The notes under the pieces are model-generated. The model was not told the origin of the DNA. It was given only the letters and a program-made list of their open reading frames with translations, and did not search any database. 64,000 nucleotides of DNA from an uncultured Planctomycetota bacterium (GTDB lineage Bacteria > Planctomycetota > Planctomycetia > Isosphaerales > Isosphaeraceae). The stretch is taken from NCBI GenBank assembly GCA_963823665.1, contig CAWGMQ010000003.1, positions 512,001-576,000 on the forward strand. Direction: 5' to 3'. Of this stretch, positions 1-64,000 are shown piece after piece; within the stretch, counting starts at the first letter, position 1, and each line of letters opens with the position of its first letter. The position numbers were made by a program, and so were the translations under genes.

Positions 1-87
1 TTCTCGGACCTGGAAGAGCGAATGCTTGAAATCGAGGAAACGCTTCGCCCGCCGAATGGGGCTGCGAGCGACTCGAGTTCGGGCTGA
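1..87 (+). CDS. 3' end of an unidentified gene entering from the left edge
   Basis: Frame 1 is open from base 1 (FSDLEERMLEIEETLRPPNGAASDSSSG) to TGA at 85-87; too short to identify. Confidence 0.35.
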   Translation, partial: FSDLEERMLEIEETLRPPNGAASDSSSG

Positions 88-104
88 ACGCTGACCAACC
101 AATG

Positions 105-697
105 TCAGGGAAGATTGTCGGCGACGGCAATTTGACCGACCTCAATGCCGTCGATCACAACGGGCGCAACGGAGCGCCGAGGAATGGTGCGTAGACGACC
201 CTTGTTCCATACCCGGCCGCCGTCGGATCCGTATAAGCTTCCACCTGGCGGTCGACCAGGTTGACTATCCAGTAGACAGGAATGCCGCTTCGAGCGTAAT
301 TGATCCATTTTTCGCCGCGGTCTCTTGGGAGCGTCGCGTCCGAAACTTCTACCAAGAGCGAGACGTCTTCCGGGCCAGGATGGCGATGCGCGTAGGCCTT
401 GGGATCGCCACGCACGATGGCGATATCGGGGCGTGGCTCATCGAAGTCTGGGATCCGAACCGGCTTATCCTCTCTCACGAATCGACCGCTGGGAAGCATC
501 GGTTGAATGCGTCCCTTGAGCAGTTCCGTCGCGAGCACGTGAGACGGCTTCATCTCGCCTCTTCCTACAATGTAGCCATCAATCAACTCGACCTGGTCGT
601 CGTCGAGCGAATCGGCGATCCGTTCGAACTCATCCACTGTGAAGCGGTAAAAAGGGGCCGGCGATTGCAACAATTGCGACGGTGTGATCGTGGACAC
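105..697 (-). CDS. Uma2/DUF820 family endonuclease (frameshift near C-terminus)
   Basis: YRFTVDEF, VELIDG, EPRPDIAIV, LLVEVSD and YARSGIPVYWIVNL motifs; GTG at 697 with AGGGG RBS; the typical tail PVVIDGIEVGQIAVADNLP lies in the 105..308 frame. Confidence 0.85.
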
Positions 698-926
698 GAT
701 CGAGGCCCCTTGAATCACGGTGTACGGCCAGGTGGCGATTCTTCAGAATTCTATCAACGCCGGCGACTGCCGGCCACCAGTTTCCGGGCTCTGCTCGCCG
801 GCACCCGTGAAAGTTGCCCCGTCGTATCGGGCGCTGGTAAAGTACATGGCATTGCTTGAGCAGGTCGCCGGTCGCCTCAAAGAATTCTTCGACCCGACGA
901 GTGGCTGACATTGATCGGGAAAATCG

Positions 927-2624
927 GTGCTGCGCGAACTTTCCGTGCAAAATCTGGCGCTCATCGAAGACGTGCGCGTCGAGCTCGAGGGTGGATATTG
1001 CGCCTGGACGGGCGAGACTGGCGCTGGGAAGAGCCTGCTTCTGACCGCGCTGGCGCTCGTGCTGGGCGGCAAGGCGTCCGCTGAGATGATCCGCACGGGC
1101 AAGACCGAGGCACGTGCGGCGGCGGTCTTCGATGTCGATCGACCTGCTCTCAAGGCCGAGATCGAAAGCACACTGGGAGGGGCGCTCGAGGACGGCGCGC
1201 TGATCATCACTCGACGGATCGCCGCGCAAGGGCGCGGCAGCGCCCACGTCAACGGGCTGCCCGTCACGATCAGCACGCTGGAAAAGCTGGGAGAGATCCT
1301 GGTCGACATCCACGGCCAGCTCGAGGGACGGGCGCTCCTCGACCCTGCTCGACAGCGTGACCTGCTGGACGCGTATGGGGGGCTCGGCGCGAAGCTCGCG
1401 GCTTACTCTCGGGCTCGGCAGAAACACGATGCCCTCCGCCGGCAGAGGCAAACGCTGCTCGAAGCCGTCGAGTCGCGCGAGCGGGAGCGCGCTTTGCTGG
1501 AGTACGAACGCGACGAGCTGGCTGGGGCGGAGCCGAAGCCAGGCGAGTACACCGAGCTGGCCCGCGAGGCCAATCTGCTGCGCAACGCCGGCCACATCCG
1601 ATCCGCAGCTTCGGCCGGTTATGCCCTGCTCTACGAAGCCGACCGATCGGCACAGGACGTGTTGACGCAGGTGGCACGATCGCTCGAGCCCTTGTCGGAG
1701 GCGGCGAACGAGCTGGCTTCGGCCGTCTCGACGCTCGAGCGGCTCGCTGATGAAACTCGCGAGGTCGCCTATAGCCTCCGCGGCCTTGCCCAGGGGTGGG
1801 GCGATGACCCCGGGCGGCTCGAGGCGCTCGAGACCAGAATGGCTGCCTACCGGCGGCTGGCCACGCGGTTTCACTGCACACCGGATGAGCTGGCGCCGCG
1901 ACTCGCCTCGACCGAAGCACGGCTCGAACGGTTGGAATGCGACGACGCCGAGCTGCGATCGCTCGAGAAACCGCTTGCCCAGGCTTGGACCGCGGTGAAG
2001 CATGAAGCGAACGAGCTCTCGATGGCGCGCCGGAAGCTCGCGAGGAACTTTCCGCGCGCCATTCAGAAACGGCTGGGCCCGCTCGGACTCGGCGGCTCGA
2101 CGGTCTCGGTTTCCGTGGAAACTCGCGAGCTGGGAAATGACCCGGCGGCACACACGCCGCCCGAATGGGGAGCGGATGAGGTTGAAATGCTTTTCTCGGC
2201 CAATCCCGGCGAAGTGCCGCGGCCGTTACGGAAGATTGCCTCCGGCGGCGAGCTCTCGCGACTCACGCTCGCCGTGAAAACGGTGCTGGCAGCCGTGAAT
2301 CGCGTGCCGACACTCATCTTCGACGAGATCGATACGGGCGTCGGCGGCCGGCTTGCACGGGCGCTGGGCCAGGCACTTGCCGAGCTGGCGCACCACCATC
2401 AAGTCATCTGCGTCACGCACCTGCCGCAGATCGCCAGCTTCGCAGAACGGCACTGGGCGGTTCGCAAGCGCATCGACCGCGGGCGCTCTCGCACCACGAT
2501 CACTCGTCTCGACGACAAGGATCGAATCGAGGAGCTTGCGGCCATGCTGCGCGGCGAATCCGCAGCCGAGGGCACGCGGAAGGAGGCCCTGGCTATGCTC
2601 CAGGAAGCGCGGGCGATCCGATGA
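927..2624 (+). CDS. recN: DNA repair protein RecN
   Basis: MLRELSVQNLALIE start, Walker A TGETGAGKS, DIHGQ, signature ASGGELSR, Walker B LIFDEIDTGVGG, CVTHLPQIA; 565 aa. Confidence 0.97.
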   Translation: MLRELSVQNLALIEDVRVELEGGYCAWTGETGAGKSLLLTALALVLGGKASAEMIRTGKTEARAAAVFDVDRPALKAEIESTLGGALEDGALIITRRIAAQGRGSAHVNGLPVTISTLEKLGEILVDIHGQLEGRALLDPARQRDLLDAYGGLGAKLAAYSRARQKHDALRRQRQTLLEAVESRERERALLEYERDELAGAEPKPGEYTELAREANLLRNAGHIRSAASAGYALLYEADRSAQDVLTQVARSLEPLSEAANELASAVSTLERLADETREVAYSLRGLAQGWGDDPGRLEALETRMAAYRRLATRFHCTPDELAPRLASTEARLERLECDDAELRSLEKPLAQAWTAVKHEANELSMARRKLARNFPRAIQKRLGPLGLGGSTVSVSVETRELGNDPAAHTPPEWGADEVEMLFSANPGEVPRPLRKIASGGELSRLTLAVKTVLAAVNRVPTLIFDEIDTGVGGRLARALGQALAELAHHHQVICVTHLPQIASFAERHWAVRKRIDRGRSRTTITRLDDKDRIEELAAMLRGESAAEGTRKEALAMLQEARAIR

Positions 2625-2661
2625 GAGCTCGGTTTTCGGAGCACAGGGGAAACGCCCCGCG

Positions 2662-4523
2662 ATGACGGCATTTCGATTTCGCCCGAGCATTGCACGGATC
2701 ATATTATTCATCGCCGCCATCGGCGTCACGCTGGCGGCGGCCAGGTTCAAACTGCTGCTCGGCTGCCTGCTGGCGGCGGCGATCCTGGTGGTCGCCGGTC
2801 GGAACTTGCTCACCAATCTCCTCGAGGCTCTGAATCGCAGGAAGGTCGGACGACTTGGCGTCATCGTCTTGACGTTCTTGATTGCAGGGGCGCCGTACGT
2901 TCTTTTCTTCGACCCGGTTGATTACTGGCCCGGGCGCCGGCATGTCGCCCGGGAGCCACTGGCCTTGTACGTTCTGTTCAGCGACGACGTCCCGTACATC
3001 TCGGCCTCGCGCAACTGGGCGCGGACGGTGTCAAACCTGTTCGAGCCGCACAACACCCACATCGTGCCGGCATGGCGGATCTTGACCTGGGCGCTCGTGC
3101 GAGCCGCGGGAACTCTGGAGCGCATCCCTCAAGTCTTCGCAGTGGCGTCGTATTCGATCTTGGTTGCGGTGATGCTGCTGGCCGGCCGCGTGGCGGCGCG
3201 AGAGAGCGGGCGAACGGCGGTCGGCCTGGCGGCCATGGCGCTCATCGGGACGACATCGGTGATGCTCACACCCGCGAGCTGGTACTCGGCTGGTCAGCCC
3301 CTCTGGGCCGGGTTCGGGATCCTTACAGCCCTGTGGTATGTGCAGTCCTATCGGCGGTCGGGGAATCGATGGGCGCTGGCACTCGGAGGCGCGGCCACCG
3401 TGATCGCGGGGTGGCTGTGGACCATCGGCCACGTGGCCGGCCCGGCGGCGGCGGTTTATCTCTGGTGCGCGGGAAGCCGGCGATGCCGGCGTGCCGCGAT
3501 TGCCCCGCTGGCGGCGACCGCATTCGCGGTTGGCCTGGCGCTGGGCCTGGGTGGGCGCCATATCGACAGCACGATCAGCTTCCATGGCCGCGACGTGCGC
3601 TCCGCGGCGAACCCCGTTCAAGGGCTCGTTCATACCTGTCAGGCCATTCCGGAAAACCTGGTTTTCGCCAACCTGGGCCTGTCCGCCCAGACCACACCCA
3701 ACCAGGGCGTGCTGCTCTCGCTGCTCTTGTTCTTTGCCTGGAGCGCTCGTGCCTGGATCAGACGCCGGGCGGGAGGCGGAGAGCGGCCGTTTTCACCGCT
3801 GGAATGTGCGGGCTTCGCGATCATGATGATCGCATATCTCGTTGAATGGACTTTCCGTGGTTACATGGAGTTTCGGTATCTGCGCACGATCAACTTGCGA
3901 TTTACTGTTCCGTGGTACGACGCGGTCCCGCAGATCGGTGCGGTTCTCCTGGTAGCTGGGCTATGGACTCGGCATCGACCGGGCGGTCAGAAGTCGCCTC
4001 GTGCACCGAACTGGACTTCGCCGACGCAACTGGAATGCCTGGGCGTGTGTTTGCTCGTCGTTGTGCTGGTCGGGCTCAATCGTCCGCGAGTGGCAGCGCT
4101 CGTGAGGGCAAGCGTGCCGTCGCTGGCCCTGTCGGAGCGAAAGGCGTTCCCGGTCGCGCGGCTCCAGACCATGCGGGCAAACGTGTTACTGATGTACCGC
4201 GCCTCTGGCAGAGCCGGAACCTGGGCCAGCTCGTCGAGTGCGAGCAGTTGGCGAGCCGGATGGGATGGGGCCGCGACACGATCCGTGCCGCTTTCGGACA
4301 CCGATTCCTGCCGGGCGGGGGCAAACCGTCGCGTGTGGAGGATTATGATCACTATGACGCCGCCGCGCTACTGGATCTTCCTGACCGCGGCCAGCCGGCA
4401 GACCTTGCGAGTGTGCGGGAAACTCTTGAGGCGTTTTACGCGGTGGAACCCGAGCCGCGGCCGAGCTGGATCATGCCGAAGGAGCCCTGGCCGCCGGTGG
4501 ACGCCGGGGGTGCATCTCAATGA
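2662..4523 (+). CDS. Polytopic membrane protein, possibly GT-C-like glycosyltransferase (frameshift ~4200)
   Basis: Many hydrophobic segments, FSDD and PHNTHIVP motifs in the first loop; C-terminus continues in the 3846..4523 frame. Confidence 0.6.
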
Positions 4524-4544
4524 TTTGAATTCGCAGACAGCGTT

Positions 4545-5927
4545 TCAGAACGGCGATCCGCCGGCATCCATGGGGGGCTCGGCAATCGTGGCAAGGTTCT
4601 CGAACCGGGTGATCTTGTTGATGAATGCAAGTTTGGAGCTACCGGTCGCTCCGTTGCGGTTCTTGGCGACGATGAGCTCCGCGACTCCGGGCAGTTCTTT
4701 GGGGTCGTAATACTCGGGGCGGTGGAGGAGCAGGACGATGTCGGCATCTTGCTCGATAGCACCCGACTCGCGCAGGTCGGCCATCCGCGGTCTTTTGTCT
4801 TCGCGGTTTTCGACCGCTCGGTTCAACTGGGACAAGGCAATCACGGGAACCCTGAGCCTGCGAGCCATTCCCTTCAAGCGGCGGCTGATCTTGGCGATCT
4901 GCTCCTGCCGGCTATCGCGGGAGTCTTCCGCATCGACGAGCTGGATGTAATCCAGGATGATCAAGCGAACCTGGTGCCGGCGGCACATTCTGCGTGCGTT
5001 GGCAATCACCTGCAGCATGTTCCGGGTGGGTGTGTCATCGATGAACACGGTTGGCGGGTCCGGGGTCAGCTCGTTGAATGCCCTGCCGAGCTGTGTGAGC
5101 TCGTGGTGGCCCAGACTGATGCCCGTTCTGAGCTTGTGGCCGTCGACTCGGGAGCGGGAGCAGAGCATGCGCTCGCCGATTTCCAGGCGGCCCATTTCCA
5201 GGCTGATGAAGAGGACGGGGAGCTTGAGGTCGATGCCGGCATGTTCGGTGATGTTCAAGGCCAGCGCGGTCTTGCCCATGCTGGGGCGTGCGGCGAGGAT
5301 GATGAGCTGGCCGGGATGGAAGCCGCCGGTCAGGTCGTCGAGATCGAGCAGGCCCGAACCGACGCCGGTGACGGCGTGTCCACCGGATTCGGCGCGGATC
5401 ATGATCTGATCCATGGACTCCTTGACGATTTCCTTGAGCTCGAGCGTTTCGCCGCGGACCTGGTCCTCGGCGATGCTGAAGACTTTGTGCTCGGCCGATT
5501 CGAGCAGCTCCTGGGCGGTGAACTGGTTCGAATAACCGTCGCGGATGATTTCGGTCGCGAATTCGATCAACTGGCGGTTGGTCGCCTTTTCCTTGACGAT
5601 GTTGGCGTAGTAGGTGGCGTTGGCCGCCGTCGGAACGCTCTCCACGATCTCGGTCAGGATGTCGTGACCGCCGATCTGATCGAATTGATTGCGCTTCTTG
5701 AGCTCCTCGGCCAGGGTGACGGCATCGATCGCCTTACCGGCTTCATACAGGTCTCGAATGGCCGCGTAGATCACCTGGTGGGCGTCGCGGTAGAAATCCG
5801 ACGGGCGCAGAAAGCCGACGATGTCGTGGAGGGGCTCGTTGTCGAGCAGAATGCTGCCCAGAACGCTGCGCTCGGCTTCGAGGTTCTGGGGTGGAAGTCG
5901 GTCGCTCGGGGAGGGGGATCCTGTCAT
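4545..5927 (-). CDS. dnaB: Replicative DNA helicase DnaB
   Basis: PPQNLEAERSVLG, AARPSMGKT, ISLEM, IILDYIQL, ALSQLNR, DLRESGAIEQDAD, AKNRNG; no intein. Confidence 0.98.
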   Translation of the reverse strand: MTGSPSPSDRLPPQNLEAERSVLGSILLDNEPLHDIVGFLRPSDFYRDAHQVIYAAIRDLYEAGKAIDAVTLAEELKKRNQFDQIGGHDILTEIVESVPTAANATYYANIVKEKATNRQLIEFATEIIRDGYSNQFTAQELLESAEHKVFSIAEDQVRGETLELKEIVKESMDQIMIRAESGGHAVTGVGSGLLDLDDLTGGFHPGQLIILAARPSMGKTALALNITEHAGIDLKLPVLFISLEMGRLEIGERMLCSRSRVDGHKLRTGISLGHHELTQLGRAFNELTPDPPTVFIDDTPTRNMLQVIANARRMCRRHQVRLIILDYIQLVDAEDSRDSRQEQIAKISRRLKGMARRLRVPVIALSQLNRAVENREDKRPRMADLRESGAIEQDADIVLLLHRPEYYDPKELPGVAELIVAKNRNGATGSSKLAFINKITRFENLATIAEPPMDAGGSPF

Positions 5928-6185
5928 CGCCAGAAGCAGCTCCGCGGTAAGGCCGGTGCTTTTTCAATCTGCCGAGGCCGCGTGCGGCGAGGGCGACATG
6001 CGGGATCGGCCGCCGCCCGGTCGGGAGAGGCGGACGCTCGGCCAAGATATTTTAACCTATTTCGGGCTGCAAAATCTCAGCGAGCGGCCAAATCCGGTAG
6101 ACCGGCTTTCACCCGATCAACGATAATCGATTAACGAGACGATTGCTGTCGCAGAATCAGGGTCAAGACAAGGCGAAGCTTACCG

Positions 6186-7135
6186 ATGACGCGAATCGTT
6201 CTGAAAATCGGGTCGATGCTCCGGCGGCGGGATTGGTTCTGGCGGTCTCGGCCGCGGCGGCATTCCAATCGCCGAAAACGGCGGATCCGCCGCCGGCGCG
6301 GCGACCCAGATCGGCCGCTCGTTTCAGATACCTTACCGGCTCACTGAAACCAACCATTTCCTGGTGCGGGTGCGGCTGAACGGCAAGGGGCCGTTCAACT
6401 TTCTGGTCGATTCGGGTGCTCCGGCGCTCTACGTCGCGACCGAGACGGCCAAGAAGATCGGGCTGAAGTCCGGATCCGGCCGAATTCTGGACGCCCATCG
6501 ATCGGCTCGATCTGGAGGGCGGCGCGCGGCTCGACCGCGTCAAGGCTCGGGTTGAGGATCCGTTTCAGCTCGTCGGGATGAATGCCCTGGGGCTTCCCGG
6601 CGCGTCGATCGACGGAATTCTCGGGTTCACCATTCTGGCAAGATTCCGGCTGGAAATCGATCTGACACAGGACCGCATGACGTGGACGCGGCTGCGCGCA
6701 CGAGCCGCGCGACCCACCGGTGCCGAAGCGCCCGCCCGGCGGAAACGCACCCCAGCCTCCGCTTGGCGTCCGGGCGATGAGCAGCACTGGGGTCAGTCGC
6801 CAAGGGGCTGGCGCTCTTCGTCGGCAAGCAGCCGGAGGAGGAGCAGCGCGGGCGGGGCTTTCTCGGGCTGGAATGGACCGAGCAGGTCGAAGCAGGACGG
6901 CAGGAGGTCGAGGTCAGTCGCGTGCTGGCCGGCTCGCCGGCCTCGGGCGGCGGGCTTCAAGCCGGAGACCGGATCAAGAAGATCAACCGCCGCGAAATCG
7001 AGGGCATCAAAGGCGCTCGCGCCGCACTTGCGACGGCGCAGCCAGGCGATGTGGTCCGCATTCTTGTCCGCCGCGGATCGGGCACTGACCATCGCGATCT
7101 GGAGCTCGAGCCTCACCGTCGGGGAGGGACTCTGA
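6186..7135 (+). CDS. Aspartyl protease (retropepsin-like) plus PDZ domain, paralog 1 (several frameshifts; start approximate)
   Basis: Pieces across frames: NHFLVRVRLNGKGPFNFLVDSGAP, DGILGFTILARF, PDZ-like GFLG...VLAGSPA...GLQAGDRIKKIN. Confidence 0.7.
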
Positions 7136-7137
7136 CC

Positions 7138-8113
7138 ATGGAGATCGAAACAATCGCCGCCTTCCCCGAGCCGCGGCCGGTGCGGCCCCGGCTGTACGGC
7201 CGATCCGCTATCTGGACCAGCGGCATCACCGCAGTCCTGGCTTTTTCCGCGGGTCTGGCCGAGACGACGACCTGTGTCGCATTCGACCCGCAGGCACCCG
7301 GCCCGGCAGCGACCGCCAAGGGGACACTCGCAACCAAGGCAGACAAAGCAGACCAGTCCAGGTCGAAGGCGACGGTTTCCTTCGAGATGCTGGTGACCAA
7401 TCACATGCTGGTTGACGCAAAGATTAATGGTAAGGGTCCGTTTCGCTTGATTTTCGACCTGGGTGCACCGGTGACTTTGCTGAGTAACCGAGCAAGCGAG
7501 GCTGCGGGAGTCGTCAAGCCCGATGCGCCGAAGTCGTTCTTGTTTGGAATGAGAGGAGAAGCCGAGGTCAACCGGCTGCAAGTTGGTGATCTGACGGCAG
7601 ATAAGTTGCCGGTCATCGTCCTGGACCACCCTGTGCTCTCGGCGCTCGAGGACGTGACGGGACGGAAGATCGACGGAATCATGGGCTTTACATTTTTCGC
7701 CCGCTTCAAGACCACCATCGACTACCACGCTCGGGAGATGAGCTTCGAGCCCATTACCTATCAGGTCCGCAACCTGCTCAAGGAGCTTCCAGACCGGTTG
7801 ATGGGTCCCAAGGTGGCCCAGCGGCGGGTGGTGGCGCCATCGGGACTGTGGGGGCTTCGTCTGGGTGAACAAGCCAAGGGTGTCCAATCCCAGGGTGCTG
7901 CCGATTCTGAAGGTCCTGGAAGGCTCCCCTGCGGGCCAGGCCGGGCTCAAGGCCGGTGACATCCTCACAACGATCGACGGGCGCTGGGTCACGTCCGTCG
8001 CGGATGCCTATCACGCCGCCGCGAAAGTTCCTCCTGGCCAGCAGGTCACGATCGTGATTGTGCGGGACGGCAAGGAACTTTCGCTCTCGATCAAACCAGC
8101 GAACGGAATATGA
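7138..8113 (+). CDS. Aspartyl protease-like plus PDZ domain, paralog 2 (frameshift ~7890)
   Basis: NHMLVDAKINGKGPFRLIFDLGAP, DGIMGFTFFARF; PDZ VLEGSPAGQAGLKAGDILTTIDG in the 7865..8113 frame. Confidence 0.8.
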
Positions 8114-9250
8114 GCGATTCAACCACAGCGCTCTCAGGCTCCGCAAGGAGCGTGCTCGTTATCGGCGCGGGTGTCAGCGGGCTCACAAGCGCTCTTTGCC
8201 TGCTGCGAAGAGGCTTCGCGGTGACGGTGCTCGCGGATTCGTTCGCGCCGCGCGTAACCTCGGTTGTTGCCGGGGCCTTGTGGGAATGGCCTCCGGCCGT
8301 GTGCGGCTACCATCGCGACATCTTGTCGCTGGCGCGCTCGAAGGCGTGGTGCCGCTCATCACTTCAGATGTTCAGCGAGCTCTCGCTTCGACCAGCCGGA
8401 GACCGGCGTCTTCGTCAGACCCGTCTCCTATTACTTCAAGCGGCCGATCGAAGAGGATCCCTTCCATCTGGCGAAGATGGAAGACCTCAAGGACGAAGTT
8501 GCCGGTTTCCGGCATGATCGGGCGCTGATCGCGGAACACAGGGTCAACCCGGACCTGGGTCTGCAGGACGCGTACACTCATCTGGCTCCCATGGTCGACA
8601 CCGACACCTATATGCAATGGCTGTTTCGTGAGACTCGCAACGAAGGCTGCCGGGTCGTCGAAGGCAGGGTCAAGGGACTGCTTTCCGCCCAGGTACAGGC
8701 CCTGGCGGGGGAATTCAGGGCGGAGGCCATCGTCAACTGCGCCGGCCTGGGGTCCAGGGAACTCACCGCAGACTCGATGTATCCCCTTCGAGGTGCACTC
8801 GTGCGGGTGAAGAACGATGGGCGGGCCATGTCCCGGATCACCGACGCACATTGCATCTCACTGGACCACACTGGTCCGGAGCAGTCGTTCGTTTTCATCG
8901 TGCCGCGCGGCGAGGACATGCTGGTCCTCGGTGGCCTGGCAGAGCCGGACGAGTGGGACCTCGAGATTGGCCTGCATAATTACGATCCGGTCCGCCAGAT
9001 GTACCGGCGCTGCGTGCAGTTCATGCCGCGGCTGGCGAACGCCGAGATCGATGCTGCGGAGCCGGTTCGCGTCGGACTAAGGCCAATGCGCAACCCGGGC
9101 GTTCGCCTGGAAGCAGAGCCGCGGGCCCGCATCGTCCACAATTACGGACACGGCGGCTCGGGAGTGACGTTTTCGTGGGGCTGTGCTCTCGAGGTCGTCG
9201 ACCTGGTCGAACGCATGATCTGCTCCGAGGCGGCTGCCGGTCGCGCATGA
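8110..9250 (+). CDS. FAD-dependent D-amino-acid oxidase family protein (frameshift ~8390)
   Basis: VLVIGAGVSG FAD motif, TSVVAGALW, IVNCAGLG, VRVGLRPMR, VHNYGHGGSG; ORFs 8110..8517 and 8264..9250 join. Confidence 0.88.
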
Positions 9251-9330
9251 GAGAAACCTCACCCCCCCGCGAGCCGATTCGATCATCGGCCTCGGCCGGG
9301 TCGACAGCCACTTGTTGCGTACGCTCGCGA

Positions 9331-9972
9331 TCAGGCGTGTGGATCTTCGGAATGCGTGGGAACGACCCAGAGCTTGACCTCGCCGACGATGTCCGCCGCG
9401 AGCTGCACCTTGATGGAATAGAGGCCCAGCTCCTTGAGCGGCCCCTCGATGCGAACGCTCTCGGATTCGATAGGAAAACCTTCGCGCCTCAGCGTTTCCG
9501 CGATCTGGTCGGAGTTCACCGAGCCGTAAAGGTGACCTTCGGCGTTCGCGTTGGCCTCAATCGTGAGCGACCGCTGGCCGATCTGTGCCGCCAGATTTTG
9601 AAGGTCGGCCCGTCGCGCTTCCTCGAGAGCTCGCAGCCGCTGACGATGTTTCTCGACCATTCGCAGGTTATTTGCAGTCGCAAAGGTTGCCATTCCCTGC
9701 GGGACCAGGTAGTTGCGCGCGAAGCCGGGGCGAACCTTGACCAGATCGCCGGACTGCCCGACCAGGGGCACGGTCTGGGTCAGGATGAGCTGGATATAAC
9801 CGTGCTTCGCCCGGCTCGGGTGATTCTGGCGGCGCTCAACGCCCGGCTTACGCGGCGGACCGGCGGGCGCTGCTTGCTGAGAACCTTCTGCCGTTCGAGG
9901 GTGACTCTTTCCGGTCGCAGTCTTGGAGGAGGATTTCGGAGCCTTCGTTTTGGTATCAGTCGTCTTGGCCAT
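9331..9972 (-). CDS. rplI: 50S ribosomal protein L9 with N-terminal low-complexity extension
   Basis: GQSGDLVKVRPGFARNYLVPQGMA, GHLYGSV, GPLKELGLY. Confidence 0.95.
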   Translation of the reverse strand: MAKTTDTKTKAPKSSSKTATGKSHPRTAEGSQQAAPAGPPRKPGVERRQNHPSRAKHGYIQLILTQTVPLVGQSGDLVKVRPGFARNYLVPQGMATFATANNLRMVEKHRQRLRALEEARRADLQNLAAQIGQRSLTIEANANAEGHLYGSVNSDQIAETLRREGFPIESESVRIEGPLKELGLYSIKVQLAADIVGEVKLWVVPTHSEDPHA

Positions 9973-10024
9973 GAGAATCCCGATCTTGGTGATTCAACCG
10001 CACCCGAACAGGGCGGAAGCTGAT

Positions 10025-10143
10025 GTCAGGCGGAAAGCGTGACTGGCGGGGAAAGCCAGTGCCAGGCTTGAGCCTGAACGGCTGGAAACGAACGTCAGGC
10101 CAAAGCCTGACCCACGGGGACGTCAGGCAAGAGCCTGACCTAC
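10025..10143. repeat. Cluster of GTAG-type REP-like palindromes (GTCAGGC-n-GCCTGAC)
   Basis: Four hairpins: gtcaggcggaaagcgtgac, gccaggcttgagcctga, gtcaggccaaagcctgac and gtcaggcaagagcctgacctac; the last ends in CTAC (GTAG on the minus strand). Confidence 0.75.
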
Positions 10144-10298
10144 AATTGGCGAACCCTATGTTTGTAACCTGGAAAGCGTCTTGAACCAAGGTGTGCATCT
10201 GTGCGCATCGGCTGAGAAAGGGGTCGCTCTCCCCCACATCGCTCGTCCGAATACGAGCGCCAGGGAACGCGACCGACGTCGGTGTGTATGGGGCGACA

Positions 10299-10877
10299 TC
10301 AGAAGGGAATGTCTTCCGCTTCATCGTCGCGGGCGACTGCTGCGGATGGTCTCGCAGACCCACCGCTCGGCTCGACGGAAGCATCGGAACCACCGGAACC
10401 ACCGGAACCACCGCGCACTGCGCTCGTGGCAGCGGATGAGCTTCGACTGGATGGGGACGACGAGCTGCGCCGCGGGCTCGACTCGCGTCCTGGGTTCATC
10501 TCGTCGTCAGAAGAGCCTCCTGGCTCACTCAATGAATCACCGCGACGGCTGTCGAGGAACTGCACGCGATCAGCCTGCACGCGAATTTTCGAGCGCTTTT
10601 CGCCGGTGCTCTTGTCCTCCCAGGTGTCCATCTTGAGCGAGCCCTCGACGTGGATCCCGCTCCCTTTCCTGAGACGCTCGCAGCAGATCTCCGCCTGGCG
10701 ATCCCACACGGTCACATCGATGAAGAGCTTTTCCTCGCGGCGCTCGCCCTCGCGCGACATCCACGAGCGGCTGGTGACCAATCGTAGTTCGGCCACGGCC
10801 GTACCGGAGGGAGTGCGGCGCAACTCGGGATCGAACGTCAGGCTGCCCATCAAGAAGACTCTGTTCAAGTCGGCCAT
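10299..10877 (-). CDS. ssb: Single-stranded DNA-binding protein
   Basis: MADLNRVFLMGSLTFDPELRRTPSG OB fold, G/S-rich linker, acidic EDIPF C-terminus; GGAG RBS. Confidence 0.96.
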   Translation of the reverse strand: MADLNRVFLMGSLTFDPELRRTPSGTAVAELRLVTSRSWMSREGERREEKLFIDVTVWDRQAEICCERLRKGSGIHVEGSLKMDTWEDKSTGEKRSKIRVQADRVQFLDSRRGDSLSEPGGSSDDEMNPGRESSPRRSSSSPSSRSSSAATSAVRGGSGGSGGSDASVEPSGGSARPSAAVARDDEAEDIPF

Positions 10878-10931
10878 CGCCAATTCTCCTCGGGATGAAT
10901 TCCTCGGCAACGAACTCAGAAACCTCGGGGC

Positions 10932-11849
10932 TTGCGCCATGGGAACTGCACCCGCCCATCAGTTCCACCGCAACATATACTAAACGGTTGTCCCCCATCG
11001 GGGAAATTATCACAATTGGGCTCGAGCGACAAGGGCCAAGGCCCCTCGCTCATGGGTGATTCGCAAACGATGGGTTATGGCGTCAGTGATGGCGCACAGT
11101 ATCCGAGCTTGATTGGCAAGACGCTCGAGGCACGCTTTGGACCGGACCGGTTTACAATGATCAACACGACGTTGGCCGGTATGGGGAACGGCCGGTGGAT
11201 CAAATTGTTGCGAGGGGGCGTTTGGGGGTTTCAGCCCCGGCTGGTGATCCTGCAACTCTCCAACACTGACTTTGGCGACAATGAACGGGAAGGGCTTTTC
11301 AAGCTGTCCCCTTCGGGTGAGCTGGTCGAGCTGCCCTTGCAGCCCGCTCCGATGATGCTCCAACTCGATCGGCTCGTCGACGCGATTCCTGGCCTGTCCT
11401 ATTCCTACACGATTGGGCTGTGCAAGCAGGTGGTCGCCCAGGTGATCTCCCAGCACGCCCGGACGATCGCTGCTGCCGGATCATTCAATCCGCCAGGGAG
11501 TCACCCACTGACCTACAAACTCGTCGAGGAGTCGATCGCGATGTGTCGGCGTGAGGGCTGGCCGGTGCGGTTGCTCGCGACCGATCATGAGCGAGAAGCC
11601 CTGGCGGAGATCGAGCAGTTTTGCAGCCGGCTCCATGTTCCGCTGGTTGCGGTGCCAACCAGACGCATGCGTCCGGACCTGTTTTATGCGATCGACCCTC
11701 ACTGGAACGTGGCGGGGCAACGCTATGTGGCGGACTTGATCGAAGCGCGGCTCGCAGCCGAAGGAATTCTGCTCGGCTCGCCGGAGCAGAAGAGTGAAGG
11801 CGGACGCCAGACGACCGCTGCGCTCAACTGCCGCGGCGACGCTCGATGA
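10932..11849 (+). CDS. SGNH/GDSL hydrolase family protein, probably N-terminally truncated
   Basis: MGDSQTMGYGV block I and DPHWN (DxxH-like) block V; no convincing N-terminus or RBS. Confidence 0.65.
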   Translation: MRHGNCTRPSVPPQHILNGCPPSGKLSQLGSSDKGQGPSLMGDSQTMGYGVSDGAQYPSLIGKTLEARFGPDRFTMINTTLAGMGNGRWIKLLRGGVWGFQPRLVILQLSNTDFGDNEREGLFKLSPSGELVELPLQPAPMMLQLDRLVDAIPGLSYSYTIGLCKQVVAQVISQHARTIAAAGSFNPPGSHPLTYKLVEESIAMCRREGWPVRLLATDHEREALAEIEQFCSRLHVPLVAVPTRRMRPDLFYAIDPHWNVAGQRYVADLIEARLAAEGILLGSPEQKSEGGRQTTAALNCRGDAR

Positions 11850-11989
11850 GTGATCGATGGAAAACGCAGGGGTTGACAGGTGGGATCGGCCGTGTTGAAG
11901 AGCATCGCTTCAGTAACAGAACGGCCGGGTGTTGGAGATCAAGACGGGGTAACGGAAGAAGGCTGCGGGTTGCGCGGGGGAACGCGTCC

Positions 11990-12751
11990 ATGACGACAGT
12001 CCTGGGAATCTCGGCACTCTATCACGACAGCGCCGCTGCTCTGACCGTTGACGGTGAAGTCGTCGCGGCCGCGCAGGAGGAGCGGTTCAGCCGTGAGAAG
12101 TACGACCCGCGGTTTCCAGCGCAGGCAGTCCGCTATTGCCTGGATGAAGCCGCGATCGGTCCCGAGCAACTCGATTATGTCGCCCTTTATGAACAACCCC
12201 TGACCAAGTTCGAGCGGCTGTTCGAGACCTACGTGTCCTACGCCCCGGACGGGTTCGCCAGCTTCCGGCAGGCCATTCCCGTCTGGCTGCGCCAGAAGCT
12301 GCACATTCCACGCGAAATTCGCCGCGGGCTGGAGGAACGGTACCGCGGCCAGATCTTCTTTCCCAGCCATCACGAAAGCCATGCCGCCAGCGCCTTCTTT
12401 CCCTCGCCGTTCGACGAGGCCGCCATCATCACCATGGACGCCGTCGGCGAGCGGTCCACTTCCGCCATCGGATTCGGCCGCGGCAACCACCTCGACTTGC
12501 TTCAGGAAATCCGCTTTCCCCACTTCCTCGGCATGTTCTACAGCGCCTTCACTTACTACTGTGGCTTCAAGGTCAACAGCGCCGAGTACAAGCTGATGGG
12601 CCTGGCACCCTACGGCGAGCCCAGGTTCGTCGACCTGATCAAGCAGAACCTGATCGATGTCAAGGACGACGGCAGCTATCGTCATCGGCCGCCGCCGGCC
12701 GGAGGGACAGAACGCGACATGATCACGTCCGGGCGAGCTCGCCAAACCTGA
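11990..12751 (+). pseudogene. NodU/CmcH-type carbamoyltransferase, N-terminal domain only
   Basis: LGISALYHDSAAAL, AAQEERFSR, HHESHAASAF, EYKLMGLAPYG; similarity stops after DDGSY (~12680) and the C-terminal domain is absent before the next gene. Confidence 0.85.
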
Positions 12752-12777
12752 GTCCGAAGCACTTCAAGGAGCCAAAC

Positions 12778-12990
12778 ATGGATCCGCAACGTGCTGACCC
12801 GAATACGACCGACAATGAGCAACTGTTCCTGAAAGAGAAGAATCCTGGCTTCCTGGCTGGATTCTGGCATTTCTTGATGGAGAGCAAGAAGTGGTGGCTA
12901 GTTCCGCCCCTGCTCTTCCTGCTCTTGCTCTGCGTGCTGCTCGCGCTGTCTCAAACCGCGGCTGCGCCACTTATTTACACCCTGTTTTGA
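12778..12990 (+). CDS. DUF5989-type small membrane protein
   Basis: FWHFLMESKKWWLVP...AAAPLIYTLF is characteristic of the small protein that accompanies carbamoyltransferase/SxtJ clusters. Confidence 0.8.
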   Translation: MDPQRADPNTTDNEQLFLKEKNPGFLAGFWHFLMESKKWWLVPPLLFLLLLCVLLALSQTAAAPLIYTLF

Positions 12991-13011
12991 GCGGGGGCGA
13001 GCCGAAGCGAT

Positions 13012-14461
13012 TCAAGGTTGGCCGGCGGCGGTGTATTTCCAGCCCGGGCCGCCGCCAAAGACACGGTTCGTGCCGGCCAGCGGCAAGCCAGTGATGAGCG
13101 AGGCTTCGAGCGAGAGCGCCCGAAGATCTTCGGGCTCGAGGTGGTGCACGTCGCTCTTGCCGCAGGCGCGGGCCAGAATCTGGATTTCCGAGGTCAAGGC
13201 GTGGAAGAAGTTGGCGACGCGCTCGGAGGCAGCCTCGACTTCCAGCCTTACGGCAAGCTCGGGATCTTGAGTCGTGATGCCGACCGGGCAGCGTCCGGTG
13301 TGACAGTGGTGGCACGAGTAGGGGGCAGCGCCGATCTTGTGGTAGTCTTCGATGAAGATCGGTTTGTTGCAGTTGAGCGCAATCAGGAGCGCCGTGCCCA
13401 GGTAGCAGGCGTCGGCGCCCAAGGCAAGCGCCTTGGCGCAATCGGAGCCGTGCCTGAGCCCGCCGGCGATCACGAGCTGCACCTTGCCGTAAAGGCCGAT
13501 GTCCTCGAGGGCGGCGCGTGCCTCACAGACCGCTGCGAGTGTCGGGATTCCGGTGTGTTCCTGCAGAAGCTCCGGCGAAGCTCCGGTGCCTCCTTCCATG
13601 CCGTCGACGACGATCACGTCGGCGCCTGCCTTCGCCGCAAGCCGGACGTCGTCGAAGACGCGCGACGCACCCATCTTGACGAAGATTGGTACTTCATGAC
13701 CGGTGGCCTCGCGCAGCTCTTCGATCTTCCAGATCAGGTCATCCGGACCGAGGAAATCAGGATGCCGGCACGGGGAACGTTGATCGACACCCGGGGGGAG
13801 ATCGCGGAGCCCGGCGATTTCCGCGGAAACTTTCGAGCCCAGAAGCAGACCCCCGGTGCCGGGTTTGGCTCCCTGGCCGATCGTGAGCTCGATCGCATCA
13901 GCCTGGCGAAGGTGCTGGATGTTGATGCCGTAGCGGCTGGGCAGGACCTCGTAGATCAGAACCCGCGACTCGGTGCGCTCGAGATCGAGCATTCCACCGT
14001 CGCCGGTGGTCGAAGACGTGCCGGCCATCCGCGCCCCGCGTGCGAGTGCCTGCTTCGCCTGCCGCGAAAGGGCCCCGTAGCTCATGCCGGTGACCATGAG
14101 CGGGATGTCGAGCTCGAGCGGCCTGGTGGCGAATCGCGTGCCCAGGACGGTGCGTGAGGAACACGCCTCGCGGTAGCCTTCCAGCGGAATGCGGGTGAGC
14201 GTGCCGGGCAGGAACGTGAGATCGTCGAAGGTGGCCCAGGTTCGCTCGCGGAGCGCGCCGAAGCCGCGGATGCGGTACCTTGCGCAGCTCGGCTTTGATC
14301 TGGATGTCCTCGATCACCGCGGGGCTGAACGTCGCCGAGGTGGCCGCGGGGGACGGATCGCCACCGATCCGGCGAGCGGTGTCCGTCGCGCCGAAGAATG
14401 GGGTACGCGGCTGCGAGGCCTGCGGCTGCCCGGCTCGGTCAAACGACTCGCCCGGGTCCAT
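13012..14461 (-). CDS. mgsC: FMN-binding glutamate synthase-like protein, N-methylglutamate synthase subunit C type (frameshift ~14285)
   Basis: SATF, FDDLTFL, PLEGYRE, TGMSYGALS, STTGDGG, GQGAKPGTGGLLLG, RSPCRHPD, DGMEGGT, CHHCHTGRCPVGITTQDP; context with mgsAB and gmaS. Confidence 0.85.
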
Positions 14462-14477
14462 GAGTCCCCTCCCTCTC

Positions 14478-15377
14478 TCAGATCATGAACTCAGGAGCGA
14501 CCGGTTCCGAGCTTGCCGCCGATCCATTGGCGCCGGCGGAGGGAAGCCCGCGGGCAGTGCTCGATTCGCACTCGCGAAGGTATTGCTTCGCGGGCTCGGC
14601 GAAGTCGGAATGGTTGGTCAGCTTGAGCACTCGCTGAAAATCGGCGGCGGCCTCGCGCACGAGCCCCTTCCTGAGCAAACAGATGCCGCGGTTCAAGTGC
14701 GTGTCGGGGTCGTTTGCCCGCAGGGTCATCAGCATGCCGAAGTCGGCGAGGGCCGAGTCGAAGTCGCCGCTCTCGAGGCAAATCTTGCCGCGCTGCGTAT
14801 AAGCGGCGGTGAACCGCGAATCGCGCTCGATCGCCCGCTCGAAGTCGGCAAGCGCGAGCGTTTTCTCGCCCATTGTCTGATAGAGAGCGCCCCTGCGGAA
14901 ATAACCTTCCGCCAGATTGGGCGACGTCTTGATCGCCTGGTTGTACTCGCGCAGCGCGGCCGCATATTTCTTCTGGGCATGATGCCGCCGGCCCGCCCGG
15001 AGCCGGCTCGGCACGAGCTCACGGAGCCGGCGCCTGGTCGAAACTAGCACGGACGACATCACGACCGCAGCGACTGCCGGCAACGTCACCAGCCCGAGCA
15101 GCAGCGACAGACGCGACCGTTCGCTTTGACGGTACGTTGTGACCGCGATGTGTGCACTGCTCCGCACCGTGACGGTTTGCTCGCGAACTGTCCACATGAA
15201 AGCCACGATGGCCACGACGGCGAGGAGCCCGAAGGCCCGGGCCGTTTTCCTGAGCTTGCCGAGGCTCAGGCAGGCGACGGCAATCACCAGCAAGAGAGCG
15301 GCTACGCCCAGTGCCGCGAGCAGCGCCGTACGGCTCGGCCAATTGATGATACGATCATAATAATCAGCGAACGTCAT
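14478..15377 (-). CDS. Membrane-anchored TPR protein
   Basis: Three N-terminal hydrophobic segments then TPRs (AEGYFRRG, AAYTQRG, THLNRGICLL). Confidence 0.8.
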   Translation of the reverse strand: MTFADYYDRIINWPSRTALLAALGVAALLLVIAVACLSLGKLRKTARAFGLLAVVAIVAFMWTVREQTVTVRSSAHIAVTTYRQSERSRLSLLLGLVTLPAVAAVVMSSVLVSTRRRLRELVPSRLRAGRRHHAQKKYAAALREYNQAIKTSPNLAEGYFRRGALYQTMGEKTLALADFERAIERDSRFTAAYTQRGKICLESGDFDSALADFGMLMTLRANDPDTHLNRGICLLRKGLVREAAADFQRVLKLTNHSDFAEPAKQYLRECESSTARGLPSAGANGSAASSEPVAPEFMI

Positions 15378-15651
15378 TTTAGGAGAGCTCTCACCGCCGC
15401 CGTCCCCGTTGTCATCGTCGCGGGAGCACGCTTCGCTCTGCGAACACTAGAAGATTTTGACGATCAGTTCCCTGAACCCGCCTGGGGCCAGTTGTTGCGG
15501 CCGACGGATTGTTGATCAAAAGTCTGCAGGAAGGGTTTCGCCACCAGGATGAGTGCAGCCAGGCGCCGTTCACTCTACGGGGCGCGATGCGCGGTGTCAA
15601 TTGCGTCGAGCGGCGGCCCCACCAATTTTTCCCACTGGAGCTCCCACGCGA

Positions 15652-16380
15652 TCACAAGGCGGCTTTCCACAGTGCTCGCTCGCTCCGCTCGAAGTTCCAG
15701 AGCCTCCTGCCGGAAACCACCTTTTGAAAGCCCCCCGGCGGGGCAGTCACCTTGTAGCGCTCGAGCGAGGTCGCGATCAGCTCGAGGTCGGCGTCGGAAA
15801 CCTCTTCGTAAACCGCGTCGGCGCCGAGCTCGCTACAACTGCCGCCGAGAAAAACGGTGCCGGCATACATGCTGTCGGCGAGCCCGGCACCGGCGTCACC
15901 ACACACGACCAGCACGCCCTTCTGCATCATGAATCCGGCCATCGGGCCCACGCTGCCGGCCACAATGAGCATCCCGCCTTTCATCGCGATGCCGGCGCGA
16001 GTCGACGCATCGCCCCTGACCACAACCGTTCCAGCACGTATCGAGGCGGAGACGGCGTTGCCAGCGTTTCCGTCGATTACCACAGTGCCGTCACGCATGC
16101 TCTCAGCGGCACCCCACCCTGCTCCGCCGTGGACGAATAATGTGGCGCCGTCGTTCAAGCCCGCGACGTAGTAGCCGACGCTCCCCTCGATCGTGAGCTC
16201 GATGCCCTCCGGCAGGCCGACGCCCAGGTTGTGCCGGCCGCCGGGCCGAAGCAGGCGAATCGTCCTGTAACCCGAGGCGATCGCAGATCGAATCGCCTCG
16301 TTGATTGCGCGGACAGGTCCTTCGCCGCAGTCGACGACCTCCGCGTTCCCGTTCGACGGCAGCGACGCACTCGAGGTCAT
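15652..16380 (-). CDS. mgsB: GXGXG-domain protein, N-methylglutamate synthase subunit B type
   Basis: HNLGVG, GSVGYYVAG and repeated GxAG...xMxxG beta-helix units; 4-bp overlap with mgsA. Confidence 0.85.
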   Translation of the reverse strand: MTSSASLPSNGNAEVVDCGEGPVRAINEAIRSAIASGYRTIRLLRPGGRHNLGVGLPEGIELTIEGSVGYYVAGLNDGATLFVHGGAGWGAAESMRDGTVVIDGNAGNAVSASIRAGTVVVRGDASTRAGIAMKGGMLIVAGSVGPMAGFMMQKGVLVVCGDAGAGLADSMYAGTVFLGGSCSELGADAVYEEVSDADLELIATSLERYKVTAPPGGFQKVVSGRRLWNFERSERALWKAAL

Positions 16381-17312
16381 GCAGTCCTCAACGGATAGAA
16401 CAGTACCGAGCCTGGGGGCGGCTCGACCGCGATGTAATCCCCCGGTAATGCCCGCCGCAGCGCAATCTCTTCGGTTGCCACCGCGACGAAATCGTCTGTC
16501 TCCGCCAGCATGAGCGGTTTGAATCCGTAGCGGTCGCGCACGACCCCCAGGCCCTCGGTCGAAGCGACCAGGTAGTTGAATGCTCCGTCCAGGTCGGCAA
16601 CGGAATCGGCGAGCGCGCCCTCCAGGCTGCGCCCCTCTCCCATCCGATCGCGGAGGTAAACGCCGATCACCTCGGAATCATTGTCGGTGTAGAAGATCAC
16701 GCCCTGCTGCTCGTAGCGCCGGCGAAGCTGATGGAAATTTGTGACGTGGCCGTTGTGGACGGTGGCCAGGTCGGGGACTCCATGCACCCAGAACGGCTGG
16801 GAGTGGCTCAAGTCAATGCGGCTTTCGGTGGATAATCGAGTGTGGCCGATGGCCAGCGGGCCGGTCCAGGCGGCGATCGAATAAGCCGCCTCGAGCTGCG
16901 ACGGCGAGCCGACCTGCTTGACCAGATCGAGCCTGTGGCCGAGACTCAGGATTTCCAGTCCGCCGCGGCAGGCACCGAGTGCCTGTTCGAGAACGGTCGG
17001 CGTTACGCCGGGGTTGGGAACGAAGCGAGCGCGCAGCGAGGAGCCGGTTCGCTCGCGACGGGAACCGACCGGGAGCGGGACCAGCCGGCCCAGGTGCGCC
17101 AGCCGTTCAAACGGCGGCTCGTCCCGACCGGCAAAGCGAATGAACCAGGCACCGTCCAATCCCGAGTCGGCGTCGGGCTCCCTTCCGATCATCGCCAGCC
17201 CGGCGCCATCGGGCCCCCGGCAGGCCAGTGCCTCGAGCATCGTGAGCATGATGCGCCCGCTGGAGGCCGACAACCGCCCCGACTTGTCCCGGAACCCGAC
17301 GATTCCACACAT
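16377..17312 (-). CDS. mgsA: Class II glutamine amidotransferase, N-methylglutamate synthase subunit A type
   Basis: MCGIVG N-terminal nucleophile, RGPDGAG, IGHTRLSTES, HSQPF, VHNG, DNDSEV, RDRYGFKP. Confidence 0.85.
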   Translation of the reverse strand: MCGIVGFRDKSGRLSASSGRIMLTMLEALACRGPDGAGLAMIGREPDADSGLDGAWFIRFAGRDEPPFERLAHLGRLVPLPVGSRRERTGSSLRARFVPNPGVTPTVLEQALGACRGGLEILSLGHRLDLVKQVGSPSQLEAAYSIAAWTGPLAIGHTRLSTESRIDLSHSQPFWVHGVPDLATVHNGHVTNFHQLRRRYEQQGVIFYTDNDSEVIGVYLRDRMGEGRSLEGALADSVADLDGAFNYLVASTEGLGVVRDRYGFKPLMLAETDDFVAVATEEIALRRALPGDYIAVEPPPGSVLFYPLRTA

Positions 17313-17444
17313 GGCCCACTCTGGTAAGTTGAAAATCGGCCGGCCGCACGCCAATTCTACTGGCCCTGGCGGCGGCTGTCGCCAACAATCGTGTTTCGAA
17401 TGCATCGGCCGCTCGTCGCAGCAGAAGAAAGGACCTCACCCGGC

Positions 17445-18815
17445 ATGGCCCACCTCGAGGCGGAGCTAACCAGGCTCGAACACCGAATGCAGGACGACGC
17501 AATCGCCTTCCTGCTGATCCAGTTCGTTGACATCCACGGGTCGGCCAAGGTCAAGCTCGTGCCGGCGAGCACGCTGAAATCTGTGGCCGCATCCGGCGCC
17601 GGATTCGCAGGCGGCGCCCTGTGGGGCATGGGCCAAGGACCTCACTCACACGATCTATTCGCCCGGCCTGATCTGAGCTCGTATACCCCTCTGCCCTATG
17701 AGCCGGGCGTCGCACGGTTTGCCTCCGATCTCCATGTCGACGACCAGCCCCACCCTTACTGCCCGCGGGTCGCGCTCAAGCGGGTGCTCGAAGAGGCGCG
17801 GCGACGGGGCTACGTCTTCAACGCCGGCATCGAGCCCGAGTTCTTCCTGGTCGTCAAGAACCCGGACGGCTCGATTCAAGGCTGGGATCCGTACAACGTC
17901 GATGATCTGGCCAAACCCTGTTACGACTTCAAGGGAATCTGTGGCGCGCTCGACTTTCTGCGTGCGCTCGGAGAGGGACTCGATCGGCTCGGGTGGGGCG
18001 TCTACCAGAGCGATCATGAAGACGCCAATTATCAATACGAGGTGAACTTCCAGTACGCCGACGCACTGACGACGGCCGACCGCTTCACCTTCTTCCGCAT
18101 GATGACCGGGCAGCTTGCACGCCGCTTCGGCGCGATTGCGACCTTCATGGCCAAGCCCTTCTCGACCCGCACGGGCTCGGGTGCTCATATGCATTACCAT
18201 CTCGCCGATGCCGGCGGCGGGGGCAATCTCTTTCTCGATGCGGCAGACCCGCGCAGGCTCGGTCTCTCAAGGACCGCGTATCAATTCATCGCGGGCATAC
18301 TCGAGCATGCGCCAGCGCTTTGTGCGGTCACGTCGCCGACGGTGAATTGCTACAAGCGGCTGCAGATGGGCCCCGCGCTTACCGGGTCGCGTTCGGGATA
18401 CACGTGGACGCCGGCGTTCATCACTTACGGCGACAACAACCGAACGCAGATGCTCCGGGTGCCGGATGGGGGCCACATCGAGGACCGGTCGATTTCGAGC
18501 GCGTTCAATCCGTATCTCGGAATCGCGGCGTACGTGGCCGCCGGTTTGGATGGGATTTCCCGCGGGCTTGACCCCGGTGAGCCGAACCTGGGGAATCTCT
18601 ATACCGCGGATATCGAGACGATGGCGAGCCGCGGCGTGCGGACATTGCCGCAGAGCCTCGCCGAGGCGATCGGTTTTCTCGAGCGAGATCAGGTCGTTCG
18701 CGAAAGCTTGGGGCCGATTGCAGACGAATTCCTGCGGCTCAAGCGCGACGAGTGGCGTGAGTATCATGCGCAAGTGGAAACCTGGGAGATCAAGCGATAC
18801 TTATCGGTGCTTTGA
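17445..18815 (+). CDS. gmaS: Type III glutamate-ammonia ligase / gamma-glutamylmethylamide synthetase
   Basis: FVDIHGSAKVKLVP, GAGFAGGA, GIEPEFF, KPCYD, VYQSDHEDANYQYE, TFMAKPF, YGDNNRTQMLR; divergent from mgsA. Confidence 0.85.
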   Translation: MAHLEAELTRLEHRMQDDAIAFLLIQFVDIHGSAKVKLVPASTLKSVAASGAGFAGGALWGMGQGPHSHDLFARPDLSSYTPLPYEPGVARFASDLHVDDQPHPYCPRVALKRVLEEARRRGYVFNAGIEPEFFLVVKNPDGSIQGWDPYNVDDLAKPCYDFKGICGALDFLRALGEGLDRLGWGVYQSDHEDANYQYEVNFQYADALTTADRFTFFRMMTGQLARRFGAIATFMAKPFSTRTGSGAHMHYHLADAGGGGNLFLDAADPRRLGLSRTAYQFIAGILEHAPALCAVTSPTVNCYKRLQMGPALTGSRSGYTWTPAFITYGDNNRTQMLRVPDGGHIEDRSISSAFNPYLGIAAYVAAGLDGISRGLDPGEPNLGNLYTADIETMASRGVRTLPQSLAEAIGFLERDQVVRESLGPIADEFLRLKRDEWREYHAQVETWEIKRYLSVL

Positions 18816-18840
18816 GGGCGCGAGATCGAAAGGCGAATTG

Positions 18841-20046
18841 ATGGACGTCTACCACGAGAAGAATGTGATCGTCGGTGCCGGCGCAATGGGATCGGCCGCG
18901 GCCTATCATCTCGCGCGGCGCGGCGAGCCGGTACTGCTGATCGAACAGTTTTCGCTCGGTCACGACCGGGGAAGCTCGCACGGGGCGGCCCGGATCACAC
19001 GGCACTCCTACGCCGACGCGGCGTACGCCCGGCTCATGCCCGCGGCATTCCGCGCCTGGCGAGAGCTTGAGGCCTCCTCCGGCGAAACCCTCTTTTTCCG
19101 GACCGGCGGCGTGTCGTTCTCACCGCCGGGCGTCGATTACGTCGCGAAGGTCGCAGCCAACCTGAATGAACTGGGAATTCCCCACTGGCGGTCGTCGGGG
19201 AAAGACTGGAACGCACGTTGCAGAGCCTACACCCTGCCCGGCGATTACGACGTCGTGTTCGAGCCCGATGCCGGCATGCTAGCCGCGGCGCGGGCTGTCT
19301 CGCTCATGGTCGAGCTGGCCCGCTGCATGGGCGGCGCGGCAACCCGCGTTCTGGAGCAAACTCCGGTTCGACAGATCGATCTCGATGGCGATCACCCGGT
19401 CGTCGTGACCGACGCGTCGCGGATCATCGCCGATCGACTCATCGTCTCGGCCGGCGCCTGGGTGAAGCGGCTTCTACCCGGATTTTCTGTGCCGCTTCGC
19501 GCGACACGCCAGCAAGTGCTCTACGTCACGCCCGATGACCCGGCACCGTTCCGGATCGGGTCGTTTCCTGTTTTTATTTTCAAGGGCGCAAGCGATCTCG
19601 ACGCTTTCTACGGGATGCCCCCGTTCCTGAATCCCGGAGTCAAAACGGCTCGGCATGGCGGCCCGGAAGTCGACCCCGAGAACGTCGATCCCACGCCGTC
19701 CGAAGAGGCCATCGCCAGCGTCCGCCGCTTTCTGGGCGATCACATCCCGGCGCTCGAAGACGCTCGAATCAGCCAGACCGAAGTGTGTCTTTATACGCTC
19801 GCGCCCAACGATCAATTCCAGGTCGACTTCATGCCGGGACGCGACGACATGCTCATCGCCAGCCCTTGCAGCGGACATGGATTCAAATTCTCATGCTTGG
19901 TCGGACACGCATTGGCAGACCTTGCCACTTCTGGCGTAACCGAGCTCGACATCGACGCGTGGCGAATCGATCCGACCGACACCCCGCAGCGTTCCGAATA
20001 TCGCTCGCAGCAACATCCGGCCGCCACCGGGAAACCTGACGGATGA
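18841..20046 (+). CDS. Monomeric sarcosine oxidase / N-methyltryptophan oxidase family flavoprotein
   Basis: VGAGAMGS, GSSHGAARITR, VCLYT (covalent-FAD Cys position), SPCSGHGFKF. Confidence 0.88.
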   Translation: MDVYHEKNVIVGAGAMGSAAAYHLARRGEPVLLIEQFSLGHDRGSSHGAARITRHSYADAAYARLMPAAFRAWRELEASSGETLFFRTGGVSFSPPGVDYVAKVAANLNELGIPHWRSSGKDWNARCRAYTLPGDYDVVFEPDAGMLAAARAVSLMVELARCMGGAATRVLEQTPVRQIDLDGDHPVVVTDASRIIADRLIVSAGAWVKRLLPGFSVPLRATRQQVLYVTPDDPAPFRIGSFPVFIFKGASDLDAFYGMPPFLNPGVKTARHGGPEVDPENVDPTPSEEAIASVRRFLGDHIPALEDARISQTEVCLYTLAPNDQFQVDFMPGRDDMLIASPCSGHGFKFSCLVGHALADLATSGVTELDIDAWRIDPTDTPQRSEYRSQQHPAATGKPDG

Positions 20047-20377
20047 TGCGCGACCCATTCGCCCGTTGCGAAAAAACCACACATTTCTCGCGAGTTTTGG
20101 CGAGATCGATCCTAAATTGTCAATCCCTCGTATAAGTGCTAAGAATTCAGGTGACGAAGGAGACACAAAGCTGGAATAGCTTGCGAGAATCGGGATCGAT
20201 CGAGCGGCGAAATGCTATCATGCTATCAATAACTCAATGTATTAACCGCACAGGTATTGAGTGGGTGAGCGGTGATCGCGATAATGGAGCACGGAATGGA
20301 GCCCGGATATCGTTCAGGGCCGGTCGTGCGATTTCATTTCCATTCCTTTCCGCCGAGAAGCGAAAGTATCTGCGTCT

Positions 20378-21277
20378 ATGAAGAGCACTCTCGTCCCTAT
20401 GAAGGGGACAACCGTTGATGACGTGATCGACGTGCCGGCGAAGCGACCGGACCCGGAAATCTCCGGGGAAACGGGCCGGGGTCCCTCGTTGGGCACGCGA
20501 GCGCGAGCGTTCCAGGAATCAGTGGCGGCAGCCCTTGGCAACGCCGCCGCAACACCTCGGTCGTGGGTTGTCGTAACCTGTTTAATGCTCGGAATTTCAG
20601 GCGGGGTTCGGTTTTGGCGCGACTTTCAGTTCTACGGTATGAGCAAAGAATCCCGCAATAGCCCGTTTCCGCTGGCCGAATTGCCCAGAGTAGTTGGCGC
20701 GTGGCGAATGGACGAAGGAACGGAAGCCCCCCTCGATCCGCAGATCGCGCGACTCGCCGGGGCGAGCGACCACGTCACTCGGCAGTACACAAATACAAAG
20801 ACCGGTGAGACAGCGGTCGTTCTTGTCGTTTACGGCTTGGCCTCGGTCGTGAGCCTTCACACGCCGGAAGTCTGCTATCCGGCGGCGGGCTTCACTGCGG
20901 TGGCGACCGAGTCGGCCGGGGATCACGAGATAAAGATCCCGGGTGTGGACAAAACGGCCATCTATCGCCAGGTTTTCTACTCCAAATCGCTGGCCGGGCA
21001 TACGGAATATTCCGAGGCCGTTTATTCGTTTCGGCACGCGGGCGACTGGCTACCGAACGCAGTGACCCGATGGAAGTCGTTCAGGTATCGTCCAGGAGTG
21101 TTCAAGGTTCAGATCGGCCGGACGGTCACCGACTTGACCACCGAGAACAGTCCGGGCGCGGAGTTGCTTGGCGAGTTCATGCGCGAGATCGAGCTTCGGC
21201 TCGCTTCGGACGCGAAAGCGCCAGATTCGGCTATTGGGCCGGACCGCAAAGCTGCACCGGGGAAGGCAGCGAATTGA
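20378..21277 (+). CDS. Exosortase-associated EpsI family protein
   Basis: One TM segment, FPLAELPRVVGAW, HTPEVCYPAAG signature. Confidence 0.8.
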   Translation: MKSTLVPMKGTTVDDVIDVPAKRPDPEISGETGRGPSLGTRARAFQESVAAALGNAAATPRSWVVVTCLMLGISGGVRFWRDFQFYGMSKESRNSPFPLAELPRVVGAWRMDEGTEAPLDPQIARLAGASDHVTRQYTNTKTGETAVVLVVYGLASVVSLHTPEVCYPAAGFTAVATESAGDHEIKIPGVDKTAIYRQVFYSKSLAGHTEYSEAVYSFRHAGDWLPNAVTRWKSFRYRPGVFKVQIGRTVTDLTTENSPGAELLGEFMREIELRLASDAKAPDSAIGPDRKAAPGKAAN

Positions 21278-21352
21278 TTGAGTGCGACCAGAAGCTTCCG
21301 GCTCAATCTGGAGCAGCCGCGAGGCTAGTCGTTCCAAGCGGATGCGTCACGG

Positions 21353-23357
21353 ATGACCAATCGGATCGATCTGCAACCTGTATCGATTCAATCGCGCCAG
21401 CGCCGGTGGTGGCGGGCCTCGCGGTGGGTTTCCGCGTCGCGACATCGCACGGTTCGCAGGCGGATCGCCCTGCTGGCCCTGATCGCGGTACCCGCGATCG
21501 TGGCGCTCGCCGTCGCACTGCGCCGGTTGCGCGAAGCTCCCAGGATCGAGCCGGCTTTTGAATCGATTGCGCACCAGCGGGCGGGTCCGATCAGCGATTT
21601 CGCCCTGCGGGACGCCAGTGGCGAACTCCGCACCGCGCACGAGTGGTCCGCGCATCGGGCGATCGTTCTGCTCTTTTGCAAGCTCGACCACCCCGGATCG
21701 GCCCAGGCCGCACGTGCGACCGCGAAACTTGCCGCCCTGTTCAAGCCACGCGGCATCTTGTTTCTGGCGGTATGCTGTGAGACCTCCGCTCTCGGGGAGA
21801 CAACGCGGGCGCTCGCAGCGGCAACAGGCTCTGAATTACCGATCGTCTTCGACCCGGAGCAGACCGTCGCGCGGCAGGCGGGCGTCCGTGCCCTTCCCGA
21901 AGCCGTGGTGCTCGCGCCGGACGGGCAGGTTATGTACCGCGGCGCAGTGATTCAAGCAGCGGACGCCCCGCGCAGCCGCAAGACGGCGGATGCACGATAC
22001 GACCTGGAATCGGCAATTCGATCGATTGACCGCGACGACCTCCCCGTGGTCTTCTCGACCCCCGAGGCGGCGGGAAGTCCGCTGCCCGCGCTTCCATCGC
22101 CTGAGGAGCCAGGCCCCTCTTCCGAGCCGCCGGTCGTGTTCACTCGGGATGTCGCGCCCATTCTGTGGAAGCACTGCGCATGCTGTCACCGCAGGGGAGA
22201 AGTCGGTCCGTTTCCGCTTGTGACTTACCAGGACGCCGCCAAACGCGCGAGTTTCCTGTGCGAGGTAGTCGAGGACCGAACGTATGCCGCCGTGGAAGCC
22301 CCACCCCGCGGCCGGCGTTTTTCTCGACGCGCCCCGGCTCTCCGTGATCGAGAAGGAGACGCTCGAGCGCTGGACATCGAGCGGATGTTTGCGCGGCGAT
22401 CCGCGCGACCTTCCCCCGCAACCGGAGTGGAGCGACGGCTGGCGGCTGGGTGAGCCCGACCTGGTTCTTTCCGCGCCGGAGCAGTTCGAAGTTCCGGCCG
22501 ACGGGCCGGACATTTACCAGACTCTCCCGTTGCGAGTGCCGGCCGATCGCGACCTGATCATCGCCGGACTCGAGTTTCGTCCCGGCAACCGCCGGGTCGT
22601 GCATCACAGCCGCATTCATCTGGATGTCACCGGTGCAGCGCGCCGGAACGCCGAGCAACATCGGGGCGCGGGCACGCGAATCATCGGCGTGGGTGGAGTC
22701 GACGCGCGCTCGATCGAACTGCCCTATCCGGGGCTCGGCGCCTGGACGCCGGGAATCACTCCGCGGCTGGCGCCGGAGGGGGTGGGCCGGTTGATCCCGC
22801 GGGGGTCGGACGTCGTGGTGCAGATTCACTACCATCCGACGGGAAGACCGGAACGAGATCAGTCCCGAGTGGCGCTCTTCCTCGCGAAAAAGCCGGTGAC
22901 GAAAACCATGGCCGGCTATTCGCTCTGCACGGACCAGATCGACATTCCCGCCGGTGCGAAGCGGCACAAGATCATTCTGAGCACGCGGCTGAAGGCCAAC
23001 GTTCATCTCTATTCCGCCGTGCCGCACGCCCACAACCTGTGCCGGGAGTTCCGCCTGGCTGCGACTCTGCCTGACGGAACGGTTCAACCACTCCTGTGGA
23101 TCACGGACTGGAGCCTCGACTGGCAAGACCAGTACACGTTCTTGAAGCCGGTGCGGCTGCCCGAGGGAACGGTGCTCACGCTGGCCGCTTACTACGATAA
23201 TTCCGCAGAGAACTCGCGCAACCCGAACCGGCCACCGAAGCGCATGCGGTACGGTGTCGAGACCAAGGACGAAATGTGCGCCTGCCACCTCGAGTTCCTC
23301 CCGGACGACACACGCGGATATGAGGCGTATCAGGCGCGGTCACCGTTTGGATTGTGA
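21353..23357 (+). CDS. Redoxin domain + CxxCH cytochrome c + copper-monooxygenase-like protein (frameshift ~22280)
   Basis: DFALRD...LPEAVVLAPDG redoxin, VFTRDVAPIL-CACCH, MPPWKP, RVVHH, PHAH, WQDQY, DEMC. Confidence 0.8.
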
Positions 23358-23858
23358 GGAGAGAAGCCGCTCACCGCGGGCGGGCCGTCGCCGGGCATGC
23401 CGGGGATGGCCCGATCGAGCCCTGAAGTCACAAGGGGTCGAACGACACTCATCGGAATGACGATTGGAAAAAGACATTTCGCGATCTGGTAATGGCTGAG
23501 ATGAGATTCAAGCCACGGTCCAACCAGCATGGTTCGCCGTCGCCGACGCACGCGTTCAACAGATGCAGCCCGGCGTCATCTGCGTCATCTGCGTCATTTC
23601 TCACTCCAAGCTTCTGGATTGTAGCGATCGTTCCTTTGATTCAGTTTCGATCGGTGCGTTCCCTTCGCTCGAGCTTCTGTCCCCGGCAATCCAACGTCCC
23701 GCATTGACATCGCGGCTTCGCCCCGACGCGGCTGAGCGAGCGCCTGCATGGCCCGCCGCTCGAACGCCCCCCGCTGCACACACCTCGCTCCGATGCTCCG
23801 CGCCGGAACGCCTTCCCTGCCGCTCGTCGGCGCGCTCGACGATGACATCCTTTCGTCG

Positions 23859-23893
23859 CCGTCCTCCGCCCTCCGTCCTCCGCCCTCCGTCCT
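23859..23893. repeat. Heptamer tandem repeat (CCGYCCT x5)
   Basis: CCGTCCT CCGCCCT CCGTCCT CCGCCCT CCGTCCT. Confidence 0.85.
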
Positions 23894-24797
23894 CGGCTTC
23901 ATGTTCGTTTTGTATTTTCGTCGCGCGTCCTTACGCCGCAAGGACTACGGGAATGCACTCGCTCGGTCGAGGTGGCGAACCATCGGCCGAATTCGAAGCC
24001 GAAACCCCGCCCGCGACCACGTCGCTTCGACCCAGAATCGCCACGGCGCGGCCCGCGTACGCGCTCCATCCCCCAAACCGTGGTAGACCACAATCCGCAA
24101 GTGCAAATGCGAAAACAACTTCGGCCGATCAAACAGCTTCTTTCCACCGGCTCGAAATGATATCTTTTGATAGCAAAAATCGAGACTCCTCGCCTTCCCC
24201 TCGCAGTTCAGAGTCCGGGGAGCGAACCCTGCTCTCGACCGACGACGCGGCAAAGCCGCCAGGGCGACAGAGTCAGCCCTGCGCAGCGGCCAGGTCTGCC
24301 TGGGTCTCGGTTTTGCGGCCTGGTTCAGATGATGGCTTCGGTCGATTCACGAGCCTCTCGCCCCCCGGTGCGAAATGATGCCAAAGTGATATCAATAAAT
24401 AAGCAAAAGCGAGCCGCCCATCGCGCCAGCATCGCGCGTTCGCAGACTCTGCCCTATGGATAATATGCGACCGGTTTCAGCGATCGGCAATAAAAGCACC
24501 CAAAAAAAAGTGCAATCAGTCGATCGACACGGCTGCAACGTCAGGAGCTGCGGCATTCCGGGTTCCAGTGACATGGGTGCTGCCTCGCGCCGACTCCAGT
24601 GTCGGCGATCGAGACTGAGCTATGTAGATTATGGGCCCACTTTCGCGATTCGGCCATTTCATCGACCAGAAAACCTGGGGTTTTTATTCCGATCGCAACG
24701 GATCCAACGATCAACGCGATCGCGGCCCCCGAATCGAAAGCCAACGCGCAGGTTCAATTGGGTCCATTCACCCGCCACACACCACCCGCAAGTAAGG

Positions 24798-27183
24798 TTA
24801 GCCCTGAGTGGGCGTGAGTGTTATCACGAATAATTGATTCGAAGCTCCAGTCTGTGTCGCTTCCACGACCGGATTATCGCTCGTTTGTGGGACTGTCGAG
24901 TAGATCCCGCCGTACATATAACCCAGCACAATGGGCCCGCCCCGGCGTTTGATTTTGACGACGCCGTTCGAATAGGTCGCCAACGAGGGGTTTACCACGA
25001 AGTCGGAGTAGGTTCCGTATAGTCCCGGCAGCGGGGGTAGGATGTACTCCTGGTCGAAGCCGCTCTTCTTCTGCACGAGCGCGGAGACATCGTCGACCCA
25101 GGCCGGATTGGGGGAATTGTTGACCAACTGGCCGTTTGAATAATCGTACTGACTGATTCCGCCCAGGAAGATCGTGCTCATCGCGCCGGTCCGCGCGTCC
25201 ACGACCGGGATACTCGCCGTGCTGTACTGATCGAAGAACTGTTGATAATTGGCCTGGACTTGAACACTTCCGTTGGAGTTGATCAGGATCGGCGAATTAT
25301 AGTTCGTACCCGCCGAGCCCGGAGTGAAGACGCCACCGTAGTACGTCAGGGCCTGCTTCCCTCCCAGGACAACCGGCCCCATATTTCCATCGCGACGGCG
25401 GAAGTTGATCGGATCTCGCAGCGCCTTGTAGTTCTTGATCGCCAGCCGATTGGGAGTGCTGACGATCTGGAAACTCCGGATTTCATCACTGTAGATCTGG
25501 GTGAAAGTCGGCGGAGTCGGGGTGAATGGGATATAACCGCCTTGGAAGTCCTGCCCGAAGACCAGATCCGTCCGATTGCCGATTGGCGCCATCACACCAC
25601 CCGTTACCTCGAACCTTGGGTCGGAAATCTGCCGGATTTTGGCTCCGGCAGCGACGTTCCCGCCGTTCATCACCGCGCCCGCCAGGCCGCTGACATTGAT
25701 CGCAGAGAGTGTGTCGTATGTTGTGTAGTTGGACGTGGAGGCGGTCAAGGAAACTCCGCTCGCGGTGGCCGTGGCGGGCTCGGAGAGCGTGATGGAGTTT
25801 CCGGAGATGGCGGTGATGGTCACGCCGGCGGGGTTCTGGGTGCCAGGCAGGAAAAGCGGAATTCCGGGCCCAGTGACGTTTTGACCAAGGGCCAGGCCCG
25901 TGATATCGGCGACCTGAACCGTGGCGCGTACCCAGCGCTGTGCTGCCGGTAAAGGTGATGGTATCAGGAACCGAGTATCCGCCCGCGGTAAAGAGGGTGT
26001 TTCCCTTCTGGTAGAACTCCTGATCCGCCGAGCTGAGCGAGTTGTAGACGCTCTGGGGTACAGCGGTCTCGCTCCACGGGACGGACCACGTTTTCCAGTT
26101 GGCAGGATCAATGACGATGATGTCCTGGTTCTGGAAATCCGTGGGGAAATTGGTCTCGCCGCTGGTCGTGAAGTTGTGCAAGCCGTTGGTCCGTCCGCCA
26201 AACACGAGCCAGAGGCCCGAAGGAAACGCCTTCGTCGGCGCGACCGCCGCGTAATCACCCGATTGAATTCCTGGCAGCAAGGGAGTGAGCGCGCTGTTCA
26301 CCGGAGAGACATTCACGGTGTACGGAAAGTTGGTGCCGGTGGCGACGACCGGATTCGGCGCCACGGCGGTCGGCGGCGGTGGGGGCGTCGTAAGCCCCTG
26401 CGTCAAGACGACGAACGATGCAGGCAGAGCGTTTGTGGCACCGTTGAGAGTGAGAGGCGTCGAGGTTGGAATCGTCACTGACCCGATATAAGCGGTACCG
26501 GTGCTTCCCTTCTTCTTGACGACCGAACCCGTGAGCACGCTGCCGGCCCCGCCGGCGACAACGCTCAACTGATCAACGTCGCCGTCGAGCTCGCGCCAGA
26601 CATTCGCCACGCCACCGTTGCTTACGCCGATTGCGACTTTGTCGCCGCTCGAGTCTGTGAACTTGAGCTTCTTGCCGAGTGCGAAGAGCCCGTAGAAGTC
26701 TCCGCCGGGAGTATCATCGTTGTCGCCGTCGAACAGGTCGCCGTTGATATCGGTCAACGGGTTCGACGCTGGATTCGTACTCATCGATGCCGGAGTTCCG
26801 TTGATGAAGACGCGGTAGAAGATGCCGGGCTGCAACGGCTTCTTGAGCGTGAGCGTGACCTGCGAGGAGTGCGCGTCGTTGTAACTGGCGGAGACGATCC
26901 CCACGTTTGCCCCGTGACTCGAGATGAGCTCAGGGCTTGGCAGCGCCTTCGTGATCTGATAGTTGGAAATAGAAGTCGCCGGGCCAGGATAGAGCGGACC
27001 ATCGAAGGTGATGACGAGCTGCGTGCTGCCGGGAGCTTCGGTCAAGGACTGCACGACGGGACCATTGCCGTCGGCAAAGGAAAGCAGCGTCAACCGCTCC
27101 AACTGCTCAAGCTCGGCCCGAACAGACCTCGAACCCGGACGGCGGGTCTTCTTCGACGACCCGGACGGTACTGAGAGGAACAT
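24798..27183 (-). CDS. Large secreted planctomycete protein, T/G/N-rich (frameshift ~25925)
   Basis: RRPGSRSVRAELEQLERLTLLS leader, Ig-like segment, WLVFGGRTNGLH, RRRDGN; ORFs 25486..27270 and 24798..26258 join. Confidence 0.75.
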
Positions 27184-27622
27184 CGGATGCCCCACCTTGG
27201 AGATCGCACCGGACTCTTCATCATCGAACGACTGCAAACAGACTCGCCCGCCGTGTCGGTCCTTCAACACGAACGATTAGACGCTATTATAAAGCTGTTT
27301 AGGCCACTAAGTCTACTTATTTTGACAAACTGGCGTAAATATGGCCTACTTATGCGCGTTTTCGGCCCCGGTAAGATGATCGATGCAGCTCACTGCGAGG
27401 TCAGAGGAACCCAGACATTCACTCTCCGGACCCGGCTCCGAGAAAAGCCAGGCACACGAGACTCGGAGCGGAGCCGCTCCCCCCTGCGCCGGCCGCCTTA
27501 GCGCAAGCAAAAAGCCCCGCCGCTCCCCGCGCCGGAGTGAATCTCCCGCGATGAGAATGACGAGGCCATGTGAACCGTGCTCCGCCCTTGGGCGGCACGC
27601 CGCCGCGTTGTGCTCATATTTC

Positions 27623-28849
27623 TCAGGAGATCCTGACCGACACGCGATCGTCGCCGCGGCAGAGCGATTGGAGAAACCCCTCGTACTGTTCCGCCAATTT
27701 GTCCCCTTGCCAGCGATTCGCCTAAGTGAGTGCGCGTCTCCGGTGCTCCGCCTCGAATTCGGGGTCATCCCAAAGTCGCTCGATCACGGCCAACCAGGGC
27801 GCCACTTCGTGTGCGGTCGGCACCATGCTGCTCGCCGGTGTGCACCGATCCGGAATCGTGAACACGAATCCGGCATCGCCCAGCGTCTCAGGAAGCGCTC
27901 CACGATCGCTTGCCAGTACGGGGGTCCCATTCGCCATGGCCTCGATCGGCACGCGGCCAAGCGACTCCCGCCAGAGTGACGGCATCAGGACTACCCGGCT
28001 CACTCGGTAGAAATCACGTGGGTCGGGCGTATTGGCCATCCGGTGCAGGTTAGTCAGCCCTGAGAGATCGACCGGCAACCCCGCCAGGCCGTCGGCGGTA
28101 CCGCGGCCTTCAACGACCAGGAGAGGGATATCCGGCCGCCGTCGACCGAGCTCGAGCGCAATCCGCGCAAAGACGGCGGCTCCTTTCTCTGGCTGCGGGT
28201 TGATGAACGTCACGTATTTCGGCTCGGAGTTCTCTGCAATGACCTTATCGAGCCGGATTGGGTCGGGAATGACAACGCCGTCGATACCGACTCGGCGCAC
28301 GTAGAGCCGGCGCGAATACTCGGACGGGAAAATAACGGCGTCGACGTCCTCGAATCCGCGCCGATCGTTGTAGCCAAAGTTGTGCAGGTGGAAAACGACC
28401 GCGGTGCCCCTGGCCCTGGCCTTGAGCATCAGCGAACGGCTGACCGGATGCCCGCCATAGGTCAGCAGGATCTCTGGCCGAAATCGATCGAGCACCGTAG
28501 TGGCCATGTCGATGTACAGAGTGCCGTCACGCGGGTTGGGTGCCTTATCGGCGCGGCTGGACGATGTGGGCAGGAGTGTGACGCGCACGCCGTTAACCTC
28601 TAGGTCAAAGACCTCAGCCTCGCCCCCAAGGCTGAGCGCCGCACCCGACCGCGCAGCCGGCCTCTCAATCGAAGCGAGAACATTTTCGATGGGGGTCCCG
28701 TTCTGGTAGTCAAGCACACCGCAAGTAAGTGCCCGGCAGTCCCACCCGCGCCCGGCGAGCAATTCGAGTAGCTCGCGGGTGGCGATCGCCGCACCGCTCG
28801 ATGGGTCGAGGTAGCTGTGAATGGACGCAAACAAAAGCCGATGAGACAT
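27623..28849 (-). CDS. Glycosyltransferase family 4 (in-frame TAG at 27722-27724 near the C-terminus)
   Basis: FHLHN, FINPQPEKG, MPSLWRESLGRVPIEAMANGTPVLASDRGALPE; reading continues past the TAG as ANRWQGDKLAEQYEGFLQSL to TGA at 27623. Confidence 0.9.
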
Positions 28850-28865
28850 ATGAAGGCAACCCCCA

Positions 28866-29247
28866 AGCCGCGTAAGCGGCGACATCATATAGCCCGGCGG
28901 CGTAAGCCCCGGGTTTCCTGAAGTTCCCCAAAATGGCACCTACCAGCACGCCAGCCCCGAAGGGGCAACATCATATAGCCCGGCGGCGTAAGCCCCGGGT
29001 TTCCTGAAGTTCCCCAAAATGGCACCTACCAGCACGCCAGCCCCGAAGGGGCGACATCATATAGCCCGGCGGCGTAAGCTCCGGGTTTCCTGAAGTTCCC
29101 CAAAATGGCACCTACCAGCACGCTAGCCCCGAAGGGGCGACATCATACAGCCCGGCGGCGTAAGCCCCGGGTTCCCCGAAATGCCACCTACAAGCACGCC
29201 AGCCCCGAAGGGGCGACATCACGTAGCCCGGCGGCGTAAGCCCCGGG
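28866..29247. repeat. Tandem array of an 86-bp double-hairpin unit (five hairpin cores)
   Basis: ACATCA anchors at 28882, 28968, 29054, 29140 and 29216 (periods 86, 86, 86, 76); core AGCCCC-GAA-GGGGC...CCCGGCGGC-GTAA-GCCCCGGG. Confidence 0.92.
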
Positions 29248-29327
29248 CTCTGTGGGCCTCGGTTCCCTCCACCGACGGTCCGCGCGACCAACATCACATC
29301 CGCCCGCACGCCCCGCAATGGCCGACC

Positions 29328-31688
29328 CTACGACCCAATATCGCCGAGCCGCGCAACCGCCGCCCTGTCCCCCGGGCACTCCGCCAGCACCGCGCGCCAC
29401 TGGCACCTGGCCTCTTCGAGATCGCCCCGCTCCTGCGCCAGCGCCGCAAGATTCCGCCGCGTAAGATGCCCATAAATCCCTTGATCCAAACTCGCAAACT
29501 TCCGCGGCCGCGAGAGCGTCAAGATCCGCCGCCAACATTGTTCGGCCTCACCCGAATCGCCACGACTCCGATGCACAACCGCCTTCCGGAACCACAGCTC
29601 CGCATCCTCGGCATCGAGCGAAAGACCCTCCGCACAGCTCGCCAGTGCCGCCGGATAATCGCGCATCATCTGGAAAGCCCGCGCAATGAGCGCATACAGC
29701 TTACGGACAATCGAATCAGTCGGTGCTGACCCCGCCAGGCTTCGCTTGAAATACCCGAGCGCCTCATTCCACTCGGCCCGTTCAATCGCGATCGACCCCA
29801 GATTGAACAACGTAAACGCATCATCCGGCCGTTCCGCCAGCTCCTCGCGCAAAATGCGGCAATCCCGCTCGAGCTTCCTGAATCGAAGCGCCCGGTCAGA
29901 ATACCCCGTATGCCGCACCGTGATATCCTTCCACACCACTGGTACCCCGGCGCGTTTCAACGCCGGCAGAATCTGCTCATGAACGCGATACGTCCACCGC
30001 ACGCCTTCGATCAGCGGAAACAGCCGGATGTGATCAACAACCGTGTCTCCCCCCGAACCATCAGGCCCCGGGTCACACGCACACCGGACGACAAAGGCGG
30101 GAGCAAAAGGGGACTGGCTCCGGCCAAGGACGCCGGTGCCTGTCCCCTTTTGCGGGCTTCCCAAACACGAATGGTCCCCCCGCAAGCCCCCAATCAACTC
30201 CTCCAACTTCGCCCGCTCCGGCGGCTCAATCAAATCATCCGCATCAAGCCAAAACGCATAATCACCTGTGGCTCGAGCCAGCGCCGCATTCCGAGCCGCC
30301 CCAAAATCATCAACCCACACAAAATCAAACACCCGCGCCCCAAACGACCGCGCAATCTCGACAGTTCGATCGCAGCTCCCCGTATCCAGCACAACAATCT
30401 CATCAAACACCCCGCGCACCGACTCGAGACACGTTGAAAGGTTGGCTTCCTCATTCTTGACGATCATAGTGAGCGAGACAGCGGCACGGGCCGAAGAGGC
30501 GACGGGACCAGATTGAAAAGATTGATCCACAGATGACGCAGATTTGCGCAGATCAAGAGGAGGAATTATCATTGTTGGAGGTGTGGCCGCGGCCTTTCCA
30601 TTTCTTGTTCGTCCCTGATCATCCCGGCTTTCATCTGCGCAAATCTGCGTCCTCTGCGAACAGAAACTCCCCTGTTCATGACTTCGCTTCGCCGTCCGCG
30701 GACTACCTTCGAACGGCTCGAGTGCCACCCTCCGCCCCTGCGGAACCGCGTCGCCCCATTTGGCCGCGAACCTCGCCGCATTCTCATTGAGCACGCGCTC
30801 GGCATCGACGCCGTTGCCCACAAACGTCCTGCTGCCATAGTGGTGCACGAACAGATCATGCGCCACCGCCAGGGCAAAGCCAGCCCGCCTTGCCCGCTCA
30901 GCCAGATCATCGTCATCAAAGAACCCGAGCCCAAACCGTTCATCAAGCCCGCCGATGGCGTCATAAACGGCGCGCTTCATGAGCAGGCAGAAACCAGAGA
31001 GCTTCCGCACGGTAGACCACTGCCCGCGATGGTCGTCGCGCCAGCGGCGTGCAAAGACCTTCATCTCCTCGAGGTCGTGGTAAGGAACACTCTCCACCAA
31101 TTGGGGCGGCGCGGCATAATTCGACATCGGCCCGACCAGACCGATCTTCTCACTCGCTTTCAACGGTCCGCTTGTCTCCGTTTCATTTCCCGGCGCAAGA
31201 TCGATCACGGCGATACTCTTACCGGGGAATGGACGTGTCTCTGGCGGTTGGAAATGATCCGAATCGGAACTGTGTGTATCCATCTTGGATTCGGGGCTCT
31301 GTCCGCTGGATTGGGAGGTTCGGTCGTCGTCCTTCTCCACCGTTGTGGACAGAGCGACGAGCTGATCCAGCCATCCGTCGGTGACGACGACGTCGTTATT
31401 CAGCAACACCAGATACTCACCGCGCGCGTATTGCAACCCCTGGTTGATAGCAGTAGGAAACCCGCGATTGGTGCCGTTGGCGATGACGGTGACGGGCACG
31501 GGCGAGACGTCCTGGACCCCACCCAGATAATCAGCCGTCCCATCGGTCGACCCATTGTTGATGACGATCAACTCCCAAGGTGGCCTCGTCTGCCGCATGA
31601 GGGCCGCGACGCAACGCCGGGTGAACTCAAGCTGGTTCCAGCACGGGACGATGATCGACGCGAGTCGGCGAACGGATTGATCACTCAT
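29328..31688 (-). CDS. Tandem GT2-domain glycosyltransferase with C-terminal TPRs
   Basis: SIIVPCWN, NNGSTDGT, LLNND, FFDDDDL; second GT2 SLTMIVKNEE, DTGS, WLDADD, RVHEQI; TPR tail. Confidence 0.92.
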   Translation of the reverse strand: MSDQSVRRLASIIVPCWNQLEFTRRCVAALMRQTRPPWELIVINNGSTDGTADYLGGVQDVSPVPVTVIANGTNRGFPTAINQGLQYARGEYLVLLNNDVVVTDGWLDQLVALSTTVEKDDDRTSQSSGQSPESKMDTHSSDSDHFQPPETRPFPGKSIAVIDLAPGNETETSGPLKASEKIGLVGPMSNYAAPPQLVESVPYHDLEEMKVFARRWRDDHRGQWSTVRKLSGFCLLMKRAVYDAIGGLDERFGLGFFDDDDLAERARRAGFALAVAHDLFVHHYGSRTFVGNGVDAERVLNENAARFAAKWGDAVPQGRRVALEPFEGSPRTAKRSHEQGSFCSQRTQICADESRDDQGRTRNGKAAATPPTMIIPPLDLRKSASSVDQSFQSGPVASSARAAVSLTMIVKNEEANLSTCLESVRGVFDEIVVLDTGSCDRTVEIARSFGARVFDFVWVDDFGAARNAALARATGDYAFWLDADDLIEPPERAKLEELIGGLRGDHSCLGSPQKGTGTGVLGRSQSPFAPAFVVRCACDPGPDGSGGDTVVDHIRLFPLIEGVRWTYRVHEQILPALKRAGVPVVWKDITVRHTGYSDRALRFRKLERDCRILREELAERPDDAFTLFNLGSIAIERAEWNEALGYFKRSLAGSAPTDSIVRKLYALIARAFQMMRDYPAALASCAEGLSLDAEDAELWFRKAVVHRSRGDSGEAEQCWRRILTLSRPRKFASLDQGIYGHLTRRNLAALAQERGDLEEARCQWRAVLAECPGDRAAVARLGDIGS
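30103..30153. repeat. 51-bp palindrome inside the GT2 coding sequence
   Basis: GCAAAAGGGGACTGGCTCCGGC / 7-nt loop / GCCGGTGCCTGTCCCCTTTTGC; 20 of 22 bp complementary. Confidence 0.85.
30527..30659. repeat. Nonamer-triplet inverted-repeat element (GCAGAT variant) inside the GT2 coding sequence
   Basis: Left arm CCACAGATGACGCAGATTTGCGCAGAT (30527-30553), right arm ATCTGCGCAAATCTGCGTCCTCTGCGA (30633-30659); 24/27 complementary, 79-bp spacer. Confidence 0.88.
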
Positions 31689-31703
31689 AATGAAGCCTCA
31701 CTT

Positions 31704-31728
31704 GTAGCAGGCACACTCCGTGTGCCGT
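31704..31728 (+). repeat. GTAG-type REP palindrome
   Basis: GTAGCA-GGCACAC-TCC-GTGTGCC-GT; a degenerate inverted partner ending CTAC lies at 32106-32124. Confidence 0.75.
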
Positions 31729-31835
31729 CCGCCGCCAAAGCGAACGGCCAAAAAAACAACCTAAGGCGCAGCGCTAGCGCGCCGGATCGCCTCTCAAGCG
31801 GACCGCCGCGCGCAACCAGCAACCGCTAGCGAGCG

Positions 31836-32181
31836 AGCGTGTGATTCGTGGTCAAAAATCTTGCTCAGCCTCGAGCGATCTGCGCACCTCATCCATGCCG
31901 ATCAGCATCATCCGCGGACAGCTCGGCCTGTTAAGACCTTCTGCGTCATTCTGTGCCATCCATGGTCAGAAGTCTCACACGCCCTCTGCTGCATTTTTCA
32001 TCGGCGTCGAGCCGCGTCATCTGCGGACAGTTCTTATCTGACCGGCACGGTGGGCGCGCCTCAGGACATCCGAAGCGAAGATCCAAGGGCGCGCAGAGAG
32101 CCGACCGGCACTCACGACGACTACAACTTGCCGTCGCCCTGACCGGCCTCTCATCCGTGTCAATCAGTGCCATCCGTGGTT
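31836..32181 (+). repeat. Array of five same-orientation nonamer-triplet arms
   Basis: Arms at 31836-31853 (partial), 31891-31920, 31939-31967, 32000-32030 and 32153-32181; pattern ATC/TTC-nG-(C/T)G repeated three times at 9-10 bp period, ending GG(T/A). Confidence 0.75.
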
Positions 32182-32245
32182 AAAAAGTTTGCTTGCCTTG
32201 ATTCGCCTGCCTGCCCGCCGAGACTCGATATTTCTGGTTTGAGAT

Positions 32246-33001
32246 TCACCCCCGCTTCCTCCACAACACCCCCTTCCCATCAATATCCACGATTGGCTCG
32301 TTCACTCCGTGGTCCCGCCGATAATCCTCGACGGCCGCCCGGCAGCTCGGCATCGCCCCATAGTCATCCACAATGCAAAACCCCCCACGTGAGAGCCGCG
32401 GATAAAACCCGTCAAGCACCTGAATCGTCGATTCATACAAATCCCCATCGAGCCGAAGAACCGCGATCCGCTCAATCGGCGCGCCAGGCACCGTATCCTT
32501 GAACCACCCTTTGACCAACCGCACCTGCTCGCCCCACAGGCCCATGCGCCGGAAGTTCTCGACCACCTCTTCGACGCTCACGGCCAACTGTAGAAATCGA
32601 TAAAGCTGATCGCCACGATCCTCGGGATACTTGCCCTCATCCGGCGGTGGCAGTCCCTGGAAGGAATCGAAACCCCAGACCTGCCGGGTCTTGTCTTCGT
32701 GCGCCGCCAAGACTGCCGCCAGCATGATGCAGGCCCCGCCGCGCCAAATGCCGGTTTCGACAAAATCGCCTGGCACATTCTCGCGCACGACAGTTTCGCA
32801 GCATTCCCGCAGCGAGCGCAGTCGAATACGCCCGATCATGGTCATGGCTTGCTGGGGCCAATCCAATCCGCCATCGCGCTTGCGCGGGTCAAACACCGGC
32901 TGCGACCACGGGTCAACGGCCCGATCTTGATAGATCGCGTTGATGAGAACTTCTTGCATCAAGTCAAGGTAGCGGCCGACGATTCCGGGCGATTGGCTCA
33001 T
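32246..33001 (-). CDS. TylF/MycF/NovP family O-methyltransferase
   Basis: AMTMIG, PGDFVETGIWRGG, FDSFQGLP, KGWFKDT, LRLDGDLYEST, IVDDY. Confidence 0.95.
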   Translation of the reverse strand: MSQSPGIVGRYLDLMQEVLINAIYQDRAVDPWSQPVFDPRKRDGGLDWPQQAMTMIGRIRLRSLRECCETVVRENVPGDFVETGIWRGGACIMLAAVLAAHEDKTRQVWGFDSFQGLPPPDEGKYPEDRGDQLYRFLQLAVSVEEVVENFRRMGLWGEQVRLVKGWFKDTVPGAPIERIAVLRLDGDLYESTIQVLDGFYPRLSRGGFCIVDDYGAMPSCRAAVEDYRRDHGVNEPIVDIDGKGVLWRKRG

Positions 33002-33046
33002 CTGTTTGTAATCCCGTTGGTGCCTGCGCTGAACGCTGTTTTGTTG

Positions 33047-33391
33047 TCACGGCTCGCGTTGCTCGCGGCACAGGTAGATGTACGTTGGCTGGCCGCGCTT
33101 GACGGCCGGTCGCAGCTCGCCGGTCACGGTATCGGGCTCGACTACCAGGTAGCGCGTCGGGTTGTCACGGAATCGCTCGGTGGTGCCGTCGGGCTTGGCC
33201 AGGACGTAGACGCCCGCGGCCGCGTCGTGCGTGAAGCTGAATTGCCGGGGTTCCTCTCCGATCTCGTAGGTGTAGGTCGTGACCCCTTCACCTCCGTCAT
33301 CGCAGGTGTACCAGAACATGTGTCTCTCCGGCCGGCCAGTCTCAGCGGCGGCGTGTGGCGGCCGGTCGCTGTCAGGGGAATCAGAATTCAT
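33047..33391 (-). CDS. Hypothetical protein
   Basis: GGAGG RBS before ATG at 33391; GC-typical codon usage; no family recognised. Confidence 0.55.
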   Translation of the reverse strand: MNSDSPDSDRPPHAAAETGRPERHMFWYTCDDGGEGVTTYTYEIGEEPRQFSFTHDAAAGVYVLAKPDGTTERFRDNPTRYLVVEPDTVTGELRPAVKRGQPTYIYLCREQREP

Positions 33392-33439
33392 GGTTGTTCC
33401 TCCAAAGGGAATGGGCAATTCGAACTCCGCTGCGACTTT

Positions 33440-33970
33440 ATCTGCGTCAATCGGCGTCCTCTGCGGACAAGTCTGCTCCATTCGATCGCGTTGTGACGGC
33501 ATGCGCAGTCCGCCGCGATGACACCAGGCCTCTCCGACAGCCCGACCGGGAGTTTCGGCGACGGTGCCCCGAGCAAGCTCCCTCACAACCTTCCTATTCG
33601 TGTGATTCGTGTGATTCGTGGTTCAAAGTCTTGCTCCGCTTTCAGCGCTCTTCTGCGGCGATCAGCGTCATCTGCGGACAGCTTTTCCTGACCGACCCTT
33701 CCGTCCCATGCCGTGCGTGCTCAATGGTCCCGTAACGACATCCTTGAACCACGAAACACACGAACTACACGAAAGCAGAGGGAGTGGCATGAGTTAGAAT
33801 TGGCAATCACCTATTCGGACAAGAAACCTGCATCCGGACCGATTCGCGACCCAGGATTTGCAGATGCCTGACGCACTTCCTCTTCGTGTGTTTCGTCTTT
33901 TTCGTGGTTAAGAATCCCCTTCTGACTCAAGCCCCTTCTTATCTGCGTCATTCGGTGTCCTCTGCGGACA
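33440..33970. repeat. Second cluster of nonamer-triplet arms, including one complete inverted pair
   Basis: Single arms at 33440-33470, 33596-33623, 33651-33680 and 33941-33970; pair AACCACGAAACACACGAACTACACGAAA (33747-33774) / CTTCGTGTGTTTCGTCTTTTTCGTGGTT (33882-33909) with a 107-bp spacer. Confidence 0.85.
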
Positions 33971-34383
33971 AGTCTGCTCCATCTACGGGAAGACAATCGG
34001 CCGGTCGTGCTCAATCGCCACCGCACAAAGTTCCAACAGGCATTCAAACAGGTTCGCGCCGTTCGCGTCTCGGAAGCAATCGTAGAGCGACCCGGCCCAC
34101 GACATAACATTCAGCCAGCTCCTCCGGCTCCGTAGTATCGCCTAAATCCGACGCAAACACGTAGAGGCAATAACCCATTGCAGTTCTCCTTTCGCGAATA
34201 AGCGCCCGAGATCACCAAGCGATAAGTACGGACGCTTGGTTATTCGGTTGACGAACGATGCTCACAACTCCGGGAGCTCCCCGTTGGCATCAATGTGGGA
34301 GTGAGGGGGGAGTGAGACTGGCCTGTTGAAAACTTGCAGTATGCGGAGCGGAGATTTCCCGCCGCGAATGTTGCGCCAACTTT

Positions 34384-34414
34384 CCCCCCCTTTAGAAGGG
34401 AGGCCAGGGGGGGT
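34384..34414. repeat. C-run/G-run palindromic repeat
   Basis: CCCCCCCTTTAGAAGGGAGG-CCAGGGGGGGT. Confidence 0.55.
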
Positions 34415-34559
34415 CCGTCCCGGCGGCCGCGATCAGAAAACCGTCGCGCAACAGAACCGCGCCAGCGGAGGGAACGCCGCTGGCCGGCCTTCGAATCCAA
34501 TCGAATTCCGCGCCTGCCGCTACGACTGGGCTTCGCGAGAGAGCGAGCAAGCCGGTCAC

Positions 34560-35025
34560 TCACAGAGACGCAACTCCGCCGCCTTGCCCTGAAACATGCG
34601 TCGTGAGCAACGCGGCGCAGCGCGCACAAGCGAGCTCGCTCGACCTGCCGCTTGCAAGAACAAATGCGACCGAAGTCGCGCACCGTGTGCACCCAATTCG
34701 ATCGATCCACACCCAGCCGGTCCAGGATGGGAGCCAAGTCGTCAGGGATTGCCCCGCACTTGTCTCGCCTCCCCGGCCCGTCCAATCGAATGGTCACGTT
34801 GCGGAAAGAGCTTGCGCCAGCGCAGTGCGACTTCAGCGTCGGACCATTGCTCGACTCTGTCGGATCGATTGCGGAGCACGAGATGCAGATGGTTGCTCAT
34901 AATTGCATAACAGCACGCCTCGATTCCGAAGAGTTGGGCGAGGTGGCGTAGCCGATCGGTAATCCACGCCGTACTGTGAGAGTAATCACGACCGGAGTAG
35001 GAGTCGGTTCCGCAAAGGAATCGCG
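34560..35025 (-). mobile_element. Internally deleted HUH/Y1 transposase remnant A
   Basis: 34793-35025 is a diverged copy of 36263-36500 (MSNHLHLVLRNRP, WSDAEVALRWRKLFP) fused directly to a C-terminal piece (GAIPDDLAPILDRLG, WVHTVRDFGR). Confidence 0.85.
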
Positions 35026-35059
35026 GATGATCCTGATCAGCGGCGTTCTGGGGGGAGAT

Positions 35060-35572
35060 TTAGCGATTCGCCAGCTCCTTCCACGCCCACAGGCAGGCCA
35101 GGAAGAAGCGTTTTTCGTTGGACGATGCCAGTTGCCCGAAGGCGTGGATTCGCCGCTCTACTTCTTTGATCAAGGACAGCACATCCGATCGCTTGAATCG
35201 TTCCGTCAGGTCGTAGTCCGCGCGGTGGCGCCATTCTTGTAGATCGACAAACGTCTCGGCCAGTTCCCGGATTTCCGCGGGGATGGCGAAGCCCGCTGGC
35301 AGCCCTTTCGCGACGCCTTTCTTGAGTGTCCCACCGCCGAAAGACTTGCAGGCCTCCTTCATCACAGTGTGGGCGAAGGCCCGTCCCAGAACCTGACGGA
35401 ACGGTGCCTGGTTATGCTGTGCCCCGACCTGGATTCGGCAGGCCTCGTCGACTAGCATATGGAAAAGGGCGTAATAGGCCGCCGAGATCGCACGACGTAG
35501 GTTGGCCTGCTTCGGCTTCTTGGCATCGAGCTCCGCCAGGCGGACGGCTTGTTCCAGAAGATCCTTGTACAC
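35060..35572 (-). CDS. HEPN-like protein (putative toxin)
   Basis: LRRAISAAYYALFH and LQEWRHRADY (RxxxxY) motifs; directly downstream of a small acidic ORF. Confidence 0.7.
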   Translation of the reverse strand: MYKDLLEQAVRLAELDAKKPKQANLRRAISAAYYALFHMLVDEACRIQVGAQHNQAPFRQVLGRAFAHTVMKEACKSFGGGTLKKGVAKGLPAGFAIPAEIRELAETFVDLQEWRHRADYDLTERFKRSDVLSLIKEVERRIHAFGQLASSNEKRFFLACLWAWKELANR

Positions 35573-35575
35573 GGC

Positions 35576-35887
35576 TCATTTCTCGTCGTCGTCCTCTTCG
35601 AGCTCGCTCGGCTTGGCGATCTGGATGTAAGGCCAGAGCTCGACGCCCAGCTCGCGAATCCGGCGGCGAACGGCGCTCTTAAGGTCGGTGATTTCCTGAC
35701 CGCTCAATTTCTCGACCTCGACATCCTCGTCGATGACAATCGTCACCCGCAGCGCATCCTCTCCGTCCGAGTCGACGTAGTCCTCGACGCGGATGTCGAC
35801 GACCTTGGGATCCCGCGGCAACTTCGATTTCACCTTGCCGAGCTTCAAGGCGTCCTGGACCTTTTGGATCATCTGATCGACGGCCAT
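35576..35887 (-). CDS. Small acidic protein, nucleotidyltransferase-like partner (putative antitoxin)
   Basis: GGAGGAG RBS; VEDYVDSDGEDALRVTIVIDED; 3 bp upstream of the HEPN-like gene. Confidence 0.5.
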   Translation of the reverse strand: MAVDQMIQKVQDALKLGKVKSKLPRDPKVVDIRVEDYVDSDGEDALRVTIVIDEDVEVEKLSGQEITDLKSAVRRRIRELGVELWPYIQIAKPSELEEDDDEK

Positions 35888-35948
35888 GGTATCTCCTCCG
35901 CGCAAAGCCGGGCTGCTGGGAACGCGACCGGGTTTCACCACAGCCATC

Positions 35949-36590
35949 CTACCAGATTCCTGGCCCCGCTCGCTCGTTCGGTGTCCCCGGGGAATCCGTC
36001 TTCATATCGCCCGGTGCTTCATAGACGCTGCATGCCAAGAGCGCTGCCTCATCGAGAAGCGGCTGAGATTTGAACCGACCGGCCCAGAATCTTCCCGCCG
36101 AGCGGTCCTCCCGATTGGCCGCCCGGGCGACCCATTCACACAAGCACCTCATGAACCACGACAGACTCGACAGCCGGCCGCGCAGGATCGCCAGCCGGTC
36201 AGCGTCGGCCGTGAGCATCGCCAGGTCGACGTCATCGGGCTCTGCTGGCTCGCCGGTAACATCGTCACGTTGCGGAAAGAGCTTGCGCCAGCGCAGCGCG
36301 ACTTCAGCGTCGGACCATTGCTCGACGCTGTCGGGTCGATTGCGGAGAACGAGATGCAGGTGGTTGCTCATAATGGCATAACCGCACACCTCGACGCCGA
36401 ACAGCCCGGCGAGAGCGCGTAGCCGATCGAGAATCCAGGCCTTACGGTGAGAGTAATCACGACCGGAGTACGAGTCGGTGCCGCACAGGAAAGCTCTTCG
36501 GACGCACCGAGCAATGCAGTGATAAACGCCCACGCACTCTTCGTGGACGATGTAGCGGCGAGCAGAGGCCGGCACGTAAGGCTCCATCAC
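35949..36590 (-). mobile_element. HUH/Y1 (RAYT-like, YHC..RCVRRAFLCG type) transposase remnant B, C-terminally truncated
   Basis: VYHCIARCVRRAFLCG, HUH motif MSNHLHLV, LSSLSWFMRCL, GRFWAGRFKSQ, ACSVY; the expected VDLNP continuation is missing. Confidence 0.9.
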
Positions 36591-36778
36591 CAGGCAGGTG
36601 CAGCACGTTAGCGAGAGTATTCACGAGATCAGTAATGGACAAAAATACCAGTAGCGGCGCGGGTGTCAAGAGTGTTGAGAAAAAAATCGACAGCGAAGAC
36701 GATTTGCTCGGAGCTAACCCGGAGTTGCCACTACCACCGCCGCAGATGCTTCGGGACGAGCCCGGTGGCATCTGCACC

Positions 36779-36954
36779 GGGATGCCAGCTTCACATGAGA
36801 TCGGTGGGTGTCTGCGATCATGAGATCGGTGGGTGTCTGCGATCATGAGATCGGTGGGTGTCTGCGATCATCGCCGCGGCTACCGGGCGACGCGCCTGGT
36901 GCCAACATTTGGACGAGGGATGCCATCTCCACATCAGATCGGTGGGTGTCTGCG
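36779..36954 (+). repeat. GGTGGGTGTC-containing direct repeats
   Basis: CATGAGATCGGTGGGTGTCTGCGAT three times exactly (36794-36868) plus a fourth copy at 36932-36954 sharing the GGGATGCCA...CACAT lead-in; inverted core GACACCCACC at 38300-38309. Confidence 0.92.
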
Positions 36955-37246
36955 TCCCTTCTGCGTCCCTCATTTGTCGTTCAACTCGGTGATGCAGCAT
37001 GATTCGCGGTGAAACCAACTGACAAAACCGGATGGAAACCTGGTTACAATCCTTTCGGCGGCGAAGACGGTGATTTCGCGCAGATACACGGCGTGAACCT
37101 CATTTTGAGCGCTTGTGGAGATCGCTGCTCATGATACCGCCTGTTCGGGGGCTAGCGTCAGATTCCGGCACCCGGTCCGATCGGACTCAAGCCGGTGAAC
37201 TTCGACAATACTACGTCCGTTCACTCGAACGCGTGGGTACCTCCAA

Positions 37247-38269
37247 ATGAAAATCGACACGACCACCATCACTTACCTTCGAGGGGGCGGTTTATCTCCC
37301 TACAGTTACGTTGGTGCTCTTCTCGCGACTCGACTCGGACGATACGGAAAGGCAATCACCAGCGTTGAACTTTATCCTTGGCTTCCTCTGCCAGCGGGAA
37401 GCGAACCTGTCGGTGACGGCTATTTCGACAAATGGCAAAGTGCCTTGGAAAAATTTCCGTTCGTCAACTTTGTCCGCAAACAGAAGCGGATCGAGATCGC
37501 ATTTCGAAGCAATCACTTTAACGCTGCCGACATGGCCAATTGGGGGATCACAGCCGAGAAAATTCGACTGGCACGTGAAGAGATTGCTGGAGCGCTTCAA
37601 CTTGTTCGCAAACGAGTCAAATCGACAGACGATTTCGACGTTGACCGATTCCTATCTGATGTGACACTCGCCTTGCAGATTCCTATTGGCTCAATGAAGG
37701 AATGGAACAGGTTACTCAAGGCAAACGCGGAGAAAGACAGGGCCGAATACGCTGCCATGAGTCCTTGGGATCAGCTTGATATCGACTGGACCGAATTCCA
37801 TCCGAAGGCGAGAGAAGTTCTCGACGACCCGTTCTTTTGGGATTGCATCGACGAAATCGCACCGCACGGCAACGACACTGGTGCCGATCTGTTGGAAGAT
37901 TTTCAGAAGTGGAACAAACGAAACTCTCAGAAGTCTCCGTTGATCTTCCTCGAGAATCTGTTCAGCAAATGGGATATCGAGCCGATTGATTGGCATCTGG
38001 CTAAGAGAAATGCAGTTCTCAAAGTCGAATCGGATCGACCAATCGAACTGGCCCTCTGTAACGAAGCTGCAATCGCACTGGCATTTGCAGTTCTCAAGCA
38101 GCGGGCGAATTGTCCCGCCGATGTTGCTCTTCTGGCGATGTGCGCGTTCGAGCGAAGCTCGATTCTGGCGAAGGCACGTAAACTACCCAAGGAAATCAAG
38201 TCGAAGATTTATACTGCAATAACCAGAATGAAGTCGAAGCTGAAATCACTGGCTTATGAAGAAATGTGA
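37247..38269 (+). CDS. Lower-GC hypothetical protein with a YfeS/MolR-like C-terminal half
   Basis: Intact 340-aa ORF, visibly AT-richer than its flanks; HPKA...DPFFWDCIDEIAPHGNDTGAD motif recalled from YfeS-like proteins. Confidence 0.65.
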   Translation: MKIDTTTITYLRGGGLSPYSYVGALLATRLGRYGKAITSVELYPWLPLPAGSEPVGDGYFDKWQSALEKFPFVNFVRKQKRIEIAFRSNHFNAADMANWGITAEKIRLAREEIAGALQLVRKRVKSTDDFDVDRFLSDVTLALQIPIGSMKEWNRLLKANAEKDRAEYAAMSPWDQLDIDWTEFHPKAREVLDDPFFWDCIDEIAPHGNDTGADLLEDFQKWNKRNSQKSPLIFLENLFSKWDIEPIDWHLAKRNAVLKVESDRPIELALCNEAAIALAFAVLKQRANCPADVALLAMCAFERSSILAKARKLPKEIKSKIYTAITRMKSKLKSLAYEEM

Positions 38270-38614
38270 AAGACTGATGCTCGGGAGTTTGGGAACCCGG
38301 ACACCCACCCTCGGGACTCGACAGTCGCGCCTGGGGAAAGTCAGGCACTGCTGACTCGCACCAGTTCCCGCCCCGCGACTGCGGGGCGCCTCGCGTCCGA
38401 CGCTGCGCACAGCAGGCGCTGCGCCACGCACGGTCAGCAACCGGGTGCGCTCGGCTACGTCGCCGGCGCTTGCACGCGCCGGTTGCTTCGAACCCCTCGA
38501 TATTGGATGGCGCTGCTTCGTCGCTTGCCGCGCCGGCGAAAGAGAGTGCCGCGGGCCGGCCTCAAATCCGAATTCCGCGTACGCGGCTGCGACCAGCGCT
38601 CGCGAGCGAGCCGT

Positions 38615-38760
38615 TCACTTACAGAAACGCGACTTGCGCGGCCGCCTTCGCCTGAAACCACCGAAGCGAGCAACCCGGTGCAGCGCGCACAAGCGGACTC
38701 GCTCGACCTGCCGCTCGCTTGAACATGCGCCCGAAATCGCGCACCGTGTGCACCGATTCG
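38615..38760 (-). mobile_element. HUH/Y1 transposase remnant C (C-terminus only)
   Basis: VHTVRDFGRMFKRAAGRASPLVRAAPGCSLRWFQAKAAAQVAFL; nucleotide similarity to 34560-34700. Confidence 0.8.
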
Positions 38761-38890
38761 AAAGCCGATACAATTCGCGCGAGTCGACTTCCTCGTGGAT
38801 CGAATTCAACTTTCGAGCGGACTTCTTGTTTGCGTTCTGAAGCTTGGAGGGCATCGTGTTGAATATTCGCGCCAAGCTGCCGCTCCATTG

Positions 38891-39553
38891 TCACGAGAAG
38901 AGGATGAGTTCGACATCATTCTTCTGGAGTTCGGCCTGAAGTCGCAGTATGTTCTCAAGAACTTCCTTCGTGTCGCGTCCGAAGAAGCGAGAGGTCACGG
39001 AGCGAACCAGGCATGCACGACGGACCGAAGGCGGCGACTTCTCTATTGGATCAAGTATTCGATCGAGTTGAGCAGGGTGGTCTGCAACGCGGTCGTTTCG
39101 CAAATGAGGATGCGCGCGACGGCTCACATTTCCGACACGAGGCTGGGGAATGCGCGCCACGCGTATCACCACCGTAGGCACGTAATCCGTTCCCAGAGTT
39201 TTCTCGGCACACCTGAATTCGACCGCGATGCTCCTGTCACTCAGTTTATCGGTCGCCACCGCCGAACAGACCTTGATGCTGGGTGTTAGTTGTGCGAGCG
39301 ATCGCTTCAAGTAGGCCGCAATCGGCAGGACTCCCTGCAGGAAAGGGGGCTCGGGCTCCTGGCTGAGTTCGAAGTATTCTTCATCAAAGGATGCATATGG
39401 AGTTTGCCAGCCCTCTCTGGGCGCGGTGACACGCCCGCCAGTGCGTGGTTCAGACGGGACGCACGTCCTCCAGCCTCGGGCGCGAGCCCGATCCTCGGAG
39501 GCGGTCACACTGATGTGCGACGCACACATTTCCCATCCGTACCAAGGTCTCAC
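38891..39553 (-). CDS. Hypothetical protein (start uncertain, may be frameshifted)
   Basis: Open frame with protein-like central region; no family recognised. Confidence 0.3.
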   Translation of the reverse strand: MRPWYGWEMCASHISVTASEDRARARGWRTCVPSEPRTGGRVTAPREGWQTPYASFDEEYFELSQEPEPPFLQGVLPIAAYLKRSLAQLTPSIKVCSAVATDKLSDRSIAVEFRCAEKTLGTDYVPTVVIRVARIPQPRVGNVSRRAHPHLRNDRVADHPAQLDRILDPIEKSPPSVRRACLVRSVTSRFFGRDTKEVLENILRLQAELQKNDVELILFS

Positions 39554-40778
39554 GACTCGGGCTGCTTCTCTTCCTCGTCGGAGCTCGGCTCGGTGCTGCG
39601 TGGGCGTTTGCGGGGGGTCGACTTCGTTTCGCTCGACTGTGATGGGGGCGCGTCGTCATCGACTCGCGAGGGAGGCGGTGACTTGCCCCGGCTGACCGTC
39701 TCCGCGTCCAGGAAAACCAGCACCTCGGTACCCGTGGGATAGGTGCCGGGGATCGGCAGGTTGAACCAGCCGTTCTTGTTGGAGAGGACGCCGGGATGAA
39801 TGCCCGCCGAGATGACGAGCGTCTGGCCCAGCCGCCAGTTCTTCACGGTCTGCTCGAGGCGGGTCTGCGTGGCTTCGGGAACGTCAACGGCCATTTCGCT
39901 GGGCCCTGCGTCGCGCGGCGTGATCACTCGCGTGCGATGGAACGACCGCACGGTGTTCACCGTCAGGTCGATCATGGCGTCGGTCGTGTCGCCGTCGTAA
40001 TTGAGGAGCGGGCTGAGCTTCAAAATGATGCTCTCCTCGATCTTGTCCGCTCGGGCCTGGAATCCGGCTCCGGGGCCGCCTTCACGCTGCAGGCCGCTGG
40101 CGAATGCGCGCGGCTCGGACGTCTTGATCGTCAGAGTCTGGCCGTTGACCATTTCCACCCGCTGGTCTGCCAGTTTGCGGAACCCCTGTTGCACTTGCAT
40201 TTGCGAGAGCACGAGCGCCGCGTCGTCGACCCGCATGGTCCAGATCTGCTGACCCTGGGGACCGTTACCCACGAAAGTCAGGCGATTGAAGACCGAATAA
40301 CGCCAGCGCGTATCGACGGCAGCAACAAACTGGACGTGAATCGAGAGCACATCAGCGACGGCGTTGATGAAGCTGTCGACGACCTCGTCAACTTGCTTGA
40401 GCACGTCGGGCGAATTGTACGCGCGGAGCTCGGTCCGGGAGGCGGAGAGCACCGCAATCTTATCACCATGCCACTCCGCCAGGCCGGTTCGCTTGAAAAT
40501 CCAGTCGATGATGGCTTTCTGGGGATTGGTCTGGTTGCTGGCGACGCGCGTGTACCGAGCGATCGGATACCGCTTCCACTGGAAGCCCGGCTCCGGCGGG
40601 AACGGGGCCGGCGCCTCGTCACCGGCGGCCGGCTGATCGTCGCGGTCGTCCTCGCGAGACACCGGCGAGAACGACTTGTCCCGGGTCTTGGACGATTTGC
40701 GACCAGCCGTCTGCGCCCAAAGGCGCCAGGGGCGAGGCTTCCAAGCATCGACAGCATCAAGGCTGTGCGGCGATTCAT
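39550..40778 (-). CDS. Exported hypothetical planctomycete protein (frameshift ~40660)
   Basis: MNRRTALMLSMLG twin-arginine-like leader in one frame, NPQKAIIDWIFKRTG...WHG body in 39550..40662. Confidence 0.7.
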
Positions 40779-40892
40779 GCCAGGTGGCCTCCTTGCAGCC
40801 CTGGCGGGCATCCGATCATCCTGTTTTCGGGGTGTCGAGACTGGGGAGTCATAACAGAGGATGCAATCTGACTCAAGGCCAATCGGCGAGAC

Positions 40893-41882
40893 TCAAAAGC
40901 GCACCGAGAACCCCGCCCCGGTGAACAGCTCACCCGGATTGCCATTGAGTCCGAACCCCACGCGGAGATCAAGCTGCATGTTCGGCGTAAGCTGGTAAAG
41001 CACACCCCCGTCCATGTAGTTCAGAGTCGGGTTGTCGCCCGTCAGCAGGATGTACCACTCGTAGAACAGCGTCGTTCGTTGCCCCAGTGAGTAGAAACCA
41101 ACGAGCGATTGGTGGTATCGCTCGAAAACGTCGCTGCGGCGCGCGGGCCGTAGAGCGAAATGCTCGCGCCTTCCCAGATAACCCGTGCTGCCGGAGATGG
41201 TGAGCTTCTCGGTGGCTTTCCAGCCGTAGATCAGATTGATGTACGGATCGACCGTTTCGGACGAAAATGGCGACGTTCCGCCGGTTGGCGCGAAGATCGA
41301 GGTGATCAACGCGGTCGTCGGGATCCATCTCTTATCCTTGTTCTCTTCGAGGAGCTGCCACTTGAACCCGATTTCCATGTCGCTCGGTCCGTTCAACTGC
41401 TTCCATGGTCCGCCTGGCCTGGACTGCGTCTGCGAGTAAGTCTGGCCGAACCAGAACGTGCGGAACTCGACTCGCTTCGCCAGTCCGAAACGCATCGCCA
41501 GCTCGGGAAAGTCATATGCGGTGGTCCGAGAACTCGCCGCCTGCTGATAGTCGAAGGTAAAACCCGATTCGAACTGAAGCCGGCCGGGGGGCACGACCGT
41601 GTTGGCCGGCGTGAACGTGGGGCGATCGGTGTTGATCGGGCCGTCGGGGTCTTCTTCCTGGGAAAAAATCGACCAGAAACGGTCGAAGACCCCCGAGCGG
41701 AAGGTCATTCCTTCGTCGTCGAACTCCGGCGATTCCCGTTCGGACACCACAGCCTCGGGGAATGCGTCTTCACCCACGGCGGAACTGCCCGAGGTCAGCG
41801 AGCCCACGCCCTGGCCGCGGGCACCGGATCCGGATGCCAGCACGATCGCCAAGGCAATTCCGACCAGGCCGCTCCTCAACAT
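40893..41882 (-). CDS. Outer-membrane beta-barrel 'transporter' (MetA-pathway/phenol degradation family)
   Basis: Signal peptide, INTDRPTFT...VVPPGRLQFESG, C-terminal QLDLRVGFGL...GFSVRF. Confidence 0.85.
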   Translation of the reverse strand: MLRSGLVGIALAIVLASGSGARGQGVGSLTSGSSAVGEDAFPEAVVSERESPEFDDEGMTFRSGVFDRFWSIFSQEEDPDGPINTDRPTFTPANTVVPPGRLQFESGFTFDYQQAASSRTTAYDFPELAMRFGLAKRVEFRTFWFGQTYSQTQSRPGGPWKQLNGPSDMEIGFKWQLLEENKDKRWIPTTALITSIFAPTGGTSPFSSETVDPYINLIYGWKATEKLTISGSTGYLGRREHFALRPARRSDVFERYHQSLVGFYSLGQRTTLFYEWYILLTGDNPTLNYMDGGVLYQLTPNMQLDLRVGFGLNGNPGELFTGAGFSVRF

Positions 41883-42066
41883 CCACGCGCTGCTTTCGTT
41901 TAGTGATCGGTCTGAATTCGAACAAGTGGGCACCCCGGAGACGCGCTGTCCGGCTGGTCCCTCTGTCGGCTACGGCGCCCATGAACTTGACGAAATCGCC
42001 CGGTGGCAAGGCGGGGAATCGTCGGTCGGAGTGGTCCAAAATCGCGGGCCTCACAGCGCCCAGGCG

Positions 42067-42523
42067 TCAGCCCGGAGCGCGGGGAACGACCAGGACCGCC
42101 ACTTGTTCCATCACAACTTCGTCGTTCTGATTGAGAGTCTGACTCTTGAAACGCACGATTCCCCTGGAGGGATCGGAACGCGACACGCGAGCCTCAAGCA
42201 CTTCGCCTTCAACGCGAATGCGATCGCCGGGACGCACGGGCGCGGCCAGCGGATCGACTCGACGCCGACGCCGACCAGCCCGCCCGCGACCCTGAAATCA
42301 CTGTCGACGAGCAACCGCATGGACATCGCCAGGGTGTGCCAGCCGCTCGCCACCAGCCCACCCCAGAGGCTCGACGTTGCAGCAGCCTCATCGAGATGGA
42401 ACGGCTGCGGGTCAAATTCCGCGGCGAACGCCTTGATTCGCTCCAGATCCACAGTCAACGACCCCGAGTGGTACTTGTGCCCCACTTCCAGGTCGTCGAA
42501 AAAAGCGGCGCACCCGGCGTCAT
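42067..42523 (-). CDS. MaoC family dehydratase (two frameshifts)
   Basis: FDDLEVG, IKAFAAEFDPQPFHLDE, GLVASGWHT, RWPRP; tail VMEQVAVLVVPR in another frame. Confidence 0.88.
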
Positions 42524-43223
42524 CACGTCCCCTCTCGCTGAACCAATATCGCGAACCGCGATCCTAACCGGCCGATCCTCCGCCGGTCCAGTCGCGATCA
42601 GCTCCTGAAACTGGTTCCGTCATCATGCAACGAACACCGGGTGCCCGTGCGCGGCGCTGTAATGCTTACAATATGCGCACTCGCCTGAAGTCAATGACCG
42701 CTACCATGCAGTTCCGCCATGTAATTTGGTCGGAACAGATGCAACGCGCTGGCCGAGCGCGAGTCGATGCGGTATTTCAAGGGATGGAGGAGCGGTGGGG
42801 GCCAACTACCGGCGTGCGGGAGGGATTGATTCTGACGTTGCAAATCGCACACGGCGTCGTGCGGGTCTATGCTGGCATCCGCTTTGCGATGTAAAATACA
42901 TCAGGTGACCTAGATATCCCCGTGTTCTTTCCTGCGGAGAGGGCCATGAGCGCCAAGAAGCGTCGGAAGGTTTACGGTGTGCGCCGGGAAACACGTCGGC
43001 CGCGAGGATGGACTCGCTGGTTTCACGAAGGACTGCTGGACATCGATGTCGCGGGCAGCATTCGTCTGCGTTCTGTCCTGTGGGAACAGAAGTAGCTGAA
43101 GATCGTCCACGATCCCCGGACCGTACAGGGAACGCTTGCGAGTACGCGTCACGCTCGCTTGCCAGCGTCGTGATGTAGTACCGGTCTCAGGGCAATCGGA
43201 GCGCGCCTGCCGGCAGCGTTCGC

Positions 43224-45076
43224 TTATTCTGCGGCGCTGCGGAGCTCGGCTAGCTCAAGTGCGCGCGTGGTCGATCTGCGGGCTTCGGCGGAGTCGATCG
43301 GCTCGACGAGCAGGGCCGCGAACTCTCGCAGCGTTTCGATCAAGGCCAGGCGAAGCGTGTAGCGCTTGGGAAAGCGGACAACCAGTTTCTCATAGATCCG
43401 GATCGCGCGACGAAAGTCGTCCCGGCCTCGTGCGTCGTCAAGAATCAAGCGAGACCGCCCGGCGCGTCGGAGCGCCTGAGCGACGAGCGCGAGCAATTCA
43501 TCGTCTTCAGCGTGAGCTCTCGACGCGGCCTGAGAGAATGCGACCGGATGGAGAACGGCGCGGGGCGTGCCTGTGTACAGTGGAATTTCGGAGGCGTTCA
43601 GCCGGCTTTCTATGGCCGCGAGCGTGATCTGGTCGATCGCGCCCAAGGCGTTGTCGAGCGCCGTGCGCTCCTGCATTTCCAGGTGGCGAAGCTCGTCCAG
43701 GTTTGCGGTGGAGCGGCGATTCTCGTAACAGAGGATGGCCATGCTTCCCACGAGTGAAAGCAACAAAACGCTGGCCGCCGCGATCACGGCGGGGCGATGT
43801 CGGCTCGACAATCTCACCGACCGGTGCCATAAGCTCGGTCGCCGCGCGCGCACGGGCTGATCGGCGAGGAACCGCCGCAGGTCAGCGGCGAGCTCCCGGG
43901 CCGAGGCGTATCGCGCAGACGGATCTTTTGCGATCGCCTTCATCACCACGGTTTCCAGGTCGCGGGCGATCGACTTGTTCAACCGCCGCAGCGGTGCTGG
44001 CTCTTGCTGGAGAATGCGAGCGCGCAGCTCTTCGGTGCTGGGCGCGGCATGAGCTGGATGCAGCGTCAAGAGCTCATAAAGCGTGACTCCCAGGGCGTAG
44101 ATATCCGTGCGTGCGTCGGTCGAGCCGCGGCTTCCACCGAGCTGCTCCGGGCTCAAGTAACGCAGTGTCGCGGCGTGTCGGTCGCTCTCGATCAGCTCGT
44201 TCTTCTCTCGCGGCAGTCGCGCCAGCCCGAAGTCGGTCACCCAGAGGCGGCCGCGGCCATCGATCAGCAAATTGGAGGGCTTGATGCCGCGATGGACGAC
44301 TCCGAACTGATGCGCGTGCTCGAGTGCGTCGGCGGCCTGAACGGCCCACCTTACGGCTCGGTGGCAGAACGGCCGGACCGCGCTCGACGACCGTGCCGCG
44401 GCCGACACGCGCCAGGCGCTGCCCACGACCGGCAGCGCGAGTTCGGGCAAATCGATCCGGGCGGCATCATGATCCTCGGCGGCCCGGGTGGTCTTCAGCT
44501 CCCGCAGCACGTCCGAGAGCGGACGTCCGTCGATGAACTGCATCACAGAGTAATGGACGCCCGCATCGAAGCCCGTGCCGAAGATCGGGACAATGTGCTC
44601 GTGCCGCAGGAACCCGGCCGCCTGCGCCTCCGCCTGAAAGCGATGGCGCCGGCGCGAATCGGGCGATGCACCGGTGGGAAGCACCTTGAGGGCCACTCTT
44701 CGACCACCAGAGCCCTGCTCTGCCTCGAATACAACACCACCCATGCCGCCGCGGCCAATCTCTCGGATCAAGCGAAACTCACCCAACTGCGCGGCGCCGA
44801 GAGGTCTGCGCCGGATACCCCGGTCGCCGCTCGCAGCGCAAAGTGGCTCGCCGCATCCTCGACCAGCTCGAGACCATCGAGGCACTCGCCGAGTGCCTCT
44901 GCGATGGCGGGATGACGCGCCAGGTATTCGCTCCGCGGCGGCAGTCGGCCCGCTCGCTTCAACCTCGCGTATTCCTCGAGTGCGAGCGTGATCTGCTCGT
45001 CTTCGGACGGCTCCAGCTCTTGATCCGATTCATAAGAAAGCCTTTCTCCGGACGACCCAGATTCCTGGGACATCAT
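43224..45076 (-). CDS. Hanks-type Ser/Thr kinase-like protein with HRG in place of HRD (frameshift ~44830)
   Basis: YLARHPAIAEAL anti-sigma-like leader, IGRGGMG, VALKVL, HRGIKPSN, TDFGLA, YLSPEQ, TDIYALG, TM segment. Confidence 0.85.
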
Positions 45077-45300
45077 CACGGATTCCCCCCGATGCATTTC
45101 GCGATGAGTCGCTGTCCCCGATGTTCTATTCCCTGATAGTCACCAAAGTCGGCCGAAAGGCATCGCGCAACACGCCGGAATCTGGCCCAGCGGCCGTTCG
45201 CACTTGCCGGAATCGGCGCAAAGTGTTATCTCGGTGGGGGAAACAGTGAAGGCGCTGAGCCGACGCGCGGATGCCGGCGAACTCGAGCGGTTGGTGAGAA

Positions 45301-46934
45301 ATGGCCAGCGAGCGCAGGAAAGAACCGTCGCAGGGACTTGTCCGGGTGCGCTGCGTGGGCGTGCTTGCCTGGATGGTGGCCGTTCTCATGGGCACGGTAC
45401 GGATCAACGCGCGTGCCGGTGAGCCCGGCCAGGATCCGGGGGATCTGTTGGTCGTGCAACTGGTGCATCCCGAGGGGCAGGCGGAGGCTGTGCTGAAGCT
45501 CTTCCGGAGCGCTCGGGTGAGGCACCCCGCCGCGGCACTTGCCGCCTGGAAAGCGGCGGCCCGGCCACCGCGTGAGCTGGGCAAGCCGCTCGAGGCATTG
45601 ATCGCGTGCTTCAATCCCGAGATGTCGGGCGAATGGCGAGTGATGGATGGTGCGCGGCTCGCTGTGAACCTGGACCCGGCCAGCGGCCGCCCAGCCTGGC
45701 ATGCCCTCGTGCCGCGAGATGACGGAACGATCACGGCGGCCGTAGCGGCGATGCGGCTCTCGGACGGCGCGTCCGAAGCCCCGGTCGATTTCGCGGGCAA
45801 TCGAATCGCGGTGGAGCGGCTGGGACGGCCCGGAGCGGCCCTGGCTGCTCGTGCGGGCGATACCTTGATCTTCGGCAGCTCTCGCGACGAGCTGGTCCGC
45901 GCCGCGCGGAACCTGGCAGACGGCAAGGTCGGTGCATCAGGCGCGCCGGGCGCCCGGGAAAGCCGCTTCGATCTGGCGCGAGCTTTGTGCTCGATGCGAA
46001 CCGCCTTGCGAGCGAGCCGGCGACAACGACGACGACGCGGGCCATCGCCGAGTTGCTTCGCGGGCTTTCGTGCCGCCAGGTGGAAGGAAGCCTGGCACTG
46101 GAGGGCGACGCCCTCGGACTCGACTTTTCGATGCTGCTGCGACCGGAGGCCGGCCTCGGCTCGGCGTTGTGGAAGGGTTCTGCTCCGATCGATCCGGCCT
46201 GGCTCGAGCACGTGCCTGCCTCGCGCGCCATGGCCGTGATCTCGCTGGCCTTCCGCCCAACCCGGGAATTCTGGGACTCGGCCTTCGCGCTGGCCGATCG
46301 AGTGGAGAAAACCGATCCCGCCCGGGCCGAGACAGCCCCGTTGCGGGCGCGACTCAATTTGATGGCACGAACGGCCGGCGTTCGCCTGGAGGCCGACGTC
46401 TGGCCGCACCTCCGGGGGCTGACGGTGGGCCTCTTCGGTGAGCCCGGCCGACCGGGTCGACCGAACGGAGTGCTGGTCGCCCTGCACCTCGATTCCGAGG
46501 CGTCCGCCCAGCGGCTGATTTCGCGATCGGGTGCTGGGCTCACGAAGCTGGTTGGCCGCGAACTGACTGCCTGGCGCGCCGGAGGAGACGTACTGGTCGC
46601 GTGGGGGAACGGCGTCGCCACGGCCGCACGCGACGCAGCGGCCAACCGCGAGCGCTCGGTCGCACCACTTTGCACGAACTGGTCGCGAGCAAGCAAACCG
46701 GCGCCTCATCGCCTCGTTGCCGTCTGGCCGGCACGCTGCTGGCCGCTCGAGCAAAAACAAAAACCGATCGCGGCGGCCGCGGCGTGGTCCGTGCTCGCCG
46801 AAGACCCCCCTGCCCTCTGGCTGGGCTGGAACGAGGAGACCAAAGGAATTGATACGATCCGATGGGCGGGCCTCGACCGGCGCGTCGAGCGATTTCTCGA
46901 TCAGATTCCGCTGGAACAGGTTTCCGCTCGGTAA
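45301..46934 (+). CDS. Exported hypothetical protein (frameshift ~45985)
   Basis: Signal-like N-terminus, HPAAALAAWK, GKPLEALIACFNPEM; ORFs 45301..46239 and 45987..46934 join. Confidence 0.65.
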
Positions 46935-47206
46935 GACAGGGGTTCAGCCAATACCGCAACGTCCGACCGCCCGGCACATCCCAGAACGCACCTCGCTTTC
47001 CCTCAAGACCGCCAATCCGCTCAGTTCGAACCCGATTATCTTTGCTACATGCGAAAATCCGATGTAGAATACCCATTATTCCCAGTTTGGCAACTCCGAG
47101 GGCGGGCAGATTCGATCTCGTGTCCGAACGCCGCGGGAGTGCCTCGCCGTTCGCCGAAGCGGTATCACCGCGCCGGGTGTCGCCACATCGATGGTCCGAG
47201 CACAAC

Positions 47207-48859
47207 ATGTTTTCTGGAACGCTGTTGCGTCCATTGGCCAACCTCACTCGTCGTCTCGGGCGCAGGGTCAATCGTGGCCAGGCGACGAAGTCCCGGCCGA
47301 TGGGCGAGTGCCTCGAGTGCAGGTCGTTGCTTTCGAACGTGGTTGGTTGGAATGGGGGAAGCGGAGGCACGCAGAACTCGGCGATCACGCCCGCGAATAT
47401 CTCGCAATTGACGCAAAAGTACACGGACGTCGTCGACGGTGCCATCGTGGCCGAGCCCCTCGTTGCCTCGGTCGACATCACGGTCGGCCCCAACCAGGGA
47501 ACTCAGTCGGTGGTCTTCGTGGCGACGCAGCGCGACAGTCTTTACGCCTTCAATCTGAACTCGGGCGAGCTCGACTGGCACACCAGTTTTCTCATTCCGG
47601 GCCAGACAACGCTCACGTCGTCCGAACTGGACTTCGGGGGTAGCGGGATCATCGGCACACCGGCGATCGATTCTGCCGCGAACACGATGTACCTGGTCTC
47701 CTCGGAGAGTTACGGCGCCGGCAACGTCGTTCATTACATCAAGACTCTGCACGCGATCGATATGAGCGATGGAATGGAACGATCGGGGAGCCCGGTCGTG
47801 ATCGCCGATACGGGGTACGTTGGCACCACGGAGGTCAGCTTTGCGGGACCGAGCGTCCGTGGTACCGGCGCGGGCAGCGTGCGAGGGCGAGTGCAATTCG
47901 ATGTGCTGCGTCAGATGCAACGCCCTGGCCTGACGATTGACGGCAACAACCTGGTGATCGCCTTTGGATCGGCGGTGGGTGTAACGCCTTACTACCACGG
48001 CTGGCTCCTGGCGTACAACATGAACTCGCTCCAGCCAACCGGCGTTTTCAACGACACGCCGAACGGGCACAACGGCGGTATCTGGAATGACGGCAACCCG
48101 ATCCAGGTCGACTCCCAGGGTTATCTGTATACGGCAACAGGGAACGGCACGTTTGACGCGGCCCTGAACTCCAAGGGGTTCCCCAGCCGCGGCGACTTCG
48201 GAGATTCTGTGCTCAAGCTGGCGATCGATCCCGGGTACACAGGGCCAAACGGTTTCGGAATCCGTGTGGTCGATTACTTCACGCCTCGCAATCAAGCCAC
48301 GCTGGATAAGTATGATGAGGACCTGGCGTCATCGGGCGTGCTGCTGCTCCCCGATGGCGCGGGCGGGCCGAGGCATCCCAACCTGTTGCTCGCCTCCGGC
48401 AAACAGGGAACTCTTTACGTCATCAACCGGAACAATATGGGTCATTTTCACCCCTATTCCAACAAGGTATTCGAGGAGCTTCCCGGGGCTATTACCTCAT
48501 CCTTCGATACACCAGCGTATGACCTCGGCACGGTGTACTACGCCGGGGCCGGGGATGTCCTCAGGTCGTTCGCCGTTGTTAACGGACGATTGGTACCGAC
48601 CGGCCAGGGACCGAATACGTTTGGGCTGCACGGCGCGAGTCCGGTGGTTTCGTCCGATGGAACGGAGAACGGCATCGTCTGGGTGATTTCGAGCTCGAAA
48701 ACGTTGTTCGCTTACAATGCCACGAACGTGAGCACCGATTTGTGGTCTGCGAGTCTTCCCGGATATTCCACGTTTGCGATTCCCGATGTGACGAGCGACG
48801 GACATGTCCTGGTCGGTGCGGGAAATGTGTTGGTGGCGTTCGGATTGGGTGGGTCGTGA
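47207..48859 (+). CDS. Secreted PQQ-type beta-propeller protein
   Basis: ECLECRSLLS leader, VDGAIVAEPL, SLYAF, GIIGTPAID, YHGWLLAY, GGIW, TGNG, DYFTP, GKQG. Confidence 0.85.
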   Translation: MFSGTLLRPLANLTRRLGRRVNRGQATKSRPMGECLECRSLLSNVVGWNGGSGGTQNSAITPANISQLTQKYTDVVDGAIVAEPLVASVDITVGPNQGTQSVVFVATQRDSLYAFNLNSGELDWHTSFLIPGQTTLTSSELDFGGSGIIGTPAIDSAANTMYLVSSESYGAGNVVHYIKTLHAIDMSDGMERSGSPVVIADTGYVGTTEVSFAGPSVRGTGAGSVRGRVQFDVLRQMQRPGLTIDGNNLVIAFGSAVGVTPYYHGWLLAYNMNSLQPTGVFNDTPNGHNGGIWNDGNPIQVDSQGYLYTATGNGTFDAALNSKGFPSRGDFGDSVLKLAIDPGYTGPNGFGIRVVDYFTPRNQATLDKYDEDLASSGVLLLPDGAGGPRHPNLLLASGKQGTLYVINRNNMGHFHPYSNKVFEELPGAITSSFDTPAYDLGTVYYAGAGDVLRSFAVVNGRLVPTGQGPNTFGLHGASPVVSSDGTENGIVWVISSSKTLFAYNATNVSTDLWSASLPGYSTFAIPDVTSDGHVLVGAGNVLVAFGLGGS

Positions 48860-48864
48860 GCAGA

Positions 48865-49082
48865 GGGAACCACGAAACACACGAAACACACGAAAGTTAA
48901 AGAAAATCAACATACGACGATCCGTTCCACTTTCCGTTTATAGACAAGCCGAACCTTTATCCGGCGGCGTTCAACGCATTGTGAAACTGTGCGTGGTAGC
49001 GCCGCGAACGCCACGCCTTGACCGTTCTGACGTCGACGTGCTTTCCTCTTTTTTCGTGTGTTTCGTGTGTTTCGTGGTTCCC
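48865..49082. mobile_element. Non-autonomous (MITE-like) nonamer-triplet element
   Basis: Perfect 31-bp inverted repeat GGGAACCACGAAACACACGAAACACACGAAA (48865-48895 and 49052-49082) around a 156-bp spacer. Confidence 0.85.
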
Positions 49083-49130
49083 GCTCTTCCACCCACCGAA
49101 CACGATTCACATGAAACAGCCAGACGAGGA

Positions 49131-49504
49131 TCAGACGACGATTCGTTCGTATTCGAGCTTCGGGTGGTGACCGAAGTTCACGAGCAAGCCCAGCCAGTAG
49201 CCCGTCGCCTTCAAATAATTGTGGACCTGGGCGCGGTGGACATCGTCGAACTCCTTGACTGCTTTGAGTTCCACCACAATCTTCTCCCAGCAGACGAAAT
49301 CGGGTTCGTACACCTGCTTCAGAAGCCGGCTCTTATAAGCAACTTCAATTTGGATTGAGCCTGGAACGGTATGTCCTGTAGTCCCAGTTCGATCTCAATA
49401 CACTCTTGATACACCGGTTCCAGGAATCCGCTTCCCATCTCCTTGTAGACCTCGAAGCACGCCCCGATGATGCGATCGCTTTCATCTGGGTAGATGAGTG
49501 CCAC
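49131..49504 (-). CDS. GxxExxY protein (PD-(D/E)XK nuclease superfamily); 1-bp frameshift ~49340
   Basis: IIGACFEVYKEMGSGFLEPVYQEC, YEPDFVC, IVVELKA, AQVHNYLKATG, GLLVNFG; flanked by nonamer-repeat arms at 49091-49116 and 49519-49539. Confidence 0.92.
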
Positions 49505-49564
49505 TTTGAACTCTCCCCTTTCGTGTGTTTCGTGGTTCCTCGCCGAATCCCTGCACGACGGGCT

Positions 49565-50011
49565 TCAGGCCTCACGCGCGCCGTGCACGTTATTCAGGAA
49601 CCTGCATCGATTCATCGACTGCCAAACTGTAACAAAGAAGGGCACCGTTGTGGCGATCAATCCGGCCGCGAGGAACATTCGCACCTGGCGCCGGATTTCA
49701 TCCCACGAGCGATGGGCGCCGTCCCCTTCACCTGTTATGGCCATGTAAACGATCCACAACATCGCCCAGACGCCGATTGAAAAAGTGAGCCACGCGACAC
49801 GATCGGAGAGCTTGGCCGTCGAGAGTCTCGTGGCGATTCGAATCCGCCATCCGGTTGTCGCGTCGATCGTCCACAGAATGAAGATCAACATGCACCCCAG
49901 TGTGCCTCCAGAGGCGATCACCAGTGAGAGCCAGATGGTGAATGCCGCACAGCGACCAGTCAGCGAGACGTGATCGGATTTGCGAAAGAGCCGGGGACCG
50001 GCGCGGGGCAT
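49565..50011 (-). CDS. Small membrane protein, hypothetical
   Basis: Three hydrophobic segments; start uncertain. Confidence 0.45.
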   Translation of the reverse strand: MPRAGPRLFRKSDHVSLTGRCAAFTIWLSLVIASGGTLGCMLIFILWTIDATTGWRIRIATRLSTAKLSDRVAWLTFSIGVWAMLWIVYMAITGEGDGAHRSWDEIRRQVRMFLAAGLIATTVPFFVTVWQSMNRCRFLNNVHGAREA

Positions 50012-50087
50012 GTCGTTCTCGAAGAAGCCGAAGCGCCTCAACGGGGAATCTCGTGGACTGCCAGTTCGCCGCATCGGCCGATCGTCC

Positions 50088-52517
50088 CTAACGCTTCTCC
50101 AGCGTCAGTGTTCCCAGATCGACCGGTTTATCGTCCTTGGCCGGCGGCACATGGAAGATATGCTCGAGCAGACGACCAACTGCTCGATCCGCCCGAAAGA
50201 AATCCACCGAGAGCGCATGATCACCCGCCGGGACGTCGTCGATCCGGAACGAGCCGTCGCGGTCGACAGTGGCCGTGAACTGGTAGCTGGCTCCATCCGG
50301 TGACGTGGTTGAGCATCGTACGGTGATGAGCGCGAAATTCCATCGAACTTTTTCCTTGAAACCGTCCGGCGGCCGGAGCTTGCCGACAACTGCTCGGCCG
50401 GTACCGCCAAGATCGATCTGAAAGGTCTTGCCGGCAGGGAATTCTGCCGGAACCGAGGCGGCCGAAGTGACCTCAGTCGCTCCGTCGTCGGCGGTGAGCG
50501 ATAGGCGGCGGCCGATCCAGCCTTTGCCGGGGATGACGCGCTCGAAAACGAACTGTCCGTCGGGCCCGGTGACCGAATTGTATTCAACGGAGAAACGCGG
50601 TTCATTCCGCCCGTGTCCAGTCAAGCGAGACACATCAAGCTGGATCGGCACATTCGGGGCCAGCGCCTTTCCAATCCGGAAGGTCCCGTGCACCCTGGAC
50701 CAGGGTTCCAGATGGATGATCCGCGTCAGATCCCACTCAGGGGTCGACTTGATGTACGCAAAGCCCGACGGATGGGTGATGATGAGCTGGAAGTCCTTAT
50801 CCTGCGCCGGAAAATGAAAGCGGCCGGATGCGTCGGTGTCTTCTCGAGCACTGTAGACGGGGGGATCTGCGATGTCGCCGTTCTTGATATTGATCTGGGA
50901 AGCGGCCACTGCGAGCGCCACCTTGGCCCCTACCGCGGGGCGGTTTGCCGGGGTGAAAACCCGGGCGGCGACGTTCTTTCCTTCAGTCAGCTCGAAATCA
51001 ATCGACACACGACCTTCGTCGCTCTTGATCGCACGCGAGCTGGATGGCCGATAGCCGTCGGCTTCGATCCGGATGACATTGAAATCCGCACGCGTGCGGC
51101 GAATGGTGTACCGGCCATCGGAGGCCAAGTGGTTCTCATTTCTGGCGTAGTGCATCTCCTGATCAGCCGCCTGGAAGCCTGGTACGACCCGGAATTTCTT
51201 GATCGGGTTCTTCGTCACTGCGTCGACGACCTTGCCCGAAACGACGAGAGCCGGAGATGTCCGAAAGACGTATTCCTCGGCTCGGGCGATGAGCGGTTGT
51301 GCTTCAAGCTCCATTCCGTCAGGAGGACAGATATCCGCGCTGAACTCATCGAGTGGTGCTTCGTTCCAGACCCACTCGCCCTTCTCGTTGGCATATTGAC
51401 TGACATGATTGAATTCGAAGTACTCGAACTGCCCCCGCCATCGCTGGAAGAAGATCCGCGCCTTGGGAACGGGATTACCCTTTACGTCGACCACCCGGAT
51501 GCGGACCGTGCCGCCGCGCTTCAGCTTGAAGTCGACCGGTCCCATCCCGGGCTCGATGGTCAGCTCCTTCATATCCGTTGCCCGGCCCGTTGCGGAAACC
51601 ACGATTCGGGTCGCTCGCGGCTCGCAGCCGGCGAGCTGGTAAATCCCGTCGGCGCCCGTCTTCGCTTCGCGGATGTCGTTGACAAACTTGGTGCGGACGA
51701 GTGCCCCGACGATCGGTTTTCCCGAATCATCTGTGACCCTGCCGGTGACCGCCAAACCGCGATCCAGAACGATTCTGGCCTCGGGTTCCCGGCCGCGCTT
51801 GATACCGAACTCGCCGGGCCCCAGCGCTCGGCTAGCCGATTTGAAGTGCGGATGATCGATCCCGACGTAGACTTCGGACATCGAGACCGGCACGCTGTCG
51901 AACCGCCACTTCCCGGCTGCGTCGGTCTTCACACGCGCACCGATTGCCAGTTGGCGAAGATCGCCGGAACGCTTCTTGAATTCGATGCTGGGAGTGACCG
52001 TCACGCCTTCAACCGGTTTTCCTTCGGGATCGACAATGATCCCCCCGACCGACCAGCCCGCCTCGAGCGTGGCGGTAAACGTCGAAGGAATGACTTCATC
52101 ATGGGTTTCCGACGACCAGCTCGCCCAGTACGGTCCGTAACCGGGAGTCGTGATATCGACATCGAGACTCGTCGGCATCTGTGGGAGATCGATGACAAGT
52201 CGCCCTTCGCCATCAGCCATCAGGAACGCGCCGTAGGATCCCTTCCTCAGGAACTTGCCGTGGCGGATCTGCTCGGCCGTCGGAACGGGATTCGTACGAA
52301 CGTGGACGAGGGCCTCCGCGATCGGTTTCCCGTCCGGGCCGACAACGCGAAGCTCGAATCCCGACTCGTTCTTGCCGGGCGCCGCGGCGGGCGTCGCCTG
52401 CGCGCCCTGCTGGCCCGGGACCGCTGCTTCGCCGGCGCGCACGTGAGGAACCGAGATGATGGCGAGCAGAATCAATCCGGGAAGCGACCATGCACGAGGC
52501 GCATTACGAATCCCCAT
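50088..52517 (-). CDS. Secreted protein with repeated carboxypeptidase-regulatory-like domains
   Basis: Signal peptide; repeats of G.VVD..GKP(I/V).GA.V and TD..G.F. Confidence 0.85.
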   Translation of the reverse strand: MGIRNAPRAWSLPGLILLAIISVPHVRAGEAAVPGQQGAQATPAAAPGKNESGFELRVVGPDGKPIAEALVHVRTNPVPTAEQIRHGKFLRKGSYGAFLMADGEGRLVIDLPQMPTSLDVDITTPGYGPYWASWSSETHDEVIPSTFTATLEAGWSVGGIIVDPEGKPVEGVTVTPSIEFKKRSGDLRQLAIGARVKTDAAGKWRFDSVPVSMSEVYVGIDHPHFKSASRALGPGEFGIKRGREPEARIVLDRGLAVTGRVTDDSGKPIVGALVRTKFVNDIREAKTGADGIYQLAGCEPRATRIVVSATGRATDMKELTIEPGMGPVDFKLKRGGTVRIRVVDVKGNPVPKARIFFQRWRGQFEYFEFNHVSQYANEKGEWVWNEAPLDEFSADICPPDGMELEAQPLIARAEEYVFRTSPALVVSGKVVDAVTKNPIKKFRVVPGFQAADQEMHYARNENHLASDGRYTIRRTRADFNVIRIEADGYRPSSSRAIKSDEGRVSIDFELTEGKNVAARVFTPANRPAVGAKVALAVAASQINIKNGDIADPPVYSAREDTDASGRFHFPAQDKDFQLIITHPSGFAYIKSTPEWDLTRIIHLEPWSRVHGTFRIGKALAPNVPIQLDVSRLTGHGRNEPRFSVEYNSVTGPDGQFVFERVIPGKGWIGRRLSLTADDGATEVTSAASVPAEFPAGKTFQIDLGGTGRAVVGKLRPPDGFKEKVRWNFALITVRCSTTSPDGASYQFTATVDRDGSFRIDDVPAGDHALSVDFFRADRAVGRLLEHIFHVPPAKDDKPVDLGTLTLEKR

Positions 52518-52864
52518 CTTCTCCTCCAGTTGCCGCGGATTCCTCGGTTCAACGATTTTCCCTGAAGTCGATCGGCCTCTGGAGCGAATCGAGGTCGCGT
52601 TCGCTCAGCGATGCTCGTCCGGCCGCGCGAGCCAGTAATGGGCCTTCCCTTTTGTCGGCTTGGTATTGGTGAGCGTGGCCGTGCTGTCTGAAGTAACCGG
52701 TGATCGATCAACTGCCATATTGTAATGCGCATCCCGCTACGGCTGTAAGATCTCACTTTCGAGCCAGCTTCGCTCCTGCTATGGTGAACGCATCCCGACT
52801 TGAGATTGGATTGCCGGGGCACTGATTATTTCAATGTTATGTTCGTCGAGAGGACAGTTGACCG

Positions 52865-54445
52865 ATGAGATTGATCCAGATCGCGAGCCCAAGGGCACCG
52901 AGTTTGGCACTGGCAGTCAGAGCGGGGTTATTTGGTGCGCTCGCGATCGCCTCGATCGTGCCGGCTCGCGCTGCGCCCCTTCAAGCGGAACCAGCGCAAA
53001 AGCCGGCCGAGAAGCCCGCAGCAAAACCCGCGGACGCTTCTTCCACCGCCTCCCCGGCCGCGAACAAACCGGCGACAGCCAAGGTCGAGAAGGGGCTGTT
53101 CAAGATCGAGGTCGTCTTGAGTGCGGTCTTCGAGGCCCAGCGAACGACCGAGGTCTCGATCAGGCCGAAGGCGTGGGCCAACCCGCTGCTGGTCGAGCGC
53201 GCCATCGAGCTGGGCAGGCCCGTCAAGCAAGGAGACATCCTGGTCGAGTTCGTCCGCGACAAGATCGACACGCTTGTCGAGGACACGGCCGTCGAGAACA
53301 CGATCGCCGAGCTGGCACTCAAGCAGGCTGACGAAGAGCTTCCCCTGCTCGAGAAGGCCTTGCCCATCGACCTGGCCGCCGCGGCGCGGGCCAAGACCCA
53401 GGCTGATGAAGACTTGAAGAGGTTTTTCGATATCGACAAACCTGAAGCCGAACGGACCGCCAATTTTAATGTCAAGTCGTCGCGCGAATACCTGGACTAC
53501 ACCAGGGAGGAGCTGCGCCAGCTTGAGAAAATGTACCGCTCCAAGGATTTGACCGAGGAGACCGAGGAGATCATCCTCCGCCGCCAGCGGTTCCAGGTTG
53601 AGTCCCGAGAGCAATATGTCAAGCAAGCGGAGCTTCAGCGCGACCAGAAGCTGAAGATCGACCTGCCACGGCAAGAAGAGCGCGTCCGTGAAAACGCCGC
53701 CAAGCAGGCGATCGAGCTGGAGAAGGCCCGGTCGCTCTCGCCGCTCACCCTCGGTCAGAAACGGCTGAGCGCCGCCAAGCTGAAGCACGATCTGGCCAGG
53801 TCGGCCGCGAAGCTCGCTGACCTGCGCAAGGACCGAGAGGCGATGATGGTTCACTCGCCGGCCGACGGCCTGGTCTACTACGGGCGCTGTGACCGCGGCA
53901 ACTGGCCGGGGGCCGGCGCGATGGCCCAGAAGCTCCAGAAAGGCGGAATCATCGCGGCCGACGAGGTTTTCATCACCGTCGTCGCCGTTCGGCCCATCGA
54001 CGTCCGCGCGACGGTTGACGAGAAGGATCTGCTCGCCTTGACTGAGCCTGGAATGCTCAGGGGCCTTGTCACGCCCACGGTCGATCCCGGACACCGGCTG
54101 GCGGTTCGGCTGACGAGCGTCCTGCCGGTTCCGCGCGAGCCCGGCAAGTTCGACGCCGTCTTCGCGCTCGATATCGGCGAGTCCCAGCCGGTCATCAAGC
54201 CGGGGATGGCCTGCTCGGTGAAGCTGGTTCCGTATCGCAAGGACAACGCACTCATGGTGCCGGCCGGTGCCGTTTTTGAGGACGATTGGCCGGGCGCGCT
54301 CACGTATTACGTGTATCTCGCCAGGCCGGACAAGGATGGCAAGTACCCGAGGCGACCGGTCAAAGTCGGCAAGTCTGCCGGCGGCAAGACCGAGATCGTC
54401 GATGGCCTTGCCGAGGGGGATGAAATCTTGACGGGCAAGCCGTGA
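52865..54445 (+). CDS. HlyD/membrane-fusion-like periplasmic adaptor with long coiled coil
   Basis: G.PVKQGDILVEF and HSPADGLVYY lipoyl halves, KPGMAC, VP..AV, EIVDGLAEGDEIL. Confidence 0.8.
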   Translation: MRLIQIASPRAPSLALAVRAGLFGALAIASIVPARAAPLQAEPAQKPAEKPAAKPADASSTASPAANKPATAKVEKGLFKIEVVLSAVFEAQRTTEVSIRPKAWANPLLVERAIELGRPVKQGDILVEFVRDKIDTLVEDTAVENTIAELALKQADEELPLLEKALPIDLAAAARAKTQADEDLKRFFDIDKPEAERTANFNVKSSREYLDYTREELRQLEKMYRSKDLTEETEEIILRRQRFQVESREQYVKQAELQRDQKLKIDLPRQEERVRENAAKQAIELEKARSLSPLTLGQKRLSAAKLKHDLARSAAKLADLRKDREAMMVHSPADGLVYYGRCDRGNWPGAGAMAQKLQKGGIIAADEVFITVVAVRPIDVRATVDEKDLLALTEPGMLRGLVTPTVDPGHRLAVRLTSVLPVPREPGKFDAVFALDIGESQPVIKPGMACSVKLVPYRKDNALMVPAGAVFEDDWPGALTYYVYLARPDKDGKYPRRPVKVGKSAGGKTEIVDGLAEGDEILTGKP

Positions 54446-55809
54446 GATCAGCCGTCGCGAAATCGAGGGTGCGTTTGGATTCCGAGGGCACAGGGAGAGC
54501 TCGCATGGTCCGTGCATCGATCTGGCAGATTGCCGCGCTCGCCTTCTTCGGGCTGTGCCTCACGATTGCGGTGAGTGTGGCCGAGGCGAACGAACCGCGG
54601 AGCCTCCCATCGGCTTCGGCACCCCGCCCTGCCCAGGATGGGGCGAAGCAAGAGGCGGGCGGGAGTTCGGCGCAGAAACCCGACCTGCACCCTAAACCCC
54701 CGGAGCCTGTACCCGACGGGGAGATCACCGCGGCGATCGCGCGCGGGGTGGCCTTCTTGCTCAAGGACCAGAACGTCGACGGTTCGTGGGGCTCGCCCGA
54801 ACGGACCAAGAACTTGAACATCATCGCCGGCATTGGCTCGCATCACGCCTTTCGCACGGCCGTGACTTCGCTCTGCGTCTCGGCGCTGATCGAGGTGAGC
54901 GCAGCCGGGAGCTCGCCGGCCGACGCGGCAGCGGTCCGGGGTGCGATTGAACGGGGCGAAGAATATCTGTTCCGCGAGCTCCCGCTGGTGCGACGAGATG
55001 ATCCCATGCTGATTTATAACATCTGGGCCCACGCCTATGGCATTCAGGCGCTCGTGCGGATGCACGGGCGCTTGCCGCAAGACACGGCCCGGCGAGCTCG
55101 GATTGCGGAGTTGATCCGCGGCCAGTTTGACCGCCTGACCCGCTACGAAGCCGCCGAAGGGGGCTGGGGCTACTACGATTTCGGCGCCGGAACCCAGCGG
55201 CCCAACAGCGAGTCGTGCAGCTTTGTAAACGCCACCGTTCTCGTGGCATTTCACGAGGCGAAGCAAATCGGCGTGTCGCCTCCGGAAAAACTGGTCCGGC
55301 GCGGCGCCCTGGGAATCATCCAGCAGCGCAACCCGGACTTCAGCTACCTATACGGCCTGTATCTGCGTTACACCCCCGTGATGGGGATCAATCGTCCCGG
55401 CGGGAGCCTCGGCCGGTCGCAGGCCTGTAACGTGGCGATGCGGCTCTGGGGCGACGCCAAGACAACCGATGCCGTGCTCACCGACTGGCTCGATCGCCTG
55501 ATCGTGCGCAACGGCTGGCTCGACATGGGCCGCAAGCGGCCAATTCCCCATGAGTCGCATTTCATGGTAGCGGGCTATTTCTACTACTACGGTCATTACT
55601 ACGCGACGCGCTGCGTCGAGCAGTTGGCCACGCCGGAGCGTCCGTTCTACCAGGACCACCTGGCCCGGATCCTTTTGAGTCATCAGGAGCGCGACGGCTC
55701 GTGGTGGGACTATCCCCTCTACAATTACCACCAGCAGTACGGCACGGCCTTCGTGCTCATGTCACTCGAACGCTGCCGCAAGCAGACGCCGGCTCAAGGC
55801 TTTCGATGA
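54442..55809 (+). CDS. Exported prenyltransferase/squalene-cyclase-repeat (alpha/alpha toroid) protein
   Basis: RGVAFLLKDQNVDGSWG, GGWGYY, QERDGSWWD repeats; YYYGHYY. Confidence 0.7.
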   Translation: MRSAVAKSRVRLDSEGTGRARMVRASIWQIAALAFFGLCLTIAVSVAEANEPRSLPSASAPRPAQDGAKQEAGGSSAQKPDLHPKPPEPVPDGEITAAIARGVAFLLKDQNVDGSWGSPERTKNLNIIAGIGSHHAFRTAVTSLCVSALIEVSAAGSSPADAAAVRGAIERGEEYLFRELPLVRRDDPMLIYNIWAHAYGIQALVRMHGRLPQDTARRARIAELIRGQFDRLTRYEAAEGGWGYYDFGAGTQRPNSESCSFVNATVLVAFHEAKQIGVSPPEKLVRRGALGIIQQRNPDFSYLYGLYLRYTPVMGINRPGGSLGRSQACNVAMRLWGDAKTTDAVLTDWLDRLIVRNGWLDMGRKRPIPHESHFMVAGYFYYYGHYYATRCVEQLATPERPFYQDHLARILLSHQERDGSWWDYPLYNYHQQYGTAFVLMSLERCRKQTPAQGFR

Positions 55810-55840
55810 CAGTACAGACATCGACTCGGCGCAATGCATC

Positions 55841-56668
55841 ATGACGTTCAAGAACGCCACGCGTGACCCCCGCCATCTGCCTCTGCTCAACCACCCCCTG
55901 GAGGCACCGACGATATTTCGCCCCGAGGAACTCGTCCAGGCCGTTCGGGATCAGCGGGTGCCGGACGCGACAGGCATACCCGACATCTGCGTTCTGGACT
56001 TCGACGGCGATCTTACCGACGCGCTGGTGCGTGCACACGAAGCGCGGGCGTGTGACGCGTGGCCCTGCTTTCACACAACGATGTGGACATTGACAATCGA
56101 CGATCAGCGATGCGGGATCATTGCTCGCACGATTGGCGGTCCATACGCCGTGCTCGTGGCCGAGCAGTTGGCAGTTTGCGGTGTCCGCATCATCGTTGGA
56201 CTGACTTCGGCAGGAAGGATTGGTGTGCGTCTGCCCGTGCCGTGCGTGGTGATCGTCGATCGGGCAATCCGCGATGAGGGGACGAGCTACCATTACCTTC
56301 CCGCCAGCGAGTCGGTGGCAGCGCCTGCTGGCGTTGCCGATGCGCTGCAAGCCGCGGTGTCAGCCATTGACCTCCCCGTGCAACGCGGGCTGGTCTGGAC
56401 GACGGACGCGCCATATCGAGAGACAGCGGAGCAGATCGACCGCTATGCGCGCATGGGGGTACTGGCTGTCGAGATGCAAGCGGCATCATTGTTCGCCTTC
56501 GCCGCAGCCCGGGGGGTTACTGTCGGTGTGGTTGCCCATGTCACCAACGCTCCGGAAGAGAGCGTCGAACGATTCGACAAAGGCTCACACGAGCTCCAAC
56601 GCGGCCTGCTCATCGCGGTCTGCCGTGGCGCACGTCGCTTCCTTGACCAGTCGGTGGTCACTGGTTGA
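55841..56668 (+). CDS. Nucleoside phosphorylase (PNP/UDP family)
   Basis: IGGPYAV, AIRDEGTSYHY, VWTTDAPYRET, AVEMQAA. Confidence 0.9.
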   Translation: MTFKNATRDPRHLPLLNHPLEAPTIFRPEELVQAVRDQRVPDATGIPDICVLDFDGDLTDALVRAHEARACDAWPCFHTTMWTLTIDDQRCGIIARTIGGPYAVLVAEQLAVCGVRIIVGLTSAGRIGVRLPVPCVVIVDRAIRDEGTSYHYLPASESVAAPAGVADALQAAVSAIDLPVQRGLVWTTDAPYRETAEQIDRYARMGVLAVEMQAASLFAFAAARGVTVGVVAHVTNAPEESVERFDKGSHELQRGLLIAVCRGARRFLDQSVVTG

Positions 56669-56686
56669 TTGAGATTCTCTGGCGGC

Positions 56687-57778
56687 TCACTTCCGCTTCT
56701 GGGACTTCTTCAACAAGTTCGACAACAACACCGCGTTGTCCGAGCTTGCCGATTTGTCGCGGGCAAGCCAATTCCACCACAGTGACTGCCCGAGAGCGAT
56801 GACCTCGCCCTGCCCCGCTCGCGCCATGGCGACGAACCCGGCTTCGGGGTAACCCGGAGCCGCGACGAGGACCTTCCCGTTCTGCTTGTCCGTGACCTCC
56901 ACGGGAGATGGGCGATGGAAGTACAGTTTCTTCACGCCCTCGGTGAGCACATGATCGGTGACGTCGGCTGCCCGAAGATCGAACTCGTTCTGGCCGCGAG
57001 GCTCGGAGTCGGTCATCCGCAAGCCATACGGTACGAGCAATTCGTTGGCCTTCCCGACGGTCCCGACGAAAAATGCGTTCGCCGCCAGGATCGTCCGGCC
57101 TCCTCGGTCCAAGAAGTCTTTCAAGGTTTTGATGTCAGAATCTTGAAGGCCGCAGAGCCCTTCCATGCCCAGGAAGACGACATCAATCTTCGTAAGGTCG
57201 ACCTTGCGCAAGACGGGCATCCCGCGCTGCGAACCGAGGTAATGCACGTCGAAATGACCATCCCTCACCAGATCCAGCCAGGAGTCGAAATCGGTCGCAT
57301 CGCTGGTAGAGAATTTGGAGAATGGCGTTTCCAGGACAAGTACGCGAGTCAGGTTGGGCATCTGTGGTCGCACAGTCGCGCTCACGGGGATGGCGATTCG
57401 CTCTCGACCGATCTCGACGCGCACCTCGCCGGAGTAGTCCCCCGGGCGCTCGGTATCGATTGAGAACGACAGGTCGCAGAAGCCCCGGATGTTGCCCCCA
57501 TAGTCCTGGCTGCCGACCTTGACATCCTCGACTCGCACGAACGCCGGTGGCTCGACCTTGATCGCCAGTCCGCTTGAATTCGCCGTCTCACGGAAGATGC
57601 GCACGCTGCCTTCGACGGTTGCGCCGACTCGGAGCGACCCGAACCTGAGCGCGTTGGGTTGGATTTGAGCTGCGGCCGCTCGTTCAGGCACGAGCGAGAC
57701 GGATATCACACCGCTCGCGAGGACGGCGAGTAACGTCCGAGAAATCCGCTGCCGTTCCGATTCTCTGTAATGGATCAT
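56687..57778 (-). CDS. Exported protein with Ig-like and class I glutamine-amidotransferase-like domains
   Basis: Signal peptide; LKDFLDRGGRTIL, NELLVPYGL, GQGEVIALG, DNAVLLSNLL. Confidence 0.6.
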   Translation of the reverse strand: MIHYRESERQRISRTLLAVLASGVISVSLVPERAAAAQIQPNALRFGSLRVGATVEGSVRIFRETANSSGLAIKVEPPAFVRVEDVKVGSQDYGGNIRGFCDLSFSIDTERPGDYSGEVRVEIGRERIAIPVSATVRPQMPNLTRVLVLETPFSKFSTSDATDFDSWLDLVRDGHFDVHYLGSQRGMPVLRKVDLTKIDVVFLGMEGLCGLQDSDIKTLKDFLDRGGRTILAANAFFVGTVGKANELLVPYGLRMTDSEPRGQNEFDLRAADVTDHVLTEGVKKLYFHRPSPVEVTDKQNGKVLVAAPGYPEAGFVAMARAGQGEVIALGQSLWWNWLARDKSASSDNAVLLSNLLKKSQKRK

Positions 57779-57917
57779 GGTTGCCCTCCAGGTCACAGAT
57801 TGTATCCAAAAAATGCCGCGCCTGCCGTTTGGATTGACCACCGCCCGCATCGGCACTTCGGATACAATCCTGTTCGTGATTCTGCGTCGACCTCGTCCGG
57901 TGCGAAGGGGCCAATTC

Positions 57918-58160
57918 ATGCAGCCGACTAAGTGCACTGCCTGCGGCGGGACTGACTTCCATCATGACGAGTTCCGAACTGGATTGGCGGCGTTTCCACG
58001 CACGTTCCTCAACCTTTTCTTCCGGAGCGTCCTCGCCAAGTGCTCAGTCTGCCTGACGTGCGGCTTCGTCGCCGTCTATGTCGATGATGCCACACTCGAA
58101 AAGGTCCGTGCTCGTAAGGTTGGGAGGGAAACCGTTGACTTTCCACAGGTCAAACCATAA
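57918..58160 (+). CDS. Small zinc-ribbon protein
   Basis: KCTACG and VCLTCGF CxxC pairs. Confidence 0.6.
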   Translation: MQPTKCTACGGTDFHHDEFRTGLAAFPRTFLNLFFRSVLAKCSVCLTCGFVAVYVDDATLEKVRARKVGRETVDFPQVKP

Positions 58161-58223
58161 AAAGATGGTGGCACTCTGTTCATGACGGCCCCTCTCTAGG
58201 CATGGGCCGGAAGGTGATCTCCA

Positions 58224-58772
58224 ATGAATTTTCCGTTGCGAGTGTTGAAGACCATTCAGGCCATAGGCGTTCTGCTCCGCTACGACGGGGTGAAACGAAT
58301 GAACTACATGCGGCTCCTGAAACTGCTGTATATCACAGACCGTGAGAGCCTGAAGGAGACGGGGCGGCCGGTCACAGGAGGAGCGGTGATCGCCATGGAG
58401 CGCGGCCCGGTCCTCAAAGAGGTGTACGAGCTCATTCTGGGCCAACATCGAGAAATGTCCCTCTGGTCACAGTTCTACCGCAAGGAACGCTATGACTTGC
58501 TCGAACTGGCGGAACCAGACGTGGGGCAACTCTCCAAGTACGAGATCGGCAAACTTCAGGAAGTGGCCAAAACCTACCAAGAAGATGATGAGTGGGCTTT
58601 GGTTGACATCACTCACAAGTTCCCCGAGTGGAATCAGAATAACCCGGGGAAGTCCTCGAAGCCGATCCCGCTGTCAAGCATCCTGCAAGCAATCGGGCAA
58701 GCTGATGCCATCGATGACATATCAAAGGAGGCTCAAAGCTTGACGGCCTTCGAGCGGCTGCTGGGAAGGTAG
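58224..58772 (+). CDS. Panacea (SocA-like/DUF4065) antitoxin
   Basis: RLLKLLYITDRESL, AMERGPV, LVDITHKFPEW. Confidence 0.85.
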   Translation: MNFPLRVLKTIQAIGVLLRYDGVKRMNYMRLLKLLYITDRESLKETGRPVTGGAVIAMERGPVLKEVYELILGQHREMSLWSQFYRKERYDLLELAEPDVGQLSKYEIGKLQEVAKTYQEDDEWALVDITHKFPEWNQNNPGKSSKPIPLSSILQAIGQADAIDDISKEAQSLTAFERLLGR

Positions 58773-58778
58773 TCGAGC

Positions 58779-59153
58779 GTGGACGCTGGCACGACATTCT
58801 TGTTGAGCGCCGTCGATATCCATCTGTGGATCATCATTTCTGATCCGACGCTCGACGCTGAAAACGTGCTCATCGTGAATCTGACGACTCTGGCTCCGCG
58901 CAAGGAGCAAACGTGCATCCTGAGGGTCGGAGACCATCCGTGGATCCGTCATGATACGTGCGTCAATTATGGGGACTCACAGTTGACGACCCTCGACAAG
59001 CTCTTGGCTGCCCAACGGGCGAATGCCCTATTGATACAGAGCCCCGCGAGCGCCGACGTGCTGAAAAGGATTCGGGAAGGCGCGATGAACTCGACCAAGA
59101 TGCCGCTCGATCACGCCGACGTTCTGATCAGCCAGGGATTGGTGCAGCCATAG
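58779..59153 (+). CDS. Putative toxin partner, possible PemK/MazF-like fold
   Basis: 6 bp after the Panacea gene; HLWIIISDP, VLIVNLTT, GDHPWIRHDTCVNY. Confidence 0.55.
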   Translation: MDAGTTFLLSAVDIHLWIIISDPTLDAENVLIVNLTTLAPRKEQTCILRVGDHPWIRHDTCVNYGDSQLTTLDKLLAAQRANALLIQSPASADVLKRIREGAMNSTKMPLDHADVLISQGLVQP

Positions 59154-59278
59154 TATGGTGCCCCTAGAAGCGGCGCGTCCAGAAAATCAACGATGGCCCC
59201 GAGAACGCAGGCTTGACGCTGCGATCTCAGGGCCATGGTCACTGCTCACCGCAGCAGAAAGCTTGGGCGTTCTCGCGA

Positions 59279-60616
59279 TCAAGTAGCCGGATGGTGCCGC
59301 GACCCGGCCGGCGATGGGAACCCTGAGTCCGGCATCGGCGAGAAATTACCGCCGATCGACTCGGTGTCGACGCTGCTGATCATTTCTCCGCTTCCCAGCG
59401 CTTCCCCGGCGAAGTTCTGTGCCAGAAACGCTGTGCCCATCCAGTAGTCACCGTAGACGCTCACGCCATTAATCTGGTCGGGGCACGTCCCGTTGGACCA
59501 GGTCCCCCAGGGATTGAGCACGGCGAACGTCGAATTCGAGGCGTTGTAGTTGATGACGGCGTAGGCGTGGCCACCCACGATGTCGGGGCTGTTCGGGGTG
59601 GCATCCGAGGTGAGCACGATCATATCGCCGGCCTTCCACGCGGCGGCCAGGTTGCTCGAGCTGAAACTGTAGTTGCTCGCGGCCTTGCCGGTGATGGCTT
59701 GCAACGCCCACGACGGGTATCCGCTGTTGAGTGCGTCGTAGGAGTCGACGCCCGGCCTTTGGCTGGTCACGTAACCGAGTCCGTTGGCTTCGGCGTAAGC
59801 CTTCTCGGCCAGGGCGAACCACAGGATCTGGCTGCCCGAATAAGGGCTCGATACGCGATCATAATACGTGCCGGCGTTGGGCAGCTCGGTGTCCACCGTG
59901 ACGTATTCGGGGACGTCGTGGCTGTTGAAGAAACGCACCGTGTAAAGTTGCACGGTGGCCCCGTTTTCGACGCTGCTGCCGTAGTAAGTGAACATGTTCT
60001 TGATGTCCTGCGGCGCCCGGGCCGCCACCTCCGCGAGGCTCGCCAGCAGCCAGCAGTCACCCTCAAAGCCTTGTGCCACATCAGTGGCGGAAGGCTGTCC
60101 GCTCGGTCCATAGAGCGTGGCGGAGGCGGGTGCTGGGGAATAGGTTGGAGCCGGAAGATAGGGATCGTTGACCGCCGACGTTGCCGGGTTGTAGAGGGTG
60201 ATGGCGTTCTGTTCGGCCTTTGCCCAGGTTGTGCCGCCCGCACTGGTCGCCGCCACATCAAAGGTGTAAGCGGTGCCAGCAGCCAAGGTGGTGAACGCGC
60301 AACTGGTGGTCGCGCTGTTCATCGTGTAAGTCTTCCACGCGTTGTTGACCCACTCATCGACCAGATAGCCCGTCGCGCCCGGCACGGCGTTCCACTTCAC
60401 GTTGATCTGTGCGGCTGAAGCAGGCGTGAGCGTGAATGCGGGGGCCGCGGGAGGCGCCGTTGCGGGTGCAAGCAATCCCAGCGGTGTCCCCGACCGGACG
60501 TCCCGGGTTTCCAGGCAATCCATACCCAGGCAAACCTGCCGTCGGTGCCTGAAGGACCTGCCGTTTTTCTGCGAAGTCGACAACGCACGCCGCAACGAGG
60601 ACAGAAGACGGTTCAT
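59279..60616 (-). CDS. Secreted C2 (calpain-like) cysteine protease with FN3 domain
   Basis: CLETR leader, FN3 (WNAVPGATGY), QGFEGDCWLLASL, AEKAYA, GHAYAV, NPWG catalytic triad. Confidence 0.9.
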   Translation of the reverse strand: MNRLLSSLRRALSTSQKNGRSFRHRRQVCLGMDCLETRDVRSGTPLGLLAPATAPPAAPAFTLTPASAAQINVKWNAVPGATGYLVDEWVNNAWKTYTMNSATTSCAFTTLAAGTAYTFDVAATSAGGTTWAKAEQNAITLYNPATSAVNDPYLPAPTYSPAPASATLYGPSGQPSATDVAQGFEGDCWLLASLAEVAARAPQDIKNMFTYYGSSVENGATVQLYTVRFFNSHDVPEYVTVDTELPNAGTYYDRVSSPYSGSQILWFALAEKAYAEANGLGYVTSQRPGVDSYDALNSGYPSWALQAITGKAASNYSFSSSNLAAAWKAGDMIVLTSDATPNSPDIVGGHAYAVINYNASNSTFAVLNPWGTWSNGTCPDQINGVSVYGDYWMGTAFLAQNFAGEALGSGEMISSVDTESIGGNFSPMPDSGFPSPAGSRHHPAT

Positions 60617-60921
60617 TGCAAAACTCCCGGTAGCTAGGATCGTTGTTCTCGCATAACCATCTCGCCCCGGCCTCAATCAATCTCAAGGGCGAACGGCACG
60701 ATACACATTGATCGCAACCGGGACGGCAACCGGACGCGCTTTTCCGATGGAAAGCAAACCGAGCGGAAACGGCGCGGCGTCAAAACTGGCCAGCGGCGAT
60801 TCTTACAGAGACAACACCACAGCCGCGGGCGGCTACGCGCCCCACTTCTCCGTCCCGAACCGGAATGAGACAATGCTGCGGCATCGCAGTAACGAAACGA
60901 TCGGCCGGTGATCGGGATCGA

Positions 60922-63900
60922 ATGATGAATGAATCGAAGAGCGTCCGCGCAACCGACGGCTCGCCGCTGGTGAGCGATTCAAGCGGCGCGTCGGATGAGA
61001 GGGCAACGATATCTCGAACCGGAGAACTGCGACCGCCCGCTCAGGATACGAATGTTTCACCGGAAGGCGAACCCTCCAAAATCGGGCGCTACCGGGTCGT
61101 CCAGCGGCTGGGCGAGGGCGGCTTCGGAAGGGTTTATCTCGCGCACGACGACGAGCTCGATCGTCCGCTGGCCATCAAGCTGCCGCACCCTGAGCGCGTC
61201 GCTCAGCCCAAGGATCTGGAAGCGTTTCTCAACGAAGCCCGCATTCTTGCGAAGCTCGACCATCCCAACATCGTGCCCGTACACGACGTTGGCCGCACGG
61301 AGGATGGTGTCTGCTACATCGTCTCGAAGCTCGTCGAAGGCAGCGACCTCGCGGTCAGGATGCGACCGGCCCGGCTTCCCTTCCGGGATTCCGCACAACT
61401 GGTTGCCACCGTCGCCGACGCTCTGCACTACGCCCACACGCGAGGACTGGTTCACCGGGACATCAAGCCCGCCAACATCCTGATCGACGCAGCAGGCAAA
61501 CCCTGCGTCGCGGATTTCGGTCTCCGCCCTCAGAGACGAGGACTTCGGCAAGGGGGGAGGAGTGGCTGGCACGCCTGCCTACATGAGTCCCGAACAAGCT
61601 CGCGGCGAAGGTCACCGGGTCGATGGGCGATCCGACATCTTCAGCCTGGGCGGCGTGCTCTATGAGTTGTTGACCGGGAGAAGACCATTTCGGGGAGATT
61701 CTCTGCGGGAGGTGATGGAATCGATCAAGACTACCGAGCCTCGTCCACCGCGCCAGATCGACGACACGATCCCCAAGGAACTGGAGCGGATTTGCCTGCA
61801 AGCGCTCTCCAAGCGGGCTCGCGATCGGTACACGACTGCCAGGGATATGGCTGAAGACCTTCGTGCATTCCTCCAGAATCCAGGAAGTGCGGTGACGCCT
61901 GCCGCGGCCGCTGTTTCCGCGAGCCCGCAACCCGGGGCGCCACTGGAATCCGCTCCTGCCACGCCGACTACCGGCAAATACGCGTCGGGCTCCAGGCCCG
62001 TCAAGATCGTCCCCAAGGGGCTGCGATCCTTCGATGAGCATGACGCCGACTTCTTCCTGGAATTGCTGCCCGGCCCGTTCGACCGGGACGGATTGCCTGA
62101 CAGCATCCAATTCTGGAAGCGGAAAATCGAGCAGATCGATCCGGATCTGACATTCAAGGTCGGGCTGATCTACGGTCCCTCGGGTTGCGGTAAGTCATCG
62201 CTCGTTAAGGCCGGCATCCTGCCCCGGCTGGGCCCTCATGTTCTTCCCGTTTACATCGAGGCAACTCTGGATGAGACAGAGGCGCGATTGCTCAAAGGAC
62301 TGCGCAAGACCTGCCCGGAACTGGCTCGAGGATTGGGGCTCGTCGACTCGCTGGCGACGTTGCGAAGAGGACGGATCTTGCCCCCCGGCGCAAGGTTCTG
62401 CTGGTGCTCGACCAGTTTGAACAATGGCTGTTTGCCAGGCGAGGTGAAAAGGACACGGACCTGGTCGCCGCGCTGCGTCACTGCGATGGCGAACATCTCC
62501 AGGCGCTCGTGATGGTGCGGGATGATTTCTGGATGGCGGCAACCCGGTTCATGAGCGACCTGGAGATCCGCCTCCTTGAAAGGGAGAACTCGGCGGCCGT
62601 CGATCTCTTCGATCTCGATCACGCCCTCAAGGTCCTGGTGGCATGTGGTCGCGCATTCGGCAGACTCCCCGAGAATTCATCGGATCGCTCGAGCGACCAG
62701 ATCGCCTTCCTCGAGGAATCCGTGAACGGACTGGCCGAAGAGGGCAAGGTGATTTCTGTCCGCCTGGCGTTGTTCGCCGAGATGATGAAGAGCAAGGCCT
62801 GGATACGGTCCACACTCGAGGACGTGGGCGGCACCAAGGGTGTCGGTGTCACATTTCTGGAAGAGACCTTCGGCGCATCGACTGCCCCGCCCGAGCACCG
62901 CCTTCACCAGAAGGCGGCCCAGGCCGTGCTGAAAGCACTGCTTCCCGAGACCGGCACCGACATCAAGGGCCAGATGATATCACGTCAAGACCTGCTCGAG
63001 GCATCGGGCTACGCGAAGCGGCCCACAGAGTTCGATGATGTGATTCGCATACTCGACTCCGAGCTTCGACTGATCACTCCCACCGACCCGGACGGTTTCT
63101 CGGGCGACAACCCGGCGACCTTGATGAGCGGGCAATACTACCAGCTCGCACATGACTACCTGGTTCACCCGCTCCGAGACTGGCTGACCCGAAAGCAACG
63201 GCAGACTCGCCGGGGGCGTGCCCAGATTCTGCTGGCCACCGCCGCGCAATCGTGGGGTGTGAATCCGCGAAGACAGAGCCTGCCAAGCTTCACTGAATGG
63301 CTGCGCATCCTGGCACTCACGAGGCGAGACAAGTGGACGCCGCTCGAGCGCCGCATGGTGAAAGCCGCCGCGCGAAGTCATCGAGCAAGGTTAGTGTTCG
63401 TGCTTTTCATACTGGCACTTTCGTGCGCTGTGCCGTTCTTCGGCGCCCAGTACATCAGGGCGGTCTTGCTGGAACATCAGTACAGCATAGAACTTGGAGA
63501 TCCCGTGACGGAGATCGACGAGATGAATTATCTACGCTTCTGGATTGACCCCATGCTTCAGTCCAGGCTCGCCGATGCGAAGAAGGACAACGACGCGGAT
63601 CGGATCGGACGGTATGCCGCGGCACTCGTTCCCACCCATCCCGAGGTGCGGAATGACCTGTACCCGCTTGCTTTTCCAGCGAGGCATTATTCTGGCGCGT
63701 ACCATGACTTCAAAAGCCGCAAAAAAATCACTTTCATACATACAATTCTAAAAAAATATGATCCTGACTATGCGACCTGGCTTTGGGAAATTGCGGCGGA
63801 CAGGGGCCAGGACATGTCGCATCGGTACTTTGCAGCCGCGACGCTGGAAGACATCGATCCTGCCAGTGCACGATGGCCTGCAGTCGCCTTGAACATCATC

Positions 63901-64000
63901 ACGGACCATGATTTTTCAGTGAATCCATCTCTTTCTTTCAGTAAGGTGGGAGGGTCTCTCAAGAACCCCGATCTGCAAACGCACTTCAGGAAACCCTTGC
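60922..64000 (+). CDS. Ser/Thr kinase fused to a STAND-type P-loop NTPase; runs off the window (frameshifts ~61525, ~62390)
   Basis: [69 protein letters not shown]; frame 1 open from 62401 to the end. Confidence 0.9.

Follow-up and report, generated by a model that had tools for sequence, protein, structure and literature searches.

The window (the whole 64,000-nucleotide stretch that was analyzed) comes from genome G000 (16.5 Mb, 91.9% complete) and carries a divergent gene cluster in which gmaS and a gene for a SolA/MSOX-family flavoprotein lie on one strand, with mgsA, mgsB, a TPR protein gene and mgsC on the other (Table 1). The gap between the gmaS stop codon (TGA at 18815) and the oxidase start is 25 nt. 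A promoter scan returned three weak, uninformative sites. Elsewhere in the window, a D-amino-acid-oxidase-like gene (PF01266; positions 8110-9250, plus strand) is split over two frames near 8330, which is probably an assembly error.

Table 1. Features of the gmaS-mgs cluster and of the oxidase gene within the window.
Feature	Position	Strand	Remarks
mgsC, FMN subunit	13012..14461	-	PF01645; frameshift near 14284
Membrane-anchored TPR protein gene, within mgs operon	14478..15377	-	TPR domains
mgsB, GXGXG subunit	15652..16380	-	PF01493
mgsA, N-methylglutamate synthase amidotransferase subunit	16377..17312	-	GATase_6/7; starts MCGIVG
gmaS, gamma-glutamylmethylamide synthetase	17391..18815	+	TIGR03105 above cut-off; true start probably some codons later
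solA/MSOX-family flavoprotein, proposed N-methylglutamate oxidase	18841..20046	+	401 aa; NF008425 above cut-off; best PDB matches MSOX; single copy in G000
Lys248 codon (AAG)	19582..19584	+	aligned with Glu247 of Bacillus MSOX; candidate gamma-carboxylate binder for N-methylglutamate
Cys316 codon	19786..19788	+	equivalent of Cys315, covalent FAD link in MSOX

The gmaS product scored 554.7 with the equivalog model TIGR03105 (cut-off 469.6), and its best PDB matches were a glutamate-methylamine ligase (9qur, E 1e-129) and RhGmaS (7cql). The methylamine-site residues of GmaS that are listed in passages of PMC7948447 are all present (Q-x-D-x-E...E-x-N, Tyr, Lys, Trp-for-Glu and Arg motifs as in RhGmaS). 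The protein is type III GS-like and lacks the ammonia-binding Asp and the Glu flap, which places it among GmaS proteins. Judged by its sequence, the gene upstream of the oxidase is a true gmaS. The GATase, GXGXG and Glu_synthase/FMN subunits of MgsABC are all encoded in the window. Identity is 32-37% between the mgsA product and the product of the gene that follows glnT in two clusters from proteobacteria, 38-41% between the mgsB product and proteobacterial glxC/mgsB, and 56-58% between the mgsC product and proteobacterial mgsC, the last match running over two frames. One extra base near 14284 breaks the mgsC frame. Because two short-read contigs from other runs (X2 and X3; one contig per run, depth about 3.5) lack this base, it is probably an assembly error; mgsC is intact in relatives. 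The TPR gene, which separates mgsB from mgsC in many genomes of the family, is absent from the clusters of several relatives and still adjoins solA in 23 Isosphaeraceae genomes without gmaS; it is probably a bystander.

With MgsA and MgsB only 32-41% identical to their proteobacterial counterparts, the whole cluster could be a paralogous module for another amine, such as ethylamine, in which the oxidase would dealkylate the matching N-alkyl-glutamate. We regard this as very unlikely, since GmaS exceeds an equivalog cut-off, has methylamine ligases as its best structural matches and retains every listed methylamine-site residue, MgsC is considerably closer to its proteobacterial counterparts, and sister loci carry an ordinary mgdA-like soxB that is 70% identical to the soxB beside gmaS in Paraburkholderia.

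The initial annotation had described the next gene as an MSOX/SolA-family member with the covalent-FAD cysteine, 25 bp after gmaS, and this was confirmed in each respect. The oxidase, which is the sole SolA in G000, scored 306.8 bits with the SolA/MTOX model NF008425 (NCBIfam; cut-off 257). With the monomeric amino oxidase model TIGR01377 it scored 264.8, below the cut-off of 479.65, and TIGR01373 (MgdA/SoxB) was not among the 14 families that matched it at E<=0.001. Its best solved relatives by sequence are monomeric sarcosine oxidases (E 2e-60), and MSOX structures were also the top Foldseek matches to its predicted fold (pLDDT 93; TM 0.86-0.88, rmsd about 2 A); the PDB title of the MSOX structural match reads “covalently flavinylated”. 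Cys316 aligns with Cys315 of Bacillus MSOX, which we take to be the FAD-linking residue, and is shared by at least 90% of the 73 relatives that were aligned. Residues R51, R54, Y57, Y257, K268, H272, C316, Y318 and K349 correspond to MSOX R49, R52, Y55, Y254, K265, H269, C315, Y317 and K348, and all are kept. The alignment contains three pocket changes from MSOX to the oxidase, F100 to Y100, M245 to I246 and E247 to K248, the first two of which set it apart from the strict F100/M245 pocket of monomeric sarcosine oxidases.

Bacillus MSOX (PDB 1el5, 2gb0) thus shares with the oxidase its fold (TM 0.88), ∼33% identity, the FAD-linking Cys and the carboxylate and oxygen-site residues, and differs from it at the three pocket positions, in the TIGR01377 score and in the gmaS-mgs context of the oxidase gene. 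MTOX is alike in passing NF008425 and in its class of chemistry; unlike MTOX, to which it is 28% identical, the oxidase lies on another branch of the tree and has Ile where MTOX has the pocket-widening Thr239. Passages of PMC12582975 give the roles of MSOX R52, Y55, F100, M245, Y254, H269 and K348, and also report that bulky substrates are poorer ones for Bacillus MSOX, which counts against N-methylglutamate as the substrate here.

The annotation had further noted that MgdABCD is missing from the window, and no mgd or sox gene was found there. The genome-wide search that it proposed for mgdABCD/soxBDAG, run for SoxD, SoxB and SoxA, gave the same outcome in the 91.9% complete G000. SoxD had 0 matches at E<=0.1, and the SoxB and SoxA models gave weak matches only, which were DadA-like, GcvT and YgfZ genes. 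The SoxB of a relative, used as the query, returned nothing from G000, found its own genome, and gave only 23-29% matches in three relatives that are 99-100% complete. The other DAO-family genes in G000 are DadA-like, GlpD, HpnW-like, CrtI, one unclassified and one DAAO-like. G000 also carries two genes of the H4MPT formaldehyde route, fae and mch, both scoring above cut-off. In the two verrucomicrobial genomes tested, mch was not found, so the formaldehyde sink must differ there.

In Methyloversatilis universalis and Methylorubrum extorquens DM4, the N-methylglutamate pathway is encoded by gmaS-mgsABC-mgdABCD, with gmaS and mgsABC clustered as they are here, and its last reaction, from N-methylglutamate to glutamate and a C1 unit, is the one that we propose for the oxidase (the GmaS, MgsABC and MgdABCD reactions are covered in passages of PMC5023235 and PMC6237917). 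Unlike in those organisms, mgdABCD was not found, a 401-aa SolA stands in its place, and mgsABC is divergent from gmaS. By homology, GmaS would convert methylamine, glutamate and ATP to gamma-glutamylmethylamide, and MgsABC would convert this to N-methylglutamate and ammonia. N-methylglutamate would then have to be demethylated, because otherwise each ammonia gained would cost one glutamate nitrogen. MSOX-type enzymes yield formaldehyde and H2O2. Following this family chemistry, SolA with its covalent FAD would oxidize the N-methyl group of N-methylglutamate with O2 as the electron acceptor, giving glutamate, free formaldehyde and H2O2. Because SolA has no folate-binding subunit, free formaldehyde and H2O2 are predicted in place of methylene-H4folate and reduced carriers, and the formaldehyde could flow into the Fae/H4MPT route. 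Such a variant would need oxygen but no folate, and would fit a use of methylamine chiefly for its nitrogen. We consider it likely that the product of the gene is a one-subunit N-methyl-L-glutamate oxidase forming glutamate, formaldehyde and H2O2, with N-methylglutamate as the putative substrate. The substrate range of the enzyme probably extends to other N-methyl amino acids, and it probably has a second job.

Among 121 Isosphaeraceae genomes, many of them incomplete MAGs, solA is near-universal and single-copy (100 genomes), gmaS occurs in 37 (38 matches, from which one 39%-identical paralogue was dropped) and soxD in only 3. The absence of soxD from 34 of the 37 gmaS genomes is not an incompleteness effect. 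The adjacency survey proposed with the annotation showed that in 32 of these 37 genomes solA comes directly after gmaS, with both genes on one strand (29 without sox genes and 3 with them), and that Gemmataceae and Verrucomicrobiae have this order too, there with unrelated SolA clades. In the remaining five, solA lies elsewhere in four and was not found in one, which is 76% complete. Two named complete genomes, Singulisphaera sp. PoT (L063) and Singulisphaera sp. Ch08 (L080), have the locus, and soxD was not found in either. In the three family genomes with sox genes, gmaS, solA and soxB(DAG) lie in one gene run. Genome G066 (locus L065) gave four soxD matches, three of which are on the contig with gmaS-solA-soxB. 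A 696-aa protein carrying both GmaS and SolA domains (P0109) was set aside as a probable frameshift artefact, because in a relative (L035) gmaS lies in three pieces before solA.

The family also contains 63 examined genomes with solA and without gmaS, and mgsC was found in none of 10 tested genomes of this kind with the K248-type enzyme. The simplest history that these data suggest is an ancestral cluster from which gmaS-mgs was lost many times while solA was retained in place. Such a history means a second function for solA outside the pathway, and the gene is probably not dedicated to N-methylglutamate alone; a single-purpose N-methylglutamate enzyme was rejected on these grounds.

Gene order was then compared at 80 gmaS loci from many phyla, of which 39 carry sox genes without solA and 16 carry solA without sox genes; 4 have both, and 21 have neither. 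No soxD was found in any of the 16 genomes of the solA-only class. Twenty of the genomes with neither enzyme at the locus were tested; soxD lies elsewhere in 12 and was not found in 8. Seven of those lacking soxD were tested further, and SolA is present elsewhere in 5 of them, leaving 2 with neither enzyme. Where both solA and sox were missing from the locus, no other oxidase was found after gmaS among the 58 ORFs covered of 101 picked. At Gemmataceae-type loci, the gene behind gmaS is soxB in three cases (L071, L077, L084), solA in four (L083, L085, L086, L093) and solA followed by soxB in one (L074). In L077 and L084 the sox genes are divided between the two arms of the divergent cluster: soxB comes after gmaS, and soxD and soxA come after mgsC. 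In five Gemmataceae genomes whose SolA is close to the linked clade, gmaS was not detected by a search run without a positive control.

In the class Verrucomicrobiae, SolA occurs in 31 of 351 genomes (9%). A close gmaS match is present in 8 of the 351, after 25 distant GlnT-like matches were left out; solA lies directly behind gmaS in 6 of these and sox genes in 2. When the six gmaS-solA genomes were tested, five had no soxD and five had no soxB. Distant GlnT-like genes of planctomycetes (39-48%) were likewise left out, there being no mgs gene or solA beside them. The gmaS-solA order was also found on three metagenome contigs (L236, L238 and L239) among 8 loci returned. Elsewhere in Planctomycetia, solA is common, follows host families and has unrelated neighbours. 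Sarcosine-pathway genes were not found beside unlinked solA in 45 scanned flanking proteins (of 59 ORFs picked at 20 class-level loci), nor in the family clusters.

The SolA proteins encoded behind gmaS fall into four clades (one from Isosphaeraceae, one from Gemmataceae and two verrucomicrobial) that are 30-39% identical to one another. A single clade for all gmaS-linked SolA was rejected with a p-AU of 0.00013, a value obtained with 15 rows versus 22 on a quick tree and with the grouping label taken from gene order. Note that the linked set includes one unlinked family member, and that earlier trees had been viewed before the grouping was made; all trees are quick or FastTree trees. The recurrent filling of the mgd slot, the place after gmaS that mgdABCD/soxBDAG takes in most other bacteria, by different SolA genes is the strongest evidence for an N-methylglutamate oxidase. 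The four clades arose either by separate recruitment or through later exchange of solA in an operon that moved, and either way they imply selection for a SolA in that slot. The second verrucomicrobial linked clade (L291, L297, L301 and L304) has an odd active site, in which MSOX Tyr55 is replaced by His and Tyr317 by Phe, and His269 is missing.

These distributions also bear on a less favorable reading, in which the protein is a general oxidase of sarcosine and other N-methyl amino acids with little activity on N-methylglutamate. Its place next to gmaS-mgs would then reflect shared regulation by methylated nitrogen compounds, and an unrecognized enzyme would demethylate N-methylglutamate. In keeping with this are the lone SolA of the genome, which follows the descent of the host family, the 63 genomes that keep solA without gmaS, the unlinked SolA in several sox-containing genomes, the four loci with both enzymes, and the few gmaS-mgs genomes with neither SolA nor nearby sox genes. 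To the last group belong three planctomycete loci with gmaS-mgsABC (L148, L151 and L153), where no SolA was found in the genomes and no sox gene within about 9 kb. Left unexplained would be the four separate SolA clades in exactly the mgd slot, the lack of soxD at 16 of 16 solA-only loci, the presence of SolA in 6 of 8 verrucomicrobial gmaS genomes versus 9% of the class, and an E-to-K change in two linked clades; nor is any other candidate gene common to these loci. We therefore judge a general oxidase of this kind to be improbable. The proposal of the initial annotation that a one-subunit ending may replace MgdABCD is supported by the missing sox genes in G000, by the conserved and recurrent gmaS-solA order and by the lack of soxD in the solA-only genomes. 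It is qualified by the survival of solA without gmaS-mgs and by the four loci that hold both enzymes.

The four loci at which solA and soxB(DAG) lie in one run of genes could alternatively be accounted for by an upstream role, in which the oxidase cleaves the non-methyl C-N bond of an N-methylated compound, so that methylamine is freed for GmaS, as the phosphonate oxidases PbfC/D do with N-methyl-aminoethylphosphonate. PF01266 enzymes that turn M1AEP into phosphonoacetaldehyde do exist (passages of PMC10590968). The oxidase, on the other hand, has the active site and fold of MSOX/MTOX-type enzymes, which attack the methyl group by oxidation (passages of PMC13213491), and with an upstream role the pathway would have no final step in 33 family genomes that lack sox. 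We give this possibility very little credence.

Returning to N-methylglutamate as the substrate, the pocket change E247 to K248 provides a testable lead. In the structure model, K248 lies two residues past the equivalent of MSOX Met245 (I246), at the end of strand 244-248, which forms a hairpin with strand 255-259; the latter carries Y257 (MSOX Y254). Because side chains alternate along a strand, K248 should face the same side as I246, and in this model it is a candidate handle for the gamma-carboxylate of N-methylglutamate. K248 is present in 30 of 30 readable family members with gmaS and without sox (33 in total, of which two are frameshifted there and one is cut off). In the three members with sox genes, position 248 is M or V, and these three losses belong to one clade. 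K248 is also present in 36 of the 63 family members without gmaS. All non-K tips on the family tree are gmaS-less or have sox genes, and the tree has 14 changes at this position, mostly to Met. In a branch test, 2 of 16 changes fell on gmaS branches versus 38% expected (p 0.026, uncorrected); the position ranks 6 of 273 columns and is not significant after correction. Use of K248 as a clean marker was abandoned when the contrast in a first small sample (13/13 versus 5/15) weakened on the full family to the counts given above. Outside the family, Lys was confined to one verrucomicrobial clade, where five of the six members have it; none of the 67 remaining SolA proteins does, and 54 of these have E or D. 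The other two linked clades lack K248; across the hairpin, at position 255, 9 of their 10 proteins have His, as do 8 of 57 others, a weaker signal.

The initial annotation knew of no description of a one-subunit variant, and we likewise found no link between SolA/MSOX and N-methylglutamate in the open-access literature, a body of text that mostly excludes subscription papers such as the classic MSOX/MTOX substrate studies. The available passages of PMC3160333 mention both without linking them, and those of PMC5023230 and PMC2474590 are not relevant to such a link. The one-subunit ending is a probable, and apparently new, variant of the known N-methylglutamate pathway. Somewhat less firmly, we favor a wider picture in which Planctomycetota and Verrucomicrobiota of soil and freshwater recruited SolA at least four times as a one-subunit, O2-dependent N-methylglutamate oxidase, in two cases with the same Glu-to-Lys switch by the pocket. 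This would give bacteria not known as methylamine users a five-gene, folate-independent pathway for methylamine nitrogen, would supply a physiological substrate for planctomycete SolA, and would deliver free formaldehyde to the planctomycete H4MPT pathway.

Surveys that require mgdABCD would call the pathway of these genomes incomplete. If the proposal is correct, about 30% of Isosphaeraceae genomes (37/121) can draw nitrogen from methylamine, as can some Gemmataceae and Verrucomicrobiae, and a four-subunit complex has been replaced repeatedly and non-orthologously by a single subunit with a new enzyme activity. A formaldehyde source would also be named in planctomycetes, where the role of the H4MPT genes is, to our knowledge, unsettled. 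The H4MPT genes themselves are documented in passages of PMC5020050. Direct tests are feasible, as the locus is present in Singulisphaera sp. Ch08, which is in pure culture (passages of PMC11279305). A monomeric oxidase could also serve as a simple reagent for assaying N-methylglutamate.

Several other arrangements were observed around gmaS. In the planctomycete loci L148, L151 and L153, mgsA-mgsB-mgsC is followed by an additional 363-aa gene that weakly resembles Glu_synthase, and this by gmaS; in L151, mgsB and mgsC read as one ORF. On plasmid p1 of Cupriavidus metallidurans BS1 (L273:715-8032 and 8893-19275), gmaS-mgsABC and dimethylamine monooxygenase genes adjoin one 395-aa FAD oxidoreductase that is 25-28% identical to SolA and SoxB and 36% identical to an unlinked Gemmataceae protein. 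Its other neighbours encode ETF alpha/beta, ETF-quinone oxidoreductase, HutD and N-formylglutamate deformylase, and no soxD was found within 9 kb; this locus may be a third way for the pathway to end, with one ETF-linked subunit. In a spirochaete MAG (L129:1212-2654), a gene for the trimethylamine methyltransferase MttB lies directly before gmaS. An Acinetobacter plasmid (L275:5122-13861) carries gmaS-mgsABC and two ammonium transporter genes, with no mgd gene in that stretch, and Acinetobacter is the source of 20 of the 33 plasmid matches.

Follow-up and report, generated by a model that had tools for sequence, protein, structure and literature searches.

Two tandem cassettes in the 64-kb window

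The stretch of DNA analysed here (the window) is 64 kb in length and corresponds to G000:C3:512001-576000; the source genome, G000, is 16.5 Mb in size and consists of 12 contigs. Two cassettes are arranged in tandem on the minus strand. In minus-strand order, cassette 1 contains one two-box arm (49539-49519), one ribosome-binding site, the GxxExxY gene (49504-49131) and one degenerate inverted arm (49116-49091). In cassette 2, one three-box arm (49085-49052) and one inverted three-box arm (48895-48862) are separated by 156 nt, and the stop codon of a convergent host ORF follows. The upstream arm of cassette 1 (49519-49539, minus strand) is composed of a head and two CACGAAA boxes, the place of the third box being taken by the ribosome-binding site; as the original prediction had it, the arm stands directly ahead of GGGGAGAG and GTG. 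According to our reading of the sequence, the purine-rich ribosome-binding site and the spacer ahead of the GTG occupy 49505-49518 (minus strand).

The GxxExxY/PDDEXK_3 gene (49131-49504, minus strand) is 374 nt in length and contains ~124 codons, in agreement with the ~125 residues proposed originally. A one-base frame break at about 49330-49355, which may reflect a recent loss or an assembly error, splits the gene into two halves; both exceed the TIGR04256 cut-off of 35, with 51.1 and 80.6 bits, and they represent two of the ten TIGR04256 matches in G000. Four small-share DNA read sets gave no reads over the gene. Against PF13366 the gene scores 81.7 bits, and its only matches are to GxxExxY/PDDEXK_3. 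The downstream arm (49091-49116, plus strand) lies 14 nt beyond the gene stop. It is degenerate and falls below the threshold of the arm scan; none of 3694 random 40-mers of the window scores as high, and the inverted arm that had been proposed at this position is thus real.

The upstream arm of cassette 2 (49052-49085, minus strand) was identified by both the inverted-repeat search and the arm scan and contains three CACGAAA boxes; the downstream arm (48862-48895, plus strand) begins within a few bases of position 48859, where the convergent host ORF has its stop codon. Together they form the longest inverted repeat in the window, 34 nt at 97%. Cassette 2 had been described as an empty element with a perfect 31-bp inverted repeat; the repeat is real, but the interior holds the decayed last part of a gene. 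The 156-nt interior matches a DNA profile built from 67 related genes (nhmmer, E 9.5e-4), and the matching part, the decayed 3' third of a GxxExxY gene (48908-49017, minus strand), is the only other match of this profile in the window. Aligned as DNA with the neighbouring gene, the remnant scores 63.5, compared to a maximum of 48 in 1000 shuffles. No second copy of the interior was found in G000 or in its sole congener, G001; cassette 2 is therefore a deletion relic and not the multi-copy, MITE-like derivative that had been supposed. Owing to the presence of the decayed gene third, the locus is a tandem of two decaying cassettes, one frameshifted and one internally deleted, and the arms of cassette 2, 97% complementary, have outlasted their gene.

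No promoter-like site was found across 48700-50200, so the GxxExxY gene is likely transcribed from upstream host transcription. In G001, a ParE-type toxin-antitoxin pair (L031:745-1385) is located between the same flanking genes; it replaces the whole 3.1-kb block, and for this reason no arm-level boundary can be read at the window locus. The ORFs adjoining the cassettes (46862-48859 and 49565-50074) have no Pfam match, and the locus has no Rfam match. For ORF 46862-48859, G000 contains a paralogue and G001 a homologue without arms downstream.

Other arms in the window

About a dozen related arms had been reported at 23.6 and 30.5-34 kb. Twelve three-box arms are indeed present at 30.5-34.0 kb, whereas the 23.6-kb feature (23568-23602, minus strand) is a GCAGAT-like 9-bp tandem that lacks the head, was not called by the arm scan and is a doubtful member. 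The whole window contains 15 three-box arms, compared to 0-2 in five simulated windows; the fixed-spacing arm pattern gives 6 matches against 0.10 expected. One gene-less inverted pair of GCAGAT type (30524-30662) is inserted in frame in the linker of a 786-aa glycosyltransferase ORF, as had been noticed before; among the paralogous linkers, the pair is absent in four and present in two. Four arms of the same orientation (31891-32182, minus strand) lie between the glycosyltransferase and TylF-family genes, and six arms of two types (CACGAA and GCAGA) occupy 33440-33970, including one inverted pair at 33746-33910.

G000 and G001 contain many repeats of the glycosyltransferase/TylF module (window 29500-34200), accompanied by arm arrays that vary in number and are built of 152-216-bp units. 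Window 29.5-31.1 kb has a 99% duplicate at G000:C3:447100-448680. At 28874-29261 there is an 86-bp tandem unit in four copies, each with a match to the Rfam Acido-Lenti-1 RNA.

Predicted structure of the GxxExxY protein

The structure was predicted for L001, one intact paralogue of the window gene (pLDDT 95). Its best structural match is the Cas4 protein SSO0001 (PDB 4ic1), with an E value of 5e-5 and a TM score of 0.66; a second comparison of the two gave a Z score of 8.5 and an rmsd of 4.2 over 100 aligned positions. In an alignment of 71 sequences, 11 columns are invariant, and all 11 residues are present across the two halves of the window gene; the catalytic E, D, ExK and QxxxY columns are invariant in the same alignment. 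The fold and the catalytic E, D, ExK and QxxxY residues, which are used to define PD-(D/E)XK nucleases of Cas4/RecB type, are thus found in the L001 model and the alignment, and the GxxExxY protein is predicted to be a minimal Cas4-like member of that type. Search of the ESM Atlas returned nothing beyond GxxExxY clusters. PF13366 is given as a family of unknown function in PMC3424549.

Arms accompany GxxExxY genes across the family

For the family-wide analysis, 286 loci were gathered from a phylum search, from genome and metagenome collections and from viral contigs; in the viral contigs, the single-protein search gave 0 loci and the alignment search gave 5. Of the 225 distinct intact genes that a motif search yielded, 16 were removed for their short flanks, leaving 209, a set biased toward best-scoring, intact genes. 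The arm consensus consists of a head, the last base of which is C, and three CRCNRAD boxes spaced at 8-10 bp. The triplets were first described as phased at 9 bp; across the family their spacing is not always 9. One inverted repeat links both flanks in 155 of the 209 genes, the corresponding figures being 3 of 151 for control windows and 5% for 400 cross-gene pairs. Arms had been expected to be enriched around GxxExxY genes, and they are: 197 of the 209 genes have an arm within 250 bp (47 of 264 controls), and 116 lie within an inward-facing pair (2 of 264 controls). The seventh box base is the same in both arms in 173 of 180 cases, the permutation maximum being 81. Same-orientation and single arms are also common. 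Arm-flanked members of the window gene's clade are labelled with 12 phyla, some of these bins possibly being mislabelled.

Among L053, L060, L044 and L066, the gene of some cassettes runs into the downstream arm and ends there; in other cassettes the host stop codon itself is the arm head. A fourth arm type, which starts with GAACAG and is outward-facing, flanks L003, L004, L009 and L010 of G000, members of a long-branch clade; this type is outside the arm model used for the counts.

Within the phylum, 154 of 301 genomes have a match to the family and 147 have none. At least 10 exact arms were found in 114 of the 154 gene-positive and 10 of the 147 gene-negative genomes (medians 28.5 and 0), and the gene-positive genomes contain 10,650 exact arms in total, against 588 gene matches. 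Because kin genomes are not independent, arm counts were also compared within the 22 families that contain both kinds of genome; the gene-positive genomes were higher in 15, lower in 5 and tied in 2 (p 0.04). Arm counts thus track the presence of the gene, as had been anticipated, although within families the excess is modest. Arm-rich genomes without the gene do exist, one of which (G080) has 138 arms, and no PF13366 match above cut-off was found in five such genomes that were rechecked; recent gene loss or incomplete assembly would explain them. Arms also form gene-less inverted doublets with a variable spacer. Gene remnants were detected by nhmmer in 4 of 114 gene-less interiors, compared to 0 of 570 shuffles and 1 of 39 outward-facing gaps, a test that missed leader remnants recovered in G000 by direct alignment.

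Residue-to-base covariation between protein and arms

The arm variant was predicted to follow the protein clade, and it does so: on the protein tree, 14 changes of the seventh box base are counted, compared to 77-99 in 500 shuffles. Such agreement alone could arise from linkage. Covariation between single residues and single bases gives independent support for arm recognition. With the G of GxxExxY numbered as 21, all 87 cassettes with Thr4 carry G at box position 5, and 72 of the 86 with other residues carry A. The rule is present in all three protein groups, its weakest case being Ser in the GLLE group (54% G). Of 21 changes of the base at box position 5, 16 coincide with changes of residue 4 on a tree from which these columns were left out. 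In the window gene's clade, Asn16 is present in 17 of 18 cassettes with T at box position 7, and Lys or Arg in 48 of 49 with A; outside this clade T also occurs with Lys or Arg, so the Asn16 rule is one-way only.

Columns 4 and 16 were picked by scanning all columns, and they share 15 and 8 changes with their box positions, compared to 5 and 3 for the runner-up columns; each of the two box positions is tracked by one column rather than by a block of neighbours. A weak association between residue 119 and box position 2 was dropped. The rule was then applied to a held-out set of 40 further loci (39 genes, 33 with arms), where Thr4 goes with G in 20 of 20, other residues with A in 11 of 13 and Asn16 with T in 8 of 8. 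The window gene has Ser4 and Lys16, for which the rule predicts CACGAAA, the box found in its arms. In the L001 model both residues are located in predicted helix 1.

On poorly resolved trees, seven independent pairs for Thr4 (starred branches) gave 4.7 changes the same way and 0 the opposite way, with a median p of 0.06, and four pairs for Asn16 gave p 0.5; one single origin of Asn16 in the window gene's clade is not rejected (p-AU 0.175), and the changes may not all be phylogenetically independent. Among 31 genomes with one full-length gene, 20 have at least 6 arms; in these 20, arm type across the genome goes with the clade to which the lone gene belongs (rho -0.54, p 0.015), with three clear exceptions, which suggests that the GxxExxY protein may recognise arms in trans. 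The protein very probably recognises its arms.

Movement, copies and tempo of the cassettes

Filled and empty sites in relatives, which the original prediction had proposed to look for, could be found. At one junction between genes that we take, from their sequences, to be groES- and groEL-like, G323 carries a 523-nt cassette, and the GxxExxY gene is absent in all five relatives. In genus g67, one junction is occupied by three different types of cassette across six genomes: three genomes have a G-box cassette, two have T-box arms around a deleted gene, and the sixth has a PF05635 gene; the junction is empty in none of them. G325 and G327 differ at two examined sites and share two others, at one of which both arms changed together. 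Cassettes 92-96% identical occupy unlike sites (L173/L185 and L244/L271); their similarity mostly ends within ~10 nt of the arm heads, L173 and L185 sharing extra flank.

No target-site duplication was evident, direct repeats of at least 6 being present in 10% of 116 flank pairs and 7% of permuted ones; a duplication may be hidden within the arm head. Neither a nucleotide-exact empty site in the relatives compared nor a shared target sequence among the cassette flanks was found. In 98 long-flank cassettes, analysed with a crude ORF caller, the upstream host ORF shares the strand of the cassette in 57, lies opposite in 2 and is unclear in 39, and the arm begins a median of 6 nt after the upstream host stop codon. 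This co-directional bias is most simply read as selection for cassettes that are transcribed although they have no promoter of their own.

The leader and first codons of the L001 gene recur in G000 in 197-bp tandem units and in one lone element located on a different contig, showing that deletion derivatives do multiply. The copies within one genome have a median identity of 50%, and only 1 of 41 pairs reaches at least 90%; they are old and give no sign of IS-like bursts. Orthologues at the same site, chosen from intact genes, have dN/dS values of 0.03-0.20 in 15 pairs, and 6 more pairs are saturated. Such strong purifying selection at fixed sites should not be expected for a purely selfish sitting copy. 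The gene-bearing cassette thus moves slowly, under purifying selection at fixed sites, and is more RAYT-like than IS-like; the slow tempo leaves room for a host benefit. The family is present in 8 of 72,556 plasmid records and was not found in 50,697 phage records. As in cassette 2, arms can outlast the gene they enclosed at other loci as well.

Other elements were observed in or beside the cassettes. In L332 (G131), an unrelated palindromic repeat is nested in a deleted GxxExxY cassette, inside the arm pair. At L398:2897-4895 (G000:C6), immediately 5' of the L006 GxxExxY gene, a group II intron (RF00029 end and RT-like ORF) is inserted into sequence that resembles an arm; from this one case, arms may be group II intron targets. 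A parallel cassette type combines heptamer-like repeats with a PF05635 four-helix-bundle gene and uses the same slots as GxxExxY cassettes; heptamer-type sites include L333:3001-3381, L069 near 1380-1480 and window 23856-23897, and the type also occurs as a gene-less pair and as a tandem.

A nuclease that may mobilise arm-bounded DNA

The gene-plus-arms system is real, widespread and apparently undescribed; within the open-access literature, we found no description of the arms or of the system. We consider it probable that a Cas4-like nuclease cassette reads its own arms and likely cuts there, with host repair mobilising the arm-bounded DNA, and that the GxxExxY protein is the mobiliser. The first helix of the protein would likely serve to read the boxes in double-stranded DNA, and the protein would then likely cut at the arms; host repair would copy, delete, duplicate or reinsert the DNA between them. 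A few old and selected gene copies, each matched to one arm type, may thereby sustain a much larger population of gene-less arm pairs. PD-(D/E)XK enzymes hydrolyse DNA and, to our knowledge, none joins DNA, for which reason host repair is assigned the remaining steps. Cutting followed by host repair would be consistent with the lack of target duplication, with empty sites being ragged and with tandem duplications and deletions being frequent; this step, which we infer, is the weakest part of the explanation. The original prediction held that the nuclease reads the triplets and spreads itself together with gene-less copies. This is supported in part: covariation argues for the reading, and cassettes occur at differing sites, but the tempo is slow. 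The cassette anatomy, the family-wide link, the presence/absence and swapping at operon junctions, the deletion derivatives and the residue-to-base covariation are observations; from them we infer binding, cutting and cuts as the cause of movement.

The arms and the gene could also be co-inherited passengers, the arms not being recognised by the protein at all. Covariation at clade level is what linkage alone would give, and the independent-pair tests fall short of p 0.05; this reading is nevertheless highly improbable, as single columns rather than neighbouring blocks track single box positions, the rule held in the 39 held-out genes, and gene-less arms elsewhere in the genome follow the resident clade. 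Pairing of the arms in the transcript, the insert being looped or cut out like a 23S rRNA intervening sequence, would account for the long stem into which an arm pair folds (DNA fold z -9) and for insertions at operon junctions; size and stem length are also near those of the Coxiella element (PMC4990558). The arm mismatches, on the other hand, contain no G-U excess on the sense strand (G-U 90, A-C 91), spacer bases match in 60% between a cassette's own arms and 49% with the nearest relative, compared to 77-100% for box bases, and same-orientation and single arms are common. This pattern agrees better with DNA boxes bound by a protein than with an RNA stem under selection, and we regard the RNA-level explanation as very unlikely; a DNA hairpin or cruciform is a possible substrate.

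It is also conceivable that the arms, bound by the GxxExxY protein, serve the host as landmarks for repair, gene-border recombination or chromosome or transcript handling, the cassettes moving rarely and passively. Purifying selection at fixed sites up to dS > 1, the lack of copy bursts, the rarity on plasmids and absence from the phage records searched, and arms that outlast the enclosed gene are all in line with this; yet no match is present in 147 of the 301 genomes searched in the phylum, slots differ between congeners, the gene itself is packaged between arms, and several dissimilar clades, each with arm types of its own, coexist in every genome, and we hold this role to be unlikely. The mover might instead be borrowed, a reverse transcriptase or host recombinase, the GxxExxY protein being an arm-binding accessory or self-regulator, as the four-helix-bundle cargo may be; that cargo (PF05635) has no known catalytic role (PMC4990558). 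A 23S_rRNA_IVP (PF05635) cassette in the same slot in G060, a heptamer inverted pair at the groES-groEL-like junction in G211, the group II intron upstream of L006 and the strong sense-strand bias (57 against 2) could be so explained. An accessory binder would not need the invariant catalytic residues, and no partner gene is present within the 420-830-nt unit; a borrowed mover therefore seems improbable to us.

If the nuclease-mobiliser explanation is true, it would provide a substrate and a role for a large family that is widespread (154 of the 301 genomes sampled in the phylum) and has no assigned function, and it would explain a very common class of unexplained intergenic repeats. We know of no transposon class that runs on a lone Cas4-like nuclease, and the chemistry would therefore be new. 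We lean slightly toward regarding the system as a new class of mobile DNA, with a lone ~120-residue Cas4-like nuclease, three phased boxes per end, a switchable amino-acid code, no target duplication, up to hundreds of gene-less copies per genome and a distribution over at least a dozen phyla. The residue-to-base rule allows the idea to be tested by two point swaps, and it may offer a very small re-targetable DNA-binding nuclease.

Comparison with known systems

Homing endonucleases of PD-(D/E)XK type are small restriction-like nucleases with long stays at one site. GxxExxY cassettes share the long stays, and their spread could likewise run through host break repair; different from homing endonucleases, they have no host intron or intein, occupy many unrelated sites, and carry a code that points to reading of the element's own ends rather than of an empty target. 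Compared to Cas4/RecB-type nucleases such as SSO0001, the L001 model has the same fold and the alignment the same E, D, ExK and QxxxY pattern; the GxxExxY protein, however, is only ~120 residues in size, lacks invariant cysteines for an iron-sulfur cluster, has no cas or helicase partner in its unit and appears to read sequence through the N-terminal helix.

Like insertion sequences with their MITEs, and like Tn7, whose TnsA is a PD-(D/E)XK nuclease (PMC3424549), the cassette has one gene between inverted ends with repeated binding boxes (binding being predicted here), and like the former it has internally deleted derivatives. Unlike them, it contains no known transposase family (DDE, tyrosine, serine or HUH), and it has neither target duplication nor near-identical copies within genomes. 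The ORF-bearing 23S rRNA intervening sequence (S23p/PF05635; PMC4990558) is a ~430-nt unit with one small ORF and inverted ends; the GxxExxY cassette is also a small one-ORF unit between inverted ends, and PF05635 cassettes share its slots, but it is located between protein genes, has a nuclease (PF13366) as cargo and lacks the G-U signature.

REPINs (10.1101/2021.07.10.451892; PMC3733652) are ~100-bp gene-less elements with two inverted repeats and a variable spacer, present in up to hundreds per genome; the RAYT is a few-copy chromosomal gene flanked by its own repeat and under purifying selection, with several enzyme/repeat pairs per genome. The GxxExxY system shares these features: it has gene-less inverted doublets of ~100 bp with a variable spacer, up to hundreds per genome, whose number follows the presence of the gene, a matched few-copy chromosomal enzyme gene that is flanked by its own repeat and under purifying selection, and several enzyme/repeat pairs per genome. 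Different from REPIN-RAYT, the enzyme is a PD-(D/E)XK nuclease with matches only to GxxExxY/PDDEXK_3 and not HUH/Y1, and the arm is a head with three spaced CRCNRAD boxes instead of the palindrome with GTAG or CGTC tag described there; the GxxExxY gene is enclosed by its two arms and does change site, whereas a lack of movement is reported for RAYTs. Taken together, the GxxExxY system works most like REPIN-RAYT, yet it departs from that system in its defining features, as it does from insertion sequences with MITEs and from rRNA intervening sequences.
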